In this document: in pieces, positions 1 to 64,000 of the stretch
Numbering within the stretch: the stretch's first letter is position 1
Layout: each line of letters starts with the position of its first letter
Virus record (IMG/VR): IMGVR_UViG_3300034102_002082
Span: 32,001-96,000 of that record
Origin: a virus
Reading direction: 5' to 3' (one strand)
DNA: 64,000 nucleotides
The notes under the pieces: model-generated
Told to the model about the DNA's origin: nothing
Seen by the model: the letters and a program-made list of their open reading frames with translations, nothing else
The model's database searches: none
Made by a program: the position numbers and the translations under genes

Positions 1-122
1 AGAAACTAGGGATAAGCAAAAGAGGTATTTCGGCAAAACAAATAAACTTTTTGAAGAGTGCTTTGCGGAAATCGTTAGAGAAAACGATAGATAGTATTCC
101 TGTTGGTTACTGGAATCCTTGA
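1..122 (+). CDS. 3' end of a gene entering from the left edge (hypothetical)
   Basis: Frame starting at 3 is open (KLGISKRG...VGYWNP) to TGA at 120-122, abutting the convergent lysozyme stop. Confidence 0.45.
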   Translation, partial: KLGISKRGISAKQINFLKSALRKSLEKTIDSIPVGYWNP

Positions 123-725
123 TTATACCAAATTCTTAAAGAACTGTATATAATCTCTGGCTCGCTTTCCCGTTTGTTTTGCCCACTTACTGTCGGCTAA
201 TTCAGCCGATGCTGATTTCCAGTCCTTATTTGCTATAGCCGATCTGAAATCGTTGAATTTTTGGATTCCACCTCTCCCCATATTGAATGTCAACGATACT
301 AGTTTTATCTTGACTTCTTTTGGTAAGGTATCGAAGTTATGAAATACTCGTTTGGTATCCGATATAGCTTGTTCTAAATCTTTCTTAAAAAACGAATCTA
401 CTTCGGACTCGGTATACGTAGATTTTACCGGTTCCCCCTTTTCGAACTTGTGACCTATACCGACAGTCTTGTATCCCATACTATCAATATAAGTACTTTT
501 CTTATGCCCCTCATACTCAACGAAATGTTTTTTATAATCATCAAATGATGGATTGCTGTTTGATGTTTTTGAAAAATCTATATTTTTATTTGTATATATA
601 TCTGACTTCTTATCTTGTTGCTTTACTTGATGAATAGGAACATTCTTAGTTGGTCCATCGAAGCTAACCATAGGTGGTGGAAGATCTAGTTCTTTTAATA
701 TATCCTTTAGTTTTATAATTTCCAT
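123..725 (-). CDS. GH24 (T4-lysozyme-like) muramidase with N-terminal extension
   Basis: EGHKKSTYIDSMGYKTVGIGH gives the E-x8-D-x5-T triad; FNMG and SKWAKQTGKRA match the T4 lysozyme C-terminal motifs; about 60-aa N-terminal leader/linker. Confidence 0.9.
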   Translation of the reverse strand: MEIIKLKDILKELDLPPPMVSFDGPTKNVPIHQVKQQDKKSDIYTNKNIDFSKTSNSNPSFDDYKKHFVEYEGHKKSTYIDSMGYKTVGIGHKFEKGEPVKSTYTESEVDSFFKKDLEQAISDTKRVFHNFDTLPKEVKIKLVSLTFNMGRGGIQKFNDFRSAIANKDWKSASAELADSKWAKQTGKRARDYIQFFKNLV

Positions 726-732
726 ATTTTAT

Positions 733-761
733 ATAAGTATTGCTGGAATGCTAATATTTAT
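733..761. promoter_or_regulatory. Divergent pair of putative late-promoter motifs (ATACTTAT on -, ATATTTAT on +)
   Basis: Motifs at 733-740 (-) and 754-761 (+), each 6-7 nt before an ATG; the motif recurs before many other genes. Confidence 0.6.
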
Positions 762-767
762 GTTAAT

Positions 768-2003
768 ATGACAATACCAGTTCAAGATAAAGTTAGATAT
801 CCGGGTTCAGCGTCCTTTTTACCTGGCTCCGGTTCTACACCATACGGTTATTTCGATAACGACCCTCACTTCCAATCATCGATAGTCAGTGCTACTAAGT
901 GGGCAGCAACTAGTATGGGGTATCCTATCGTTGATATAGAATTGGTCGATGTAAACTTTTTCTCAAGATTCGAAGAAGCTGTTCTCGAATATGGTGCGCA
1001 GGTAAATCAATTTAATATTCGCAATAATATGTATTTATTGCAGGGACAATCTACCAGTAACAGAGTTACACAAAAAAATATACAGGGTTCTGGTGTAGTA
1101 TATCAATCATCATTGGCGCAAGACTATGGTGTTGAATTGGGTGTTGGTGGCAACGTTGACTGGAAGCGTGGACATTTTGCTACACAAACTGGCAGCGATG
1201 GTGGTTACCGTCAATTATATGATCTACAAGCCATATGGGGAGACTCGGTGGAAAGCGGGTCTAGAATAGAAATAAAACGAGTATTTCATAGTATGCCACC
1301 AGCCTCTGCTAGAATATACGATCCATTCTCTATGACTGGTATGAGTTATAGTAATATAATGAACGAAATGGGATTTGCTGGGTATTCTCCAGCAACACAG
1401 TTCTTAATGACTCCTATATTCGAGGATCTTTTACGTATGCAAGCTATTGAGTTTAACGATATCGTCAGAAAGAGTGCATATTCCTTCGAACTAGTAAACA
1501 ACAAGTTAAGAATATTTCCTACTCCATCGTATACGCATAATATCTACTTTGAATATGTAGTCAAGAAAGATGTCATAGAAAATATATATTTTCCAGCTGG
1601 CTCAAACCTGATTACTAGTTCAGCTGCAAATTATTATACTGATACACAAGGTTCTGGTATAGTCGGTGACTATAGTAATGCGCCATATGATATTATCCCA
1701 TTTATTGACATAAATTCCGTTGGTCGCCAGTGGATAAATAAATATTTCTTGGCATTATGCAAAGAAATGTTAGGTGGAATAAGACAGAAATACATGACCA
1801 TCCCTATTCCCGGTTCAGAAATAACATTGGATGGTGCTGAACTTAGACAAGAAGCAGCAGCTGAAAAGACGGAATTGATAAATCAACTTCGCGAAAATTT
1901 AGAAGCTACAGGAAGATCGGCCCAGATGGAAAAGCAAGCACAACAAGCCGAGCAACTTCAACAAACATTAAAGGTGTCTCCTCTATATATTTATATAGGT
2001 TGA
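768..2003 (+). CDS. Neck/head-completion protein (gp13-like)
   Basis: MGYPIVDIEL near the N-terminus, ALCKEMLGGIRQKY and LDGAELRQEA near the C-terminus; first gene of the neck-sheath block. Confidence 0.7.
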   Translation: MTIPVQDKVRYPGSASFLPGSGSTPYGYFDNDPHFQSSIVSATKWAATSMGYPIVDIELVDVNFFSRFEEAVLEYGAQVNQFNIRNNMYLLQGQSTSNRVTQKNIQGSGVVYQSSLAQDYGVELGVGGNVDWKRGHFATQTGSDGGYRQLYDLQAIWGDSVESGSRIEIKRVFHSMPPASARIYDPFSMTGMSYSNIMNEMGFAGYSPATQFLMTPIFEDLLRMQAIEFNDIVRKSAYSFELVNNKLRIFPTPSYTHNIYFEYVVKKDVIENIYFPAGSNLITSSAANYYTDTQGSGIVGDYSNAPYDIIPFIDINSVGRQWINKYFLALCKEMLGGIRQKYMTIPIPGSEITLDGAELRQEAAAEKTELINQLRENLEATGRSAQMEKQAQQAEQLQQTLKVSPLYIYIG

Positions 2004-2006
2004 CAT

Positions 2007-2038
2007 AAAAAATGGGACTAATTTAATAGTCCCATTTT
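2007..2038. terminator. Bidirectional intrinsic terminator
   Basis: AAAATGGGACTA-6nt-TAGTCCCATTTT between convergent genes. Confidence 0.75.
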
Positions 2039-2045
2039 ACTTAGA

Positions 2046-2315
2046 TTACGATTCCTCTGTCGTATCTACTACAACTTTCGGTCTGCGCTCGTTCTTATCA
2101 GTATCGGATACGTTCAAGACAGACTTGACGAATTTCCGGATTCTTCCCTTTGAAAAGGGAACCTTAACGTCCTTGATTTCTTTCTTTCCAGTAACTTTGT
2201 TAGTTACTTCTACACTTTCCAAAAAAGATGTTTTTGGCATAGTCTTGATAGACTCGATCATTCTCTTGTTCCAGCGTGCTCGTGTTCCCGTTGGGAAGTA
2301 TGTTAGATGTGACAT
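2046..2315 (-). CDS. Small basic hypothetical protein
   Basis: 89-aa ORF with its own sigma70-like promoter and a terminator. Confidence 0.65.
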   Translation of the reverse strand: MSHLTYFPTGTRARWNKRMIESIKTMPKTSFLESVEVTNKVTGKKEIKDVKVPFSKGRIRKFVKSVLNVSDTDKNERRPKVVVDTTEES

Positions 2316-2348
2316 ATAGTTAATGTGTTATTTTTTGTTTACTTTCCC

Positions 2349-2376
2349 AATATATATAACTTAACACAGAAAGCAA
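2349..2376 (-). promoter_or_regulatory. Sigma70-like promoter TTGCTT-N16-TATATT
   Basis: Hexamers at 2376-2371 and 2354-2349. Confidence 0.5.
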
Positions 2377-2409
2377 GACATTTTTCTTAAAACAAACATA
2401 TTTATTCGT

Positions 2410-2874
2410 ATGCAAAGAGGAAAATATATATCGTCCAGAGATTTTAAACTCTTCACCAGTGTCAATAATGAACTGATGGATGATGTTATGGAAATAATAG
2501 TTTCTATCTTTAAGATATCACCAGAAACACAAACTAATATTTATGGTGAGGTTTCGCAGAAGACTGGTAAATGGTATTATTCTCCTATAGAGGTATCATC
2601 TATACCGGAGAGACCGGAAATGACCAGTGATGATGAAGGTTTCGGTGTTAATAGAAGCCAGACACATATATTTAAGTTTTTGGAATCGGAACTAAAGCGT
2701 ATCAATTTTTATCCAGAGCACGGAGATTTAATATTGTACAATGACAAGTATTTTGAAATAAATAACGTAGTTCAGGAGCAATTGCTTGGTGGACAACCAG
2801 ATAAGTCTTTTTCTATAATATGTAATGCACAATACACGACATTGAGTTCAATCCAAATCGTCCCTAGAATATAA
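2410..2874 (+). CDS. Neck/head-closure protein (gp14-like)
   Basis: TNIYGE and FYPEHGDLILYNDKYFEI motifs; synteny with gp13- and gp15-like genes. Confidence 0.65.
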   Translation: MQRGKYISSRDFKLFTSVNNELMDDVMEIIVSIFKISPETQTNIYGEVSQKTGKWYYSPIEVSSIPERPEMTSDDEGFGVNRSQTHIFKFLESELKRINFYPEHGDLILYNDKYFEINNVVQEQLLGGQPDKSFSIICNAQYTTLSSIQIVPRI

Positions 2875-2878
2875 TATT

Positions 2879-3787
2879 ATGGCATGGAAAGGAAGCAAGT
2901 CTAACAATAACGTACCGAACAATTTCAATAATGAAATTGGTTATACTGGTTCGCCTATATCAGTAAATAGAGAAGAACAGTTAAAAATATGGGATAAATT
3001 TCCGGATGTTACTATGGATCTCTATCGTATCGATGAGACCATATTAAAACATATAAATGTTGCATTGTCACCAACTGTTCTCGATAATGGCAATATGATA
3101 AAAGTTCCAGTCATGTTGGGTTCTCCTGAGAGATGGGCGTCGGTGAAGAAAGATGGGATCTTTCGGGATCAGAACGGGAAAATACAAAAACCATTGATAA
3201 TGTTCAAGCGTAGTGGAGTAGCAAAAAATGATCAGTTCATGATGTTTAATAGACATATATCATACACTTTCCAGAGAAAATATTCCGAGAAAAATCAATA
3301 TGATCAGTTTTCTGTACTCAACAAAACAAGAACAGAACAACCAGTTACGGAATTTTATAGTGTGACCACACCTGACCATGTAATAGTCACATATGAGTTC
3401 GTGATATGGACCGATTCCACCGAGCAGAATAATGAATTGATACAATTATTCAATTTCGCCACACATGAATATTGGGGAGAAAAGAATAAATATAAATTTA
3501 GAACAGAGATATCGGATTTTTCTAATCAAGTTGAAGTTCCATCCGATCAAGATAGGGTTATTAAGACTACATTCAATTTAACTGTGTATGCTCATTTACT
3601 CCCAGAAAAATTTGAAAACAATAAATTGACTGTCCAGCAGATGATATCACCGAAAAAGATAGTAATAAAAGAGAATGTGTTTGGTATACAACCTACACAA
3701 ACCACTGGCGTGTCAAATGAGTTCGTTAATCCAAACAAGAATAAAGCAAATAATCCAAACGTTTCTCCGATAAAATTTATAGAATAA
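2879..3787 (+). CDS. Tail terminator/sheath stabiliser (gp15-like)
   Basis: IKVPVMLGSPERW and KPLIMFKR motifs; lies just upstream of the sheath gene. Confidence 0.65.
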   Translation: MAWKGSKSNNNVPNNFNNEIGYTGSPISVNREEQLKIWDKFPDVTMDLYRIDETILKHINVALSPTVLDNGNMIKVPVMLGSPERWASVKKDGIFRDQNGKIQKPLIMFKRSGVAKNDQFMMFNRHISYTFQRKYSEKNQYDQFSVLNKTRTEQPVTEFYSVTTPDHVIVTYEFVIWTDSTEQNNELIQLFNFATHEYWGEKNKYKFRTEISDFSNQVEVPSDQDRVIKTTFNLTVYAHLLPEKFENNKLTVQQMISPKKIVIKENVFGIQPTQTTGVSNEFVNPNKNKANNPNVSPIKFIE

Positions 3788-3822
3788 TGTTGTTTTGGAA
3801 TTCTATATATACTTATATATAT

Positions 3823-4098
3823 ATGGAAAAAACACCTATACAATTATCGAAAGAGGAACTTGACAATATTAATGACATCGGAAATTCATACCGAAACACG
3901 GTTATGAAATTTGGAGAATTACAGTTAGAAAAAATTGAAATTCAACACCTAATAGAAACACTTAACCAACGCGAAGAAAAATTGGTCGGTGATATAAACG
4001 AGTTAAAGGTTAAAGAAAAAACAGCAATAAATTCAATACTAGAGAAATACGGAGAAGGCTCATTATCTCTAAAAGATGGTACTTTCATACCAGCGTAA
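3823..4098 (+). CDS. Hypothetical coiled-coil protein
   Basis: Start moved to ATG 3823 (MEKTPIQ), just after ATACTTAT at 3809-3816; ends KYGEGSLSLKDGTFIP. Confidence 0.75.
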   Translation: MEKTPIQLSKEELDNINDIGNSYRNTVMKFGELQLEKIEIQHLIETLNQREEKLVGDINELKVKEKTAINSILEKYGEGSLSLKDGTFIPA

Positions 4099-4202
4099 CA
4101 TTATCAAATTTTTTTAAATAAAAAATATAATTTTGATTTTTGTTGGAATATTTATATTTAGCAACAGATCAATATTTTCAACAATAAAAGGAACCATAAA
4201 AT

Positions 4203-7184
4203 ATGCCAATACAAGAAGGTGGAAGATTCACACCAAATGCACAAATAGTATCTCCAGGTGTTTTCACCAGAGAATTAGACCAATCATTTCTGTCACAGGG
4301 AGTTGATTCAATCGGTGGAGCAATTGTTGCTCCATTCTCAAAGGGACCAGCGTTCTCACCAACAAAAATAACCACACAAGGAGATCTAGAAGCAGTATTC
4401 GGTGCTCCAGATGGTGTATTATACGGGCCATATACCGCTCAACAATATTTACAGGAACAGGGAGTAGTAACTATTGTTCGTACTGGTGGTCTTGGTGGAT
4501 ACAATCAACAAGCACCATTAGCAATAGTTGCTCAACCTGGTCAATACACAAGATTCACTGAGTCCGGTTCCTATAGTGGAAGTTTGGTTAATGTTGTTGT
4601 CACCACTAGCGGAAGCGTATCCGCATCGTTGAGTGGAACTATATACGGACAATTCTATAGCGGAGTTTATTCCGGTTCAAATATACAGATCGGAACTATT
4701 AGTGCATCAATAATTGACCCACAAATAAGCGCATCTATTCTTATTAGCGGATCATTGACTGCAATTGCTATATCTGGGTCAAGTATCGGTCATACAGGAG
4801 CACTATTAACTACGGTAAAAATAACATCATCCAATCTATGTGGAAATGTAGTTTATTTCGCGTCTGGTTCATTAAACGGAGCATACGGATTGCTAAACCC
4901 AGCAGCATTCGTTCCTGAAGGGGTAGATTACGTTGATGATTGTGGTTTATTGGTAACTGGTTCATCGACCAGAAGAGAAAAAGTATTGGCTGTTCTAGCG
5001 AACACCGCTTATGATACTGGTCAAAATCTATATGGTTTCTCTGGATCTGTCCTTACTTCTGGTTCATCGATATCCGCAGACTTCTCATTGACGCTAAATA
5101 CTGCTCGTCTCGATTCCAATACTGGATTGGTTCTTTCCTCTTCATATGGAACTTACAGCTTCTCGTTAGATAGTTCTTCACCAAAGTATATTACAAATGT
5201 ATTTGGTAGCGATCCGAAGGCTGGATTTATCCCTGTCGCTGTTGGTGCTAAGATAGAAGCAGCTTACACATACAAGCTATTCGAAAATTCTATAGACACC
5301 GTAATTCCACAGTTGGTTGATTCTGGTTCATGGAGAATTTCTGTTCGTCCAGTAACTAACGGTCTAAAGTTTGTCCAAGATGGTGTTACTACTGGCTTAG
5401 AAGACTCAGCTTATGATATTACAAACGCATATACCCCATGGATTAACTCACAAAAAGTTGCTCCGTTCAGCGGTTCAGTTGGTTCTCCTTCAACAACGAG
5501 CTATAACTTGTTCAAGGTACATACTATGACAGACGGAACAAATTCGAATACCTTATACAAGGTCGAAATCTCCAACGTAAAGTCTGCTGGAACAGTTCCT
5601 GGTTCAGATTATGGTACATTTACATTAGCTGTCAGAGATTATACCGATACCGACAAGAAACCGGTATATCTAGAAATCTACCAGAACTTAAATCTAAATC
5701 CAGATTCTGCCGACTTTATTGCTCGCAAGATCGGTGATCGTTATAGCTATATAAACGCTAACGGGAAGATTCTAGAATTCGGTGATTACTCAAATCAGAG
5801 TCGTTACATCAGAGTCGAGATGACTAATAGCCCATATCCAAAATCATCGATCCCATACGGATTCGATGCTTACGCTACACCAACTGGTGGATCTTTGGTA
5901 ACCGTAAAAGCATTCCCAAAGATGACTTTTACTAGCGCATCAACATATAGCAAACAGACTGGAAAATATTGCTCAGGTATAGTATTCCAATCAGCACCAG
6001 CTGGGGCAGATGCTGAACTTTCTGCGCTATATCCAGAAGGATCATCAGAAGGTTCTGAAAGAGACAACAAGACTTACTTTGCTCCATTACCAATCGGTTC
6101 TGGTGTCGGTCAGAATGTCGCCTTCGATTTACAAGATGTATGTGGAATAGAATCTGTTGATACAGCATCAACCAGCGTAACTAACGCAAAACAAAGAAAA
6201 TTCATTCTAGGTTTCCAAGGTGGATTTGACGGTGCATCACCATCTGTTCCAGTTCTTGTCGGAAATGACATAATTTCTACAAACCAACAGGGCTTCGATT
6301 GTTCTACTAATCAGAGCGTCGGTTCATATTCGTATATGCAATGTCTAAACGCATTGAGTAATGCGGACGAATTCGATATAAATCTCCTAGTAACCCCTGG
6401 TCTACTATATGAATATAACCCATACTTGATTTCACAAGGTGTTGAGCTATGTGAAACTCGTGGAGATTGTTTCTATATTCTAGATTCTGCCGCAAATAAA
6501 ACCGCTGGTGCTGCTGCTCTTGACAGTGTTGTTGCTCTAGCTGCTGAATTTGATACTAGCTACGCTGCTACTTATTACCCATGGGTAAAGATTCGTGATG
6601 TTAATAGCAACAAGATAATCACTGTTCCACCATCAGTCGTACTACCAGCAGTCTATGCTGCTAACGATAGAGTTGGTGCAGAATGGTTCGCTCCTGCTGG
6701 TTTAACTCGCGGCGGAATTCAAACCGCTGTTCAGGTATGTGATAGATTGACACACGCAGATAGAGATGTTCTTTACTCTGGTCGCGTAAATCCAATCGCT
6801 GCATTTCCAGGACAAGGAATTTGTGTATGGGGTCAAAAGACATTGCAGGTTCAGCCAAGCGCATTGGACAGAGTTAATGTCCGTAGATTGTTAATAACAC
6901 TAAAGAAGTTCGTTGCAAGTTCCAGCAAGTTCTTGGTATTCGAACAGAATGTAACTACTACAAGAAACAAGTTCTTGAACCTAGTTAACCCATACCTACA
7001 ATCTGTTCAACAGCGTTCTGGTATCTATGCATTCAAGGTTGTTGGAGATGACTCAATCAATACTCCTGACATCGTTGATCGTAATATTCTGTACTTCCAA
7101 TTGTATATTCAACCATCAAAGACTGCTGAATTTATCATAGTAGACTTCAATATAACTCCTACCGGAGCATCATTTAACGCTTAA
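4203..7184 (+). CDS. gp18: Contractile tail sheath protein
   Basis: VSPGVFTRELD N-terminus; WFAPAGLTRG, WGQKTLQ, LDRVNVRRL and KTAEFI motifs. Confidence 0.95.
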   Translation: MPIQEGGRFTPNAQIVSPGVFTRELDQSFLSQGVDSIGGAIVAPFSKGPAFSPTKITTQGDLEAVFGAPDGVLYGPYTAQQYLQEQGVVTIVRTGGLGGYNQQAPLAIVAQPGQYTRFTESGSYSGSLVNVVVTTSGSVSASLSGTIYGQFYSGVYSGSNIQIGTISASIIDPQISASILISGSLTAIAISGSSIGHTGALLTTVKITSSNLCGNVVYFASGSLNGAYGLLNPAAFVPEGVDYVDDCGLLVTGSSTRREKVLAVLANTAYDTGQNLYGFSGSVLTSGSSISADFSLTLNTARLDSNTGLVLSSSYGTYSFSLDSSSPKYITNVFGSDPKAGFIPVAVGAKIEAAYTYKLFENSIDTVIPQLVDSGSWRISVRPVTNGLKFVQDGVTTGLEDSAYDITNAYTPWINSQKVAPFSGSVGSPSTTSYNLFKVHTMTDGTNSNTLYKVEISNVKSAGTVPGSDYGTFTLAVRDYTDTDKKPVYLEIYQNLNLNPDSADFIARKIGDRYSYINANGKILEFGDYSNQSRYIRVEMTNSPYPKSSIPYGFDAYATPTGGSLVTVKAFPKMTFTSASTYSKQTGKYCSGIVFQSAPAGADAELSALYPEGSSEGSERDNKTYFAPLPIGSGVGQNVAFDLQDVCGIESVDTASTSVTNAKQRKFILGFQGGFDGASPSVPVLVGNDIISTNQQGFDCSTNQSVGSYSYMQCLNALSNADEFDINLLVTPGLLYEYNPYLISQGVELCETRGDCFYILDSAANKTAGAAALDSVVALAAEFDTSYAATYYPWVKIRDVNSNKIITVPPSVVLPAVYAANDRVGAEWFAPAGLTRGGIQTAVQVCDRLTHADRDVLYSGRVNPIAAFPGQGICVWGQKTLQVQPSALDRVNVRRLLITLKKFVASSSKFLVFEQNVTTTRNKFLNLVNPYLQSVQQRSGIYAFKVVGDDSINTPDIVDRNILYFQLYIQPSKTAEFIIVDFNITPTGASFNA

Positions 7185-7202
7185 TAGTTAAATAATAAAA
7201 AC

Positions 7203-7234
7203 AAAAACTCCCACGTAATAGTGGGAGTTTTTTT
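7203..7234 (+). terminator. Intrinsic terminator after the sheath gene
   Basis: AAAAACTCCCAC-6nt-GTGGGAGTTTTTTT. Confidence 0.8.
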
Positions 7235-7267
7235 ATGTCCGCGTAACAACGATAGAAAGTGGACAAT

Positions 7268-7298
7268 AAAAAACTCCAATCGAAAGATTGGAGTTTTT
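7268..7298 (-). terminator. Intrinsic terminator after the tube gene
   Basis: AAAAACTCCAATC-GAAA-GATTGGAGTTTTT. Confidence 0.8.
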
Positions 7299-7320
7299 GA
7301 CGAGTATTTAAATTTAAAGA

Positions 7321-7812
7321 CTAGAATTGCAAGATTGCTTGATCGTAGGATATTGTGAGGTTAACCATTACCGGATCTCCACCACTTGCCCAATCCATCT
7401 GCCCACCGTCAAAGTTAGTAATGAATGCTCCTTGTAGAGTCCATTCTTCAACCTTGTCACCAACTGGTCCAAGAGCATTAAAAGTAATGTCCTTTTTGTA
7501 GAAATCGGAATAACCCATGCGACCAGTTACTGATTCGAAGCTTAGACGAATCCATTCCATAGCAGCTTGCGCAGCACTCGGAACGATTGGGTCATATAAA
7601 CTGATGGACAATTCCTGCCATTCTGGTTTACCAGCGATGTAACGCTTTAAGTTAATATGATCCAATGTAACTCTTGGGATCTGGAGTGATGGACGACTTG
7701 CCATCTTGATCATAAATGATGGAATGCCATCAATATACATGATGAAGCGATTAGCCATCTTTGGTTCGAAGTTTGCGCTGAATATTTCACTTTGGTCTAG
7801 TAGTTCTGCCAT
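7321..7812 (-). CDS. gp19: Tail tube protein
   Basis: FEPKMANRF, LYDPI, YKKDI and VEEWTLQGAF motifs of the T4-like tube family. Confidence 0.9.
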   Translation of the reverse strand: MAELLDQSEIFSANFEPKMANRFIMYIDGIPSFMIKMASRPSLQIPRVTLDHINLKRYIAGKPEWQELSISLYDPIVPSAAQAAMEWIRLSFESVTGRMGYSDFYKKDITFNALGPVGDKVEEWTLQGAFITNFDGGQMDWASGGDPVMVNLTISYDQAILQF

Positions 7813-7919
7813 AATTTTCCTTATATTTATTGTTTGTTGTTAAAGTTGTAAAAATAAATATATAGAATTTATATTTTTTATAGTAATAATAAACAGTTTC
7901 ATTATGTATTTATTATAAT

Positions 7920-8621
7920 ATGAAAGAAATATTATCTGATATTACTGAGAATGATTCATCTATATTGATAAAATCACCAGTTAAATTTTATTCTAAGTTA
8001 CATAAGTTGGCAATTGATATAGCTAACATGAACGAGAAAAAGAATAAGAATTCGAATAAAATGAAATCGTTGGCTTTCCATGGTATAGAATATATGCTAT
8101 TATTCCCAACGGAAGTAGCAAGAAAAGATACCGTGATATCCTACATCTTGGATAAGATATCACCAAACAATCATTATACTAATTATACAATAAAGAAAAT
8201 ATTGGAGAAGGAGTATAGAGTTTTCGCTAGAATCAATTCGTTCAGAACACTTGGTAGACCATCAATAAATTACGGGATTTTTATTGATAATGTTTTATAT
8301 TTTACGCTATCACTGAGAAAAATGTCTGACGGTTATGAGATAGTGAATTTCGTAAGAAAAAACGGTGAAGTATCCACGGTGATGTTTGACGTTATGTTCA
8401 ATGTATTTTTATTGGAGTATAAACCAAAATCAATTACGTATTTCGTGGATAGGAGAATTGACAGATATAATTATCTATTAAAAATTGGATTTAATGTCGT
8501 TGGATTTGGTCCACCTAGGTGGTATCTGATCAATGATAACATCATCGAGAGAAATACGAATGTATATGTCGGTAATAAGGTATGGGATTGTGGAACAATT
8601 AGGTTACAATGGAAAACTTAA
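7920..8621 (+). CDS. Degenerate Hef-like homing-endonuclease-related protein
   Basis: YKPKSITYFVDRR, YLLKIGF and KVWDCGTIRLQW resemble the C-terminal domain of phage Hef-like endonucleases. Confidence 0.5.
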   Translation: MKEILSDITENDSSILIKSPVKFYSKLHKLAIDIANMNEKKNKNSNKMKSLAFHGIEYMLLFPTEVARKDTVISYILDKISPNNHYTNYTIKKILEKEYRVFARINSFRTLGRPSINYGIFIDNVLYFTLSLRKMSDGYEIVNFVRKNGEVSTVMFDVMFNVFLLEYKPKSITYFVDRRIDRYNYLLKIGFNVVGFGPPRWYLINDNIIERNTNVYVGNKVWDCGTIRLQWKT

Positions 8622-8645
8622 TATTATTCATAATACTTATATATT

Positions 8646-8777
8646 ATGAAAATTGATGATAATGAAAAAGATGCTATGTTTTTCATAGCTGGGTGTTCTA
8701 CTATTATTTTATTACTAATCACTGCCGTTTTTACAATCGGTTGGTTGATTATAAAAAATATAATCCCACATTTATAA
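8646..8777 (+). CDS. 43-aa single-pass membrane protein (not in the ORF track)
   Basis: MKIDDNEKDAMFFIAGCSTIILLLITAVFTIGWLIIKNIIPHL; ATACTTAT 5 nt before the ATG. Confidence 0.6.
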   Translation: MKIDDNEKDAMFFIAGCSTIILLLITAVFTIGWLIIKNIIPHL

Positions 8778-8841
8778 GTGACAATATAATGTTAGTTAAT
8801 GTATCATTTATGATACAAGTAACAACATAATGTCACTTATA
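8773..8841. other. Long imperfect inverted repeat between convergent genes
   Basis: Outer stem TATAAGTGACA/TGTCACTTATA; inner stem TGTATCAT-TT-ATGATACA. Confidence 0.6.
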
Positions 8842-8848
8842 TGAGTAA

Positions 8849-9928
8849 TTAATAACTCATATGTGTATGTCCACCATCTTGTTTAATCACCGTTAAACCA
8901 TTCTTTTTAAAGGTATTTATCAGCAATGGATTGACGACATCAATCTTTAATTTAATCTTTGAATTGTAGCCATTCTTTAGTGATTTATAATCATCTAACC
9001 CAAGCTTTACTAACTTATCACCTAGTCCTTTATTTCTGTGTTCTGGTTTGACGATTAGATCAAATGAGAATTCTTCTCCCTTACTTGAGTTCTGTAATTC
9101 TGTATATAAAGCTCCGAGAACTTCACCATCTTCAACTAATACAACATTTAATTCTTTCCCTCTAAGAATTGATATTCCAGAAGACTTTTCTAGCTCGTTT
9201 ATTTGCTCCCAAAAATCCGGTATATCTTCCCCGTCATCTGACTGTAATTGCCCATCTTGAATATACTTTGTTTCTATTTCTTCAGTCAATGCCAATTCCG
9301 GTGAATGAACCGGTGAATTTGCATACGGAGGAGTCTCGACTGGTTCTTCTTTCTGTTCTTTGCTTCCACCCTTATCTATCAATTTCTTAACGTCTTTAGC
9401 TAACTCGTAGAAACTACCGTTTGGTAATATATATTGGTCAAATGTGCTATTCTTTCCACCTAATTGACCAATCTGTTCCTCATCAGTTTCATATAAACCA
9501 GATGGTCCTTTTTTTACGTCCGATTGATATACTTGTATTATCCCCGTTAATGGTTTTGATGTATCGACTGGTAACTTTTTTATAGCATCGGTATGACTCT
9601 TTAGGTTCTTGCCGTGTGCATAATCATTAAAGTCACTAGATACTGGCTTATCATTCCAGTTTATTATGTTGAACTTTATTTTATAATATGATGCTTTGTA
9701 ATAAAAAGTGAAGAATCCAAGAATTGATGTGATCGATTTTTTCGGAACTCTATGGTCGGTAGCTATTCCAATTGATGTGTATGATATATCTGGTTCAAAT
9801 ACGTTCCCGATCTGATCATCATCTAGATCTAAAGCAAGCTTGAAAGCGGAATATATCGAAGACTGTAAAGAGTTGGGTGGAATAACCACTTCATTCAGAA
9901 TATGTGAGTAAAAATCCTTATAATTCAT
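8849..9928 (-). CDS. YKDFY-leader protein: unknown domain plus C-terminal GNAT acetyltransferase
   Basis: MNYKDFYSHILNE leader; GNAT motif A in FDLIVKPEHRNKGLGDKL; NPLLINTFKKNG. Confidence 0.75.
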   Translation of the reverse strand: MNYKDFYSHILNEVVIPPNSLQSSIYSAFKLALDLDDDQIGNVFEPDISYTSIGIATDHRVPKKSITSILGFFTFYYKASYYKIKFNIINWNDKPVSSDFNDYAHGKNLKSHTDAIKKLPVDTSKPLTGIIQVYQSDVKKGPSGLYETDEEQIGQLGGKNSTFDQYILPNGSFYELAKDVKKLIDKGGSKEQKEEPVETPPYANSPVHSPELALTEEIETKYIQDGQLQSDDGEDIPDFWEQINELEKSSGISILRGKELNVVLVEDGEVLGALYTELQNSSKGEEFSFDLIVKPEHRNKGLGDKLVKLGLDDYKSLKNGYNSKIKLKIDVVNPLLINTFKKNGLTVIKQDGGHTHMSY

Positions 9929-9940
9929 ATGCTATAAATA

Positions 9941-10849
9941 TTAATTTAAAATCCTAACGTTCTTTATTTCTGTCACATCTATTGTTTTCCAGTCCACGTT
10001 AGATTCTTGTGAAACATCATTTACATTAATAACACCAGTAAACAATGATCTAGTTCCCTTCAAGTCTGCATATCCCTCTGCGTATTCTTTTGATGGTGAT
10101 ACATATAAATCCTTCGGTAGCTTGCCAGAATCTTTTATTCGTAATACCATAGAGCTATCGTGAGATGCATATATTCTAACTTGTTTACCGGAAGGATTAA
10201 GTAATTTGTTTACCATCTTAATCGTTTCTTCCGATGCTTCATCATTACCCTCAAACATTTCTAGCTTACCATTATAATCTACAGTTAATGATATCTGCAT
10301 ATCATCGTCAGCTGAAGCTGATACTTCTATTACTACAGGGAAAAATTGTTGGATATTATGGTTATGTTCCCCATCAAACAATAAACTATATTTTAATTGT
10401 TCTATATCAACATACGGAATATGGCTCGTTAATTCTTTAACTTTCTTTATTACGTCATTTCTTAGGTTAATAAAATCGACAGCAAATTCGGAAGTTTTAC
10501 TTTTTAGAACTCTATTCAGAGTATATTCATTTTTATGTTGTGGTTTTTTTAGGATATTAGCAATAAAATCGAAGTTTATTAATTCTGGGTTTCTTATTGG
10601 TTCGGTAGCTTTTGGTTCCAATTCATCCATAACGTATTCTAGTTCATCGTGTAATTTATCATATTGTCTCTTTAATGATATATATTCTTCCGAATCCGCA
10701 TATCTACTATGCATATCACCCATACCATTTTTCCTAATGGTTTGGAGTTTATTGAATACGATATCTATTTCTTTACTCAACTCGGATCTTCTTGCTATCA
10801 GATCCGAATTTTCTTTTAGTATGTGTATGTAAAAATCTTTGTATTTCAT
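9941..10849 (-). CDS. YKDFY-leader protein with a possible ADP-ribosyltransferase-fold C-terminal domain
   Basis: MKYKDFYIHILKE; RIYASH...LYVSPSKEYAEGY resembles ART strands 1 and 2. Confidence 0.55.
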   Translation of the reverse strand: MKYKDFYIHILKENSDLIARRSELSKEIDIVFNKLQTIRKNGMGDMHSRYADSEEYISLKRQYDKLHDELEYVMDELEPKATEPIRNPELINFDFIANILKKPQHKNEYTLNRVLKSKTSEFAVDFINLRNDVIKKVKELTSHIPYVDIEQLKYSLLFDGEHNHNIQQFFPVVIEVSASADDDMQISLTVDYNGKLEMFEGNDEASEETIKMVNKLLNPSGKQVRIYASHDSSMVLRIKDSGKLPKDLYVSPSKEYAEGYADLKGTRSLFTGVINVNDVSQESNVDWKTIDVTEIKNVRILN

Positions 10850-10850
10850 G

Positions 10851-11660
10851 TCAAAATGGTAGGTCTTTATTGTCTGGTTGTTGTATATGTTGTCTTGTTG
10901 TGATTTTTGGTTTTTCGTTTTTCACATTAAATCCACCACCTTTATACATCTCCGGTTCTTCATCATCGTAACCAATTTCAGCTTTGAGTAATCTATCATG
11001 TTTTTGATATGGATTTTCTCCTTCCCAGAATGGATCTATCAATACAAATTCTCCATTATCCCTTTTCATTATATTTCCCTGTGTAAAATCCGGTGTTCCG
11101 AACTCTTTATCCGCCGTAATTAAGAACCAATAATCTTTTTTGAATTCTATTATAGATGGACGACTTTTTTCAATTTCTTTTATCTTGCTATATGTTTGTT
11201 TCCAAATATTATTCCTGTCTTTCATTTTTTCCAGATACTCATTATCTCCACCGTAAACTTTATAAAAGTCTATATCTAAGAATTCTTCCTTTGTTATTGG
11301 ATTTAATTTCTCAGTTTTTATTATATATAAATGAGAATGAGATGTTGGTCGGGTAAAGTTTGGGACTATTCTTCTCGGTTTATCGAAGAATTTAGGAAAA
11401 GATTTCCTTGGATTTTTTAACGCAAATCTAACAAATTTTAAATATGGAACGTCGCTATGGAATATTTTTAAAACATATTTCCAAGACGGATGTGATAGTA
11501 CGGTTGCGTATGTTCCTTGCCCCAATATTTTACCACCATGTTTCTCAAAATCTGATAGAAGTTCACGTAATTGTAAATCATTGTTCGTCGGGTCAGATAA
11601 AAGTTCCCCAATGCTATCATACTTCTCAAACAGATATGAGTAAAAATCTTTGTATTTCAT
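10851..11660 (-). CDS. YKDFY-leader protein kinase-like enzyme
   Basis: Gly loop LGQGTYATV, VLKI lysine, catalytic loop DFTQGN, metal-binding LIDP. Confidence 0.8.
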   Translation of the reverse strand: MKYKDFYSYLFEKYDSIGELLSDPTNNDLQLRELLSDFEKHGGKILGQGTYATVLSHPSWKYVLKIFHSDVPYLKFVRFALKNPRKSFPKFFDKPRRIVPNFTRPTSHSHLYIIKTEKLNPITKEEFLDIDFYKVYGGDNEYLEKMKDRNNIWKQTYSKIKEIEKSRPSIIEFKKDYWFLITADKEFGTPDFTQGNIMKRDNGEFVLIDPFWEGENPYQKHDRLLKAEIGYDDEEPEMYKGGGFNVKNEKPKITTRQHIQQPDNKDLPF

Positions 11661-11661
11661 G

Positions 11662-13803
11662 TTATGTGTTTCTCCAATTTTTTATTTTTGCTGCTTCTGG
11701 TGTTGGATACTTTGGTTTTACATTTAATAAAATCACTTCTCCCTCATCACTCCCTATCATATCCGGTATATCGAGTGCCACATCAAACCCAAACTTATGA
11801 TTAAATTCTTGTGTCGATAGATATTTTTCTACCTTCTCTATGTCTATACTACCATCGAAAGATTTTAATGCTAACGTTGTGTAACCAACCAAACCGAAGA
11901 GTCTCATAGTAGGAGACTTAGAGAATGATAATGCGGATAAAAAATATTTGAGATATTCTTCATCGGAGTTGTCTATGTTATCTGGGTATACCTCATCTCC
12001 TCTATATAATAATCGATTAGATGTATATTTAAACATTTCCTTATATCTGTCATCTAGTTTACTCCACGCATTTAATAATCCGATTCTATCCTGTGTATGG
12101 TTTCCTTGGTGTATGTTAACCATAACTAGAAAATCATATAAAATATAGTCAGCTTCCGTTGGTAATAAATAATTCTCTTGTTGGATTTTTATGTATTCCT
12201 GTTCTTTCCCCCTTTTATTTTTTATAAGATATAATTCTTTTATAGTAATATCGTATCGTTTTCTGTCCTTATAATACTTGTTAATGTACATGGAGAATAT
12301 CGCATTTGTCGGTGACTCTCCATGAGATATTAAACGACCACCATTTTCAAGTACAATTAAATAATTACCGGATTGTTTAGTAAATAACTTATTTATTCCT
12401 TCACACATAAGAAGTTCTCGATAAAAATCTTTATATTGTATCTCATTTATTCTTATCGCATTGAAGAGATCGATTACTTCTTGATATCCCAGTTTCTGAT
12501 AAAATTTTACTATGTCCTCCGTAGAATTTATTTTCGGTGGTAAGTCGAATGTTTTTGTTTCGTCTTGATCGAACCCAACACTTAAATCCGCACCAAATAC
12601 ATAAGCTTCAAAATCCGTTTCAAAATGTACCATACTATAAAATTCTTTAATTTGTTCCTTCGTTAATATATTTGTTAGTGTGTCGATCATACTCTCATAG
12701 AAATCACTGAAATAATTTATATATTTTATCGACCTGTTAAACTTTTCAAAATCTTTTTGCTCTAAAGAATTACGTAGAAATTCCGTAAACTCTTTATCCG
12801 TATCAAATTGACTATTAATGTGGTATATGCGAGAAAACGGAAGTTCAAACTTCATACGATTGCCTTGGGACATACACAAATTATAACATATGTTTTTTAA
12901 TTTGTCAAATCCGATAGCTCCCATTATTATACCCGATATGTCAAGATTTTTACTAACATCAAATTTAGAATTCACTATATTAAAAATGCCACTGAGAAAT
13001 TTCCTTAATTCTTTTCTAAATTCTCCTTCACCAAAATAGATATTTGCTCCTGATATGAATTTTTTCTGTTTATGTCCACCTTTTCTTTTTATTCTATTAT
13101 TCTTTTCTGAATCAAAATAGTTAATTATACCAGAAGAAATTTTTTCCGGTAGAGTTGATAAAAATTCAGTAGCACCGGATTGACCCAATTCAGTATCATT
13201 GGCATCATATGCTTCTATATCGTTTGTCTTACCGACCAAAGCGATTTTCCATAGAGGATTTATCTTGTCCAGATTTCTGTTTTTCACTATTACTATCGTA
13301 TTCGCCTTTTCATCATAATATGAATCCCAGTAAGTTTCATTCGATGTTGATATACACCACTTAGTTGAACCACCATAATGTTTGGCAGCTTCATGGGATT
13401 CTGGTGCAATTACCAGCCAATCATCGGTATCTGCAATTACGTCGATATCACCCGATAGTTGTTCTTTTTTCGAAACGGTTCTATTTTTTAGTATATCTGA
13501 TAAATCATCTATAGTTTTTACTTTGAATATATCGATTCCCTTAACCCTACTATCGAACTCCCTAATATTGTCCATTAGTTCATTTTTCTTACTTCCTCGC
13601 CAGAAATTTTTATGGAAATAATCAAACCCCTTATCGTCGTAAATATCGTTTAGACGTTGGCTAATCCATTTCAGATATTTCTTAGATGTAGATGGATCTT
13701 CGTCTATTATATAATTTATATCGTCCGGAGTTAGTAATTTATCTACTCTATTACGGAAATCATCTTCTCTACCCTCGATCAATAATATTTCTAATAATTT
13801 CAT
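11662..13803 (-). CDS. Fusion: unknown WC-motif domain plus an internal YKDFY leader plus R-S-E ADP-ribosyltransferase
   Basis: HEAAKHYGGSTKWCIS; internal INEIQYKDFYRELLMCE; LLYRGD, LSFSKS, EGEVIL. Confidence 0.7.
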   Translation of the reverse strand: MKLLEILLIEGREDDFRNRVDKLLTPDDINYIIDEDPSTSKKYLKWISQRLNDIYDDKGFDYFHKNFWRGSKKNELMDNIREFDSRVKGIDIFKVKTIDDLSDILKNRTVSKKEQLSGDIDVIADTDDWLVIAPESHEAAKHYGGSTKWCISTSNETYWDSYYDEKANTIVIVKNRNLDKINPLWKIALVGKTNDIEAYDANDTELGQSGATEFLSTLPEKISSGIINYFDSEKNNRIKRKGGHKQKKFISGANIYFGEGEFRKELRKFLSGIFNIVNSKFDVSKNLDISGIIMGAIGFDKLKNICYNLCMSQGNRMKFELPFSRIYHINSQFDTDKEFTEFLRNSLEQKDFEKFNRSIKYINYFSDFYESMIDTLTNILTKEQIKEFYSMVHFETDFEAYVFGADLSVGFDQDETKTFDLPPKINSTEDIVKFYQKLGYQEVIDLFNAIRINEIQYKDFYRELLMCEGINKLFTKQSGNYLIVLENGGRLISHGESPTNAIFSMYINKYYKDRKRYDITIKELYLIKNKRGKEQEYIKIQQENYLLPTEADYILYDFLVMVNIHQGNHTQDRIGLLNAWSKLDDRYKEMFKYTSNRLLYRGDEVYPDNIDNSDEEYLKYFLSALSFSKSPTMRLFGLVGYTTLALKSFDGSIDIEKVEKYLSTQEFNHKFGFDVALDIPDMIGSDEGEVILLNVKPKYPTPEAAKIKNWRNT

Positions 13804-14519
13804 TTTTGTAATAGTGTTAAATACTTAGGATCTATTTTCCCATTGATTATAACTGTTTCTTCCCACTGCCCATCACTACTATCGGGACTATATCTATTAT
13901 CCCCTATTATATGTGCTATTTGTCCTCTAACGGCACCATCTAATACATCTGGTTCCATTGATACGTATGGTGTCACTCCATCTCGCTTCATTGCTGATGT
14001 ATCGATCTTGAATATGTTATCACCATATTCACCAAGAAGTATTAGATCAATGTTACTTACGGTAAATACCCCACTGGTTCCTCTATTACTTATACCGGTT
14101 CCGGTAGTTGTGTTTAATCCATTTTCTTTTATACCATCTACGTTCTCGTCCCTCGTTCCGTGGTATAATGGTGATGGTGAACCCCAAAAATCTTTATTGA
14201 AAGTTTCCTCGACATTAGATTCTATCTCAGAAAAATCAGAATCATATAGGAACCTGTCCTTCTTATGGAAAGTCAATGGATAATTTTGTGCAGTTGGGTC
14301 AAATTCTATAACAGCTTGGTCAGTTAGTATGTACGAATTTCCCGAAAATGGTATGTTAATATCGTTATACTTTACCTTCATGTTGTCTAGAACTATTTTG
14401 ATATCTTCTAACGGTTCCGTTTCTGGATTTTCTTGTAGATAATCATCATATTCATATTCTATATCACTTGCGGAATGACCTTCGATTATCAGGTGTTGAT
14501 AAAAATCCTTATATTTCAT
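13800..14519 (-). CDS. YKDFY-leader protein with Tpt1/KptA-like (HGT) ART-fold domain
   Basis: MKYKDFYQHLIIE; LYHGTRDENVDGIKENGL, GVFT, IFKIDT, IDPKYL. Confidence 0.7.
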   Translation of the reverse strand: MKYKDFYQHLIIEGHSASDIEYEYDDYLQENPETEPLEDIKIVLDNMKVKYNDINIPFSGNSYILTDQAVIEFDPTAQNYPLTFHKKDRFLYDSDFSEIESNVEETFNKDFWGSPSPLYHGTRDENVDGIKENGLNTTTGTGISNRGTSGVFTVSNIDLILLGEYGDNIFKIDTSAMKRDGVTPYVSMEPDVLDGAVRGQIAHIIGDNRYSPDSSDGQWEETVIINGKIDPKYLTLLQK

Positions 14520-14521
14520 GA

Positions 14522-15136
14522 TCAATAAGTAAAATCGTTTATGATCCTATAATTTATATTAAAAGCATCAAATAGAAGTCTAAATTCCGCCAAACATTGT
14601 TCCTTTGCTCCACCCACTAAATAGCAACCAGATAATTTTTTTAAATCCGAAATCACAACATCTGGTATATTCACGGAGTCATTTTCGATAATATCTGGCA
14701 AATCAGTAAATTCGTTCCAATCATCTGCAAATAATTTTTCCCACTCATCGGTAGTTACGTCACGACTGTCGTATTTTTTATTCATAACCATAAATCGAAT
14801 AGCCTTAATAATATAAGCTCTATCCATCCCATTGTCCATCCACACACGAAAAAATCCGTATCCTTTATCAATAAATTTCATATTGGGTATCACATCATCA
14901 TTCAACCCATGTTCTAGATAGTAGTCTATTATTGAATTTTTATCATCTTCACTTCCGATACTATCACCATTGAAATAAACTACAATCGGACCTTTTCTAT
15001 TGTTTAAAAAATTACAAATACCATCAACAATCCCACCACAATATTTATTGTATTCGGGTTGAACATCTACGACTACAGTTGGTGATGATAATGTTCCTTC
15101 ATTAATTAAATGTAAATAAAAATCTTTGTATTTCAT
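14522..15136 (-). CDS. YKDFY-leader cysteine hydrolase (isochorismatase/nicotinamidase superfamily)
   Basis: Start at MKYKDFYLHLINE; D-K-C triad in VVVDVQ, FIDKGY and VGGAKEQCL. Confidence 0.7.
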   Translation of the reverse strand: MKYKDFYLHLINEGTLSSPTVVVDVQPEYNKYCGGIVDGICNFLNNRKGPIVVYFNGDSIGSEDDKNSIIDYYLEHGLNDDVIPNMKFIDKGYGFFRVWMDNGMDRAYIIKAIRFMVMNKKYDSRDVTTDEWEKLFADDWNEFTDLPDIIENDSVNIPDVVISDLKKLSGCYLVGGAKEQCLAEFRLLFDAFNINYRIINDFTY

Positions 15137-15213
15137 ATATGTTAAAATAATAAATATCAATAAAACTTTTTATATTCGTTATTTGTCATATATATTCATA
15201 TTTATACATATAT

Positions 15214-15534
15214 ATGGAAAAACTAAAATATTACGTAGCCGATTCAACTTTGCGGAAAAATAACCAAACTCCGGTCTACATTTACAATAACATACCCGAA
15301 TTGATACATCATTTAGAAGGGACATGTCTCAGAAATTTTAAACAATCCAGAGCAAAGTTGATGGAATCTGCCGCAGATACCGGTCTTATTGAAGATGACC
15401 GTGGGGGTAGAGCATTCTATGAATTGATGACCGAATATTTTAATATCGGTTATGTTAAGAATAATACACCAGTAAAGAAGAATATCTTCGAAGCTGAGTA
15501 CTTATCAACTAGACGAGATGAATTAGGAGATTAA
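15214..15534 (+). CDS. Hypothetical protein
   Basis: 106-aa ORF preceded by ATATTTAT. Confidence 0.7.
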   Translation: MEKLKYYVADSTLRKNNQTPVYIYNNIPELIHHLEGTCLRNFKQSRAKLMESAADTGLIEDDRGGRAFYELMTEYFNIGYVKNNTPVKKNIFEAEYLSTRRDELGD

Positions 15535-15539
15535 TACCT

Positions 15540-17165
15540 TTGGATATTATTTGGAATAAACCTGTTCAGGTATATACCAAGAGTGGAATGATGTTTGTTC
15601 GTTCTTGGTATATACCAGAAGAATTAAAGTCTGGATTTTTTAGATTTTGGGGTAAAAACCAAGATCTGAGAAAGCAAGGATTTAGTATAAAAGAGGAAGA
15701 TGGTAGTTGGGTATTATCCGAGTGGAGAAGAATGATAAGAGATTTCTCAAACATAGGAAGATACCCAGAAAAGAAAAAGATAATGATTCCAACTGAATCA
15801 TCGTTGGAAATAATACCGATTAAGAATCACTCTGGTTTGCGCGAGTGGCAACCCAATGTAGTTGCAAAATTGTGCGCATCTATACGGAAATATGGAGCAG
15901 CAATCGACGGGTCTGACTTGGGTACGGGGAAAAGTTATTGTGCTGTCGCTGTTGCTCGTGAGATGGGATATAATGTTGGTGTAGTGTGTCCAAAAGCAGT
16001 AGTAACGGAATGGAACAGAGTAATATCTAATCACTTTGGTATGACTCCTTTATTTGTAATAAATTATGAGGGATTGCGCACGGGAAAGCATAAGGATATT
16101 GCTGTATGGGAACGGTTATCGAAGAAAACGACACGAACAAAATTTAAATGGAAAATAAAGAATCCAGAAAAGACATTAATTATTTTCGACGAGAGTCATA
16201 AATTAAAAACATGGAGTACACAGAACGCAGAAATGGGTTACACAGCAAAAGATCAAGGATATAAAATTTTATGTCTATCTGCTACTAATAGCATATCGCC
16301 GATAGAGATGAGAACCGTTGGTAAAATAATTGGACTACATAATGGATCAAGTAAGGAATATACGAACTTCTTGACTGAGAGCGATTGTGAGAAGGGAAGA
16401 TTTGGGTGGCAATTTGGTGGAGATGAGGACGTATTAAAAAAGTTAAACTTTGATATATTCAAAGAAAGAGGAACTAGAATAAAACGAGAAGAAATCCCAT
16501 CTTTCCCGTCGTGTGATTTATCGGCAGAAGCCTTTGACATAGACGATAAATCTAAGAATGAGATGAATAAGATATTCAGTGAAATGAATTCAGAACTTAA
16601 ATCACTGGAAAGAACAATTAAATCAAACAAAGAGAAAAATCAGTTAGCGATGGTAATTCAATTGAGGGCTAGGCAAAAATGTGAATTTTTGAAAGTTCCT
16701 TTACTTGTTGATATGGCAAAGGATGCTATGGATAATGGGATGAGCGTAGCCATATTTATAAACTTCTCAGATACAATTAGATCGCTGGCAGAAAAGCTAG
16801 ATACTATCTGTATTGTGTGGGGGGAAGATGTAAAAAATAGACAACAACATATAGATGACTTCCAATCCAATAAGTCAAAAATAATATTAGTTAACATAAA
16901 AGCTGGTGGTGCTGGATTATCACTGCATAATTTAAATGGGAATCATCCACGACTTGCTTTGATTTCTCCAACAAACTCAGCGGTAGATTTAAAACAATGT
17001 ACGGGTAGAGTTTGGCGAACTGGAGCATTGACAAAGGCAGTACAAAAGATTATATTCATTTCTGGAACTGAGGAAGAAGTTATTTGCAATAAAATGAAAA
17101 CAAAATTACATAATTTAGATCTTATAAATGACGGAGACCTATCAGTTTCTCCGATTTTTAAGTGA
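15540..17165 (+). CDS. SF2 (SNF2-like) helicase
   Basis: GSDLGTGKS, DESH, LSAT, GGAGLSL and QCTGRVWRTG motifs. Confidence 0.9.
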   Translation: MDIIWNKPVQVYTKSGMMFVRSWYIPEELKSGFFRFWGKNQDLRKQGFSIKEEDGSWVLSEWRRMIRDFSNIGRYPEKKKIMIPTESSLEIIPIKNHSGLREWQPNVVAKLCASIRKYGAAIDGSDLGTGKSYCAVAVAREMGYNVGVVCPKAVVTEWNRVISNHFGMTPLFVINYEGLRTGKHKDIAVWERLSKKTTRTKFKWKIKNPEKTLIIFDESHKLKTWSTQNAEMGYTAKDQGYKILCLSATNSISPIEMRTVGKIIGLHNGSSKEYTNFLTESDCEKGRFGWQFGGDEDVLKKLNFDIFKERGTRIKREEIPSFPSCDLSAEAFDIDDKSKNEMNKIFSEMNSELKSLERTIKSNKEKNQLAMVIQLRARQKCEFLKVPLLVDMAKDAMDNGMSVAIFINFSDTIRSLAEKLDTICIVWGEDVKNRQQHIDDFQSNKSKIILVNIKAGGAGLSLHNLNGNHPRLALISPTNSAVDLKQCTGRVWRTGALTKAVQKIIFISGTEEEVICNKMKTKLHNLDLINDGDLSVSPIFK

Positions 17166-17184
17166 GTCAACCATATTTATAATC

Positions 17185-17526
17185 ATGGAATCAATAAAAT
17201 TAAACAAAAAAGAACTCTTTCACGTAGAAGGAACGAATTGGAAAGTTGGTATTGAATTGACTACCGCAGATTTTGATAGCTTAGATGTGATGTTTATAGA
17301 AGCAGCGACAAGAGGAGTAGAATTTTGCTATCACGCAAAACCAAAGGAATTTAAACTAGGCGCATACATTCAGATATCATTAAAAAAGAAAACACCATAT
17401 ACGCGATGGGTTAACTCATACACCACGTTAGTAAACGCTTCTATGTTTAATATGTCAAACAAATTAAAGGAAAACTTTTTGAAATCACAAAAAGTCGATA
17501 TATCACTAGAAAAAGTAATAGTATAA
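17185..17526 (+). CDS. Hypothetical protein
   Basis: Start moved to ATG 17185 (MESIKL), just after ATATTTAT. Confidence 0.7.
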   Translation: MESIKLNKKELFHVEGTNWKVGIELTTADFDSLDVMFIEAATRGVEFCYHAKPKEFKLGAYIQISLKKKTPYTRWVNSYTTLVNASMFNMSNKLKENFLKSQKVDISLEKVIV

Positions 17527-17530
17527 ATTT

Positions 17531-18049
17531 ATGGGATTATCAGGAATAAAAAAGCCTATTAGTGAATTTGAGATAATATCAGTTCAGAAAATAGCGAAGT
17601 CAAAGAGTGAGTGTTCTCGTTTATTGGGAGTAAGTATATGCACGTATATAAAGTATGCTAGGTTATATGGGTTGGATATAAAGTTCACTAAACCAGATGG
17701 AACGAGGAAATATACTATCAAAAAAGGACCAAGAAATCCATTTAAAACTAGACAACCAATCGATGCTATATTACAGAACAAATATAAGGGACTGAATAAG
17801 AATACAGTTAAGAATAGATTATTCTCCGCTGGATTAAAGAAAGAAGAATGTGAACTATGTAAGTATTCCGATAAGAGAGAAATTGATGGAAAGTCTCCGT
17901 TGATGCTCAGACAAAAAGATCAAAATCCGGATAACTATAGTTTCGATAACTTAGAAATATTATGTTTCAATTGTTTTTTTACCTATTATGATGGTTGGTA
18001 TATTTCCGGAGAAAAATCACTCAGAAAATGTAAGAAGGTAAATGGATAA
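17531..18049 (+). CDS. HTH plus HNH-like zinc-finger protein (possibly inactive nuclease)
   Basis: N-terminal helix-turn-helix; CELC...DNLEILCFNC. Confidence 0.7.
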   Translation: MGLSGIKKPISEFEIISVQKIAKSKSECSRLLGVSICTYIKYARLYGLDIKFTKPDGTRKYTIKKGPRNPFKTRQPIDAILQNKYKGLNKNTVKNRLFSAGLKKEECELCKYSDKREIDGKSPLMLRQKDQNPDNYSFDNLEILCFNCFFTYYDGWYISGEKSLRKCKKVNG

Positions 18050-18419
18050 TAATAACGAAATGTTTCATAAATTACTATCAGAGGCTCAAACGAATCTGAT
18101 TAGCAATAATATATTATACTCTAACCTTATATCCGATAGGGAAAAAGTTATAAAATTTTACGTAAAGAGAATAAATAAAGTACAGAAAAGAATAAGATCT
18201 ATTGGTAATGCCGTAAAAAGAGAAGAATCGAGAATACGGGAATGCAAAAAAATGCTCGGTATGTCGATTGATACAATACAAAAGGGAAAGGTAATTGTAA
18301 AGGAATCGATAGAACCTATAGATAAATTTGCTATAAATCCAATTACTGGAGAAGTAATCGAATTATCGTACGATGAAATAAATCAACTGTTAGAAGACAG
18401 AAAGAAAAAAACCCCGTAA
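18042..18419 (+). CDS. Hypothetical coiled-coil protein
   Basis: 125-aa ORF ending in a terminator. Confidence 0.65.
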   Translation: MDNNNEMFHKLLSEAQTNLISNNILYSNLISDREKVIKFYVKRINKVQKRIRSIGNAVKREESRIRECKKMLGMSIDTIQKGKVIVKESIEPIDKFAINPITGEVIELSYDEINQLLEDRKKKTP

Positions 18420-18433
18420 GTTACGGGGTTTTT
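18405..18433. terminator. Bidirectional intrinsic terminator
   Basis: AAAAACCCCGTAA-G-TTACGGGGTTTTT between convergent genes. Confidence 0.8.
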
Positions 18434-18436
18434 ATT

Positions 18437-18979
18437 TTATATTTTTGGTGTTATTTTACCCTTATTCGGATAAGCATTTATCGACCATCTGGCTGGTTTC
18501 CCATCTTTTGTCATATCTGACGTAATTCCGGCTCTTGGTTCCGTTATTTTTGCACCACCTTCGTTAACAGAAGATATAGTTTTGTTTAACGGAGTTCCGT
18601 CGATATCGCCAGTTATGTGTGGACCACTAGCAGACAACTTTTCTGAGTTATTGCCTGCTTCTATGTTTTCTTCTCCACCATCTGGATTTACGACAACGGC
18701 AGTAGATATATCACCTAGACTTTTACATTTTTCCATATTACTATAATAATGTGGGTCTTCCTTTAAATGATCCATCGCAATTTTTTGCGCTATAGTATCA
18801 TCATCGGTATGTTCATGTTCTTCGTCTGATCCTTTTTGTAATTCTGGTGCATTGAACTCTTCCGGTTTTTCTTCTACTGTATCTTTATTGAGATGTGAGA
18901 AGAAATCCTTGAAATTGATATCCGTAGAATCTAAGTCATGTGTTTCTTTCAATTTTACTTTTTTTATTTGTTTTTTCAT
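18437..18979 (-). CDS. DUF5661-like protein
   Basis: ELQKGSDEEHEHT...IAQKIAMDHLKEDPHYYS; internal INFKDFFSHL leader variant. Confidence 0.7.
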   Translation of the reverse strand: MKKQIKKVKLKETHDLDSTDINFKDFFSHLNKDTVEEKPEEFNAPELQKGSDEEHEHTDDDTIAQKIAMDHLKEDPHYYSNMEKCKSLGDISTAVVVNPDGGEENIEAGNNSEKLSASGPHITGDIDGTPLNKTISSVNEGGAKITEPRAGITSDMTKDGKPARWSINAYPNKGKITPKI

Positions 18980-18983
18980 AATT

Positions 18984-20099
18984 TTATTTCTTATTATTCA
19001 TTCCTCGCATAATAGATGATATTGATTCTATCCCGCGACCAGCAACTCTTTCCTTGATGCCAGCTTGTACAATTTCATTTGCTACGCTGTTTACTACTGG
19101 AGAATTTCTGTTTCTGTTTTTCATCATTTCATCGATAATGTTACCGACTTGTTTTATCTTTTCTTCTTGTGTTACTTTTAGATCAGGCATAAGCATTTGT
19201 AATTTTGAATAATATTTTGGGTTTGTCTTTAAATTGTTTACTACTATCTCCTTGGCTTTTTCTTTACTTGGTCTCATTTGTTTTGCCATCTCGTAACGAA
19301 GACCGGAAAAAATTTCATCTTTATCTAAACCATCGACATTTAGATCGACATCGCTAACATTGTCATATGGAGCAGATCCTAATATAGTGTTTCCGTTCAT
19401 TGGTGAATACCTAGTATTCCTCGTTTCGGATGAGAATTTGCTTGGATCTTGTGAGGTTCCATTAAATGTAGCTGCCCATCCAGATGCGGCGATACTACCA
19501 CCAGCAGCACCACCGTAACCTCCACCAGCACCATAATCTTCTAATATTCTGGTATGTTGCTTTTTGTTATCTGAATATATTACTCTATCGATATCTATTT
19601 CCATACCATCGAAACCGTCATAATCCAATAGATCGTTGCCCTCATCAGATTTTACATATGCTAATGTAATATGTGCTTTATAATCTGGATAATTATTTTT
19701 ATAAGATAATTCTTTTAGTTCATTATTAATTTGATTTAATACTTCACCAGTTACATCTATCTTTATAACATCAAAATCGTCCGTACTGAATTTGGTCACT
19801 TTACCTAATGTAGCTTTTATCTTACCTTCATACTTCTTTAATATTTCTCTGGCAGCATCCTCGTTACCATCTTCTAACCCGTACAGCAAGGTTATATGTG
19901 GCCATTCTTCTTTTCCCTTTGAATCATCCCCTTCTTCTTGATATAGAATATCATCCGGTATTTCTTCGATAAATTCATATACCTTCATTAGTACTGGTAT
20001 ACTGTCAGATTTAGTGGTCTCTGTCGGAGGAACTTCCGCCATGACACAATCCTTGAACTCTTCATTTAATAGTTGCTTATAAAAATCTTTGTATTTCAT
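18984..20099 (-). CDS. YKDFY-leader 2H phosphoesterase (T4 57B/Acb1-like) plus DUF5661-like C-terminal domain
   Basis: MKYKDFYKQLLNE; two HxT motifs PHITLLYG and AHITLAY; GLRYEM...NLKTNPKYYSKL. Confidence 0.8.
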   Translation of the reverse strand: MKYKDFYKQLLNEEFKDCVMAEVPPTETTKSDSIPVLMKVYEFIEEIPDDILYQEEGDDSKGKEEWPHITLLYGLEDGNEDAAREILKKYEGKIKATLGKVTKFSTDDFDVIKIDVTGEVLNQINNELKELSYKNNYPDYKAHITLAYVKSDEGNDLLDYDGFDGMEIDIDRVIYSDNKKQHTRILEDYGAGGGYGGAAGGSIAASGWAATFNGTSQDPSKFSSETRNTRYSPMNGNTILGSAPYDNVSDVDLNVDGLDKDEIFSGLRYEMAKQMRPSKEKAKEIVVNNLKTNPKYYSKLQMLMPDLKVTQEEKIKQVGNIIDEMMKNRNRNSPVVNSVANEIVQAGIKERVAGRGIESISSIMRGMNNKK

Positions 20100-20100
20100 A

Positions 20101-20442
20101 TTAATCAAATAATATTTTCTTGTCTGATATTCTTCCTTCGGTCGGTATTCCAGTTTTTCCTTTTAACATATTCATTACTGTTCTTGGACTCATCCCACCG
20201 AAATTTACACCAATTATACCTCGTTGTTTACAGTAATCTTCCAATTCTTTTATTTCTTCTGGATTGTATTCTTGTATATTATTCGGTTGGAATCCTAACG
20301 GTTTATCCTCTGTACTTCTTTTGCTGAATAGTTTAGTTGGATCAAACTCACCCGGTTTTGATACGTGGGGTTTAATTTCATTTTTCCCCATCATAGATGC
20401 CATGGTAGAGAAGTTAAATGTATTGAACGATAGTTGTTCCAT
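20101..20442 (-). CDS. Hypothetical protein
   Basis: 113-aa ORF preceded by ATATTTAT. Confidence 0.7.
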   Translation of the reverse strand: MEQLSFNTFNFSTMASMMGKNEIKPHVSKPGEFDPTKLFSKRSTEDKPLGFQPNNIQEYNPEEIKELEDYCKQRGIIGVNFGGMSPRTVMNMLKGKTGIPTEGRISDKKILFD

Positions 20443-20541
20443 TATCGTTATAAATATGCGACTAGTTACGTATTATGCGAATATTCTCCGGATTGTGATA
20501 TTTTTATACGCAATTGATAATTCATATATACTTATATATAT

Positions 20542-21360
20542 ATGAAAAATGGAGTGTACAACATACAGAATATAATAACAGGAGATTGTTATATAGGTAG
20601 TTGTGCGAGTAAATCTGGGTATAAAGCAAGATGGACAAACCATAAGAATGACCTAAGAAAAGGAAAACATCATTCTATCATATTACAGAATGCATGGAAC
20701 AAGTATAGCGAAGAAAATTTCATATTTTTTATGTTGGAGTACTGTGAACCAGTGATGTGTATCGAACGAGAGCAGTATTATATGGATAATTTGAATCCGA
20801 AATATAATGTCGCAGAAGTTGCCGGTAGCAACCTAGGGGTTAAACAATCAGAAGAAACGAAGAAAAAGTTACGAAATAGATCATATGACTGGATGCGTGG
20901 AGATAATAATTGGAATAGATTGCCGGAAAATAGAAAATCGTTACGCGATAGAATATTAAGAAATCCAATAAAACAAACAGAGGACGGGTGGAAAAAAATC
21001 TCCGAGTTCCACAAAGGAAAAAGTAAGACCGAAGAACATAGAGCTAAAATCTCAATATCAAATAAAGGGAAACAGAAATCACAGGAACAGTTAGAGAAAA
21101 TGCGAAAATGGCAAGTAGAACATAATACTGGCGATAAATGTCATTTCTCGAAGGATCGATATATATTTTCCGGTGAAAGTAATTCTAAGTTTAGTGGTTA
21201 TTTTAAATTTAAACACAAACTAACAAATGAAGAATTCATCGGATCAAAGATTGAATTCACTAACAAATTTAATTTGGAACATACGAAGGTATGTGCAATA
21301 TGCAACGGAAAAAGGAAATCTACTAAGAAATGGGTTTTTATCGAAAAAATATTAAAATAA
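20542..21360 (+). CDS. Free-standing GIY-YIG homing endonuclease with NUMOD3-like repeats
   Basis: GVYNIQNIITGDCYIGS, LQNAWNKY, REQYY, SEETKKKL. Confidence 0.9.
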   Translation: MKNGVYNIQNIITGDCYIGSCASKSGYKARWTNHKNDLRKGKHHSIILQNAWNKYSEENFIFFMLEYCEPVMCIEREQYYMDNLNPKYNVAEVAGSNLGVKQSEETKKKLRNRSYDWMRGDNNWNRLPENRKSLRDRILRNPIKQTEDGWKKISEFHKGKSKTEEHRAKISISNKGKQKSQEQLEKMRKWQVEHNTGDKCHFSKDRYIFSGESNSKFSGYFKFKHKLTNEEFIGSKIEFTNKFNLEHTKVCAICNGKRKSTKKWVFIEKILK

Positions 21361-21364
21361 AATT

Positions 21365-21982
21365 ATGAAAAGAGCAAAAAACAAAAGTAATACGGATATA
21401 GTTCGTGGATATTTGGCGGGAGAACGTCCCTTCACTCAAGTAGGATATGAAGGTGTACCAGACGCAAAAAGAAAAGAAGGTGAAATATGGACGGATAGTA
21501 AAGGCCGCGAATGGATCAAAACATCTTATGGTATCCGTTCACATAATCCACAGGCAGATTTAATTAAAGAGGAAGCCGATAAGATGTGGATATGTAAAAG
21601 AACCGGACAGAATTTAAAGTTTTCACACAATAAATATGACAGAATGACTTTGATGAAAACTGGTATGAGTTTCGATGCTCTCGTCGAATACGAAACTGAG
21701 TTAAGAATAAAGGGTCTATACAACGATTATGCCGCTAAGAAGGTTTATAGAAACCAATTGGCTTATCTAGAAGATCTGAAAAAGAAATTAGAGGAGAGTT
21801 ACAAGTATACCGATGAACATAAGATTATAACTTATGTAAATTCGAATGGTTTGGTAGAAGAATGGGAGAATGATGCCCGTCAAGAATTGATGGAAAATAT
21901 AGTAAAAGATTTAGAGCAATGTAATAAATCGATAGAAGAAACAAAAGCAGAGATAGAAAAGTTAAGCCATATTGATATATGA
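21365..21982 (+). CDS. Hypothetical protein upstream of the terminase
   Basis: KEGEIWTDSKGREW motif plus coiled coil; overlaps the terminase start. Confidence 0.7.
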   Translation: MKRAKNKSNTDIVRGYLAGERPFTQVGYEGVPDAKRKEGEIWTDSKGREWIKTSYGIRSHNPQADLIKEEADKMWICKRTGQNLKFSHNKYDRMTLMKTGMSFDALVEYETELRIKGLYNDYAAKKVYRNQLAYLEDLKKKLEESYKYTDEHKIITYVNSNGLVEEWENDARQELMENIVKDLEQCNKSIEETKAEIEKLSHIDI

Positions 21983-23598
21983 GCGAAGATAAGAATATCA
22001 GCGTAAAAGACGCTATACGGATAGAGTATAAAAAATGCGCGACGGATATTATATACTTCCTAAAAAAGTATGTCTATATACAAAACCCAGTAAAAGGTAG
22101 GGTTAAGTTCGAATTATATCCATTCCAAGAAGAAACCCTACGTCAATTTCAGAGCAATGACAAGAACATAGTACTAAAATCTAGGCAGATGGGAATATCC
22201 ACTCTGTGTTCATGTTATATATTATGGATAATGATATTCAACTCAGATAAAAATTGCTTAATTATATCAAAAACACAAGATGCTGCTAAGGAACTGGTGA
22301 CGAAGATTAGATTCGGTAATGATCACCTACCTAGTTGGTTAAAAGTTCCTGCCACAGAAGATAATAGATTATCATTAAGACTCAAGAACGGATCACAAGT
22401 TAAATCCGTATCTAGTTCTAAGGACTCTGCCCGTGGTGCTGCATGTTCTGTTCTCATAATGGACGAAACCGCTTTCTTGGATGATGGTGAAGCTATATGG
22501 TTGGCAGCACAACCAACATTGTCTACTGGTGGTAAGGTAGTAATGTTGTCTACACCAAATGGTCTTGGTAACTTCTTTCATAAAATGTGGATAGAAGCAG
22601 AATCAAGCAAGAATGGATTCAATCCTATTAGCTTAAAATGGGATCTACATCCAGATAGAGATCAACGGTGGAGAGATAAACAAACAGCGGAACAAGGTGT
22701 TAGACAATCTGCACAAGAATGTGATTGCGACTTTGCTTCATCTGGTAATACCGTAATAAATGACAATATAATAAAGCTATATGATACGATGGTTAAGCTC
22801 CCATTAGAGAAACAGGGACCAAGCGGAAATCTACATATATGGAAGTATCCGGTAGATGGTAAAAAGTATATGGTTTCTGCTGACGTTGGTAGAGGAGACT
22901 CCGAAGATTATTCTGCTTGTCATGTATTGGAACTTGAAACCATGGAACAAGTTGCTGAATTTGAACATAAATTATCAACAAAGGAATATGGTAATTTTTT
23001 GGTGGGCTTGGCTACACAATATAATGATGCTTTACTTGTCATAGAAAATAACAATATTGGGTGGGCGACTATTCAACAAGTAATAGATAGAAACTATAGG
23101 AATCTGTTTTATATGACTAACGACATGAAATATGTCGATGTTGAAGAGCAGATGACCAATAAGTTATATTCAGAGGATAAGAAGATGACACCAGGATTTT
23201 TGACTAGCTCAAAAACGAGACCATTGATAATTTCTAAGATGGAATTATATATGCAACAAAAAGAAGTCATAATAAATTCCCAGAGATTGATGAATCAATT
23301 CAGAACGTTCATATGGAATAACGGAAAAGCCGAAGCTGCTCGTGGCTATAACGACGATCTTGTGATGTCATTTGCAATAAGTATGTGGGTAAGAGATACA
23401 GCATTGAGATTACAAAGTCAAGGGATAGAACTAAATAAGATCATGTTAGATAAAATAGGAAATTCTTCTAGTAGAGGATATACAACATCAGGCACAAGTG
23501 GTGTTGGTGGAATATATAGAGCCAACGGAACTAACTCAAATCCGTGGGAGATAAAACTTGGTGGGGTATCTGAGGATTTACGGTGGTTAATTAGGTAA
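21979..23598 (+). CDS. gp17: Terminase large subunit
   Basis: LKSRQMGIST Walker A, IMDETAF Walker B, STPNG, ADVGRG and NDDLVM nuclease motifs. Confidence 0.95.
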   Translation: MSEDKNISVKDAIRIEYKKCATDIIYFLKKYVYIQNPVKGRVKFELYPFQEETLRQFQSNDKNIVLKSRQMGISTLCSCYILWIMIFNSDKNCLIISKTQDAAKELVTKIRFGNDHLPSWLKVPATEDNRLSLRLKNGSQVKSVSSSKDSARGAACSVLIMDETAFLDDGEAIWLAAQPTLSTGGKVVMLSTPNGLGNFFHKMWIEAESSKNGFNPISLKWDLHPDRDQRWRDKQTAEQGVRQSAQECDCDFASSGNTVINDNIIKLYDTMVKLPLEKQGPSGNLHIWKYPVDGKKYMVSADVGRGDSEDYSACHVLELETMEQVAEFEHKLSTKEYGNFLVGLATQYNDALLVIENNNIGWATIQQVIDRNYRNLFYMTNDMKYVDVEEQMTNKLYSEDKKMTPGFLTSSKTRPLIISKMELYMQQKEVIINSQRLMNQFRTFIWNNGKAEAARGYNDDLVMSFAISMWVRDTALRLQSQGIELNKIMLDKIGNSSSRGYTTSGTSGVGGIYRANGTNSNPWEIKLGGVSEDLRWLIR

Positions 23599-23654
23599 TA
23601 ACTATCGTATTATAATAACATTTTACCCAAACGAATAGATACTTATTCATATAT

Positions 23655-25556
23655 ATGATAAACGAACAAGATAAGTTGGAACATAAAGATGGCGTTTTTG
23701 CTAAATTAAAAAGATTGTTTAGTGATGAAGTAGTCATAAGAAATGTTGGTGGTAAGAAAATAAAAGTAGCAGATACTGAACACAATCAATTCTCTACCGA
23801 CAGAAATTCTCTGCGTGATAGGTTTAATAGGCTCCGATCAAGTACATATAACTTACATAACCGAGATATGGCTATGTCATACCAATCGGCGAGATTGGAG
23901 CTATTTCGCGATTATGATGTCATGGATATGGACCCTATATTGGCATCTGCTCTAGATATTTATGCCGATGAATGTTTGACTGCAAATGAACACGGTAAAG
24001 TACTGACCATATCATCGGACGATGAAAATATAAAGCAGATATTAGAAAACTTGTTTTATGATATTCTCAACGTAGAATTTAACTTATGGAGTTGGATAAG
24101 AAATTTATGTAAATATGGAGATATGTATTTACTCATGGATATTTCTCCTGAGTATGGCGTGTATAATGTCCACCCACTATCGTCATATGAAGTTACCCGC
24201 ATCGAAGGAATCGACCCAGAAAACAAAGCATATGTAAAATTTCAACATGATGGTGCTAGGGGTGGACAAGAATACGATAACTTCGAAGTCGCACATTTTA
24301 GATTACTAAGCGATTCTAACTTCTTACCATATGGAAAGTCCATGTTGGAATCTGCTAGAAGAATCTGGAAACAATTATCGCTAATGGAAGACGCGATGTT
24401 AATACATCGTATAATGAGAGCACCAGAGAAGAGAATATTTAAGATAGACATAGGAAATATACCACCAAATGAAGTAGATGGTTATATGGAAAAGTTGATA
24501 TCCAGAATGAAAAAAATTCCATATATTGACGAAAAAACTGGGGATTACAATTTAAGATTCAATTTACAAAACATGGTAGAAGACTTCTATCTACCAGTTC
24601 GTGGATCAGATAGTGGTACTAGTATCGATTCACTAAGCGGGATGGAGTTTACTGGCACGGAGGACATAGAATATCTGAGAAATAAGCTAATGTCTGCCTT
24701 GAAAATTCCAAAGGCGTTTTTGGGTTATGACGAAACAATGTCAGGAAAATCAACACTTTCTATGGAAGACGTTCGTTTTTCTAAGACTATCAATAGACTA
24801 CAGAAAATCATATGTAGTGAATTGAATAAGATAGCTATTCTCCATTTATATGTTCAGGGATATAGAGATGCATCATTATTGAATTTTAAATTGGAATTAA
24901 CCAATTCGTCAGCGGTTCTTGAGCAAGAGAAGATAGCTTTCTGGCAAGATAAAATAAACTTGGCCAAGGATATGAAGGAAAGCAAATTATTTGATTCCGA
25001 TTATATATACAAGGAAATATTTAAACTAAGTGCTGGTAAGATTCAGGAGATAAAGAAGGGTGTAATCTCAGATCAAAAAACATTCTGGAGATATGACCAG
25101 ATAGAAAATGAAGGTAACGATCCAACATTTTCAAAACAATCAGTAGATTCTAATGGGTCAACTAAGGATGTTCCACAAGAAGATGCCGGAAATTCACCCT
25201 TGGAGTCTGGTGGAGAAGAGCCACCACTAAAAGAAGCGGTGCGGAAAAAAACCAAAGATAGAATATTGCCAGACCAGTCCGGTATTAAAGATGCATCTGA
25301 TTACCCGTTTGGAGAAAATCCATTAGGAAAGAAAGAAGATGAAGGTAGTAGAACAGATCCATTGAGACATACAACTAGAGGAGGGACATTCTCTATGCGC
25401 GAGAATGAGCTATCCGAGATATTAAATAAGGTAACTAACCGAGAAAAAAAGAAAAATTCTAACAACAGCAATATATTATTAGAAGACATTACCACCCCAA
25501 TAACAAGAAAAACTCCATCGATCATGGATGAAACACAAATTCTTACAGAAGAATAA
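23655..25556 (+). CDS. gp20: Portal protein
   Basis: LMEDAMLIHRIMRAPEKRIFKIDIGN, EDFYLPVR, LKIPK. Confidence 0.95.
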   Translation: MINEQDKLEHKDGVFAKLKRLFSDEVVIRNVGGKKIKVADTEHNQFSTDRNSLRDRFNRLRSSTYNLHNRDMAMSYQSARLELFRDYDVMDMDPILASALDIYADECLTANEHGKVLTISSDDENIKQILENLFYDILNVEFNLWSWIRNLCKYGDMYLLMDISPEYGVYNVHPLSSYEVTRIEGIDPENKAYVKFQHDGARGGQEYDNFEVAHFRLLSDSNFLPYGKSMLESARRIWKQLSLMEDAMLIHRIMRAPEKRIFKIDIGNIPPNEVDGYMEKLISRMKKIPYIDEKTGDYNLRFNLQNMVEDFYLPVRGSDSGTSIDSLSGMEFTGTEDIEYLRNKLMSALKIPKAFLGYDETMSGKSTLSMEDVRFSKTINRLQKIICSELNKIAILHLYVQGYRDASLLNFKLELTNSSAVLEQEKIAFWQDKINLAKDMKESKLFDSDYIYKEIFKLSAGKIQEIKKGVISDQKTFWRYDQIENEGNDPTFSKQSVDSNGSTKDVPQEDAGNSPLESGGEEPPLKEAVRKKTKDRILPDQSGIKDASDYPFGENPLGKKEDEGSRTDPLRHTTRGGTFSMRENELSEILNKVTNREKKKNSNNSNILLEDITTPITRKTPSIMDETQILTEE

Positions 25557-25599
25557 ATAAAAAACTTACTTTTTATAAACATTTACATATTTATTAATT

Positions 25600-26487
25600 A
25601 TGATTCAAACCAAGAAGTTAAAACATTCTAAATTTAAAAATACAGGCATTTTGTTTGAGCTTCTAGTCAAGCAAGTGACCGCAGACATCCTTTCCGGCAA
25701 GGAAACATCAAATGCTGTCGGTATTCTACAGAAATATTTCGGTGAGGGAACTGAACTCGGGAAGGAACACAAGATATACAAGTTCATAAATGAGGAGAAG
25801 ATAAAGAATGATACTAATGCTGAAAAAGCCATTGAAGTATGCATACGAGCAAAGAAAAAACTGAACGAAAATAAATTAAACAAGGAAAAGTTTGAATTGA
25901 TCAAGGAAATAAAGGGTAATTGGGATATCGATAGTTTTCTCAAGGGTAGTATAACTAACTACAAGTTAATGGCTTCTATATATAAAACATTAGAAGAATC
26001 TATCAAAGTTGATTTTGATATAGACCCAAAAGAATCGTATCAGTCTAGACAATTTATATTGGAACATCTCACGACCACAAAGAAAAAAGTATTAGAATCA
26101 ACGGACAAGGATGATCTAATAAAACTATATCAAGAACAATCGGAAGATATGAGACTGTTATCTTATAAGTTAATGGTTGATAACTTTAATACTAAGTACT
26201 CCACACTAAATGACCCACAGAAGTCATTAATAAAAGAATATATTTATAATGTGAGCAATACGAATTCGCTCCGTAAATTCATAAACGATGAAGTTCCTAA
26301 AGTAAGAGTTAAATTAAATGAATTATCTGGTAATATAAATAACCAGATATTGAAGATAAAAATAAAAGAGGCAGCAAACCAATTATCTAAAATATGTGAA
26401 GGTGCTGTCGTCAAGGATAATCACGTTTCTTCTTTATTGGTTGCATATGAATTGATAAAAGAAATGGAGTCGTTGAATGGAAAATAA
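25600..26487 (+). CDS. Hypothetical protein of the head gene block
   Basis: 295-aa helical ORF (KHSKFKNTGILFELL) between portal and protease. Confidence 0.75.
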   Translation: MIQTKKLKHSKFKNTGILFELLVKQVTADILSGKETSNAVGILQKYFGEGTELGKEHKIYKFINEEKIKNDTNAEKAIEVCIRAKKKLNENKLNKEKFELIKEIKGNWDIDSFLKGSITNYKLMASIYKTLEESIKVDFDIDPKESYQSRQFILEHLTTTKKKVLESTDKDDLIKLYQEQSEDMRLLSYKLMVDNFNTKYSTLNDPQKSLIKEYIYNVSNTNSLRKFINDEVPKVRVKLNELSGNINNQILKIKIKEAANQLSKICEGAVVKDNHVSSLLVAYELIKEMESLNGK

Positions 26488-27499
26488 GAAATTAATTTGT
26501 ATTGAGGGCGGGAAAGAATCCACTAAGGGTTACTCATTCGTTAAGTCTATAGGTTACGATATATTAGTCAGAAGTCCTGATAATAAGTTGGAACTTTGGA
26601 AGCCATTGGGTGGAAACTCGAATGTACGCCATTTGAATCATGACGGAAAAAAGTATGAGTTCTCATCAGCCGACAAGAACAAGATAAAACAGATACTCAC
26701 GGAATTGAGTGCAACTGGTGGGGTAGCTGGTTATGCTACACCATACGCATTTTCTAAGGGTGGAGAAGGAAATAAAAAAGCTGCCGAAATGGTTGGTTAC
26801 AAGTTAGTTAAAGAAGAACCAGAGAAAGAAGTCATTGGTGAAGGTAAGTACTCAAACTACAAGAAGCACCCAATGAAGAATGAAGCTAAAATATCATTAT
26901 CGTTACGTGAAGTAAATAAGTTGTTACGTGAGATAGAAAACCTAGTAAATTTCAATAGCAGATTAAAAACAGAAACCAAGGTTGATGGTACTTACTGGAG
27001 CAGAAGCGCAAAGGATGTAGCTCAGATCAGGGAAAGAACAAAAAATATTGTTCGTGGTATTCGCGGCATAGTAAAGGGTAAATTGAATGAAATTTCACAA
27101 CCAATGTCGGAGCCTGTAGTCGGTACTGATTCACAACCAGTGTTACCTACGACCCACGCGAATTCTCCGGAGAAATTATACACCATTTCCATAGACTTTC
27201 TAAATTTTCAGAACGATATAAGCGGAACAGTAATCAAGCACACAAACACAATTAAGAAAAAGGTATTAAATAGAGAAGTTACTGTGAGAGCATCCAAGGG
27301 ATACGGTCAAGTAGAAAAGGATTATACTATACTAGTAAAAAATGTATCTATTGTATTATATAAGGAAGAGTATAACCTAATATTTAAAGATCAGAATAAG
27401 AAAGAATATTATATCAATACAGCATTCAAATTAAAAGTAAAATCTCCGATAGAAGCCACACAATCAGTTACACAAGAACAACCAATTTTAAAGAAATAA
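26477..27499 (+). CDS. Putative prohead core/internal protein
   Basis: Segments separated by ILTE, VKEE, IGEG and LNEI; GYATPYAF motif. Confidence 0.65.
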   Translation: MENKKLICIEGGKESTKGYSFVKSIGYDILVRSPDNKLELWKPLGGNSNVRHLNHDGKKYEFSSADKNKIKQILTELSATGGVAGYATPYAFSKGGEGNKKAAEMVGYKLVKEEPEKEVIGEGKYSNYKKHPMKNEAKISLSLREVNKLLREIENLVNFNSRLKTETKVDGTYWSRSAKDVAQIRERTKNIVRGIRGIVKGKLNEISQPMSEPVVGTDSQPVLPTTHANSPEKLYTISIDFLNFQNDISGTVIKHTNTIKKKVLNREVTVRASKGYGQVEKDYTILVKNVSIVLYKEEYNLIFKDQNKKEYYINTAFKLKVKSPIEATQSVTQEQPILKK

Positions 27500-27500
27500 T

Positions 27501-28115
27501 ATGAGCAAACAATTACTAATAGACTGCATCCCGTTCGAGATATCACCAACATTATTAAACGAGATAAAAGTTGCTGGTCCGAATTCTTTACTTATAGTAA
27601 AGGGTGTTTTACAGCGTGCCGATTCCGAGAATCAAAACGGAAGAACTTACGCAAAAAAGATACTTGAGCGAGAGATAGAAAACTACAAGAAGAATTTCGT
27701 TAATGAGCGCAGAGCAGTGGGGGAATTAGATCACCCTGAAAAGAGTATAATAGAACTGAAGAACGTCAGTCATAACATAACGGAAATTCACTGGGAAGGT
27801 GATGACGTTGTTGGTACCGTTGAAATATTGACTACTCCTGCTGGTAATATCCTTCGCGAATTAATTAAAAACGGGATAAAAATTGGTATTTCTAGTAGAG
27901 CACTTGGATCAGTAACAGAAGGTCGTAACGGTACGAAAGTTGTCGGTGATGACTTGTCATTAATTTGCTGGGACTTTGTTAGTAATCCAAGCACCAGTGG
28001 GGCATGGATGAATCCAACAAACTTGAATGAGGGAATTGATAATAGCATCACACCAAAGAATTCAAAACTAGAAGAATTGGTTAGGGACTTGATCATCGAA
28101 ATCGGAAGCAAATAA
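27501..28115 (+). CDS. gp21: Prohead protease
   Basis: NQNGRTY, GELDHP, GISSRALGS and WDFVSNPS motifs. Confidence 0.93.
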   Translation: MSKQLLIDCIPFEISPTLLNEIKVAGPNSLLIVKGVLQRADSENQNGRTYAKKILEREIENYKKNFVNERRAVGELDHPEKSIIELKNVSHNITEIHWEGDDVVGTVEILTTPAGNILRELIKNGIKIGISSRALGSVTEGRNGTKVVGDDLSLICWDFVSNPSTSGAWMNPTNLNEGIDNSITPKNSKLEELVRDLIIEIGSK

Positions 28116-28124
28116 TTTAAAAAT

Positions 28125-28709
28125 ATGAAAACAACAAAAAAATTTAACATCGGAAGTATTCTAAAAGAAATTTCCAGCCACGCAACTATCGGTAGATTAG
28201 ATGAAGCTGGAAATTTTCCAGAAAAGAAAAAACCAGCAGCCACACCGGAAGAAGATGATAATCAAGCGGAGGTTCCGGTTGGTGGAGATACACCACCAGC
28301 CGCTGCTCCTGTCGATAAACAAACAGCACCGGCACCAGAACAACCAAATTCTGAGCCACCAGCCCAAGAACAAGATGCGCCAGCTGCTCCAGTAGATAAT
28401 GCTCCAGCGGAACCAGCACAAGAAGATCCAAATATGGCAAAGTCGGAAACCGACCAAGCGGAACAAGAAATAGATCAACCATCGTTCGTAAAGTTAAATA
28501 GTGATACCGGAGTTAAGTTTTTGCTTGGTACCATTCTTGAGCCAGCTGTAGAGACAAATACAATAGATTCTATTGCACAAGACTTCATCGATAAACTAAA
28601 GATAAATACAAACGAGGACTTCCAGAAGTTTAGGGATGAAACTATTCAATTTAGACCAGTAAGTGGATTCAATCAATTGTTATCCAGCATGGAAAATTTC
28701 ATTGGATGA
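28125..28709 (+). CDS. Pro/Ala/acidic-rich hypothetical (putative head core) protein
   Basis: ILKE and LDE sites followed by a low-complexity PAPE region. Confidence 0.7.
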   Translation: MKTTKKFNIGSILKEISSHATIGRLDEAGNFPEKKKPAATPEEDDNQAEVPVGGDTPPAAAPVDKQTAPAPEQPNSEPPAQEQDAPAAPVDNAPAEPAQEDPNMAKSETDQAEQEIDQPSFVKLNSDTGVKFLLGTILEPAVETNTIDSIAQDFIDKLKINTNEDFQKFRDETIQFRPVSGFNQLLSSMENFIG

Positions 28710-29350
28710 ACGAAGAACTTATAAGTTATTCTATATCTGTTTTAAGAGAGGATTTATCGAAAATAACATCCTCTCTTCCAGATAAACCAGCTGACCTATT
28801 CAGGAAGTTGGTTATAGCGTTTCCTAAATTGATTAAGAGTATAGGAGCAGTAAAAGCATTTATTTTAAAAGACACAGTAATACAAATAAAATGTAAAAAT
28901 TTTACCGTTTTTATTTGTAGATCGAAGACTGATTATACGAAAGTCGATATAATAATAAGAAAAGGTGGGACTAATTTAGTAAAGAAAGAGAATGTATTTT
29001 TTGAGGATTTGGAACGAGTCATCATGTCAGCAAATAAATCAACATTAACCGAATATGAGGTTGGGGATTTGGATAAAAATAAGTCCAAGATAGATAAAAA
29101 TCAAGGCAAACAGAAGATTGGAACCAATAGTTCCAATGTGAAGAATGTGGCAACATCGCTATCCTCAGCGATGTCCGCTGTTGATGGTTATCCATCAACG
29201 GAAAAAGAAATAATATCAAATACTAATGATAGGTTTGAGGACTTAGATAAAGTAATAAATACATCACAGTTCAGGAGTTCTGTCGGAGATGACAAAACAT
29301 ACCAGAAAATAAAAAAGAATTACGCAACAATTAAACAGAATAAAATATAA
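28706..29350 (+). CDS. Hypothetical protein
   Basis: 214-aa ORF overlapping the previous stop (ATGA). Confidence 0.7.
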   Translation: MNEELISYSISVLREDLSKITSSLPDKPADLFRKLVIAFPKLIKSIGAVKAFILKDTVIQIKCKNFTVFICRSKTDYTKVDIIIRKGGTNLVKKENVFFEDLERVIMSANKSTLTEYEVGDLDKNKSKIDKNQGKQKIGTNSSNVKNVATSLSSAMSAVDGYPSTEKEIISNTNDRFEDLDKVINTSQFRSSVGDDKTYQKIKKNYATIKQNKI

Positions 29351-29381
29351 TTTTTATATTTATTCATATATACTTATAAAC

Positions 29382-29810
29382 ATGAAATTAAAAAAACTCT
29401 TAGCAGAAATGGGAGCACCCGATTCATTCGGTGCACCAAAACAAGAAAAGACTATCGGTAAAGAGCTTAAATTGGCACTTGAAACCATCGGTGGATACAA
29501 CGGTCATGGTAAGTCATTAAAACGAGAAATTGGGTTACCAGAACTATCAAAAAAATTAAGAGAAACCGTTGATTTGGCATCAAAAATTGCACTAGAGAAT
29601 CTGAATGAAGATGAATGGTTCGAAAGAAAAACTGTTGAACGCAATATGACAGAAGCGAAGAAGCATGTATCCGAATTTGAAAAAATAGCTTCCGAGGCAC
29701 ATAAATGCGAAATGCAACTAGAAGCATTGTTCGATGAAATCGGACATAAGTTAGGAAGATATTATGAGATAAAAGATTTAGATGTAGAAACTACACCAAT
29801 AATAAAATAA
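29382..29810 (+). CDS. Hypothetical head-block protein with MKLKKLLAE leader
   Basis: Preceded by ATACTTAT; ends GHKLGRYYEI. Confidence 0.7.
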   Translation: MKLKKLLAEMGAPDSFGAPKQEKTIGKELKLALETIGGYNGHGKSLKREIGLPELSKKLRETVDLASKIALENLNEDEWFERKTVERNMTEAKKHVSEFEKIASEAHKCEMQLEALFDEIGHKLGRYYEIKDLDVETTPIIK

Positions 29811-29817
29811 TATAGTC

Positions 29818-30189
29818 ATGGACGCATCTGATAATAATACATTAGCTGGGTTGATAACTGCTGGCTCGACAATACTTACTGGCATAGTTTCTCTGATTGG
29901 TGCCATACTATACAACAATAGAAAGCAGAAAATTAGCAACCAAAATGACTTTACTCTACTTGCTGACGCAAATAACAAATTTAGGGATGAGGTTAGAGGT
30001 GATCTGAAGATCGCTCGTGACCGTATAGACAATTTGGAGAAGGATTTGGATATAGCAAAAAAGACCATAGTTAAAATGGATGCTGAACTGGAAGAAGCGA
30101 AGGCTACTATTGTTAAACTTGAGTTTGAATTGACCGAAAAGAATATTCTGATTCACGCACTTACGAGAAACACATCGAAAAATATTTAA
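29818..30189 (+). CDS. N-terminal transmembrane plus coiled-coil protein
   Basis: Hydrophobic LAGLITAGSTILTGIVSLIGAILY followed by heptad repeats. Confidence 0.65.
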   Translation: MDASDNNTLAGLITAGSTILTGIVSLIGAILYNNRKQKISNQNDFTLLADANNKFRDEVRGDLKIARDRIDNLEKDLDIAKKTIVKMDAELEEAKATIVKLEFELTEKNILIHALTRNTSKNI

Positions 30190-30315
30190 AAATATTTTAT
30201 CTTTTTGTTAATTGTATATATACTTATATAGAAATGCGACAACCTTTATTTGTGGCAATAAAAAATAATTTTTATTACTGATATTAATATCGGTACCACG
30301 TAATAAAGGAAACAC

Positions 30316-31575
30316 ATGTCAAAAATACTAAAAGATGCAATGATTGATGCGAAGGCTGTTAGAGCCACCGCATTAGCAAACGCTCGCGCAGCATTAGAAG
30401 AAGCTTTTTCTCCTAAGCTAGAAGCGATGTTTAGCCAAAAACTAAAAGAGATGGATCAAGAGGGTCAACAAGAACCAGAATCGATTGATTCTATTGATGC
30501 TCTTCAACCAGAAGACCAAAACATCGGCGGGGAAGAAATTCCAACCGATTTTAACAATGCTCAGGACTCCGCCGGGATTAATCCGGTTGCCGATATTACT
30601 TCCGGTAACGAAATTGATCAGGCTACACAAGCACTAGCAGAATCAGACGATTCATTCGCTCTCGACTCATCGAAGTCAGGAGAAAAAACAACCGATTCTG
30701 TAGGTGTTAATGGACAAACCAAACAAGCACTAAAGAAGGATGACAAGAACGTAACTGCCAATTTCTCGGGTAGCGCACAAAAAGTTCCAGCAAAGTCTGC
30801 GTCCGGAGAAAAAACAACCGATTCTGTAGGTGTTAATGGACAAACCAAACAAGCACTAAAGAAGGATGACAAGAACGTAACTGCTCCACTAAAAGAAAAT
30901 GAATGTGAAGATGGGGAGTCAGAAAAAACTGAATTAGAAGAGATCCTGTCCGAATTAGAAGATGGTTCTAAAGAAGATGAAGATGGTAAAGACCTAGACG
31001 AATCCGAGAATCCTTTCGCCAAGAAAGAAGACGGCGATGAAGAGATCGACCTAGATGAAGTACTATCCTCACTAAAAGAAGAATCCGAAGAAGAGGAAAA
31101 GGAAGAAGAGTCCGATGAAGAAAAAGACGAATTGAAGGAACAAAATGCTTCACTCGTTAAAGAAAACACCGACTATAAACGCGCACTTTCATACTTGAAA
31201 ACCAAGTTGAACGAAATCAATTTGCTTAATGCCAAACTACTTTACACAAACAAGTTGTTTAAGGCCGCTGATTTGAGCAACAACCAGAAGGTAAAGATCG
31301 TAGAAAATATGGACCTAGCGAAGACTGTTCGTGAAGTTAAATATGCCTACGCAATAATCGCTGAATCGATTAATTTCGGTGGAAAGCAACCAATAAAAGA
31401 ATCCGCTGCTCCTAAAAAAGTAGTAGTTCAAAATAAAGTGGTTAGCACTATCACTGAAGGTTTAGCATCAAGAACCGTAGCTTCCACTAAGCCATCAAAA
31501 GAATTGCTTACAGAAGGTGCTGTAATGTCCAATAGATTCCAGAAACTAGCTGGTATCAAAACAAGAAAAGCTTAA
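30316..31575 (+). CDS. Prohead scaffold/core protein (gp22-like)
   Basis: Highly acidic with many LxE sites; LNEINLLNAKLLY and RFQKLAGI; directly before the capsid gene. Confidence 0.8.
   Translation: MSKILKDAMIDAKAVRATALANARAALEEAFSPKLEAMFSQKLKEMDQEGQQEPESIDSIDALQPEDQNIGGEEIPTDFNNAQDSAGINPVADITSGNEIDQATQALAESDDSFALDSSKSGEKTTDSVGVNGQTKQALKKDDKNVTANFSGSAQKVPAKSASGEKTTDSVGVNGQTKQALKKDDKNVTAPLKENECEDGESEKTELEEILSELEDGSKEDEDGKDLDESENPFAKKEDGDEEIDLDEVLSSLKEESEEEEKEEESDEEKDELKEQNASLVKENTDYKRALSYLKTKLNEINLLNAKLLYTNKLFKAADLSNNQKVKIVENMDLAKTVREVKYAYAIIAESINFGGKQPIKESAAPKKVVVQNKVVSTITEGLASRTVASTKPSKELLTEGAVMSNRFQKLAGIKTRKA
30679..30884 (+). repeat. Perfect 80-bp direct repeat (30679-30758 and 30805-30884) inside the scaffold gene
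   Basis: Identical DNA encoding GEKTTDSVGVNGQTKQALKKDDKNVT, period 126 bp. Confidence 0.95.
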
Positions 31576-31627
31576 TATATTGTATATATAAAGTAGAGTA
31601 GATGAGAAAATTCAAAACACAAAAATT

Positions 31628-33229
31628 ATGTCAAATGTAAAATCACTATTAACAGACACATTCAATCCACAAGCTCGTCTTATGGCTGAAACTCGCGGTC
31701 TTCGTCAGAAATGGGAAAAAACTGGTCTTCTAGAAGGAATCACCAGCGAAACCGAACAAGGACACATGTCCATCCTTCTTGAAAATCAGGCTAAACAGCT
31801 GATTGAAGAAGCTACCCGTACCGGAACTTCCGCTAACTCAGAACAATGGGCTGGCGTTGCTCTCCCACTAGTTCGTCGTGTATTCGCCGAAATCGCTGCT
31901 AAGGAATTCGTTTCCGTTCAGCCAATGAATCTACCATCTGGTCTTATTTTCTATTTGGACTTCAAATACGGATCTAATATAGCTGGTAAGCCATCATTCC
32001 AAGACAATTCACTATTCGGTGGAACTAAAGCCAAGAACGGTTCAACCGATTCTGCTGTTAACGGTCTATATGGTCAAGGTCGTTTTGGTTATACCATCAA
32101 TGATCAATCAACAACCGTCGCTCAGACAACCGCAAGCGTAGCCTTCTTCGATGTAAATTTCGTTGATGCTCTATCAGCTTCTGTTTCTGTAGACGGTCTA
32201 CGTAAGGTCACTGTTGACTTATCATCAACCTCATTCGATTCACTAGCTGTTCGTGGCTTCACCGTATCTGGTTCTGGTATTCAAGACTTCTACCCAGCCT
32301 TCACAAAGGCCAATGGTAATCTCGTTACCTTCATCACCTCCGGTTCAACACAAACAGGAAACGTTCTCGTTGGTTACACCGTTCAGCCATCCGATCAAAC
32401 TCGTGGCGACTTCGAAGATCGCGGTACCGCTGTCTCCGACTCAACCACTGGTCTATCTGCTGATATCGGTATCCCAGAAGTTAACTTGGATCTGAAATCA
32501 GAACCAATCGTCGCTAAGACCCGTAAGTTGAAGGCTGTTTGGACACCAGAATTGGCTCAGGACTTGAACGCTTACCACTCAATCGATGCAGAAGCCGAGC
32601 TAACCGCTCTTCTATCTGAATACGTTTCGATGGAAATCGATCTAGAAATCCTAGACATGTTAGTTACCGCTGCACCAACAGTAACCACTGAATATTGGTC
32701 AGCTGCTATCGGAAGAGAATATAACCCAACAACTGGTCAATTCGCCGATACCGCTTCAAATCGTACAGCATATGTAAAGAGCACATGGTTCCAGACTCTT
32801 GGTAACAAGATTCAGAAGGTTTCCAACAAGATTCACCAGTTGACTCTTCGTGGTGGTGCTAACTTCCTAGTATGTTCACCAGATGTCGCTACAATCATCG
32901 AATCAATACCAGGATTCACCACCAACACTGATGGTGACCAGGCTAAATTCGCAATGGGTGTTGCTAAAGTTGGTGCCCTAGCAAATCGTTGGACCGTATA
33001 CAAGAACCCATACATGACCGATAACGTTATGTTGGTAGGTTTCCGTGGAAATAACTTCCTCGAAACCGGCGCAGTTTACGCCCCATATATTCCTCTGATC
33101 CAGACTCCATTGGTCTATGATCCAGTGAACTTTACACCACGCCGTGGCGTAATGACTCGCTATGCCAAGAAGATGGTAAGGCCAGAGTTTTACGGAAAAA
33201 TAATAATTGGAGATTTGAATCAAGTTTAA
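31628..33229 (+). CDS. gp23: Major capsid protein
   Basis: LPLVRR, VQPMNLPSGLIF, KTRKLKAVWTPELAQDLNAYH, YAPYIPL, GVMTRY. Confidence 0.97.
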   Translation: MSNVKSLLTDTFNPQARLMAETRGLRQKWEKTGLLEGITSETEQGHMSILLENQAKQLIEEATRTGTSANSEQWAGVALPLVRRVFAEIAAKEFVSVQPMNLPSGLIFYLDFKYGSNIAGKPSFQDNSLFGGTKAKNGSTDSAVNGLYGQGRFGYTINDQSTTVAQTTASVAFFDVNFVDALSASVSVDGLRKVTVDLSSTSFDSLAVRGFTVSGSGIQDFYPAFTKANGNLVTFITSGSTQTGNVLVGYTVQPSDQTRGDFEDRGTAVSDSTTGLSADIGIPEVNLDLKSEPIVAKTRKLKAVWTPELAQDLNAYHSIDAEAELTALLSEYVSMEIDLEILDMLVTAAPTVTTEYWSAAIGREYNPTTGQFADTASNRTAYVKSTWFQTLGNKIQKVSNKIHQLTLRGGANFLVCSPDVATIIESIPGFTTNTDGDQAKFAMGVAKVGALANRWTVYKNPYMTDNVMLVGFRGNNFLETGAVYAPYIPLIQTPLVYDPVNFTPRRGVMTRYAKKMVRPEFYGKIIIGDLNQV

Positions 33230-33250
33230 TTGATTTAAACATTAACCTAC

Positions 33251-33282
33251 AACCCCATCTCGTTTTTGAGATGGGGTTTTTT
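33251..33282 (+). terminator. Intrinsic terminator after the capsid gene
   Basis: AACCCCATCTC-6nt-GAGATGGGGTTTTTT. Confidence 0.8.
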
Positions 33283-34063
33283 ATTTCCTGAAATGGCTAG
33301 GAGCGTGTCCAGTTAATTTCTTACAATGGTATGAAATCGTTTGTGGTGATACATTAAACTCAATGGCGATGTATAACAAAGATATTGACTTATCTTTTAT
33401 TTTTTCCATGAATAAAATATCATCTTTTATCCGTGTTTTATTTGTTGCCATCTTCCGTTTAGTTTCATCCGAATGTTTTTTCCCCATGAATCGACCACTT
33501 TTAATATTTTTTCCATAAAATGGGTTATTTTCTCCGGAAACTGCTATAGTTCTCTGGTTTCTTCGTTTAGTATATTCTATTTTACCTTTATTCTTTCCAT
33601 ATTTTTCGACAAACCAGCCTAATGTGTATCTCCCGATTGATTTTTCCCTCATAATTTTTATAGCTGTGTCGGTATGATTTTTTTCATACATTCCGTTATT
33701 TTTCCCAACTCTTCTAGACTTACTCACGAACCGTTCTTTGTCCATGTCAGACAAATTTGAGTAGTTGTCTCCACCGGAAGCGGATGTCCCGATATTATAT
33801 CCATTTTCCCTAAATGGTGTTAACGTATCCAAATAAGATTGTTCACGTATTAATAGATCATTTTTATTGCATAATTCGATTATAGAAAAAATAAAATTGT
33901 CTTTCCCGTCTAAATTGTAAGCATTTTGTAAATGTTTGTTGACGTGTATGTTATTAGCAAGATCATTGAAATGTTCATATTTTCGTCTATCCATATCGCT
34001 CGATGATCCAATGTAAATTTTCCCATTCTTAATGTTTGTTATTTTATATATTCCAGTGTTCAT
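33281..34063 (-). CDS. Free-standing GIY-YIG homing endonuclease
   Basis: GIYKITNIKNGKIYIGSS, HLQNAYN, REQ, NUMOD3-like GKKHSDETKRKM. Confidence 0.9.
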   Translation of the reverse strand: MNTGIYKITNIKNGKIYIGSSSDMDRRKYEHFNDLANNIHVNKHLQNAYNLDGKDNFIFSIIELCNKNDLLIREQSYLDTLTPFRENGYNIGTSASGGDNYSNLSDMDKERFVSKSRRVGKNNGMYEKNHTDTAIKIMREKSIGRYTLGWFVEKYGKNKGKIEYTKRRNQRTIAVSGENNPFYGKNIKSGRFMGKKHSDETKRKMATNKTRIKDDILFMEKIKDKSISLLYIAIEFNVSPQTISYHCKKLTGHAPSHFRK

Positions 34064-34182
34064 ATACTATAAGTGTTACGATCTTACCGAAGAACTCTAA
34101 ATATTTTGAGATCGATCAAAAATAACTTCCCAATTATAAAAAAGAAAAAACAGAATCTCATATATACTTATATATATAAAAT

Positions 34183-35028
34183 ATGGAAACCATACCAATT
34201 ACAAGACAAGCAGTACAGCAACTAAAAGACCAGTATCCAGAAACAGCAAATGTTCCTGTTACTAAGAAGAACACATTACCAACAATAACGGTAAAGCTTC
34301 CTAGTCGTGGATATTTTTATCCATCATCATCCCCGTTGTCATCCGGCACAATAGAAATACATCAAGCTACAGCAAAACACGAGGATATTCTACAGAATCA
34401 ACAGTTCTTAAAGAAGGGAATTGTATTGGATGAATTTTTGAAAGCCATGATAGTTACTGCTGGTGTATCTCTTGATGACCTATTGATTGGTGACAAGAAT
34501 GCTATCTTTATAGCCACTAGAATATCCGCCTACGGTGAAGACTACTCCGTGAAAGTAAAATGTCCAGAATGTGGCGAGGAGAGCAAAGTAACCGTAGATC
34601 TATCGAAGGTAGCTAATAAGGAATATGATTTTAGTGCGTTGAGTAAGGGAGAAAATAAATTCTCTTTCCAATTACCAGTATCCAAGAAAAATATCACTTG
34701 GAAACTCTTAACTCACAAGGATGAATCATTGATTGAGAGTGAAATAAAGTCACTAGCTAAGTTTAATAATGGTGCATCTGCTCCGGAAATTACAACTAGA
34801 TTAAAGTTCCTAATTGTTTCTATTGACGGTGAAACCGATAAAGGTAAGATTAAGAAATTTATCGATGAGTCACTACCAGCAAGGGATAGTCTTGCTTTAC
34901 GTAAAGAAGTAAAGGACAAGACACCTGACTTGGATATGACCTTTGATTTTGATTGTTCGAAGTGTGGACACGCAGCTAAGATAGCTATTCCTATGAATCC
35001 AGAATTTTTCTGGCCTTCGAATAGTTAA
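34183..35028 (+). CDS. Baseplate hub/tail assembly chaperone (gp26-like), paralog 1
   Basis: LPSRGYFY, LLIGDKNAI, AYGEDY, two CxxC pairs, terminal FFWP. Confidence 0.7.
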   Translation: METIPITRQAVQQLKDQYPETANVPVTKKNTLPTITVKLPSRGYFYPSSSPLSSGTIEIHQATAKHEDILQNQQFLKKGIVLDEFLKAMIVTAGVSLDDLLIGDKNAIFIATRISAYGEDYSVKVKCPECGEESKVTVDLSKVANKEYDFSALSKGENKFSFQLPVSKKNITWKLLTHKDESLIESEIKSLAKFNNGASAPEITTRLKFLIVSIDGETDKGKIKKFIDESLPARDSLALRKEVKDKTPDLDMTFDFDCSKCGHAAKIAIPMNPEFFWPSNS

Positions 35029-35032
35029 TAAT

Positions 35033-35833
35033 ATGTTTCCATATGACGCAATAAAAAATCAACTAATAAGTTTAGTTGAGGTAAATTCCGGTATGCGAGA
35101 TAGTAAGGGATTTAAAAAAACACTAGATCAAATTTATTCCGATTGTGTTGATTTAATTAAGAAATTTCCTAACTTCTCACAACTGGAAGATATTAATAAA
35201 AAATACTTGACTACACAATCTAGTATTTTTTATTATCCAATAGGTTCAGATTCTCATATGGATATCACATCATCTGATATTGTGTTGGAATTTTTTCCTG
35301 CTGAAAATCCTATAGGAGAACCGGAGAAAATAATATTTCCAATAGCTGGCGCAGATATAAATTCTTCTCCGTATAGAATTATAATCGGGTTAAATAAAGA
35401 AGCAACAAAAAGAGAATTACTAGAAAAGTTGGATATATTAAAAATTACATTGTCACATGAATTAGTTCATATATTTAAAACGATGTATGGGGAATATCAA
35501 AGGACCGGAAAAGAATACTTAGATGCAAAAAACAAAATAAATAAAGAGAAATATATAACCAATTCTGGTGAAATTGATGCTTTTATATCACAGTTGATCT
35601 CCGAATTAGAAGCAATACATAAAAAAGACAAAAACATAACTCTGGTTGATGCGCTGAATGGGTCTTTGATTTATAAAAAGTTTTTCGATGAGGTTGACAA
35701 AGTTTACGGGAAACATGTATCAGATGACAAATTCAAAGACGGAACTGATAAAAAATTGAGAAAAATAAAAAAGCATATGTTATCGAAGGTTGTCAATTTT
35801 TGGAAAACAGAAATTGGTGGAAAAATAAAATAA
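35033..35833 (+). CDS. HExxH zincin-like hypothetical protein
   Basis: LSHELVHIF with a downstream EIDAF. Confidence 0.6.
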   Translation: MFPYDAIKNQLISLVEVNSGMRDSKGFKKTLDQIYSDCVDLIKKFPNFSQLEDINKKYLTTQSSIFYYPIGSDSHMDITSSDIVLEFFPAENPIGEPEKIIFPIAGADINSSPYRIIIGLNKEATKRELLEKLDILKITLSHELVHIFKTMYGEYQRTGKEYLDAKNKINKEKYITNSGEIDAFISQLISELEAIHKKDKNITLVDALNGSLIYKKFFDEVDKVYGKHVSDDKFKDGTDKKLRKIKKHMLSKVVNFWKTEIGGKIK

Positions 35834-35834
35834 T

Positions 35835-36743
35835 ATGGAATATGAGGTAATAAGTCTAGCCTCAGAAGGATGGTTCTATAATAAGGACCATCCTTTTTCG
35901 TCGGGTAAAGCAAAGATAAAGCCATTCTGCTTTAATATTGAGAAGATTCTTTGTAATCAAAATTTAAAGAAAAGAGGGGAAATTGATAAAGAATTTATTA
36001 AGAATATTGTGGTGGAAGACGTTGAATTTGATAGTATCCTTAACTGTGATTATGAGACTATTATACTAAATTCTAGAATCCTAAATTATGGAAAAACGGG
36101 CAAATATAAGATAAGTTGCCCACATTGTGATGTAGAATCTCAACAAGACATTTCATTTCTTTTTCGTGGAAAACCAACACCAAATCCAGTAAAATATGGA
36201 GAAAATGGTGTGAAAGTTGGATTATCTGATGGTGAACACCTCGTTCTAAAATTACCGACAGTTAACGAATATCGCAAATTTTCAGAAATGAACTGGTTGG
36301 ATTATTTACAGAATATTACCGTGTCATATTCTGGTGGGGATCATGTTTCCTTTATTGAAAATGGACTAAGCGTAAAGGATAGTAGACACTTGCGGTCACT
36401 TTACAAGGATGATTTTCCAGGTTTTATAACCTCGGTAGAACTTACTTGTCCTAGTTGTGGGGAGGCATTTAAAACTGGTGTCGAGCCAAATATCGACATT
36501 TTTGGGTTTTCTCCTGAGTATCGAAAGAGTGTTCAAGAGGAAATGTTTGACCTCTGTTATCATTCAGAAGGAACATTTCAGATGGACTTTGTTCAAGATA
36601 TGTCTGTTTCGGACAGATCGTTTTACATAAATAGATTGGTGGAAACCATAAACAAGAAGAATGAAGCAGAACAGAAGGCAGCGAATGCTGCTAAGAGTGG
36701 TGGAGGAAGTAGGACGGTTTCTCCACCACCGAGAGTTAAGTAA
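35835..36743 (+). CDS. Tail assembly chaperone paralog 2 with C-terminal (gp51-like) extension
   Basis: LASEGWFY, NYGKT, CPHC and CPSC align with 34183; about 75 extra residues (EEMFDLCYH...MSVSDRSFYINRL). Confidence 0.65.
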   Translation: MEYEVISLASEGWFYNKDHPFSSGKAKIKPFCFNIEKILCNQNLKKRGEIDKEFIKNIVVEDVEFDSILNCDYETIILNSRILNYGKTGKYKISCPHCDVESQQDISFLFRGKPTPNPVKYGENGVKVGLSDGEHLVLKLPTVNEYRKFSEMNWLDYLQNITVSYSGGDHVSFIENGLSVKDSRHLRSLYKDDFPGFITSVELTCPSCGEAFKTGVEPNIDIFGFSPEYRKSVQEEMFDLCYHSEGTFQMDFVQDMSVSDRSFYINRLVETINKKNEAEQKAANAAKSGGGSRTVSPPPRVK

Positions 36744-37097
36744 TTACTTGCTTGATTTATCCGTTCCTAGAAATCCACGAAAGAACGATTGCAATGCTCC
36801 AAGTAAGAGTCCAGCGGTGATGATAACGAGTAGGAGTGCAAGAATAGCAACCACGAAGAAAGCGATCATGGAAAAAATCGTAACTATTGGTATGAATACT
36901 TCTGGTATCGTTGTGTTATTTCTGATCATGTCGGCAGCTTTACGATATGAAGGAATAAGAAAAACCGCAAAACAGAATAGGAAGAATGGCGCTAATACAA
37001 TAAATATAATTAACGTGTGTGGTAATTCGGTATTTTCTACGAGGAATCCACCGATAGCAAATAAAACGAACATTATTGGGAATATTAGGAGGTGCAT
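36744..37097 (-). CDS. Small multi-pass membrane protein (moron-like)
   Basis: Three hydrophobic helices; antisense to the tail operon; has its own promoter. Confidence 0.65.
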   Translation of the reverse strand: MHLLIFPIMFVLFAIGGFLVENTELPHTLIIFIVLAPFFLFCFAVFLIPSYRKAADMIRNNTTIPEVFIPIVTIFSMIAFFVVAILALLLVIITAGLLLGALQSFFRGFLGTDKSSK

Positions 37098-37106
37098 GAT
37101 TTTCTT

Positions 37107-37134
37107 ACTTTGATTACTTTTCGATGAATGTCAA
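37107..37134 (-). promoter_or_regulatory. Sigma70-like promoter TTGACA-N16-CAAAGT
   Basis: Hexamers at 37134-37129 and 37112-37107. Confidence 0.5.
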
Positions 37135-37175
37135 GAAGTTTCTCATATTTTCGATTATTTTTATATTTATAGATA

Positions 37176-39881
37176 ATGGCAACAGACGACACAGACCTAT
37201 CGAAAGACCAATTAGACTTGGCTAAACAACTTGTTTTAGAAGCAAATAAGTCAAAAAAGTATAGAGATGATGAATTGGATGGTTTGAAAAAAATAAACGA
37301 TCTCAATAAACGCATATTGGAAAGTAGAAAAAATCAAAATAGGGCAGAAGAGTTAAGGACAGCACTATCAAAAAAGAATCCAGCGGAACTACAAAAAGAA
37401 ATAACAGCGCAGAAGAAGTTGATGGATATTGCGCAACAAGCTGTTGTTTCTAGGCAATCGGAAATACATATAGAAACAGGGAAAATAAAAAGTATAGAGA
37501 ATGAACTTTTAACCAGTAAACATATACAAGACATACGTAAAAAAGATCTAGAATTTCAGCTACGATTGGCTAAAAATAGACTCATAGCGAATAAGGATGA
37601 TTTATCTTACTTAACAAAAACGCAGCGTCAATTATTGATTTCGCAGAAAGAGAAGAAAAAAGATCTTTCTGATATAAGAGAAATCCAGTCGGAATTAAAT
37701 GGATTGCTATTAGAAAATACCAAGGAACTAGAAGAGCAATTAAAGAAGGAAGAAAAAATATATGAGATATCGAAGGGATTTAAGCAAGTAATAGATAATA
37801 TCACATCTCCAATATCTCTATTAATAGGATTCGTAACATTAGGATGGAAAAGATTTGTTGAATTAGATTCGGCAGCAAAAGACTTTAGAAATACAACGAA
37901 ATTAACTAAAGACCAGACGGAGGAGTTAACGAATCAAGTAGAATCAATGAGTCTAGAGTATGGTAAATTTGGTATTGGAGTAAAAGAAGGATATGATGCT
38001 GCTGCTGCATTGACATCTCAATTCGGCATCATGAATAAAGCAGTTATGGAAAACAAGAATTCTGTAGCATTACTTACTGCTAATCTAGGAGTTACAAATG
38101 AAAATGCCGCAGGATTTGTTCGTTATATGGATCAAGTTGGTGGGATGACGAAAGAACAGATTGCGAATACTGCTGGATTTGCTAAGAATTTATCTAAGGC
38201 ATCGGGAGTCCCGTTGGATAGAATTATGGAGGATGTTGCTCATGCATCCGAACAAGCTCGCACCATGACTGGTGGAAGTGTCATAAATCTAATCAAAGCA
38301 TCCGCACAAGCGAGAAAATTTGGTGTTGATTTGAATAAAGTCGCCGCTGCCGCTAGAGGTATGCTGGACTTTAATGAAAGTATAAATTCTGAATTGGAAG
38401 CGTCTGTTTTACTTGGTAAAAACCTTAGCTTCATGGATGCTCGTCGATATGCGTTCGCGGGACAATTAGAAAAAGCACAAGAAGCTACATTAAATCAGGT
38501 AGAAAAAATGGGCGATTTTAATGCTTTAAATGTTCTCCAACAGGAGGCATTAGCAAAAGCATCTGGGTATTCCGTCTCTGATTTACAGAAGATGATAAAG
38601 ATGAAAAAAGATTTCAATTTGTTAACGGGGAAAGAAAAAGATGATTATAACGCATTGATGAAGATGAAGGAAGTGGACATAAAGAATAACAATTCTGCTC
38701 GCGATGAACTTAAAAAGATGCAGATGCAGTCAACGATGGATACATTGAATAATTCATTATCGACACTGAAGAATTCTCTTGCTCAATTATTGATACCAAT
38801 TCTGAAATTATTAACACCAATTGTTGAAGGATTCTCGATAGTTGTTGGTAGTGTGGGAAAGTTGGTCGCAATATTCCCATCATGGGTACAAGGTCTTGCT
38901 GGTGCGGTTACTCTTGCTGCTCTATTAGGAGCAAGTTTCTTCGGTATAAGTGCATCTATATCAAAAATAATATCAATGAGTGGAAAGCTTGCTGGTGCGT
39001 TAAGTAGGGGTGTTGTTGGTGAAAATGGTCCGCAACAAACCGGTATGATGGGAAAACTTAAAGGTTGGGTGAGTGGAAAATTTGGAAAGACGACAGGAGA
39101 CATAAGCAAAGCTGCCGATGGTGCGAAACCAAAATCGGGTGAGGCTTTTAAGGATTTCATGACAAACTTCTCACTTGGTGTGCAACAAATGGACATAACG
39201 AAAACTTTCAAGGGTATCGCTGGTATGATTGCATTGGCTGTTCCGGTATATACTCTTGGACTTGCTCTAAAATCTTGGGAAGGAATATCGTGGAAAACAA
39301 TAGGTGTTGCTGCTGTTTCGCTAGTTGCTTTGGCTGGTGCTGCATTTGCATTGGGGGCATTAGTGTCTGGTCCACAAGCCGCTGTATTTGGTGCTGGTTT
39401 ATTGGCTCTTGTTGGTCTAGGATTGGCTTTGCTTCCGTTGGGTATCGCCGCGAAAAGTGCAGGAGAAGGCATGAACCTTATTGGTGACGGGTTGGGAAAA
39501 ATAGTACCACAATTATCGACGTTGATTGGTATGAGTGTTGGGTTATCGACAGTAACCAAATCAATAATCGAACTGGGTAACGCTTTTAATAGCTTCGGAG
39601 TAGGATCTTCTGATGGTCTTGGTAAATTACTAGATACTAGAGTTTCTCAATTGCAAAAATTAGTCGATGTCGGTCCACAATTACAAGTTACTGCTAACGC
39701 AATAAAAACAATTAGTAATCCATCAGCAGATAATTCATCGACATCAACGAGTTCTGCCACATCAAACGAAGCGGTAGTCAAGAAACTGGACGAATTAATC
39801 GGATTATTAAAATCTGGTGCAATTGCTGTAAACTTGGATGGAAGAAGAGTATCTTCTGGTCTTGCTGCTGCTGTAAGTTAA
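37176..39881 (+). CDS. Tape measure protein
   Basis: 901-aa helical protein with coiled coil, Ala/Gly-rich hydrophobic region and terminal VNLDGRRVS. Confidence 0.85.
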   Translation: MATDDTDLSKDQLDLAKQLVLEANKSKKYRDDELDGLKKINDLNKRILESRKNQNRAEELRTALSKKNPAELQKEITAQKKLMDIAQQAVVSRQSEIHIETGKIKSIENELLTSKHIQDIRKKDLEFQLRLAKNRLIANKDDLSYLTKTQRQLLISQKEKKKDLSDIREIQSELNGLLLENTKELEEQLKKEEKIYEISKGFKQVIDNITSPISLLIGFVTLGWKRFVELDSAAKDFRNTTKLTKDQTEELTNQVESMSLEYGKFGIGVKEGYDAAAALTSQFGIMNKAVMENKNSVALLTANLGVTNENAAGFVRYMDQVGGMTKEQIANTAGFAKNLSKASGVPLDRIMEDVAHASEQARTMTGGSVINLIKASAQARKFGVDLNKVAAAARGMLDFNESINSELEASVLLGKNLSFMDARRYAFAGQLEKAQEATLNQVEKMGDFNALNVLQQEALAKASGYSVSDLQKMIKMKKDFNLLTGKEKDDYNALMKMKEVDIKNNNSARDELKKMQMQSTMDTLNNSLSTLKNSLAQLLIPILKLLTPIVEGFSIVVGSVGKLVAIFPSWVQGLAGAVTLAALLGASFFGISASISKIISMSGKLAGALSRGVVGENGPQQTGMMGKLKGWVSGKFGKTTGDISKAADGAKPKSGEAFKDFMTNFSLGVQQMDITKTFKGIAGMIALAVPVYTLGLALKSWEGISWKTIGVAAVSLVALAGAAFALGALVSGPQAAVFGAGLLALVGLGLALLPLGIAAKSAGEGMNLIGDGLGKIVPQLSTLIGMSVGLSTVTKSIIELGNAFNSFGVGSSDGLGKLLDTRVSQLQKLVDVGPQLQVTANAIKTISNPSADNSSTSTSSATSNEAVVKKLDELIGLLKSGAIAVNLDGRRVSSGLAAAVS

Positions 39882-39930
39882 TTCATATTGATTTCTGCCG
39901 AATTTATAAATAAGTTACATATTTATAGAG

Positions 39931-42171
39931 ATGACATCGTTAAATCCCACACCTGTTGGTAGCTCAAGTAGACTGACATCATTATTGTCTACATCATCGG
40001 ATTATTATGTTTTTAAGAACAAAACCGACAGCACAAAAACCATACAGCAATTATCGAGTGGGCCATTGTTAAGTCACGCATTGAGTGGTGGTAACAACAA
40101 ATCTATAGAGACTAATTTTAATGGAAACGCATCTGCGATTTATAAGAAGATATCACCATATACCCATAACGGTACTGGTTTACTTGGGTTCGGCCCAGAT
40201 CAACCATATGTTTCCGTAAATCCAGATAGCAAGACTAAGAGAATAAAAAGATACGACTCCGTTGGTTTTCCTATCGGAAGTACTATTCAAGATACTATCA
40301 GAATAGCAAAATGGAGCGTATCTGGTAAAGGATTATTATTCTACGGAAAACAATTTTTATTACAAGCACAAGCTGCCCATAACGAAACAGGAATATACAA
40401 CCCATTAAGCGTTCTACAGGCAACTGTTCGTCCAGCTACATTAGGCTTAATTCCTAGACCAAAGAGACACATTGATACTGGTGGAAGTTTTTTGGCTGGA
40501 TTATTGGGTGCAATGGGTATTAAAGATAACTCAGGTGAGCCACCAAAGGGCACCGCTGGTGCCAAGGATAGATCAACATTACCAGAAAGCGGTCAGAATA
40601 ACGGCAAGGGAAATATAAGAGCTAAGACTGGTTTCGATGCTCATCAAAAGTTATTACTGAAGTATGGTGCATCGACACCATCTAAGAAGACTGGTTTCTT
40701 GTCTGGGTTAATAAAGAGTTTGTTACCATCAATAGGAACTCAACCAGACCAATTTAAGAATTTAACAGGCGCACACAAATATAGAGCAGATCAAGATGCT
40801 TACGATTTAATGTTATCTTTCCATAAAAAGCAATCTGAAAGTCATCCAGTTTTATATGGAAACTATTACAGCAAAAATTATTCTGATAGTTCATTGACTA
40901 ATCAAGGAAAAGCCGCAGGTGTTATGCCGGATGGTGATAATATGTACATTTCATCATACATATCATCTTCCGGTAACACTGGTTTGGAACAATTATATTC
41001 TGATTTGGTTGCCGGTAAATTCACCGGAAAGAGTGTTTTCTTCTACAATTCACCGTTAAATGATAATTTCAAATATACCCAAGGAATCGTTGGTGGACTA
41101 CCAGAAAAAATAGAAAATACAGGAGATATCGATGTAGGAACTATTCGTAAATTAAAAGCCAATGGTATACAGTATTTTGCGTCGAAATCAGCAATCCAAT
41201 ATTCTCAATTAATAGGCGGAAAAGATCAAAGAATAGGAAGATATGAGGATATAATAGATACTAACGAATCAAGTAATATGTTGATAAAATCCAAAGGTTT
41301 TTCTACTAGTTACAAATCGGATAAAATAGGAGAGACTTCTGTTGTCGAAGGTTCCTATTTTATAAAAAAGCAGAGTAATGGAAGTATAATAGAAGGGCAG
41401 TCTGATCAAATCCCGTTCTGGTTTCAAGATATAGTTAATGATAAATATATCCAATTTAGAGCAATAATATCAGGAATATCCGACAACGAATCAGTTGATT
41501 GGGAAGAGATACGATATCTAGGAAAACCAGAATCGGTATATAATTATAAGGGATATTCCAGATCGTTATCTTTTAGTTTTACTATCGCTGTTACTTCTGT
41601 TAAGGAATTGCATCCTACATGGAAAAAGATAAATTATTTGAAATCAATGAGTAGACCATCAAATTATTCTATGGGTAAATTTATGGTTCCGCCCTTAGTA
41701 AATTTGCGTATGGGCGATATTTATTATAATGTCCCGATTATAATGCAATCTATAAATATAACTATACCAGATGATGCTATTTGGGAAACATTACCGGATG
41801 GATATAAAACATATGAATACGCTGGTGGTAGGATATCAATAGATAATGTTAGGGTTGGTCAGTTTCCTACTCGTGTAGAAGTGTCAATCACAGCATACGT
41901 ACTTGAGAAGGAAAAATATCCAAGAATTGGGTCAACTGTTTTTGGTATAAATGAAGAAGAAAATAAGGGCAACTTCTTATTGCGTGAGTATGATACAGAT
42001 AGTATATTAGATGATGGTATGCGGAATAAGATATACACAGGACCACCAACAACACCAAAACCAAAAGCAAAGGAATATATCGATACTCCATATAATTTTA
42101 ATTCTACGACTGCTGCTCCGCAACCAACTTCACCTTTCGCGGTGAATACATCATTAATATCGAATAATTGA
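39931..42171 (+). CDS. Baseplate/tail-tube initiator-like structural protein
   Basis: C-terminal tube-like region (QFRAII, YNYKGYSRSLSFSF, PPLVNLRMGD); follows the tape measure. Confidence 0.6.
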   Translation: MTSLNPTPVGSSSRLTSLLSTSSDYYVFKNKTDSTKTIQQLSSGPLLSHALSGGNNKSIETNFNGNASAIYKKISPYTHNGTGLLGFGPDQPYVSVNPDSKTKRIKRYDSVGFPIGSTIQDTIRIAKWSVSGKGLLFYGKQFLLQAQAAHNETGIYNPLSVLQATVRPATLGLIPRPKRHIDTGGSFLAGLLGAMGIKDNSGEPPKGTAGAKDRSTLPESGQNNGKGNIRAKTGFDAHQKLLLKYGASTPSKKTGFLSGLIKSLLPSIGTQPDQFKNLTGAHKYRADQDAYDLMLSFHKKQSESHPVLYGNYYSKNYSDSSLTNQGKAAGVMPDGDNMYISSYISSSGNTGLEQLYSDLVAGKFTGKSVFFYNSPLNDNFKYTQGIVGGLPEKIENTGDIDVGTIRKLKANGIQYFASKSAIQYSQLIGGKDQRIGRYEDIIDTNESSNMLIKSKGFSTSYKSDKIGETSVVEGSYFIKKQSNGSIIEGQSDQIPFWFQDIVNDKYIQFRAIISGISDNESVDWEEIRYLGKPESVYNYKGYSRSLSFSFTIAVTSVKELHPTWKKINYLKSMSRPSNYSMGKFMVPPLVNLRMGDIYYNVPIIMQSINITIPDDAIWETLPDGYKTYEYAGGRISIDNVRVGQFPTRVEVSITAYVLEKEKYPRIGSTVFGINEEENKGNFLLREYDTDSILDDGMRNKIYTGPPTTPKPKAKEYIDTPYNFNSTTAAPQPTSPFAVNTSLISNN

Positions 42172-42172
42172 T

Positions 42173-42469
42173 ATGAACCGTTATAATTACACAAAAATAA
42201 CAAAAAGATTCGATGGTAAGAGAATCTATACTACAACATACTACCCATCAATCCCATTTGATGATTCCGATATGTACGTTACTACGAACATATCATCTAT
42301 GTTGGATACGTTGGCAAATCAATATTATAAAGATCCATCATTATGGTGGGTCATATATCGCGCAAACTCTCTCCGTGGCGGTGGGTTGGGTGTTCCTGCC
42401 GGTATGCAATTGAGAATACCAATTAACGTACAACCGATACTAGATCAATTCGCTAAAATGAATAAATAA
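42173..42469 (+). CDS. LysM-like baseplate wedge protein (gp53-like)
   Basis: LDTLANQYYKDPSLWWVIYRAN...GMQLRIP. Confidence 0.8.
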   Translation: MNRYNYTKITKRFDGKRIYTTTYYPSIPFDDSDMYVTTNISSMLDTLANQYYKDPSLWWVIYRANSLRGGGLGVPAGMQLRIPINVQPILDQFAKMNK

Positions 42470-42470
42470 T

Positions 42471-44798
42471 ATGGCTGATACCATACAAATAAAGCCCGCT
42501 TTTTATTGGGACTTGAATGACTTCTCCCCGACTATCCGAGGAGAATTAAATAGGAGAGGTAAAATATCCGGAGATAACTTTACATATTCACCGGGTATAT
42601 CCGTGGGTTCCCAATATACACATCCATTATCCCCATGGGTGCGTGTGTGTTCAAATTCTGCTGCGAATGATAAGAATGGGTTTATATTAGGTGGAATGAC
42701 TACATCCGGTTTTAAAACTACATATGGATTCTTAAAAGATTCAAATGGTAGAGTAATTGGCTATTCGGCTACGGGAGAACCACACAGTATAAGCAATGAG
42801 AAATATACCCACAGACCAGCACCAGGAATAATGTCGATAGAAACAGAGTTGAGTGGTGGTGATGGCAAATTTAGAATAACAACAATAAAATGGGTGTGTT
42901 GGTCATTGGATCAATTACATTATATGACCCCGTATTTCTTGACTGCTGGTGTATCTATGAGCGTTGAATTTGGATGGAATAATTTTGACGGTGCATCTTT
43001 GTTGCCTTTATCTAATAGTAATGAATTACTGAAATATTTTTACAATGACTCTGATGTTAATATACGATCATTGGTAAATAAATCATTGGGAAATTATGAT
43101 GGTTCTATAGGCATAGTATCAGATTTTGAATATAATTTTAGATCTGATGGTGGATTTGATTGTACTACGGTTGTTAAAAATATCGGAGGATTTTATTCTG
43201 GTGTATATTCTAGCGGAAGATCATCACCACAAACAAGTGATCCAGAATCCACAACTAAGGAATTTAGGACTTTCATGAAGTCGTCCTTTAATGCTATAAG
43301 TAGTCTAGCAAAGAAAAAACATACTGGTGATCCGTATAAGGCAAATGGCGTGTACGTAAATAGAGTAAGTAAAGTTGGCGGAAACGCAATATCAAAACAG
43401 GTTTTTTATGGCAGGGACGGCAATAACTTTGATAGGTTAACTTCTCAGGGAAGACCGAAAGATTATGACTTTGATAATACGAGTGATAATTGGTGGATGT
43501 CATTCGGTTATCTTATAGAAGTACTCAATAAGAAGTGCGCAATAAAAACCGGAAGTAGAGAATTATTTAATATTGATATATCAAATACGGTGATTAATGC
43601 TCATCCAAATTTGACTACCAATAATGGTAATGTATTATTAATTCCTAGTACAATATTACCACAGTTTAGAATTACTTCCAATGAAGATACAATTATATCG
43701 GAACAAATTCGCATGAATGATAGTGGGAATCCAGATTTAGTAAAAGCCAATGAAATACTTAAGAGTAAAATTAAAAACTTCTCAAATTCTGGTGGAGCAC
43801 CAATTTCGATAAGCAGAGTAAACGCAAACAATATAATAAATTGGTGGTCAGATAATGCTGGTCCACTTTCTTTTCCTGCATGTGCTGCCGATGATAGAAT
43901 AAAGAAACCATATACTTCCGGATATCTGAAGAATTTGTATGTGAGTAAGAAAACTATTATTGATGCTGTTGATGCAAATAATACATTCAGAGACACGTTA
44001 ACTGCTATATTGGAACAAATGAGTAAAGCTGCTGGTGATTACTGGCATTTTGAAATTGTTCCATTAGATCCAGACGGTAATGATAATTCCACATTGACTA
44101 TTATCGATAAAAATTGTAGCAATTCGTTTAATCCAATAAACTTATATGACTTCAAAATTAATGAGGTAAGTAGTATAGTTAAAGCCGTTTCATTTAACGT
44201 CAAGAATTCTAATGCTATGTCTGTTCAGACGTTGATGACGAATGGAAAAAAAGATACAAAAAACCCAACGGTGTCGAAAGTAGTTTCTACCGATGGTGGG
44301 ATACGACAGGAGCATACTATCTCATTGACTGGTCTTCTGCGCAATGATAGGTTAATTAAAAACGTAGAGCCTATCGAGGAAAAACTAGAAGCAGAAAGTA
44401 TACAAAAAGTAGATCCTTCCGCCAAATTGAAATTAATCAATAAGAGAATACCAGCAAAGGAATCTGCTGAGTATTTCTTTTATACTAAGAACGATAAATT
44501 GACATACTTATTGGCAGAACCCGAGGATGAATTACAAAAAGGGTTATTACATGAAGAAGGTAAGCCAGATCCATCGATATACTCAAGCGTACAACCGGGT
44601 ATATCATTGGAATTAACTATACAAGGTATATCTGGTATGGTTAACTTAAATTGTTTTACTGTTTCTGAATTACCAAGTCCATATGGGGACAAATGTTATT
44701 TCCAAGTAGAAAATGTGAAACACGTTGTTTCTAATGGAAACTGGGAAACAAAAATAACCGCTGGTGTTAGGTTGATACCGGATAATTCCCCACAATGA
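42471..44798 (+). CDS. Putative baseplate hub protein
   Basis: RPAPGI, VEFGW, GGFDCTT, LELTIQGISG, VKHVVSNGNWET; synteny. Confidence 0.6.
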   Translation: MADTIQIKPAFYWDLNDFSPTIRGELNRRGKISGDNFTYSPGISVGSQYTHPLSPWVRVCSNSAANDKNGFILGGMTTSGFKTTYGFLKDSNGRVIGYSATGEPHSISNEKYTHRPAPGIMSIETELSGGDGKFRITTIKWVCWSLDQLHYMTPYFLTAGVSMSVEFGWNNFDGASLLPLSNSNELLKYFYNDSDVNIRSLVNKSLGNYDGSIGIVSDFEYNFRSDGGFDCTTVVKNIGGFYSGVYSSGRSSPQTSDPESTTKEFRTFMKSSFNAISSLAKKKHTGDPYKANGVYVNRVSKVGGNAISKQVFYGRDGNNFDRLTSQGRPKDYDFDNTSDNWWMSFGYLIEVLNKKCAIKTGSRELFNIDISNTVINAHPNLTTNNGNVLLIPSTILPQFRITSNEDTIISEQIRMNDSGNPDLVKANEILKSKIKNFSNSGGAPISISRVNANNIINWWSDNAGPLSFPACAADDRIKKPYTSGYLKNLYVSKKTIIDAVDANNTFRDTLTAILEQMSKAAGDYWHFEIVPLDPDGNDNSTLTIIDKNCSNSFNPINLYDFKINEVSSIVKAVSFNVKNSNAMSVQTLMTNGKKDTKNPTVSKVVSTDGGIRQEHTISLTGLLRNDRLIKNVEPIEEKLEAESIQKVDPSAKLKLINKRIPAKESAEYFFYTKNDKLTYLLAEPEDELQKGLLHEEGKPDPSIYSSVQPGISLELTIQGISGMVNLNCFTVSELPSPYGDKCYFQVENVKHVVSNGNWETKITAGVRLIPDNSPQ

Positions 44799-45193
44799 AT
44801 ACTAAGCTAATATTAAATTATAATGCACTAAATGGGAAATCACCGTTGAGTGTGCCTGATGAGATATATTCACCAATCGGAATTATTGTATACCCAACTA
44901 ATGCGGATTACAAAAACGGAACGTTTACTAGATACTTTGTAAAGAAAGTAAACTCACATGTTTGTTTGGAAACATCAAAATCGGAGACTAAAATAGTAGA
45001 TAAGAAATATTACGTTAGTGTGGAAATATCTTGGAAATTGACTGGTCAATTGACTTCTACTACTTCACAATACGGAGAAAAAACAGTAGGGGTAGAAGAA
45101 TATAACAACAAACAAATTGAGATTGGTAGCAGGGTTATACCAGAGATTGTTGATATTTTGAAAAATAAATCTCAATTTTATCGAGGAACTTGA
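44795..45193 (+). CDS. Hypothetical baseplate-region protein
   Basis: PTNADYKNGTFTRYFVKK and ISWKLTG. Confidence 0.7.
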   Translation: MNTKLILNYNALNGKSPLSVPDEIYSPIGIIVYPTNADYKNGTFTRYFVKKVNSHVCLETSKSETKIVDKKYYVSVEISWKLTGQLTSTTSQYGEKTVGVEEYNNKQIEIGSRVIPEIVDILKNKSQFYRGT

Positions 45194-45208
45194 TATATAT
45201 ACATATAT

Positions 45209-45796
45209 ATGGAACCACAGAAATTTTCACTATCGGTATTACAGGAAGATCCAGATTTTGCTTTACTATTCAAAAAGAAAGTAGAAAATGTTAAAGAGGA
45301 CAAGCGAGTATTATTAAATAACGCAAAGACCTACACCTCACAATTCCAGAGGGAGATCGATGAAGGAACGGAGAAAAGGAAGCTATTGATAGAGAACGGA
45401 AGGAGTAGAGGAATGACTGAGGACGAGGTATTTAAGAGTTCTCAATTATTTATACCAAATAAAGATACACCAATTATGAATTTCTTGTATTTCATAACAA
45501 GAGAATTTGAAAGTGTAGATAAAGAATTAAAACTATTATCAGAACAGAAAGTTCAGCAAGATAAAGAATTTGGTGGATTTACCCATAATAAAGATGAGAA
45601 TTATGGCGCGGAGAATACGCAGGATATGGTAACGTACATTTACGCCAACGTCACATTGGATACCTTCAATAAACTAAAGAAATTGAAGGCATTGGCCAAT
45701 AGTGACAATGAAGAAGAGGCTGACTTGGCTATGAAGAAATGCAGAGAATTATGTAAGAAGTACAACTTGGAATATTCCAAGTTGCCCGTTACTTAA
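45209..45796 (+). CDS. Protein with C-terminal DUF2786-like helical hairpin
   Basis: KLKKLKALANSDNEEEADLAMKKCRELCKKYNL. Confidence 0.65.
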   Translation: MEPQKFSLSVLQEDPDFALLFKKKVENVKEDKRVLLNNAKTYTSQFQREIDEGTEKRKLLIENGRSRGMTEDEVFKSSQLFIPNKDTPIMNFLYFITREFESVDKELKLLSEQKVQQDKEFGGFTHNKDENYGAENTQDMVTYIYANVTLDTFNKLKKLKALANSDNEEEADLAMKKCRELCKKYNLEYSKLPVT

Positions 45797-46799
45797 TCTT
45801 TTCCAGTAGTTGTATTATAAGGGACATGAAATTTATTTCTTTGTCCGGTACCACTGAACTCTTATATTGCATTTCAGCTAAGATAAGAATACAATCTGCT
45901 GATTTTCCACCCGACCAATCATCGACACTATCAAATAGATATTTGTAGTGACCATCAAAGCTGGTTGTTGAGTTATCCGCTAATAGCTGTCTAATTTGTG
46001 TGAATGAATCCCCACTGTCGTTTTTCAGTAGCTCTGCTATTTTTAGGTGAGTATTTCCATCTAAAAGCTTTTCCTCGTCCAATATTAGCGTCTTGTCGGT
46101 CTTGGAGAATTGCTGCGCCGTTCCGATGATTTTTCTTATGTCTGGATAGTGAGCATTAACTATCGTAACAATGTCTTTTAATTGGAAGGAAACACCCTCT
46201 GTGGTCAATATATTAGTGAGGTGTTTAGCTATGTGTGCTTTATTTGGTGGAATCACCTGTTCTACCTGACATCTCGATATAATTGGATCATATATTTTCT
46301 CTAGGTAATTGCTGGTAAGGATGAATCTAGTATGGTTTGAATATATTTCCATCGTAGCTTTTAATGCTGCTTGAGCATTAGTAGTCATATGACTTGCTTC
46401 GTCTAAAATAATAACTTTCAAGTCATTAAAACCAGCAGAACAAGCAAATAATTTTATTTTTTCTCTGATCACATCAACGCTATTTTCATCGGACGCATTG
46501 ATATATAACAAATCACAATTTACTGAATTTGCTATCATCTTAGATATTGTAGTCTTTCCCGTTCCTGCTGGACCATACAATAAAATATGTGGAATATCAC
46601 CAGAATCAATATGTTGTTTCATGCGAGACTTAAATTTCTCGTCACCTACATACTCAGAGATTCTACGAGGTCTATATCTTTCGACCCATAATGTATTCCG
46701 TAGATTCGACTCATACGCAGAATCGATCTGATCTTCGTTGCGCTTTGATGCAACTATATGTTCTTGGTCAACTTCCTGTTCTTCTTCAAAAAATGACAT
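45789..46799 (-). CDS. gp44: Clamp loader AAA+ subunit (RFC-small-like)
   Basis: LWVERYRP, GPAGTGKT, INASDE, ILDEA, SRC; likely start MSFFEEE. Confidence 0.92.
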   Translation of the reverse strand: MSFFEEEQEVDQEHIVASKRNEDQIDSAYESNLRNTLWVERYRPRRISEYVGDEKFKSRMKQHIDSGDIPHILLYGPAGTGKTTISKMIANSVNCDLLYINASDENSVDVIREKIKLFACSAGFNDLKVIILDEASHMTTNAQAALKATMEIYSNHTRFILTSNYLEKIYDPIISRCQVEQVIPPNKAHIAKHLTNILTTEGVSFQLKDIVTIVNAHYPDIRKIIGTAQQFSKTDKTLILDEEKLLDGNTHLKIAELLKNDSGDSFTQIRQLLADNSTTSFDGHYKYLFDSVDDWSGGKSADCILILAEMQYKSSVVPDKEINFMSLIIQLLEKIK

Positions 46800-46803
46800 A
46801 TAT

Positions 46804-47565
46804 TTATCGATTTGATACAGGCACAAAGTAATAAACACACTTAAAGTCGTCAGTGACGAATGAAATAGCAGCACCCTTTTCTGTTATTCTAAAATAGTTT
46901 ACTGTTTTTTCGTCAACGAAATATGCTTTATTTACCGATAATACATCATTTAAGAATTCCGCCGAGAACGTTACTTCTTTATCTAGTGTTTCTTTCCCTG
47001 CTTCTAGTATAGTATCTAATTTAATTTTATTTGAATTTGCGCTTGGTGAATATCCAATGATAAATTTAACGCTATCATCTATCGAAACTAACGTAAAATA
47101 CTTTTCATCGTTTAATGCGGTTTTCGCTTTATTCAGTGCCTTGCAGAACTCTTGGTTTATACTCATACCGAACTTAAAAGAAGTTATTTCCTTTACTACT
47201 GGTACTTTCGGGATAGCAGACAATTCTGCTGCCATACAATTTACTTCTACTTTACTGTCGGCCAGTCTTATCGCTATTACTTTACCGCTGACCTCATTCT
47301 TAACCAATGTCATATCTATTTCATCGTCGGTGAGTACTTTTAGTAAGTTATTAAGCTTACTTGTATCGTATACACCAACGTCAATTGTTTCTTCTGCCTG
47401 TATTCCGTTCATTTGTACTTCCGCCAATACTAACTTATCTCCGGATATTGCTTTGGTGGATATTGTCCCTAATTCTTTATTAAAAGAAAACTTAACGGAT
47501 TCGTTTTCTTTTTTTAGGCTGTATCTACTGATAAATGCTTCTAATTTTGATTTTTTAATCTTCAT
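46804..47565 (-). CDS. gp45: Sliding clamp
   Basis: 253 aa, GVYDTSKL motif, adjacent to clamp loader and polymerase. Confidence 0.75.
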   Translation of the reverse strand: MKIKKSKLEAFISRYSLKKENESVKFSFNKELGTISTKAISGDKLVLAEVQMNGIQAEETIDVGVYDTSKLNNLLKVLTDDEIDMTLVKNEVSGKVIAIRLADSKVEVNCMAAELSAIPKVPVVKEITSFKFGMSINQEFCKALNKAKTALNDEKYFTLVSIDDSVKFIIGYSPSANSNKIKLDTILEAGKETLDKEVTFSAEFLNDVLSVNKAYFVDEKTVNYFRITEKGAAISFVTDDFKCVYYFVPVSNR

Positions 47566-47571
47566 TTGTGT

Positions 47572-47599
47572 ATGTTATTGATATCGTTGGTTTAGTCAA
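47572..47599 (-). promoter_or_regulatory. Sigma70-like promoter TTGACT-N16-TAACAT
   Basis: -10 box ends 6 nt upstream of the clamp ATG. Confidence 0.55.
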
Positions 47600-47606
47600 G
47601 TTATAA

Positions 47607-48008
47607 TTAAAGGTTTTGAATAGTTCCGGTCAAATGTATTGGTTGTTCTTTTATCCAATCTGTTATCGAATTTGAGTCTTTTGGTTTCCCTCCTCCATTT
47701 ACATTAACGGCTATGGTTACATGCGGAAACGCATTATTTGTTGGTCCTTTATAACCACTAACCTTTACAGCGAATGCCTTATCTGATTTTCCATAATGTG
47801 TTACCAATAAATTTACTGGAGTTCCGACCAAATCTTCTCTGACTAAACCAAATGGATCAATTGTTTGGTGATGTGCGTATATCTTCCAATCAGAAGGAAA
47901 TTTATCTTTGTAATTTTCGATCAATAAATTTTTACTTTTATCGTCGAGCAATACCGCAGAATATCTTGGTGATTGTCCAATTTCTTGTAATATTTTTTTA
48001 AGTTTCAT
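47607..48008 (-). CDS. 2H phosphoesterase (cyclic phosphodiesterase-like) with MKLKKILQE leader
   Basis: HHQT and PHVT HxT motifs; KPKDSNSITDW. Confidence 0.75.
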   Translation of the reverse strand: MKLKKILQEIGQSPRYSAVLLDDKSKNLLIENYKDKFPSDWKIYAHHQTIDPFGLVREDLVGTPVNLLVTHYGKSDKAFAVKVSGYKGPTNNAFPHVTIAVNVNGGGKPKDSNSITDWIKEQPIHLTGTIQNL

Positions 48009-48009
48009 T

Positions 48010-50628
48010 TTATTCTTCGAAAGTAAAAAATTCCTCGGCATTTGCTAGGTTCTCATTAAAAATTTCCCAATTAAGCGCAGAGTATAAGTTCTCTAATTTC
48101 TTAAACAACTCTTTATCGAATATCTGGTCTTTGTCAACATAATTAGCGATAAAATCTATCACCTCTACCGGATCAGTTCCATCAGACTTGAAACCTATTT
48201 GATCTAGACCATATGGATTGTCCTTTAGATATACCCATTTCATTTTTGCGCCCTCATAAATTGGCTCAACAATATCTCCTAGACCTATGGATTTCAACAT
48301 ATCATTATATGCTAATGTAGCTTTCCCGTTCGCAATTGTTCCTTTTATAAATTTAAATGGTTCTCTACCTTCTACGTCATATATAAATAATGGATTTTTC
48401 TTTGATCTGTATGTCGCTGGTGCGTTCTTTGCTATTTCTACTACCTGTAGTTTACTCATATTCTTCTTGAAATCTATGATAGTGTTATCGATATCTTTCT
48501 TTGGTTTATATGTTAACATCCCAACTATTATATTTTCCATCAACTCTTTAAATTTAATAGGGAAGGATGTTCTGACTATATCTATTCCCTTCGCATCTAA
48601 TTTGTAATCTAGGTCTTTCTGCTTTTCCATATCATATACCTTATGCATTACGTACTTTTTCTTAGCTAACCATATCGCACAACTAGCTATGACATCCTCC
48701 GCAATTTTTATTCTATGTGATTTGGTATTGAAGAACTTTGGCATCATTACATTGTAAAATGAGTTTATCGATGATGCGAACATTGCGCAGGTTTTTATCG
48801 TATGTGCTTTTGCTGCTACGTGATCTTTTGGGTCGATACCTTCATGCACCATTAATGCATAAGCACTTATATAATTACTATCCGTGTCAACATATGTAAC
48901 ATAATCAACGCCAGTCGTATTTACTTTCTTGTTATAAATCGTGTTTACGAAGTTAGCAGTTGTTTTAATTATGTTCTGACCAGAAATAGTTACAGCCTCT
49001 GCGTTTATAAGATTGGAAAATCTCCAAGAATTCAAACCCAAAACTCCGTACAAGCTATTGAGTAGAATTTTTTGTACCATCTGTCTAAGATTGTAAAATT
49101 GTTCGACTTCTTTATTTTTCTCATCCGATGCTTTTTTCCCTAGTTTTTTGAATTCTACACGTTCAGCATACCATTTAACCAATATAGTTTTTAGTAGTCC
49201 ATCTACATTCAATGTATATAATGCGCCATTAGAAGCAATCGCTAAGTTATTATCTTCTACGTAGGAATTAAATTCATCAATTTTCATATCGATAGATTCT
49301 TGATTATTGAATATATCTACATGTACATTTTGTATATTTCCTTTTGCGTATGCATCTGTGCTCCACTTACCAACTTGACCAATCAATGTCTCTGGTGAAA
49401 TATTGAGACTCATAATTGTTGATGGGTATAGAGAATTAATATCGCAACTAAATATCCAATCATATCTTCCAGGTATTGGTTGTTTTACGTAAGCACCCTC
49501 GAAGCCCTTCTCATCATCTTCAGCGTCATCTTCCTCTGGTTCTTCACCCTCGTCATACTCCTTGATATAGGTCGATAATATACTATGTTCTTCCTTCGGT
49601 TTATTCGGTGCGACTAAATTATTTTTTCTTAGATACGTTAACAACGCACCTTCCAATAATCTAGATGATACCTCGAAATCTTCGTACGCAACATGACCGA
49701 CATGAGCAAGAGCCATTGCTAATTCGATGAATCTGTTTACTCTATCAATACCTACTACAAGGAATACGTCATTGATATTATACTCCACGAATTTTTTAAT
49801 ATCTTTTCGTAGCAAATCACCTAAACTCCCCTCATACTTTAACTTTCTAAGTTTTAGTTCTTCGTATGCGACGGTATCTAATCGATAATTCGGCAGTCTT
49901 TTTATACCAACTGTAAATTTCTTGTATAATACTAAATAATCCAATAGGCTGATACCAGCGACTGTTATTTTGCCCGTCTTGTCGTCTCTCCTTACGATAC
50001 CGATTGGTGATAGTTTGTATGCATATGAATCACCTAGAACCTTCTTGATTCTATTGAACATATACGGTATATCGAATCCGTTGGTATTCCACCCACTGAT
50101 AATAGTCGGATTTAGTATCTTGTATCTATTTAGGAAGTCGATGAGCAATTCATTCTCCGTTTTAAACGTAAGAACAATATTATCATCCTCTTCATAACCA
50201 GAAACTTCTCCTGATATATCCAGCACCATACATATATACTTCTTGATCGTATAATCATATAATGCTATAGCCGTTATCGGTTGTTGAGCGATATCAATCT
50301 TTGGGAATCCACCAGCTGTCTCCGTTTCTATATCTAGATATAGAACTCTATGGTTTTTTGATATTTCGTCAGAATCACCATAACAATCGATCAATACTCT
50401 GGTTGCTATTGGTACGTCAGTCTCAAAGTAACCATCGGAACCATAACCAAATCCACTAGTTACCCTATCTAGTTTGTCACCAAACATAGATGTATACTTA
50501 CCATTAGGATTCTTTTTGTATGCGTAAGGTTTGTAATCTGACACAATTAACCCAGCAACGTCATCCCACAAATAAACTTTACTCTGTCTGGTTATCTTGT
50601 TAGTATTTACGTAGATATTTTGATACAT
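48010..50628 (-). CDS. gp43: Family B DNA polymerase
   Basis: Exonuclease DIET, GWNTNGFD, YNINDV; polymerase DINSLYP, KILLNSLYG, YVDTDS. Confidence 0.97.
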   Translation of the reverse strand: MYQNIYVNTNKITRQSKVYLWDDVAGLIVSDYKPYAYKKNPNGKYTSMFGDKLDRVTSGFGYGSDGYFETDVPIATRVLIDCYGDSDEISKNHRVLYLDIETETAGGFPKIDIAQQPITAIALYDYTIKKYICMVLDISGEVSGYEEDDNIVLTFKTENELLIDFLNRYKILNPTIISGWNTNGFDIPYMFNRIKKVLGDSYAYKLSPIGIVRRDDKTGKITVAGISLLDYLVLYKKFTVGIKRLPNYRLDTVAYEELKLRKLKYEGSLGDLLRKDIKKFVEYNINDVFLVVGIDRVNRFIELAMALAHVGHVAYEDFEVSSRLLEGALLTYLRKNNLVAPNKPKEEHSILSTYIKEYDEGEEPEEDDAEDDEKGFEGAYVKQPIPGRYDWIFSCDINSLYPSTIMSLNISPETLIGQVGKWSTDAYAKGNIQNVHVDIFNNQESIDMKIDEFNSYVEDNNLAIASNGALYTLNVDGLLKTILVKWYAERVEFKKLGKKASDEKNKEVEQFYNLRQMVQKILLNSLYGVLGLNSWRFSNLINAEAVTISGQNIIKTTANFVNTIYNKKVNTTGVDYVTYVDTDSNYISAYALMVHEGIDPKDHVAAKAHTIKTCAMFASSINSFYNVMMPKFFNTKSHRIKIAEDVIASCAIWLAKKKYVMHKVYDMEKQKDLDYKLDAKGIDIVRTSFPIKFKELMENIIVGMLTYKPKKDIDNTIIDFKKNMSKLQVVEIAKNAPATYRSKKNPLFIYDVEGREPFKFIKGTIANGKATLAYNDMLKSIGLGDIVEPIYEGAKMKWVYLKDNPYGLDQIGFKSDGTDPVEVIDFIANYVDKDQIFDKELFKKLENLYSALNWEIFNENLANAEEFFTFEE

Positions 50629-50631
50629 GTT

Positions 50632-50793
50632 TTATAGAGACGAACTGATTACTTCTTCGTATGTGTAAATAGGAAATATTCCAAAAAAATACAAAGTTGT
50701 TATTTTTAACGTTAAAGTGTACGAATTTCCAGTAGTTCTACTTTTAGATAGATACCCAAATTTTCGCGCATATATTATTTTTTTGTAGAGCAT
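50632..50793 (-). CDS. 53-aa hypothetical protein (not in the ORF track)
   Basis: MLYKKIIYARKFG...LYFFGIFPIYTYEEVISSSL fills the gap between co-oriented genes. Confidence 0.55.
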   Translation of the reverse strand: MLYKKIIYARKFGYLSKSRTTGNSYTLTLKITTLYFFGIFPIYTYEEVISSSL

Positions 50794-50794
50794 A

Positions 50795-51196
50795 TTAATC
50801 CGAGAAGGTGAATTCTATCTGTCTATCTTCTTGCGTATATCCGTTTCTATTTATCGGCGATAAACGATTTATTGAAAATATCTTAGACATGATGATATCG
50901 GCTAACATGTTTGAATCTACGTGTGATATCTTTTGCTTGGAACCATCGGATATAGCCATAGCTATATTTGCTTGGAATACATCAGCGTAACTATCATCGC
51001 CTTTTAATCTATTTACCAATTCGTCGTATGGATTATATCCATTAGAATCTATCACTCCAACTTCACCATCAAAAATGTATCCACATCCACGTAAAAATTC
51101 ACCAAAATTACTAATTACATCATCCAACACTTCTGCCGAAAATGTTTTCGTTGTTTCTGTTCCATAACCATCACATGTAAATTTATATTTTGTCAT
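50795..51196 (-). CDS. Hypothetical protein
   Basis: Likely start MTKYKF after the promoter; FLRGCGY motif. Confidence 0.7.
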   Translation of the reverse strand: MTKYKFTCDGYGTETTKTFSAEVLDDVISNFGEFLRGCGYIFDGEVGVIDSNGYNPYDELVNRLKGDDSYADVFQANIAMAISDGSKQKISHVDSNMLADIIMSKIFSINRLSPINRNGYTQEDRQIEFTFSD

Positions 51197-51202
51197 ATTA
51201 TC

Positions 51203-51230
51203 AATATAGTTCATTAATCACTTTAGTCAA
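51203..51230 (-). promoter_or_regulatory. Sigma70-like promoter TTGACT-N16-TATATT
   Basis: Directly downstream of a terminator, 6 nt before the ATG. Confidence 0.6.
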
Positions 51231-51231
51231 T

Positions 51232-51266
51232 AAAAAAGACGGATACTTATCTCGTATCCGTCTTTT
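51232..51266 (-). terminator. Intrinsic terminator after the rII cluster
   Basis: AAAAGACGGATAC-7nt-GTATCCGTCTTTT. Confidence 0.8.
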
Positions 51267-51273
51267 GTGTATA

Positions 51274-51522
51274 TTACTTTTCTAACAATACCGCTCCGCG
51301 CTTCTTGACTTCTTCTTTTGTATTTTGGTCAACTGGACATTTACAAAATATGATCTTTGGTCTACCGAGTTCTTTCTGTGTTTTGCCTACTTGCGTAATA
51401 ACCCCACGAGAAATAGCTTGGTTGATTTTATATCTCAGTGTAATATTAACCACATCTGGGTTCAATTGCTGTAGCTCATCGATTGTGAATAATGTTGGAA
51501 ATTTTACTGATATGTTTTTCAT
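51274..51522 (-). CDS. Small winged-helix DNA-binding protein
   Basis: FTIDEL...TLRYKINQAISRGVI...GRPKIIF pattern. Confidence 0.6.
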   Translation of the reverse strand: MKNISVKFPTLFTIDELQQLNPDVVNITLRYKINQAISRGVITQVGKTQKELGRPKIIFCKCPVDQNTKEEVKKRGAVLLEK

Positions 51523-51524
51523 AT

Positions 51525-52598
51525 TTATAGCTTGTTGTTTTCGTATCCGTTTCTGTATCCGCGCATGTATCGTTTAGAGTCCGAGAATCGGGGAGAGTAA
51601 CCATCGCCTAACTTCTTGTCATGTTGACCATCATCTCTACCGATAAAATAGTCGTCATCGGTAAATGTTAGGTCTTCTGGTGTATAGTCTGCTTGGTTTG
51701 ATTCCTCACAACTGCACCCACAAGAACTATCGCAGCACTCATACTCATCCTCACAGTCTAGATTATCGGAGTCATTCTCATAATCGAAATCTGTCTCTAG
51801 ATCCGGTTTCATCTCCGTTGCATTAGCTGTATACACAACACCATCGAGAATCTTCTGTAGATCCTTGATTTCTCCTATAACTTCATACTTACAAACTCGC
51901 AGCTTAGTACAACCGTGGTCTTCTGGGACACATACAGCATCCGCTGGGTTTACCTTTACAATCATTAATCGATTGTGACCCTCTCGGATTTCTCCTTCAC
52001 CGAAATGTCCATATTGCTTGACGTAAGAAATTGCTCCTACATGAAGACCAGAAGAACAGTGGCGAGCTTTATCTTCGTCAACAGAATTTCTTGGTACTTC
52101 TGGCTTACTTCCAATTGAATTATCGAAAGTTCCGGAATAAATATCCTTATAGTTGTTTTTAACTGCTTTATATGCCAAGAAACAACCATCTTCTGTGATT
52201 GGCATAGACTTATGTTCCAAGAACTTATAAAGCTCTTGTACTGCTCGATATGAAGGATTATTTTGTATGTGCGCAATAAAGTTTAATAGATGTTTAAATT
52301 CAAATCCTTCCTTCATTAGCGACATGATTCTAACGGTAATAGCATTGTCAAGAACTTTTCCTTTATACATGACTACACCATCAACTAATTCAACATCGGA
52401 ATAAGCCGATAGGTATTTCTTAACATTTGCGGTGATATCTAGCAACTTTGGAACAATTTCCCAGTTCCCATTCTTGATAGCTTCCTTAATCTTTGTGAAA
52501 TTTTGGTGGCTTGAATTGATTGGTGGATATAAAGTTCCGTTGTAATAAACGGAAATGCTATTTTCTGTGATTGACGCTGTTGGTTTATTTTGGATCAT
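51525..52598 (-). CDS. rIIB: rIIB-like protein
   Basis: NPSYRAVQELYKFL, ITEDGCFLAYKAV, CSSGLHVG, KLRVCKYEV. Confidence 0.88.
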   Translation of the reverse strand: MIQNKPTASITENSISVYYNGTLYPPINSSHQNFTKIKEAIKNGNWEIVPKLLDITANVKKYLSAYSDVELVDGVVMYKGKVLDNAITVRIMSLMKEGFEFKHLLNFIAHIQNNPSYRAVQELYKFLEHKSMPITEDGCFLAYKAVKNNYKDIYSGTFDNSIGSKPEVPRNSVDEDKARHCSSGLHVGAISYVKQYGHFGEGEIREGHNRLMIVKVNPADAVCVPEDHGCTKLRVCKYEVIGEIKDLQKILDGVVYTANATEMKPDLETDFDYENDSDNLDCEDEYECCDSSCGCSCEESNQADYTPEDLTFTDDDYFIGRDDGQHDKKLGDGYSPRFSDSKRYMRGYRNGYENNKL

Positions 52599-52614
52599 AA
52601 TTTGATTTAGTTAT

Positions 52615-52642
52615 AATATATACTGTTTATGTTGATTGTCAA
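52615..52642 (-). promoter_or_regulatory. Sigma70-like promoter TTGACA-N16-TATATT
   Basis: Between rIIA and rIIB. Confidence 0.6.
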
Positions 52643-52648
52643 GTTAAT

Positions 52649-54817
52649 TTACGCTACGCTCTTGACGAAAGATTTTATTATTTTCTTGTATCTTGGTTCC
52701 GTAACTGTGTCTCTGATATGCCAATATGCATTATCTGGTGTCATCAATATTTCAAATATTGGATACTCTTGGATAATTTTCTGAGCAGCATCCGATACGC
52801 ATTCGTAGGTAGACTTCTTCTCGTCTAATTTTATCATGTGTCTAAACCGTGACGGAATTTTTGTTAGTTTATTTGTATTTTTTTCTCTAATGTCTAATGA
52901 GTTTTTGTAATTAATAAAAAACGATTTTAGTTTACCCTCATTAAAATCAGAAGCATCAACAACCTTCATGGTAGCAACGAGAATAGGATTAATCTTTTCG
53001 TGGTCTTCTTCTATTTTTGTGTGATCTACAAACTTCAAATCGTTTATTTTCTTCTGCATCAATTTGTAAAAAGAATCAAAGAAGTCGTGCCAATTGGCTG
53101 GTATCTTTTTCATATTTTTAGATGGAGTCAATGCATATAGCTTTAGATCGTCACCAGTGATTGATTTGTACTCAGTGAAATAGTCAGATAAATTATGGAT
53201 TCCCATCGACTCATTCTTATGTACAATCTCATTAAATGTCATGTTTACATAAAAATACTCTCCGTTATTTATATCTACATCTTCCGTAGAAGTAAAAATA
53301 CGATTGCTACTATTTATATTCAGTTTCTTCAAGTTCCTGATGTTTTTAGGTCTTGATACTCTAGGAGCAATATTTTTTACCTTTACTACTTTTGGTGGGA
53401 GAGATAAACTAGAAACCAACGTGAACATGGATATATCCAATCCTAGCTGTGAGAATAGGAATTTCCTATAATCATCATCTACGTTACGGAAAACGAATAC
53501 GTTCTTTTGTATCTGTGCGGCAGCTAGATGGTGTTTTAATTTTTTATTCGCTATTTCTGCGCACGGTTCATCGTTTATGAATAGTTCTGTATTTTTCGAA
53601 TAAAAGAATATTTGCGCAAACCCAGAATGGATCTTTTTAATTAGTCTTCCTCTTACCGATACTTCTTCCATATAATTCAGATATTTATCGGCGTGTTCGT
53701 ATCTATTGTATGTCTGATTATTTTTAATGAAAAATCTTTTTATGATTGGTTCAATCTCTTCGTTACACGAAGTAATCTTTTTTCCATCATATTCAAAACC
53801 TACAGCTTTTAGGATAGATTGTAGCTGCCAGTTATAAACACCATCCTTGAATATTTCGGTATACTGCAATCTTGCAGCGTAATAACTAGTCGCAGTTTCT
53901 ATCTGTGCCTTTGCTATTACCGATAGCTCCTTTTTTACCAATTGTAGCTTTTCTTTGATCTTTTTATTTGTTTCTTGATCGTATTGGATTTCTTCTCTGG
54001 AAACGGTTGGCTGTAATTCACCAATATTAAAAGTGATTTCGATTCCGGTGTTAATTAGATCATGCAATTCAGAATCATAAGACAGACCTGATTTATATGA
54101 GTCTAGTGGATATCCGATATTTCCCATTACCAGAAATGATTTATTTGAATCCTTGCGCATCTTCCAGTCACTACCAGTAAATAGATATTCAAAGTTAGTT
54201 AGTAAAAAGTTATTGCACCCGATTACTTTTGGTTTATTTACGAAACGGGAATATACGTTCTTTGCCGTGTCAACAAATCGACCGATGTCTCCCGATTTTA
54301 CCGGAAAGGATACCTGCACACCGTTCTTTTCGTCTGTTTGATCTTCGGCAAACTTAGCCAAGCGTGGCTCACCATCCTCAAGAAACGCCGTATAAATGTA
54401 TTTAACGCCATCAAAATATGAAATTACGGTGAACGTATCACTATAACAGAATGGTGTCTTAGAACCCAAACCAAACGCACCTGTGAAGCTATTTGAGTTG
54501 GTTCTAGTAGATTCAAAGTAATTGCAATAAACTTTATATACTGACTCTTCGGACATTCCGGTACCAAAATCCCGAATATAGAAGAATGGTTCAAGTTCAT
54601 TTGGTAGGTGAACGATGAATGGTTCGGTAGTCCCAGCTTCTGTGTGGGAGTCTGCTGCGTTTGTCGCCAATTCACGAATCGGCGCGGCGATTGGGTCTGG
54701 ATAGATAGTGCTGGATAGCAACTTAAAAGCCTTTGCTGATGCTTTAATTCCGAATTTCCGCTCTTCGGCGATTGCGATTCTGTCTATCGGTTTGCTGGTA
54801 GGTTCTGCGATAATCAT
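52649..54817 (-). CDS. rIIA: rIIA-like protein (N-terminal GHKL ATPase)
   Basis: IRELATNAADSH, IRDFGTGM, GAFGLGSK, SREEIQY; next to rIIB. Confidence 0.9.
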   Translation of the reverse strand: MIIAEPTSKPIDRIAIAEERKFGIKASAKAFKLLSSTIYPDPIAAPIRELATNAADSHTEAGTTEPFIVHLPNELEPFFYIRDFGTGMSEESVYKVYCNYFESTRTNSNSFTGAFGLGSKTPFCYSDTFTVISYFDGVKYIYTAFLEDGEPRLAKFAEDQTDEKNGVQVSFPVKSGDIGRFVDTAKNVYSRFVNKPKVIGCNNFLLTNFEYLFTGSDWKMRKDSNKSFLVMGNIGYPLDSYKSGLSYDSELHDLINTGIEITFNIGELQPTVSREEIQYDQETNKKIKEKLQLVKKELSVIAKAQIETATSYYAARLQYTEIFKDGVYNWQLQSILKAVGFEYDGKKITSCNEEIEPIIKRFFIKNNQTYNRYEHADKYLNYMEEVSVRGRLIKKIHSGFAQIFFYSKNTELFINDEPCAEIANKKLKHHLAAAQIQKNVFVFRNVDDDYRKFLFSQLGLDISMFTLVSSLSLPPKVVKVKNIAPRVSRPKNIRNLKKLNINSSNRIFTSTEDVDINNGEYFYVNMTFNEIVHKNESMGIHNLSDYFTEYKSITGDDLKLYALTPSKNMKKIPANWHDFFDSFYKLMQKKINDLKFVDHTKIEEDHEKINPILVATMKVVDASDFNEGKLKSFFINYKNSLDIREKNTNKLTKIPSRFRHMIKLDEKKSTYECVSDAAQKIIQEYPIFEILMTPDNAYWHIRDTVTEPRYKKIIKSFVKSVA

Positions 54818-54853
54818 GTGTTATGTTTGGTTTGAGTTGTTAAACTTCCACTA

Positions 54854-54881
54854 ACCATGCACGAACTATAATATATGTCAA
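54854..54881 (-). promoter_or_regulatory. Sigma70-like promoter TTGACA-N16-CATGGT
   Basis: Upstream of rIIA; same spacer as the other promoters. Confidence 0.45.
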
Positions 54882-54888
54882 GCGTTTT

Positions 54889-55308
54889 TTACCACGCACC
54901 AATTTCTCTTAGCGTTTCTTCAAATAAAAACCAATCGGTAGAACCATCCCAGCCAGCCTTGTCATCCAAAACTAAATTGAAATAAAATTTACCATTAAAG
55001 TCACACAATTCGGTATTTGGACACTCTGGATTCTCGTTAATGTAATTAAACTTTACATCTTGTGCTTCCATAATAGTTAGTATATCGCGTATTGGTCCAA
55101 TGTGAGATGATGTCCATAAAATTAGACATATATCAGACCTATTTGACAAATCCCTGAGAACTTCAATCGAATTAGGAAAGAAATTTGCCCCATCATTATT
55201 TAAATTGTACTTTCCTTCAATGATGGTGTCGTGTAAATCTATAGCGATATAGATTTTACTCCACCCCCTCTTAATTTTATCCGCAAAAACTTTTTTAACG
55301 TGTTTCAT
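54889..55308 (-). CDS. HAD-superfamily hydrolase
   Basis: IAIDLHDTI, LILWTS, LDDKAG. Confidence 0.75.
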   Translation of the reverse strand: MKHVKKVFADKIKRGWSKIYIAIDLHDTIIEGKYNLNNDGANFFPNSIEVLRDLSNRSDICLILWTSSHIGPIRDILTIMEAQDVKFNYINENPECPNTELCDFNGKFYFNLVLDDKAGWDGSTDWFLFEETLREIGAW

Positions 55309-56320
55309 TTCTTATTTGGCTAGAGGAAATTTTATTGTCGTAATCAATTAAACTAGAATGGAAAATCAGAATCTTTTCGTGCTTTTTATGTTCTTCATCA
55401 GATACCCATTTACAATGTCTACCAAATACCAAGAATTTCACGCTCCCATTAGAACCAAAGTATTTTTTATCTTCGTCTGATATTCTGTCCCACGTATCTA
55501 CCCCACAAACAAAATTTACATTCGTTAGATTTGGATAGTTTTTTGCTAACCATTCATATTTAGAAACAAATGTTCTGTTATATGATAATATAACGTCTTC
55601 TCCAATCTTATCTATCCTAGAATTTACATCATCGAGATTTATCGCTTTCTTATCGAAATTTTTTATGCTTATTTCGAGATAAGTTTTATTTCCCGTGATT
55701 TCTTCCGACAATTTCTTTATTTCTCTATGGGCATCATGTATGGGGTTAAAGCTACCGGGATATACATTTATAGAACTTTCTACAATAAATCTAGCGGGAA
55801 TATACTTAATCTCATATTCAGTAGGAACCAGAACACAACCACTTACTATAATTAGATATGCTAATTTTATCATTTCCTCCGTGTGTCGCAGTATGTCGTG
55901 TTCTTGTGCATGTCTACGATCACCAGTAAATCCACCAACGTAATTGAATTTTATGGATTTGGATATTTCAAAATTGTAACCAGTAATTACGATATTGGCT
56001 AAATTTACTCGCCCCTCTCGTTCATTATTAGCCGCCAAGGAGCAAGCAATACCAATACCGAAATGTCTATTGCCATTTTTACCAAATTCTTGAGATACTA
56101 CGGATAGCTCTTTAGCCGATTCGTAACTGGCGTATTTACTCCAACTATCGACATGGATATATTTATTAAACATATCCATGTCGTTTATGAAGTTTGCGCC
56201 CAAAATGATCGAACTTCTTCCGGAAACGGAGCAAATATTTGATATCGTAATAGTGCCTCCACCAGCAGTAGATATGTGGAAAGTTGCGCCTATTTCTTTT
56301 AGTTGTTCAATCGTGTGCAT
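55295..56320 (-). CDS. NMN adenylyltransferase-like nucleotidyltransferase with a CinA-like N-terminal domain
   Basis: YPGSFNPIHDAH (HIGH-type), CGVDT, ISSSQIR; N-terminal STAGGG...SVSGRS resembles CinA/PncC. Confidence 0.75.
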   Translation of the reverse strand: MHTIEQLKEIGATFHISTAGGGTITISNICSVSGRSSIILGANFINDMDMFNKYIHVDSWSKYASYESAKELSVVSQEFGKNGNRHFGIGIACSLAANNEREGRVNLANIVITGYNFEISKSIKFNYVGGFTGDRRHAQEHDILRHTEEMIKLAYLIIVSGCVLVPTEYEIKYIPARFIVESSINVYPGSFNPIHDAHREIKKLSEEITGNKTYLEISIKNFDKKAINLDDVNSRIDKIGEDVILSYNRTFVSKYEWLAKNYPNLTNVNFVCGVDTWDRISDEDKKYFGSNGSVKFLVFGRHCKWVSDEEHKKHEKILIFHSSLIDYDNKISSSQIRNETR

Positions 56321-56327
56321 TGGGTAA

Positions 56328-57731
56328 TTAACCTTCCTGTATATTTTTCTTGATATCAGCTAACGTGTATTCTTTCATGATCTCGCCATTTTCAAATACA
56401 GTTACTAATTCATCACCAATTTCTGGATATTCATGTAGCTGGACAGTTTTGTATTCTCCGTTGATTTTGATCAATTTTATTTTGCCTTTCTTCGAACGCT
56501 TACCGCTATCTGTTATTGGATCTTTAAAGATATCGATCCATTTTCCGTCTACCTTTGCGGCACATGCCTTGAACGCAAATTTACACGTATCGCGATCTAC
56601 ATTTTTAACAAGTAAGCCACCACCAGAACCAACGGTTAAATTATCTGCACTCCAGCCCAATTTAACTATATGTTCATACAGGGAATTAATCGTTGTGGGT
56701 TCCATTCCATCTCCCTGTATTACGCCGACATGTGGATCTAATACCTTATAACCACCAGTGTTGACTGTTCCTCCAAATTTATTCCATAAGATTTCGAGAA
56801 CCTTCGGGATGACATCAAAGAAATCACCCGAATCTGGTCGAATTACTAGCTTACCATTGCGGTTAATAACTTCATCTCGCAATACACCGCCCCAGATGTT
56901 TTCACAGCAGTTATAGATATTATATGTATCACTAACACATGCTATCGGTCCTTCTGGATACTGTTTTAGGAAATTTCTACACGCATCGACCTCATGCTCT
57001 CGACCAAAAGAACATAGAACCGAGTGTTCTGTTGCTGGTATAGAGAATCCACACATACCGGAACTGTAATTCTTTTGTAGCATTCGCACGCCGGATACGG
57101 TATCTGTTCCCATAAATGACAATAAATGAGCAGCAGCACCGATTGCAGAATGTTCTTCGCAGGTTGTTCCACGATAGGAAAAATCGTGACAACGGAAATC
57201 AATAGATTCCGGTGTTCCAGATTGTTTCAAATGATTGACGATATCTTGCTTGATGTTATTAGACTGTGTTGCGATTGTTATGGAATACCAAATCTTCAGT
57301 AACAATGTCTCGATGAAATTAGTTAACCAGTAACATTTTTCGTCTGTATTTTCTACTGTTACCAATACATTTCCGGTCGCGATAATCGCACCTTCCTTTA
57401 CTGCTTTTATACGTAATGGTAGTTTTCCTCCACAATTATCTCGGATATACTCCCATGCTGCTCGGTTGAATACATCCTTTCTTCCAAAGTGTTCTTCCCA
57501 GAATGCCTGCGCCTCATCAATTTTCTCCGTAGTAACTTGTACACCAGAAATTATCTTCAGGTAATACTGAAGCCCAAAGAAGACCGTTTTATTAAATCTT
57601 CCTCCACGGGACTCTAGGTAACTTAGCATTATCTCAAGTTTTGGACAATAAGCATTAATGTGGGATATTTTATAGCTATCCGTACAAAGCAAGAGGTTAA
57701 TATTTTCTTTATTTTTATATGTAGTTGTCAT
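56328..57731 (-). CDS. nadV: Nicotinamide phosphoribosyltransferase
   Basis: TDSYKISH, HDFSYRG, SIPATEHS, VSDTY, IRPDSG, IQGDG, KDPITD. Confidence 0.95.
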   Translation of the reverse strand: MTTTYKNKENINLLLCTDSYKISHINAYCPKLEIMLSYLESRGGRFNKTVFFGLQYYLKIISGVQVTTEKIDEAQAFWEEHFGRKDVFNRAAWEYIRDNCGGKLPLRIKAVKEGAIIATGNVLVTVENTDEKCYWLTNFIETLLLKIWYSITIATQSNNIKQDIVNHLKQSGTPESIDFRCHDFSYRGTTCEEHSAIGAAAHLLSFMGTDTVSGVRMLQKNYSSGMCGFSIPATEHSVLCSFGREHEVDACRNFLKQYPEGPIACVSDTYNIYNCCENIWGGVLRDEVINRNGKLVIRPDSGDFFDVIPKVLEILWNKFGGTVNTGGYKVLDPHVGVIQGDGMEPTTINSLYEHIVKLGWSADNLTVGSGGGLLVKNVDRDTCKFAFKACAAKVDGKWIDIFKDPITDSGKRSKKGKIKLIKINGEYKTVQLHEYPEIGDELVTVFENGEIMKEYTLADIKKNIQEG

Positions 57732-57751
57732 GATTTCTATCACTACACCAA

Positions 57752-58723
57752 CTATCGTGATATGTCAAGTGTATTTTTGATTTCTGTTGCGTACCATCCC
57801 TTTGATGGTCCACGCAAAACTCTTCTTCCTACTTTTCCGGCATTTGTCAATAATGTTGGGTGCTTTATTCCTCTCGATTTACAAAATTCAACTAAATTAC
57901 CATCAACAAAATACACATTGTCGTTGTTATCTACTATTTTCCATTTTTTTGCTTTTGGGTTTTTGCTTCCCTTAAATCTACCCAATTCCTTTAATTTATT
58001 TGATATATGAATTTTTTCTTCGGTTGTACATTTTCTTCCAAGAGTCGGGTGACCATTTTTAGCAAATGCTTCTCGTAACTTTCTTTTATGTTCCTCCGAA
58101 GAATTTCGTTTTATGATTTTATTTGTGTGTTCCGCTCTCTCTGCTTCCGATAATGTTGCATACCAGTTCTTTACTTTCTCAGAATGTAACTTTTTTTGTT
58201 CATCTGTCCACTTTTTTCCAAACATTGCATTTTTATCTCCGATATGGGATAGTCTTTGTAATTCTAGATGTTCCGGTGTTCGTTTATAATAATGTGCTGG
58301 ATGTAGTTCCCCTTTTAGTCCGTACATACTATTTTTTTCTCCTGATGTGTCTGGTCTAAAGTCCCCACCATCTGTTAGATTAGTTAACGGACCCATATTT
58401 AAATCTCGTCTTCCTATTTTCGATATAAGCTCAATCTCTATACGTTTTGACTCATCTACTGTCAAATTCTCGTGGATTTTTATTATTATCGGATCGACGC
58501 CATATGAAAGGATGCTTTTTATTCTATAGAACTTATGAAAGTTTCCTGTTCTTATTGATTTTTTTCTCTGTGCTTCTACTAGATGGTCTTTATATCTATT
58601 TCTTTTTCCTATACCAACATAAAATGGCTCATATTGGTATTTTAAATCTTGATATTCGAAATTTCCTGTTTTTGTCGGATCGAAATAAATATAAACGTAA
58701 TTGATATTGTCATTAATTGTCAT
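57752..58723 (-). CDS. GIY-YIG-superfamily homing endonuclease with NUMOD3-like repeats
   Basis: YVYIYFDP...FYVGIGK..RY..H, EIELI, LTNLTDGG, GEKNSMYG repeats. Confidence 0.85.
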   Translation of the reverse strand: MTINDNINYVYIYFDPTKTGNFEYQDLKYQYEPFYVGIGKRNRYKDHLVEAQRKKSIRTGNFHKFYRIKSILSYGVDPIIIKIHENLTVDESKRIEIELISKIGRRDLNMGPLTNLTDGGDFRPDTSGEKNSMYGLKGELHPAHYYKRTPEHLELQRLSHIGDKNAMFGKKWTDEQKKLHSEKVKNWYATLSEAERAEHTNKIIKRNSSEEHKRKLREAFAKNGHPTLGRKCTTEEKIHISNKLKELGRFKGSKNPKAKKWKIVDNNDNVYFVDGNLVEFCKSRGIKHPTLLTNAGKVGRRVLRGPSKGWYATEIKNTLDISR

Positions 58724-58744
58724 ATATGATAAATATATGACAAT
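58716..58744 (-). promoter_or_regulatory. Start-codon-sequestering hairpin containing the late-promoter motif
   Basis: Minus strand ATTGTCATATAT-TTATC-ATATATGACAAT, perfect 12-bp stem with the ATG in the 3' arm. Confidence 0.65.
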
Positions 58745-58755
58745 CGTAGATTATA

Positions 58756-59202
58756 TCAATAATTTTTTAAAAATGGTATTAACATATCCATTAAATGTTT
58801 ATGTTCATGTACAACCATATCGGTTGATAGGTCATAAGTACTTTCCCATTTTACGGATTCGATATCGTCATTTGCTACTGGCTCTCCTCCTTTATATTTG
58901 CATAGATAAAATATTGTCTTTATGCAATCTTGTGTATTTCGATATCTTTCATCGTCGATTTTAGCAGTACCCAAATAAATCAAATCTGAAGTAGTTACGA
59001 TTAATCCTGTCTCTTCTTCTAACTCTCGTACTGCGTCGGCTTCGAACGAGTCATTTTTTGGATCAGAAAATCCACCAACGAACCTATATAAATTTTGTTT
59101 TGGTTTTTTTGCTAGAAGTACTCTATTAAGGACATGATCATAGACGGCGATATCTACGGTAGTAAAACAAGTTGGGTATTTAAAAATTTTAGTATTTTCC
59201 AT
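58756..59202 (-). CDS. Nudix hydrolase (ADP-ribose pyrophosphatase-like)
   Basis: TVDIAV, GGF...AVRELEEETGL Nudix box, ANDD. Confidence 0.88.
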   Translation of the reverse strand: MENTKIFKYPTCFTTVDIAVYDHVLNRVLLAKKPKQNLYRFVGGFSDPKNDSFEADAVRELEEETGLIVTTSDLIYLGTAKIDDERYRNTQDCIKTIFYLCKYKGGEPVANDDIESVKWESTYDLSTDMVVHEHKHLMDMLIPFLKNY

Positions 59203-59208
59203 ACACCA

Positions 59209-59236
59209 ACGTTACCAGTAAAAGTAAAATTGTCAA
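59209..59236 (-). promoter_or_regulatory. Sigma70-like promoter TTGACA-N16-TAACGT
   Basis: -35 overlaps the vWA gene stop; -10 ends 6 nt before the Nudix ATG. Confidence 0.55.
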
Positions 59237-61011
59237 GAAACTTTTTTATTCCGCAATATTTTGTTGGTGATTGTTTTCGAAACTGTTATAATTTCTTTAA
59301 CGTCTATGAAATTAGAATCCTTCCCATACATCATAGAAAAAGCTAGTCTTTCTGCATTATCTTCCCCTATATAATAACACAACGAGAGTAAATTCTTATC
59401 TCGTTGCATTCTGGTAAAATATTGTTTCGTCTTTGCTATTGCTTGTGCTCCACAAAAATTAATTCCAGTTTTTTGGAAATATGGCATACCATCAGAAAAA
59501 TTTATAAAAATAGAATCTAATTCGTGATTTGATTCCGGTATTACCGATGATATTAATGGGAATAATAATCCTTCGGGTGTACCCCCACCTGGATGTAATA
59601 GAGGGAATAAAGAGTAAACTTTATTGAACTTGTCTTTTCTACTATCGTATGCGATAACTAAACACGGATAATTATCATCCCTCTTTATCGTGGTTCTAAA
59701 ACTAATTACGACTTCTACATTTTCCGTTACCGATGTTGCTTTCGCTATCGCTACCGCACATATGATTGAATTTTTCCATTTCCCATAATCATTTTCACTC
59801 ATAGATCCACTGGCGTCTATTGATATATGGATATGACATTTTTTGTAAGATTCTGTTTTTGATCTGGTGAATATCCTATCATTCCCAGTTCCGACAGAAA
59901 ATAACAACCTCTTATCTATTTTTCCGGATACCTGTCTATTGGTCAATGTTTTATTGATTTCCCCTCGTATTTTCCATTTGCTTGCCAATATTTTTCCCAA
60001 AACTATTCCGCTATTAACGGATTCTATTCCTATGTTTCCTTTCGAGAAACTAGAATATTTTGCGATAGGCAAATCCAATGATGATAAATTTCCAGCATTT
60101 ATATTTTTTATTAGTATGCATTTTATGTCATTTTCTAATTTAAATTCATCTGAATATTTCGATTCCTTTTGTTGTGGTTCTTTATCTGTTGGTTGTTTAT
60201 CTTCTCCATCTTCTAGTTTTTCGTAATTACCCTCGACCCATTCTTCACACTTATTTAGTATATCGCCACTATCTCCACCATTACTTTTAGATTCAGATTC
60301 TATTTTTTCTATATTTCGTAATAGTATCAATAATATATTTTTGGCTACGTCCAAACGATCTATCGGTTTTATTAGTCTATTTATATTATCCAAATCCAAT
60401 TCATTGTAAATTTCTTCTAGCCCATTCAACGCGGATAAGTCGGTAGATTTGTTGGTTAGATTTATTATTCTGAACATGTATGAATCTATCGATTCATCAC
60501 GGAATTCGTTTGAACTTAGTGTCATTCCTATTTTTTTATTATTCCAGAATCTGTTATATAAATCTACGTAATATCCTCGATATCCTATAAACTTATCATA
60601 CGCCCAATTATCTATAAACCTATCTTCAACATAATTCAGTAATTTTTTATATATCTTAGAAATTTCCCCAATATCTATTTTCTTCTCTTTTGCTATTTGT
60701 GATGCTTCTTTTGGTATTTTCATCCATAAGGTCTTGAATATATCAAAATTCGTATGGAGAATATGACAAGATTCATGTAAGATTATACCTACTGTAGAAT
60801 CCAAACTATCAACACTAAAATCCTCGTCTATCCATATACTTTTACCATCAGTATAATTTTTCTCTCCCTTGAATTGGACGGGTATTTCTTTTTCCGTTAT
60901 TATCTTTACGAAGTTTTTTATCGCTGATCGATATAGTTCTCTACGATTTTCAATGGGTATATCTTCATTAAATATCTCATCACTTATCCAGAAATTTGTT
61001 TCCGAATTCAT
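59233..61011 (-). CDS. CobT-like HExxH plus vWA protein (partner of a MoxR AAA+ ATPase)
   Basis: ILHESCH and NYVEDRFI; MIDAS DASGS, GGTPE, FSDG. Confidence 0.85.
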   Translation of the reverse strand: MNSETNFWISDEIFNEDIPIENRRELYRSAIKNFVKIITEKEIPVQFKGEKNYTDGKSIWIDEDFSVDSLDSTVGIILHESCHILHTNFDIFKTLWMKIPKEASQIAKEKKIDIGEISKIYKKLLNYVEDRFIDNWAYDKFIGYRGYYVDLYNRFWNNKKIGMTLSSNEFRDESIDSYMFRIINLTNKSTDLSALNGLEEIYNELDLDNINRLIKPIDRLDVAKNILLILLRNIEKIESESKSNGGDSGDILNKCEEWVEGNYEKLEDGEDKQPTDKEPQQKESKYSDEFKLENDIKCILIKNINAGNLSSLDLPIAKYSSFSKGNIGIESVNSGIVLGKILASKWKIRGEINKTLTNRQVSGKIDKRLLFSVGTGNDRIFTRSKTESYKKCHIHISIDASGSMSENDYGKWKNSIICAVAIAKATSVTENVEVVISFRTTIKRDDNYPCLVIAYDSRKDKFNKVYSLFPLLHPGGGTPEGLLFPLISSVIPESNHELDSIFINFSDGMPYFQKTGINFCGAQAIAKTKQYFTRMQRDKNLLSLCYYIGEDNAERLAFSMMYGKDSNFIDVKEIITVSKTITNKILRNKKVS

Positions 61012-61012
61012 T

Positions 61013-61750
61013 TTAAAATAACTTTTTAGGTAACTTTTTTCCGCTTACATATTTCTGACAAAGTTGTTTTATAAAAGTTCTTTCGCTAGTATCACCACCA
61101 TCACCCGAGAAAGTTGAATAAACTACGTTTTCCAATACTTCACTCACAGAGAATCCATCGTCTAACATCTCACCCATTTCTACGGATGTTCTCGTTGATA
61201 TGTAGCTAGTTATTCTAGAGTCTGGTTTTTTAAATTCTGCGCGTATTTCATAGCTAATTTGTGATATGCATTTTATATCTTCTTTATCTAAATCGGGATA
61301 TTTAGAGAATAGTAAATCATACTCTTCTTCAGCATCCAAGGTTTCAATCTCAATCTTTACTGGAAATCTATCCATTAATGCTCTATCCATTATTCTGGTA
61401 GATGTGTATTCAGTTCCTATATTCGCCGTACTGATAAATGATACACCTTCAGCTACTTTTACCAATTCGGAATCTTCCTTTTCATCCAATCGAACGCATC
61501 TTTGGATTGGATCTAGTATAGGAAGAATTATATTCCAACCATCTGGATGGCATCTGCTCAATTCATCAAGCAATATTACTGCTCCTTCTGTTCGTATAGC
61601 CCGTATGAATGCAGACTCGTTAAATAGGGTTCCTTGGTCTTTAACAAGGTGAGTGTTACCAATCAGTACCGATCTAGGGTCTTGAGTACTTCCTAAGTTT
61701 ACACACATTAGATTTTTTTTTATTTTATATCGTATTTTAAATTTTTTCAT
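61013..61750 (-). CDS. MoxR/CbbQ-type AAA+ ATPase, C-terminal fragment
   Basis: NLGSTQDPR, Walker B ILLDELSR, STANIG, DRALMDRF; no Walker A; start MKKFKIRY. Confidence 0.85.
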   Translation of the reverse strand: MKKFKIRYKIKKNLMCVNLGSTQDPRSVLIGNTHLVKDQGTLFNESAFIRAIRTEGAVILLDELSRCHPDGWNIILPILDPIQRCVRLDEKEDSELVKVAEGVSFISTANIGTEYTSTRIMDRALMDRFPVKIEIETLDAEEEYDLLFSKYPDLDKEDIKCISQISYEIRAEFKKPDSRITSYISTRTSVEMGEMLDDGFSVSEVLENVVYSTFSGDGGDTSERTFIKQLCQKYVSGKKLPKKLF

Positions 61751-61768
61751 TATATTTATATAAATATA
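61751..61768. promoter_or_regulatory. 18-bp perfect palindrome giving the late motif on both strands
   Basis: TATATTTATATAAATATA between divergent ATGs at 61750 (-) and 61783 (+). Confidence 0.55.
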
Positions 61769-61782
61769 GACTAGGAACGAAA

Positions 61783-62532
61783 ATGACACAATATATTATT
61801 TACGCTTTATTAGATACCTCTAGACCTATTAATTTGACGTTAGGTGAATTCATATTTGATTATGTTCCTATCTACATAGGAAGAGGAATTAGATTATCTA
61901 GACCATACACACATATTAGACGAGCATTAAATGGTGATACGAGAACAAAAATTAGAGCAAAGGTAAAGCAATTGGTAGACAGTGGTGTGGAAGTAAGACC
62001 CGTGTGTTTAAAAACCCAATTAAATAAAAAAGCCGCAGATGATATTGAAGTTGACTTAATATTTAAACTTAAAAGAGTAAATGAAGGTGGTACTTTATAT
62101 AACGTATGTGACGGTGGGGATGGTGGTGACACATTTACAAATAATATAAATAAAGAAGAGATTAGAAAGAAACTTATGGGGAGAATGCCATGGAACAAGG
62201 GACTGACAAAAAATACAGACGACGTTGTTCGTTCCGTATCAATAAAGAATAAGAATAATTTAATAAATGGGAATCTGGTTGCGCCATCGTTTAAGGGAAG
62301 AAAACATTCACAAGAAACAATAGATAAGTTGAGTAATATGCGAATTGGTGTAAAATTAGGAAAATATAAACCACGAGTAAGTCTTAAGAAATATATTTTA
62401 ACATCTCCCACTGGAGAGACTATAATATCAAATGGACAAAAAGAATTTTATAATTTACTTACTAATATGAATTTAAGTATATATAAATTAAAACTTGGTA
62501 AGCATGTCGGTTGGACATTAACTACCAACTAA
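61783..62532 (+). CDS. GIY-YIG-superfamily homing endonuclease inserted antisense in the AAA+ gene
   Basis: YIIYALLD...IYIGRG..RP..H, LYNVCDGGDGG, PWNKG, GRKHSQETI. Confidence 0.85.
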   Translation: MTQYIIYALLDTSRPINLTLGEFIFDYVPIYIGRGIRLSRPYTHIRRALNGDTRTKIRAKVKQLVDSGVEVRPVCLKTQLNKKAADDIEVDLIFKLKRVNEGGTLYNVCDGGDGGDTFTNNINKEEIRKKLMGRMPWNKGLTKNTDDVVRSVSIKNKNNLINGNLVAPSFKGRKHSQETIDKLSNMRIGVKLGKYKPRVSLKKYILTSPTGETIISNGQKEFYNLLTNMNLSIYKLKLGKHVGWTLTTN

Positions 62533-62777
62533 ATTTCTGTTTCTTCTATTATTTCTATCGATTTATCTAATTTCATTTTCATAAGTTCATCTTCAGTAAC
62601 TATCTTCTCGTGAATTATATTACTGATAGCTTCCGCCGCTTTTATCGCTGCTAATGTTTTTCCAGATCCACTCATCCCATATAATAATACATTTTTTCCT
62701 TTATTGATTGCCCAAATAAGGTATTTCCAGTGTGCCTCATTTATTTTTAGATCTTTTGGTATCGGTGGAATTTTCAT
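62529..62777 (-). CDS. MoxR/CbbQ-type AAA+ ATPase, N-terminal fragment
   Basis: WKYLIW, Walker A NVLLYGMSGSGKT, then an acidic tail and a stop overlapping the endonuclease stop. Confidence 0.85.
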   Translation of the reverse strand: MKIPPIPKDLKINEAHWKYLIWAINKGKNVLLYGMSGSGKTLAAIKAAEAISNIIHEKIVTEDELMKMKLDKSIEIIEETEI

Positions 62778-62794
62778 ATATAGTGTATAAATAT

Positions 62795-62822
62795 AAAACC
62801 CGCTCCTTTTGAGAGCGGGTTT
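62795..62822. terminator. Intrinsic terminator-like hairpin
   Basis: AAACCCGCTC-7nt-GAGCGGGTTT. Confidence 0.7.
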
Positions 62823-62842
62823 CTTTTTGTTTGGTTTATATG

Positions 62843-63087
62843 TTATTTAAATATTGAATCTAACGTGTTTATAAAATCTAAAATATCATTCTTAAATTGA
62901 TTTTCTCTGGTCTTGTCAACTTCTAATTCGTCTAGATAATTCTTTAGCATTGGCGATACTGTTTCCTTATTAAACTTTAACATGTATGGAACATATTGTT
63001 TATACTTTTGGTGTGATTTATATGATATGATCTTTTTATTTAGATAATCTAGTAATTGATTAACTGATTTTCATCTTCTAGTAACAT
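62843..63087 (-). pseudogene. Frameshifted small gene (or sequencing error)
   Basis: ATG 63087 frame stops after 12 codons; another frame is open for about 75 codons to TAA 62843. Confidence 0.45.
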
Positions 63088-63088
63088 A

Positions 63089-64000
63089 TTAAATGTGTCC
63101 CTTACTTTTCGCATATTCTTTCATTTCTTTTGTTATATCTCTACCTCTCTGCATTATTTTATCCATTTCATTGCCTCTACTATCCTCATTTATTCTCGAA
63201 TTGAAACGACGCATCGGTTTATTTTTTGTCTCATTTTCTAGAGTATCATCAATTTTTCTTAATTGTTTTTCTGTGAGTTCAATTATCGGATTTACTGTTT
63301 CAATATCATCCTTTATTATTGGGTACCACTTATCCTGTATTTTTACGTTTATATTATGTACTTCGAAACCAAATTCTTTTTGTGTACCAAATGCATGGTC
63401 AAAAGAATCATTCGTTATTTCTCCGTCTCCATTATATTCGATTTCATATTCATCGAACGTTGGAAATACTAATTTTAATTTGTCTACTTGTTCGTCTGTT
63501 AATTCTATGTATTTTTGATTATTTGCTTCGTTGATCTCTTTTTTAGTATCAACACCACCGTCTGTAGAATTACCGGATGATGGATTTCCATATTTTTCTT
63601 CTAGATCTTCATACATCATTTTAGCGAAGTCATCATCTTCTGTTTCTATTCCGCGAGATAGTCTGGATGGTTTATATGGAGAACTACTTAAAACTGAATA
63701 TAAGTTACTTGCTTGGCCGTTATAATAATGAGTAGCAAACCAGTATATAGCGACCTCTGCGGAATCTTGTTCGTATCCGAGTCCAGCATATCTCGCCTTT
63801 AAGAATTTCACCATTTCTTCTTTTGTCGGATCATCTATTCTCCATGATGATTCTTTGATGTTTTTATTCTCACCAAATCCAGCAAACGGAGAATTTTTAA
63901 GTTCCAATGCAGATTTTATTGCTGAATTTATATCCGAGAAGTAAAGTGTTTTTGCTCGTTCGTCGTTAATTCGTTCATTATCAAAAAACTGCTCTACTGC
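63089..64000 (-). CDS. Hypothetical multi-segment protein, 5'-truncated by the window edge
   Basis: Frame stays open from 64000 to the stop at 63089; segments separated by IKE/INE motifs. Confidence 0.75.
   Translation of the reverse strand, partial: AVEQFFDNERINDERAKTLYFSDINSAIKSALELKNSPFAGFGENKNIKESSWRIDDPTKEEMVKFLKARYAGLGYEQDSAEVAIYWFATHYYNGQASNLYSVLSSSPYKPSRLSRGIETEDDDFAKMMYEDLEEKYGNPSSGNSTDGGVDTKKEINEANNQKYIELTDEQVDKLKLVFPTFDEYEIEYNGDGEITNDSFDHAFGTQKEFGFEVHNINVKIQDKWYPIIKDDIETVNPIIELTEKQLRKIDDTLENETKNKPMRRFNSRINEDSRGNEMDKIMQRGRDITKEMKEYAKSKGHI

Follow-up and report, generated by a model that had tools for sequence, protein, structure and literature searches.

In an uncultured lake phage, a gene for a MoxR/NorQ-like AAA+ ATPase is interrupted after helix alpha1 by a cassette that carries a free-standing GIY-YIG-type homing endonuclease gene. 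The locus lies in a window of 64,000 nt, the whole stretch of DNA that was analyzed (positions 32,001 to 96,000 of IMG/VR record IMGVR_UViG_3300034102_002082), and its features are summarized in Table 1. On balance, we favor the reading that a homing GIY-YIG cassette split the gene and that the two resulting chains rebuild the ATP site, assisted by their charged ends. In this scenario, the cassette would have entered the alpha1-beta2 loop of the ATPase gene on the opposite strand and spread by homing, empty alleles being cleaved and then repaired from a filled copy. The ATPase would now consist of two separately made chains; the 51-residue N-core, comprising the central strand beta1, the P-loop and alpha1, would fit into the C-half and so restore the ATP site. 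The charged cassette-derived ends would probably aid the meeting of the chains or their solubility, as in Aeh1 NrdA, and a dedicated clasp would not be required.

Table 1. Features of the interrupted ATPase locus, in window coordinates.
Feature	Coordinates	Strand	Remarks
Intact partner gene, 592 aa	59233..61011	-	HExxH (HESCH) and MIDAS-like DASGS; NorD/CobT-like by position
C-half of the ATPase gene	61013-61750	-	245 aa counted from its own ATG
C-half core	61013..61696	-	Walker B (LLDE), sensor 1 (TAN), arginines, lid domain
18-aa head of the C-half on the cassette side (MKKFKIRYKIKKNLMCVN)	61697..61750	-	residues 1-10 new (net +5); residues 11-18 in place of loop end and beta2
Whole inserted cassette	61697..62624	.	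928 nt; takes the place of codons 52-61 (30 nt) in the intact allele, by comparison with L025
Perfect 18-nt palindrome	61751..61768	.	motif ATATTTATA on both strands, at 61752-61760 (+) and 61759-61767 (-)
Homing endonuclease gene (GIY-YIG type, free-standing), 249 aa	61783..62532	+	antisense to the ATPase gene; PHROG 314; stop TAA 62530-62532 (+)
N-half of the ATPase gene	62529-62777	-	82 aa; Walker A GSGKT
Acidic 31-aa N-half tail from the cassette (SNIIHEKIVTEDELMKMKLDKSIEIIEETEI)	62532..62624	-	stop TAG 62529-62531 (-) overlaps the endonuclease stop
N-half core, codons 1-51	62625..62777	-	helix alpha0, strand beta1, Walker A (GSGKT), helix alpha1
Gene-start motif ATATTTATA, native copy	62786..62794	-	before the N-half ATG; also before the intact gene in L025
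Two-way terminator-like hairpin	62795..62823	.	upstream of the N-half; conserved in L025

The initial annotation had read the locus as an ATPase gene split by an antisense endonuclease, with overlapping stops and an intact partner. The ORF map and the profile matches bear out the split, and the stops and the complete partner ORF are as described (Table 1). The C-half matches Pfam AAA_5 (35.5 bits, cut-off 22) and phrog_249 (3.4e-21), the PHROG label "porphyrin biosynthesis" on the ATPase being mere family annotation. Across both halves, all family-invariant residues are retained (59/59). The marks of the MoxR class are present, namely AAA_5, Walker A and B, sensor 1, the helix-2 insert and the pre-sensor-1 hairpin, with the fold taken from an AF2 model of the unsplit allele. 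In this model beta1 spans residues 30-34 and alpha1 residues 40-50, and the predicted structure resembles NorQ (TM 0.79/0.89) and CbbQ. Identity as the aerobic cobaltochelatase subunit CobS was rejected, TIGR01650 scoring 12.9-15.7 bits vs a cut-off of 558.55. The partner shares 37% identity (E 1e-112) with the gene found after the unsplit ATPase at locus L002; its VWA assignment draws on the DASGS motif, read directly, Pfam VWA being matched below threshold (E 0.016) and solely in this 37%-identical L002 homologue. In model fold, AAA_5 match and a next gene encoding a partner with a MIDAS-like motif, the locus is like the MoxR-type AAA+/VWA pairs NorQ-NorD and CbbQ-CbbO. In contrast to these pairs, it is phage-borne and its partner has an HExxH motif besides.

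The endonuclease ORF matches PHROG 314 "homing endonuclease" (8.8e-8), and Pfam LEM-3_GIY-YIG is matched below threshold (18.4 bits vs 27). Residues Y7, Y31, G33, R40, H44, E89 and N107, of GIY-YIG type and invariant in an alignment of 9 relatives (alignment A3), are presumably the catalytic ones. An equal-length copy, P0128, is 83% identical, and both genes are intact; no close relatives of the endonuclease were found in IMG/VR. We examined 35 of 65 loci with related endonucleases, leaving out the 30 with short motif-level matches only; these genes are ordinary, intergenic and co-oriented, and antisense to both neighbors at 0/35 loci, a count that includes two loci (L033 and L084) where the ORF chosen as the nuclease looks wrong. 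Hairpins that hide a start occur at mobE and I-TevI; a hairpin masking the start of the phage endonuclease gene was not supported (-2.5 kcal/mol, z = 0.23). The terminator-like hairpin upstream of the N-half could terminate + strand endonuclease transcripts too.

Both cassette junctions are defined by L025, a near-identical, uninterrupted allele; since filled and empty alleles share the habitat type, each junction can be assigned to an exact codon. The 10 codons lost to the cassette encode the loop and strand beta2 (GKKDKFFSFA in L025, at the site of the head; KKDKFFKLN-type in other close relatives). With a GC content of 0.29 vs 0.35 for the window, the cassette supplies the N-half tail and its stop, the palindrome and, for the C-half, its ATG and basic head. 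Outside the endonuclease ORF it comprises just 93 + 86 nt, which serve as coding sequence or as a promoter-like element.

Relatives are unsplit at 22/22 loci, and L025, P0003, P0004 and P0127 all carry the unsplit gene of 288 aa. None of the 48 unsplit homologs examined already contains the joined insertion; all of them (48/48) have 18 or 20 residues from Walker A to the LG..D(P/A)R block. The cassette site is polymorphic, filled or empty, among near-identical phages. Compared with L025, the N-core aligns codon for codon with 29/51 codons differing (23 synonymous, 6 non-synonymous), and the C-core differs in 20/227 (19 synonymous, 1 non-synonymous), 8 of which fall in the first 20. The N-core of the window is nearest to P0004 (48/51) and the C-core to L025/P0127 (226/227). 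Two further split alleles, P0002 and P0124, have the window-type tail joined to an L025-like N-core. From these sequence comparisons, the presence of the cassette on two gene backgrounds and the co-conversion-like flank gradients would be as expected for homing. Split alleles are represented by three N-half sequences and one of the C-half. Pieces identical to the split allele span the junctions in four more metagenome runs from lakes; the contigs of these four runs yielded no variant split allele and no joint across the cassette. No DNA similarity was detected against 50,697 phage records, and no close relatives of the N-half were found in IMG/VR.

The two extensions travel with the endonuclease gene, as had been suggested, because both belong to the inserted DNA; the same tail recurs on two gene backgrounds, three alleles in all. 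The initial annotation had also described an acidic tail of ~31 aa and a basic head as new. The tail (net charge -5, pI 4.5, GC 0.24) is missing from L025 and from 48/48 unsplit relatives and is indeed new to the N-half; its coding strand is 52% A, and its acidity is partly a composition effect. The head (GC 0.15) is new for its first 10 residues, whereas at residues 11-18 (KKNLMCVN) it seems to carry the loop and strand beta2 of the intact gene as a diverged copy. Recurrence of the tail elsewhere, as beside other endonucleases, was not observed: as a lone query, the peptide returned its own cluster only among 1.84 billion representative proteins and no match in phage genomes at E<=10, a 31-aa query being weak in both searches. 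An origin as the stolen C-terminus of another gene is unsupported, since this weak query retrieved its own cluster alone.

The palindrome, which L025 lacks, sets the phage gene-start motif ATATTTATA ahead of the endonuclease and the C-half alike. This motif has 15 matches vs 4.35 expected, a number reached in 0/100 shuffles. Its 8-mer ATATTTAT lies <=40 nt upstream of 14/65 ORFs, with a spacing of 4-13 nt in 12/14. From the end of ATATTTATA to the ATG there are 8 nt at both the N-half and the C-half (9 nt if the 8-mer is counted), and the 8-mer ends 9 nt from the C-half ATG and 23 nt from the endonuclease ATG. An internal start of the C-half at Met15, which would omit the basic head, is less likely because the first ATG stands 9 nt from the motif, just as in the N-half and inside the 4-13 nt range.

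The split is a severe cut, the central strand and the P-loop being severed from the remaining fold, and unaided assembly of the halves may fail because the central beta-strand sits on an 82-aa chain. It is possible, if less probable than the two-chain reading, that the insertion killed the gene, that the ATPase/VWA pair is accessory, and that the tail and head are by-products; repeated homing into fresh, intact alleles could maintain healthy-looking halves even in a dead split gene. Such a loss would be consistent with the coexistence of split and unsplit alleles (88-99% protein identity), with the two backgrounds that bear the cassette, and with the rarity of the split form, the best 120 C-half matches listed all being 276-425 aa long and 0/120 of split length. 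The tail also changes faster than the core: comparing split allele P0002 with P0124 gives 0/51 changes in the core and 3/31 in the tail (Fisher p = 0.051). The same comparison cuts the other way, however, as the N-core still looks constrained. Also at odds with a dead gene, the tail reading frame is open in all three split alleles, whereas shuffles of its own letters stay open in 2.3% of trials (2.3-9.5% for random sequences); the cassette provides the C-half with an ATG and a correctly spaced motif; the identical split allele is present in runs of 2020-2025; and the partner gene is intact.

A stronger version of the two-chain reading, in which the tail and head fold together as a clasp, dedicated and under selection, without which the halves would not rejoin and which is portable with the cassette, strikes us as unlikely. 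The charges of the tail (-5) and of the new part of the head (+5) are opposite and of equal size, and the start of the tail and the end of the head necessarily lie side by side because together they replace one short loop. Comparison of the three tail alleles points in both directions, both ends being invariant but one internal site being non-conservative (M/E/R) and including a charge reversal; another site is L/S. Between the two alleles with an intact endonuclease gene, the tail has changed at 2/31 positions vs 43/249 in the adjoining endonuclease, as a clasp under selection might. Against this, the head has just 10 new residues vs 31 in the tail, the tail has no relative beyond its own cluster, related endonucleases show no antisense association with split genes (0/35 loci), and AF2 models the N-half alone with low confidence (pLDDT 58; 53-71 for the tail part). 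The Aeh1 tails are essential for activity, yet the Aeh1 halves join without them, according to excerpts of Crona et al. 2010 (PMC3045599). We are similarly doubtful of a "cut-and-mend" module, in which an antisense GIY-YIG gene, a two-way promoter, a substitute beta2 and a selected tail/head pair would together steer the 82-aa P-loop fragment into the middle of the AAA+ fold. If true, it would mark the first two-chain AAA+ module in nature that mobile-element peptides hold together, and would yield a portable pair of protein-splitting tags.

Rejoining of the halves as RNA or protein, through a group I or group II intron, a split intein or translational bypass, is very improbable: an endonuclease does lie within the gene, as for intron or intein homing, and split-intein fractured genes with a nuclease gene in between are known (Dassa et al. 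2009, PMC2677866, in part), but an Rfam scan of 60500-63500 at E<=1 returned no intron family (all 6 weak matches fall on the terminator hairpin), Pfam over the locus returned no intein/Hint domain, no His-Asn followed by Cys/Ser/Thr was found before the C-core on reading the translation, the 31 + 18 residues of the extensions are below the need of a Hint fold, the halves are in different frames with stops in between, and the insert is taken up by the endonuclease ORF on the other strand. Both a group I or group II intron with an endonuclease ORF (no structured intron RNA) and a split-intein fractured gene (no Hint pieces, no junction nucleophile) were accordingly rejected, in agreement with the initial annotation. 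Continued translation beyond the N-half stop, in the antisense frame, was also rejected because further stops come next and the C-half uses another frame.

The nrdA-a / mobE / nrdA-b arrangement of Aeh1 was reportedly described by Friedrich et al. in 2007. In the parts of Crona et al. 2010 (PMC3045599) on which we draw, the NrdA tails that arose with the mobE insertion are essential to the split enzyme, have opposite charges, are AT-rich and are without database relatives; they are dispensable for joining the two halves and needed to dimerize the heterodimers. The phage ATPase is alike in that the gene is continuous in close relatives, the tails are insert-derived and oppositely charged, and no splicing is indicated. 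The initial annotation was mistaken in recalling mobE as antisense: it sits in the same operon and orientation as the nrdA pieces (PMC3045599). The nuclease is of GIY-YIG type and antisense here, whereas mobE is HNH and co-oriented. Polarity is reversed as well, with an acidic tail and a basic head here and basic then acidic in Aeh1, and the split gene is an AAA+ ATPase cut after alpha1, with a two-way promoter-like palindrome. Furthermore, the tails were shown to be essential in Aeh1, whereas those of the phage ATPase have a putative role. The proposal of a new type of gene-splitting element was not supported, as insertion-derived, oppositely charged tails are already published for Aeh1 NrdA (PMC3045599). 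The split ATPase is a further example of a known device and not a new kind of element, because the same device has already been described for another phage enzyme.

Other fractured genes offer partial parallels, again judged from portions of the cited papers. In T4 39/mobA/60, a phage enzyme gene is likewise in two translated pieces around a homing endonuclease (PMC2988022; Dassa et al. 2009), but the host gene is another one and gene 60 also needs translational bypass. Similarly, Aeromonas phage 25 has a GIY-YIG (seg) gene between the pieces 43A/seg43(25)/43B of a different host gene (PMC2988022); there, it is not clear that the nuclease caused the split (Edgell et al. 2010, PMC2988022; Dassa et al. 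2009). Split-intein fractured genes (PMC2677866) share the order of the halves, the free-standing nuclease in between and the complementary charged ends; in contrast to these, the ATPase ends are without Hint motifs and far too short. In the portions of the literature consulted, we found no report of a cobS/MoxR gene split with a homing endonuclease.

Overall, the interrupted ATPase gene is a clean natural addition to the few enzyme genes known to have been fractured by homing endonuclease genes. Crona et al. (PMC3045599, in the parts seen) drew attention to charged tail-like extensions on T4 gp39/gp60 and expected further fragmented genes to bear such tails, a prediction that is borne out here. 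The locus also varies the layout, its nuclease gene being antisense and one palindromic, promoter-like site serving this gene as well as the downstream half-gene. Should both chains prove functional, an AAA+ domain would be seen to tolerate the placement of its central strand and P-loop in an 82-residue chain of their own, and such a two-chain AAA+ protein may be of some use in split-protein design.

An AAA+ ATPase gene divided around an antisense endonuclease gene, as the initial annotation had proposed, was recovered in the window (source record: 129,856 bases in IMG/VR, CheckV completeness 57), and an intact allele now fixes its junctions to the codon. The plus-strand stop of the endonuclease (TAA, 62530-62532) overlaps the minus-strand stop of the N-terminal half, or N-half (TAG, 62529-62531). 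The C-terminal half (C-half) passed the Pfam AAA_5 threshold (35.5 bits, cut-off 22) and matched phrog_249 (3.4e-21); the N-half gave P-loop matches in Pfam below threshold only.

Features of the split locus and its surroundings (window positions)
Feature	Coordinates	Strand	Remarks
N-half ORF	62529-62777	minus	82 aa, has Walker A
Acidic tail, with stop of N-half	62532-62624 (tail)	minus	31 aa, cassette-borne
Endonuclease ORF	61783-62532	plus	249 aa, between N-half and C-half
Perfect palindrome	61751-61768	both	18 nt; displays ATATTTATA on either strand
Head of C-half, with its ATG		minus	cassette-borne; MKKFKIRYKIKKNLMCVN
C-half ORF	61013-61750	minus	245 aa counted from ATG at 61750
Cassette	61697-62624		928 nt
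Partner ORF	59233-61011	minus	592 aa
Second GIY-YIG gene	57752-58723	minus	intergenic
Open frame antisense to endonuclease	61872-62411	minus	179 aa
Terminator-like hairpin	62795-62823		two-way
Length difference from intact allele	62843-62983	minus	

In the initial set of relatives, drawn from two phage records and 20 IMG/VR loci at 27-63% identity, the ATPase occupies one frame in 22/22. The most informative allele, L025, is a 1,157-base metagenome contig with an uninterrupted 288-aa gene, the downstream part of which matches the window at 736/756 bases (97.4%). In the codon alignment, codons 1-51 of the N-half pair with L025 codons 1-51 and codon 19 onward of the C-half with L025 codon 62 onward, so that the cassette stands in place of L025 codons 52-61 (GKKDKFFSFA, 30 nt). 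Three further unsplit 288-aa proteins (P0003, P0004 and P0127) share 88-99% identity, and in 48/48 unsplit relatives 18 or 20 residues separate Walker A from the LG..D(P/A)R block. It follows that the extensions do not belong to the family in general, and the earlier claim that they are new holds. In the AF2 model of the L025 protein (pLDDT 87.2) the cut maps between helix alpha1 (residues 40-50) and strand beta2 (57-61). This model matches NorQ (TM 0.79/0.89) and also CbbQ; assignment as CobS proper was rejected. The homologous ATPase of Microcystis phage Mel-JY01 (L001:3023-4705) is longer, at 560 aa, with ~270 extra N-terminal residues before the AAA+ domain. Between the stop of the upstream gene and the terminator hairpin, the window is ~240 nt longer than L025, including a 46-aa ORF, another insertion/deletion difference among near-identical phages.

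The middle ORF matched PHROG 314 'homing endonuclease' (8.8e-8) and, below threshold, the Pfam GIY-YIG family (18.4 vs 27). Y7, Y31, G33, R40, H44, E89 and N107, which we take to be the GIY-YIG catalytic set, are invariant in an alignment with 8 relatives. The second GIY-YIG gene nearby is 28% identical, while P0128, presumed from an ENA contig of equal stated length to be the endonuclease of another split N-half (P0002), is also 249 aa long and 83% identical. The open frame antisense to the endonuclease gene lies in the N-half frame with two stops between, and most likely arises from the sense codons as a frame effect.

The cassette carries more than the nuclease. The window contains 15 copies of the 9-mer ATATTTATA where 4.35 would be expected, a count reached by 0/100 shuffles. 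Of the 65 ORF starts scanned, 14 have the 8-mer ATATTTAT in the 40 nt upstream (0.75 expected), at 4-13 nt from the ATG in 12 of these 14. Its sites are spread across the whole window (for example 2410, 8849-9928 on the minus strand, 37176, 39931 and the second GIY-YIG gene). The 8-mer, a putative late promoter by the label of the initial annotation, ends 9 nt upstream of the N-half ATG, in a native copy that L025 shares, 9 nt upstream of the C-half ATG and 23 nt upstream of the endonuclease ATG. Through its palindrome, the cassette thus seems to supply a start signal both to the stranded C-half and to its own gene. The hairpin, directly upstream of the N-half motif and ATG, is conserved in L025. 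Few starts in the window are preceded by Shine-Dalgarno-like sequences; together with the motif spacing, this suggests that late-type transcripts are near-leaderless and that the host does not rely on SD pairing.

Comparison of alleles points to mobility. Against L025, 29/51 codons of the N-core differ (23 synonymous) and 20/227 of the C-core (19 synonymous), 8 of these 20 falling within the first 20 codons, adjoining the cassette. The window N-core is closest to P0004 (48/51) and its C-core to L025/P0127 (226/227), and the other split N-halves, P0002 and P0124, share this tail but have an N-core like that of L025 (49/51, counted by eye). Homing with co-conversion would fit the pattern, since it produces a filled/empty polymorphism, places one insert in different backgrounds and leaves flanks with graded divergence; cleavage itself we infer. 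Contig pieces identical to the window come from four runs of different studies, all labelled lake water metagenomes (2024-2025): those of X2 and X5 span the C-junction, that of X4 the N-junction and that of X3 the boundary between endonuclease and tail.

We lean towards a gene that a homing-endonuclease cassette has made into pieces, probably still working as two chains. Its main rival, a serious though less probable one, is a dead gene that is constantly renewed: homing into further alleles that are still intact would keep the cores renewed even in the absence of selection, and the cut, by the strand positions of the L025 model, puts beta1, the central strand in AAA+ topology, and the P-loop on an 82-aa chain. 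Against this, 59/59 residues invariant in 48 relatives are kept across the halves, the C-half start module is correctly spaced, and the partner gene has no interruption (37% identity to its counterpart beside an unsplit ATPase gene). The tail frame is also open, as in only 2.3% of shuffles of its own letters and 9.5% of random sequences at window composition, and the two most similar split alleles differ at 0/51 core and 3/31 tail positions (p = 0.051). The partner itself looks like a zincin-VWA protein rather than a plain VWA partner: HESCH, an HExxH motif that aligns with HEGSH of the L002 homologue, precedes a MIDAS-like DASGS. Pfam detected neither domain.

Under continued use, the charged ends brought by the cassette possibly aid assembly. 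The stronger form put forward initially, in which tail and head clasp the halves together, seems unlikely. The tail (9 acidic and 4 basic residues, pI 4.5, GC 0.24) and the head, whose first 10 residues are new, carry equal and opposite charges (-5 and +5), geometry brings the tail start and head end together, and both tail ends are invariant in three alleles. However, the tail middle varies non-conservatively (M/E/R, K/R, L/S), its coding strand is 52% A, by itself favouring Lys, Glu, Ile and Asn, and AF2 of the N-half alone gave low confidence (helix 62-70, short strand 74-76; block-mean pLDDT 53-71 across the tail as far as residue 80, and 39 at the two final residues). Searches of 1.84 billion representative proteins and of phage genomes returned no relative of the tail beyond its own cluster. 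Of 35 examined loci with related endonucleases, 0 had both neighbours on the opposite strand, so splits of this kind are not a general accompaniment of the nuclease family. Related GIY-YIG genes of several large IMG/VR phages (L026-L032, L049, L062) lie co-oriented between 490-524-aa and 327-384-aa genes. The head segment KKNLMCVN resembles in length and hydrophobic pattern the relatives' loop end plus beta2 (KKDKFFKLN in P0003), and would be a substitute strand or else the original after strong divergence. Rejoining by splicing was rejected: as annotated initially, there was no intron family in Rfam at E<=1 (six weak matches, all to leader or sRNA families, fall on the terminator hairpin, about 62733-62863) and no intein by Pfam, and the halves occupy different frames with intervening stops.

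The arrangement had been presented as possibly a new type of gene-splitting element, but the principle of an endonuclease-split gene with insertion-borne charged ends is already published. Crona et al. 2010 (PMC3045599) describe Aeh1 NrdA, split by mobE, with AT-rich tails that arose with the insertion, are essential to the split enzyme, lack database matches and are, as in the split ATPase, oppositely charged (pI 10.4 and 3.8); these are dispensable for a/b heterodimer formation yet required for heterodimer dimerisation, and similar tails on T4 gp39/gp60 led to the proposal of a general mechanism. According to the same account mobE is co-oriented in the operon and overlaps nrdA-b, not antisense as had been stated, whereas the endonuclease here is antisense to both ATPase halves. 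Further endonuclease-split genes include a GIY-YIG case in phage 25 gene 43 (Dassa et al. 2009; Edgell et al. 2010); in the literature listings searched, no MoxR- or CobS-like gene divided in this manner appeared. What is new here is the host gene, the antisense layout and the putative two-way palindromic start signal.
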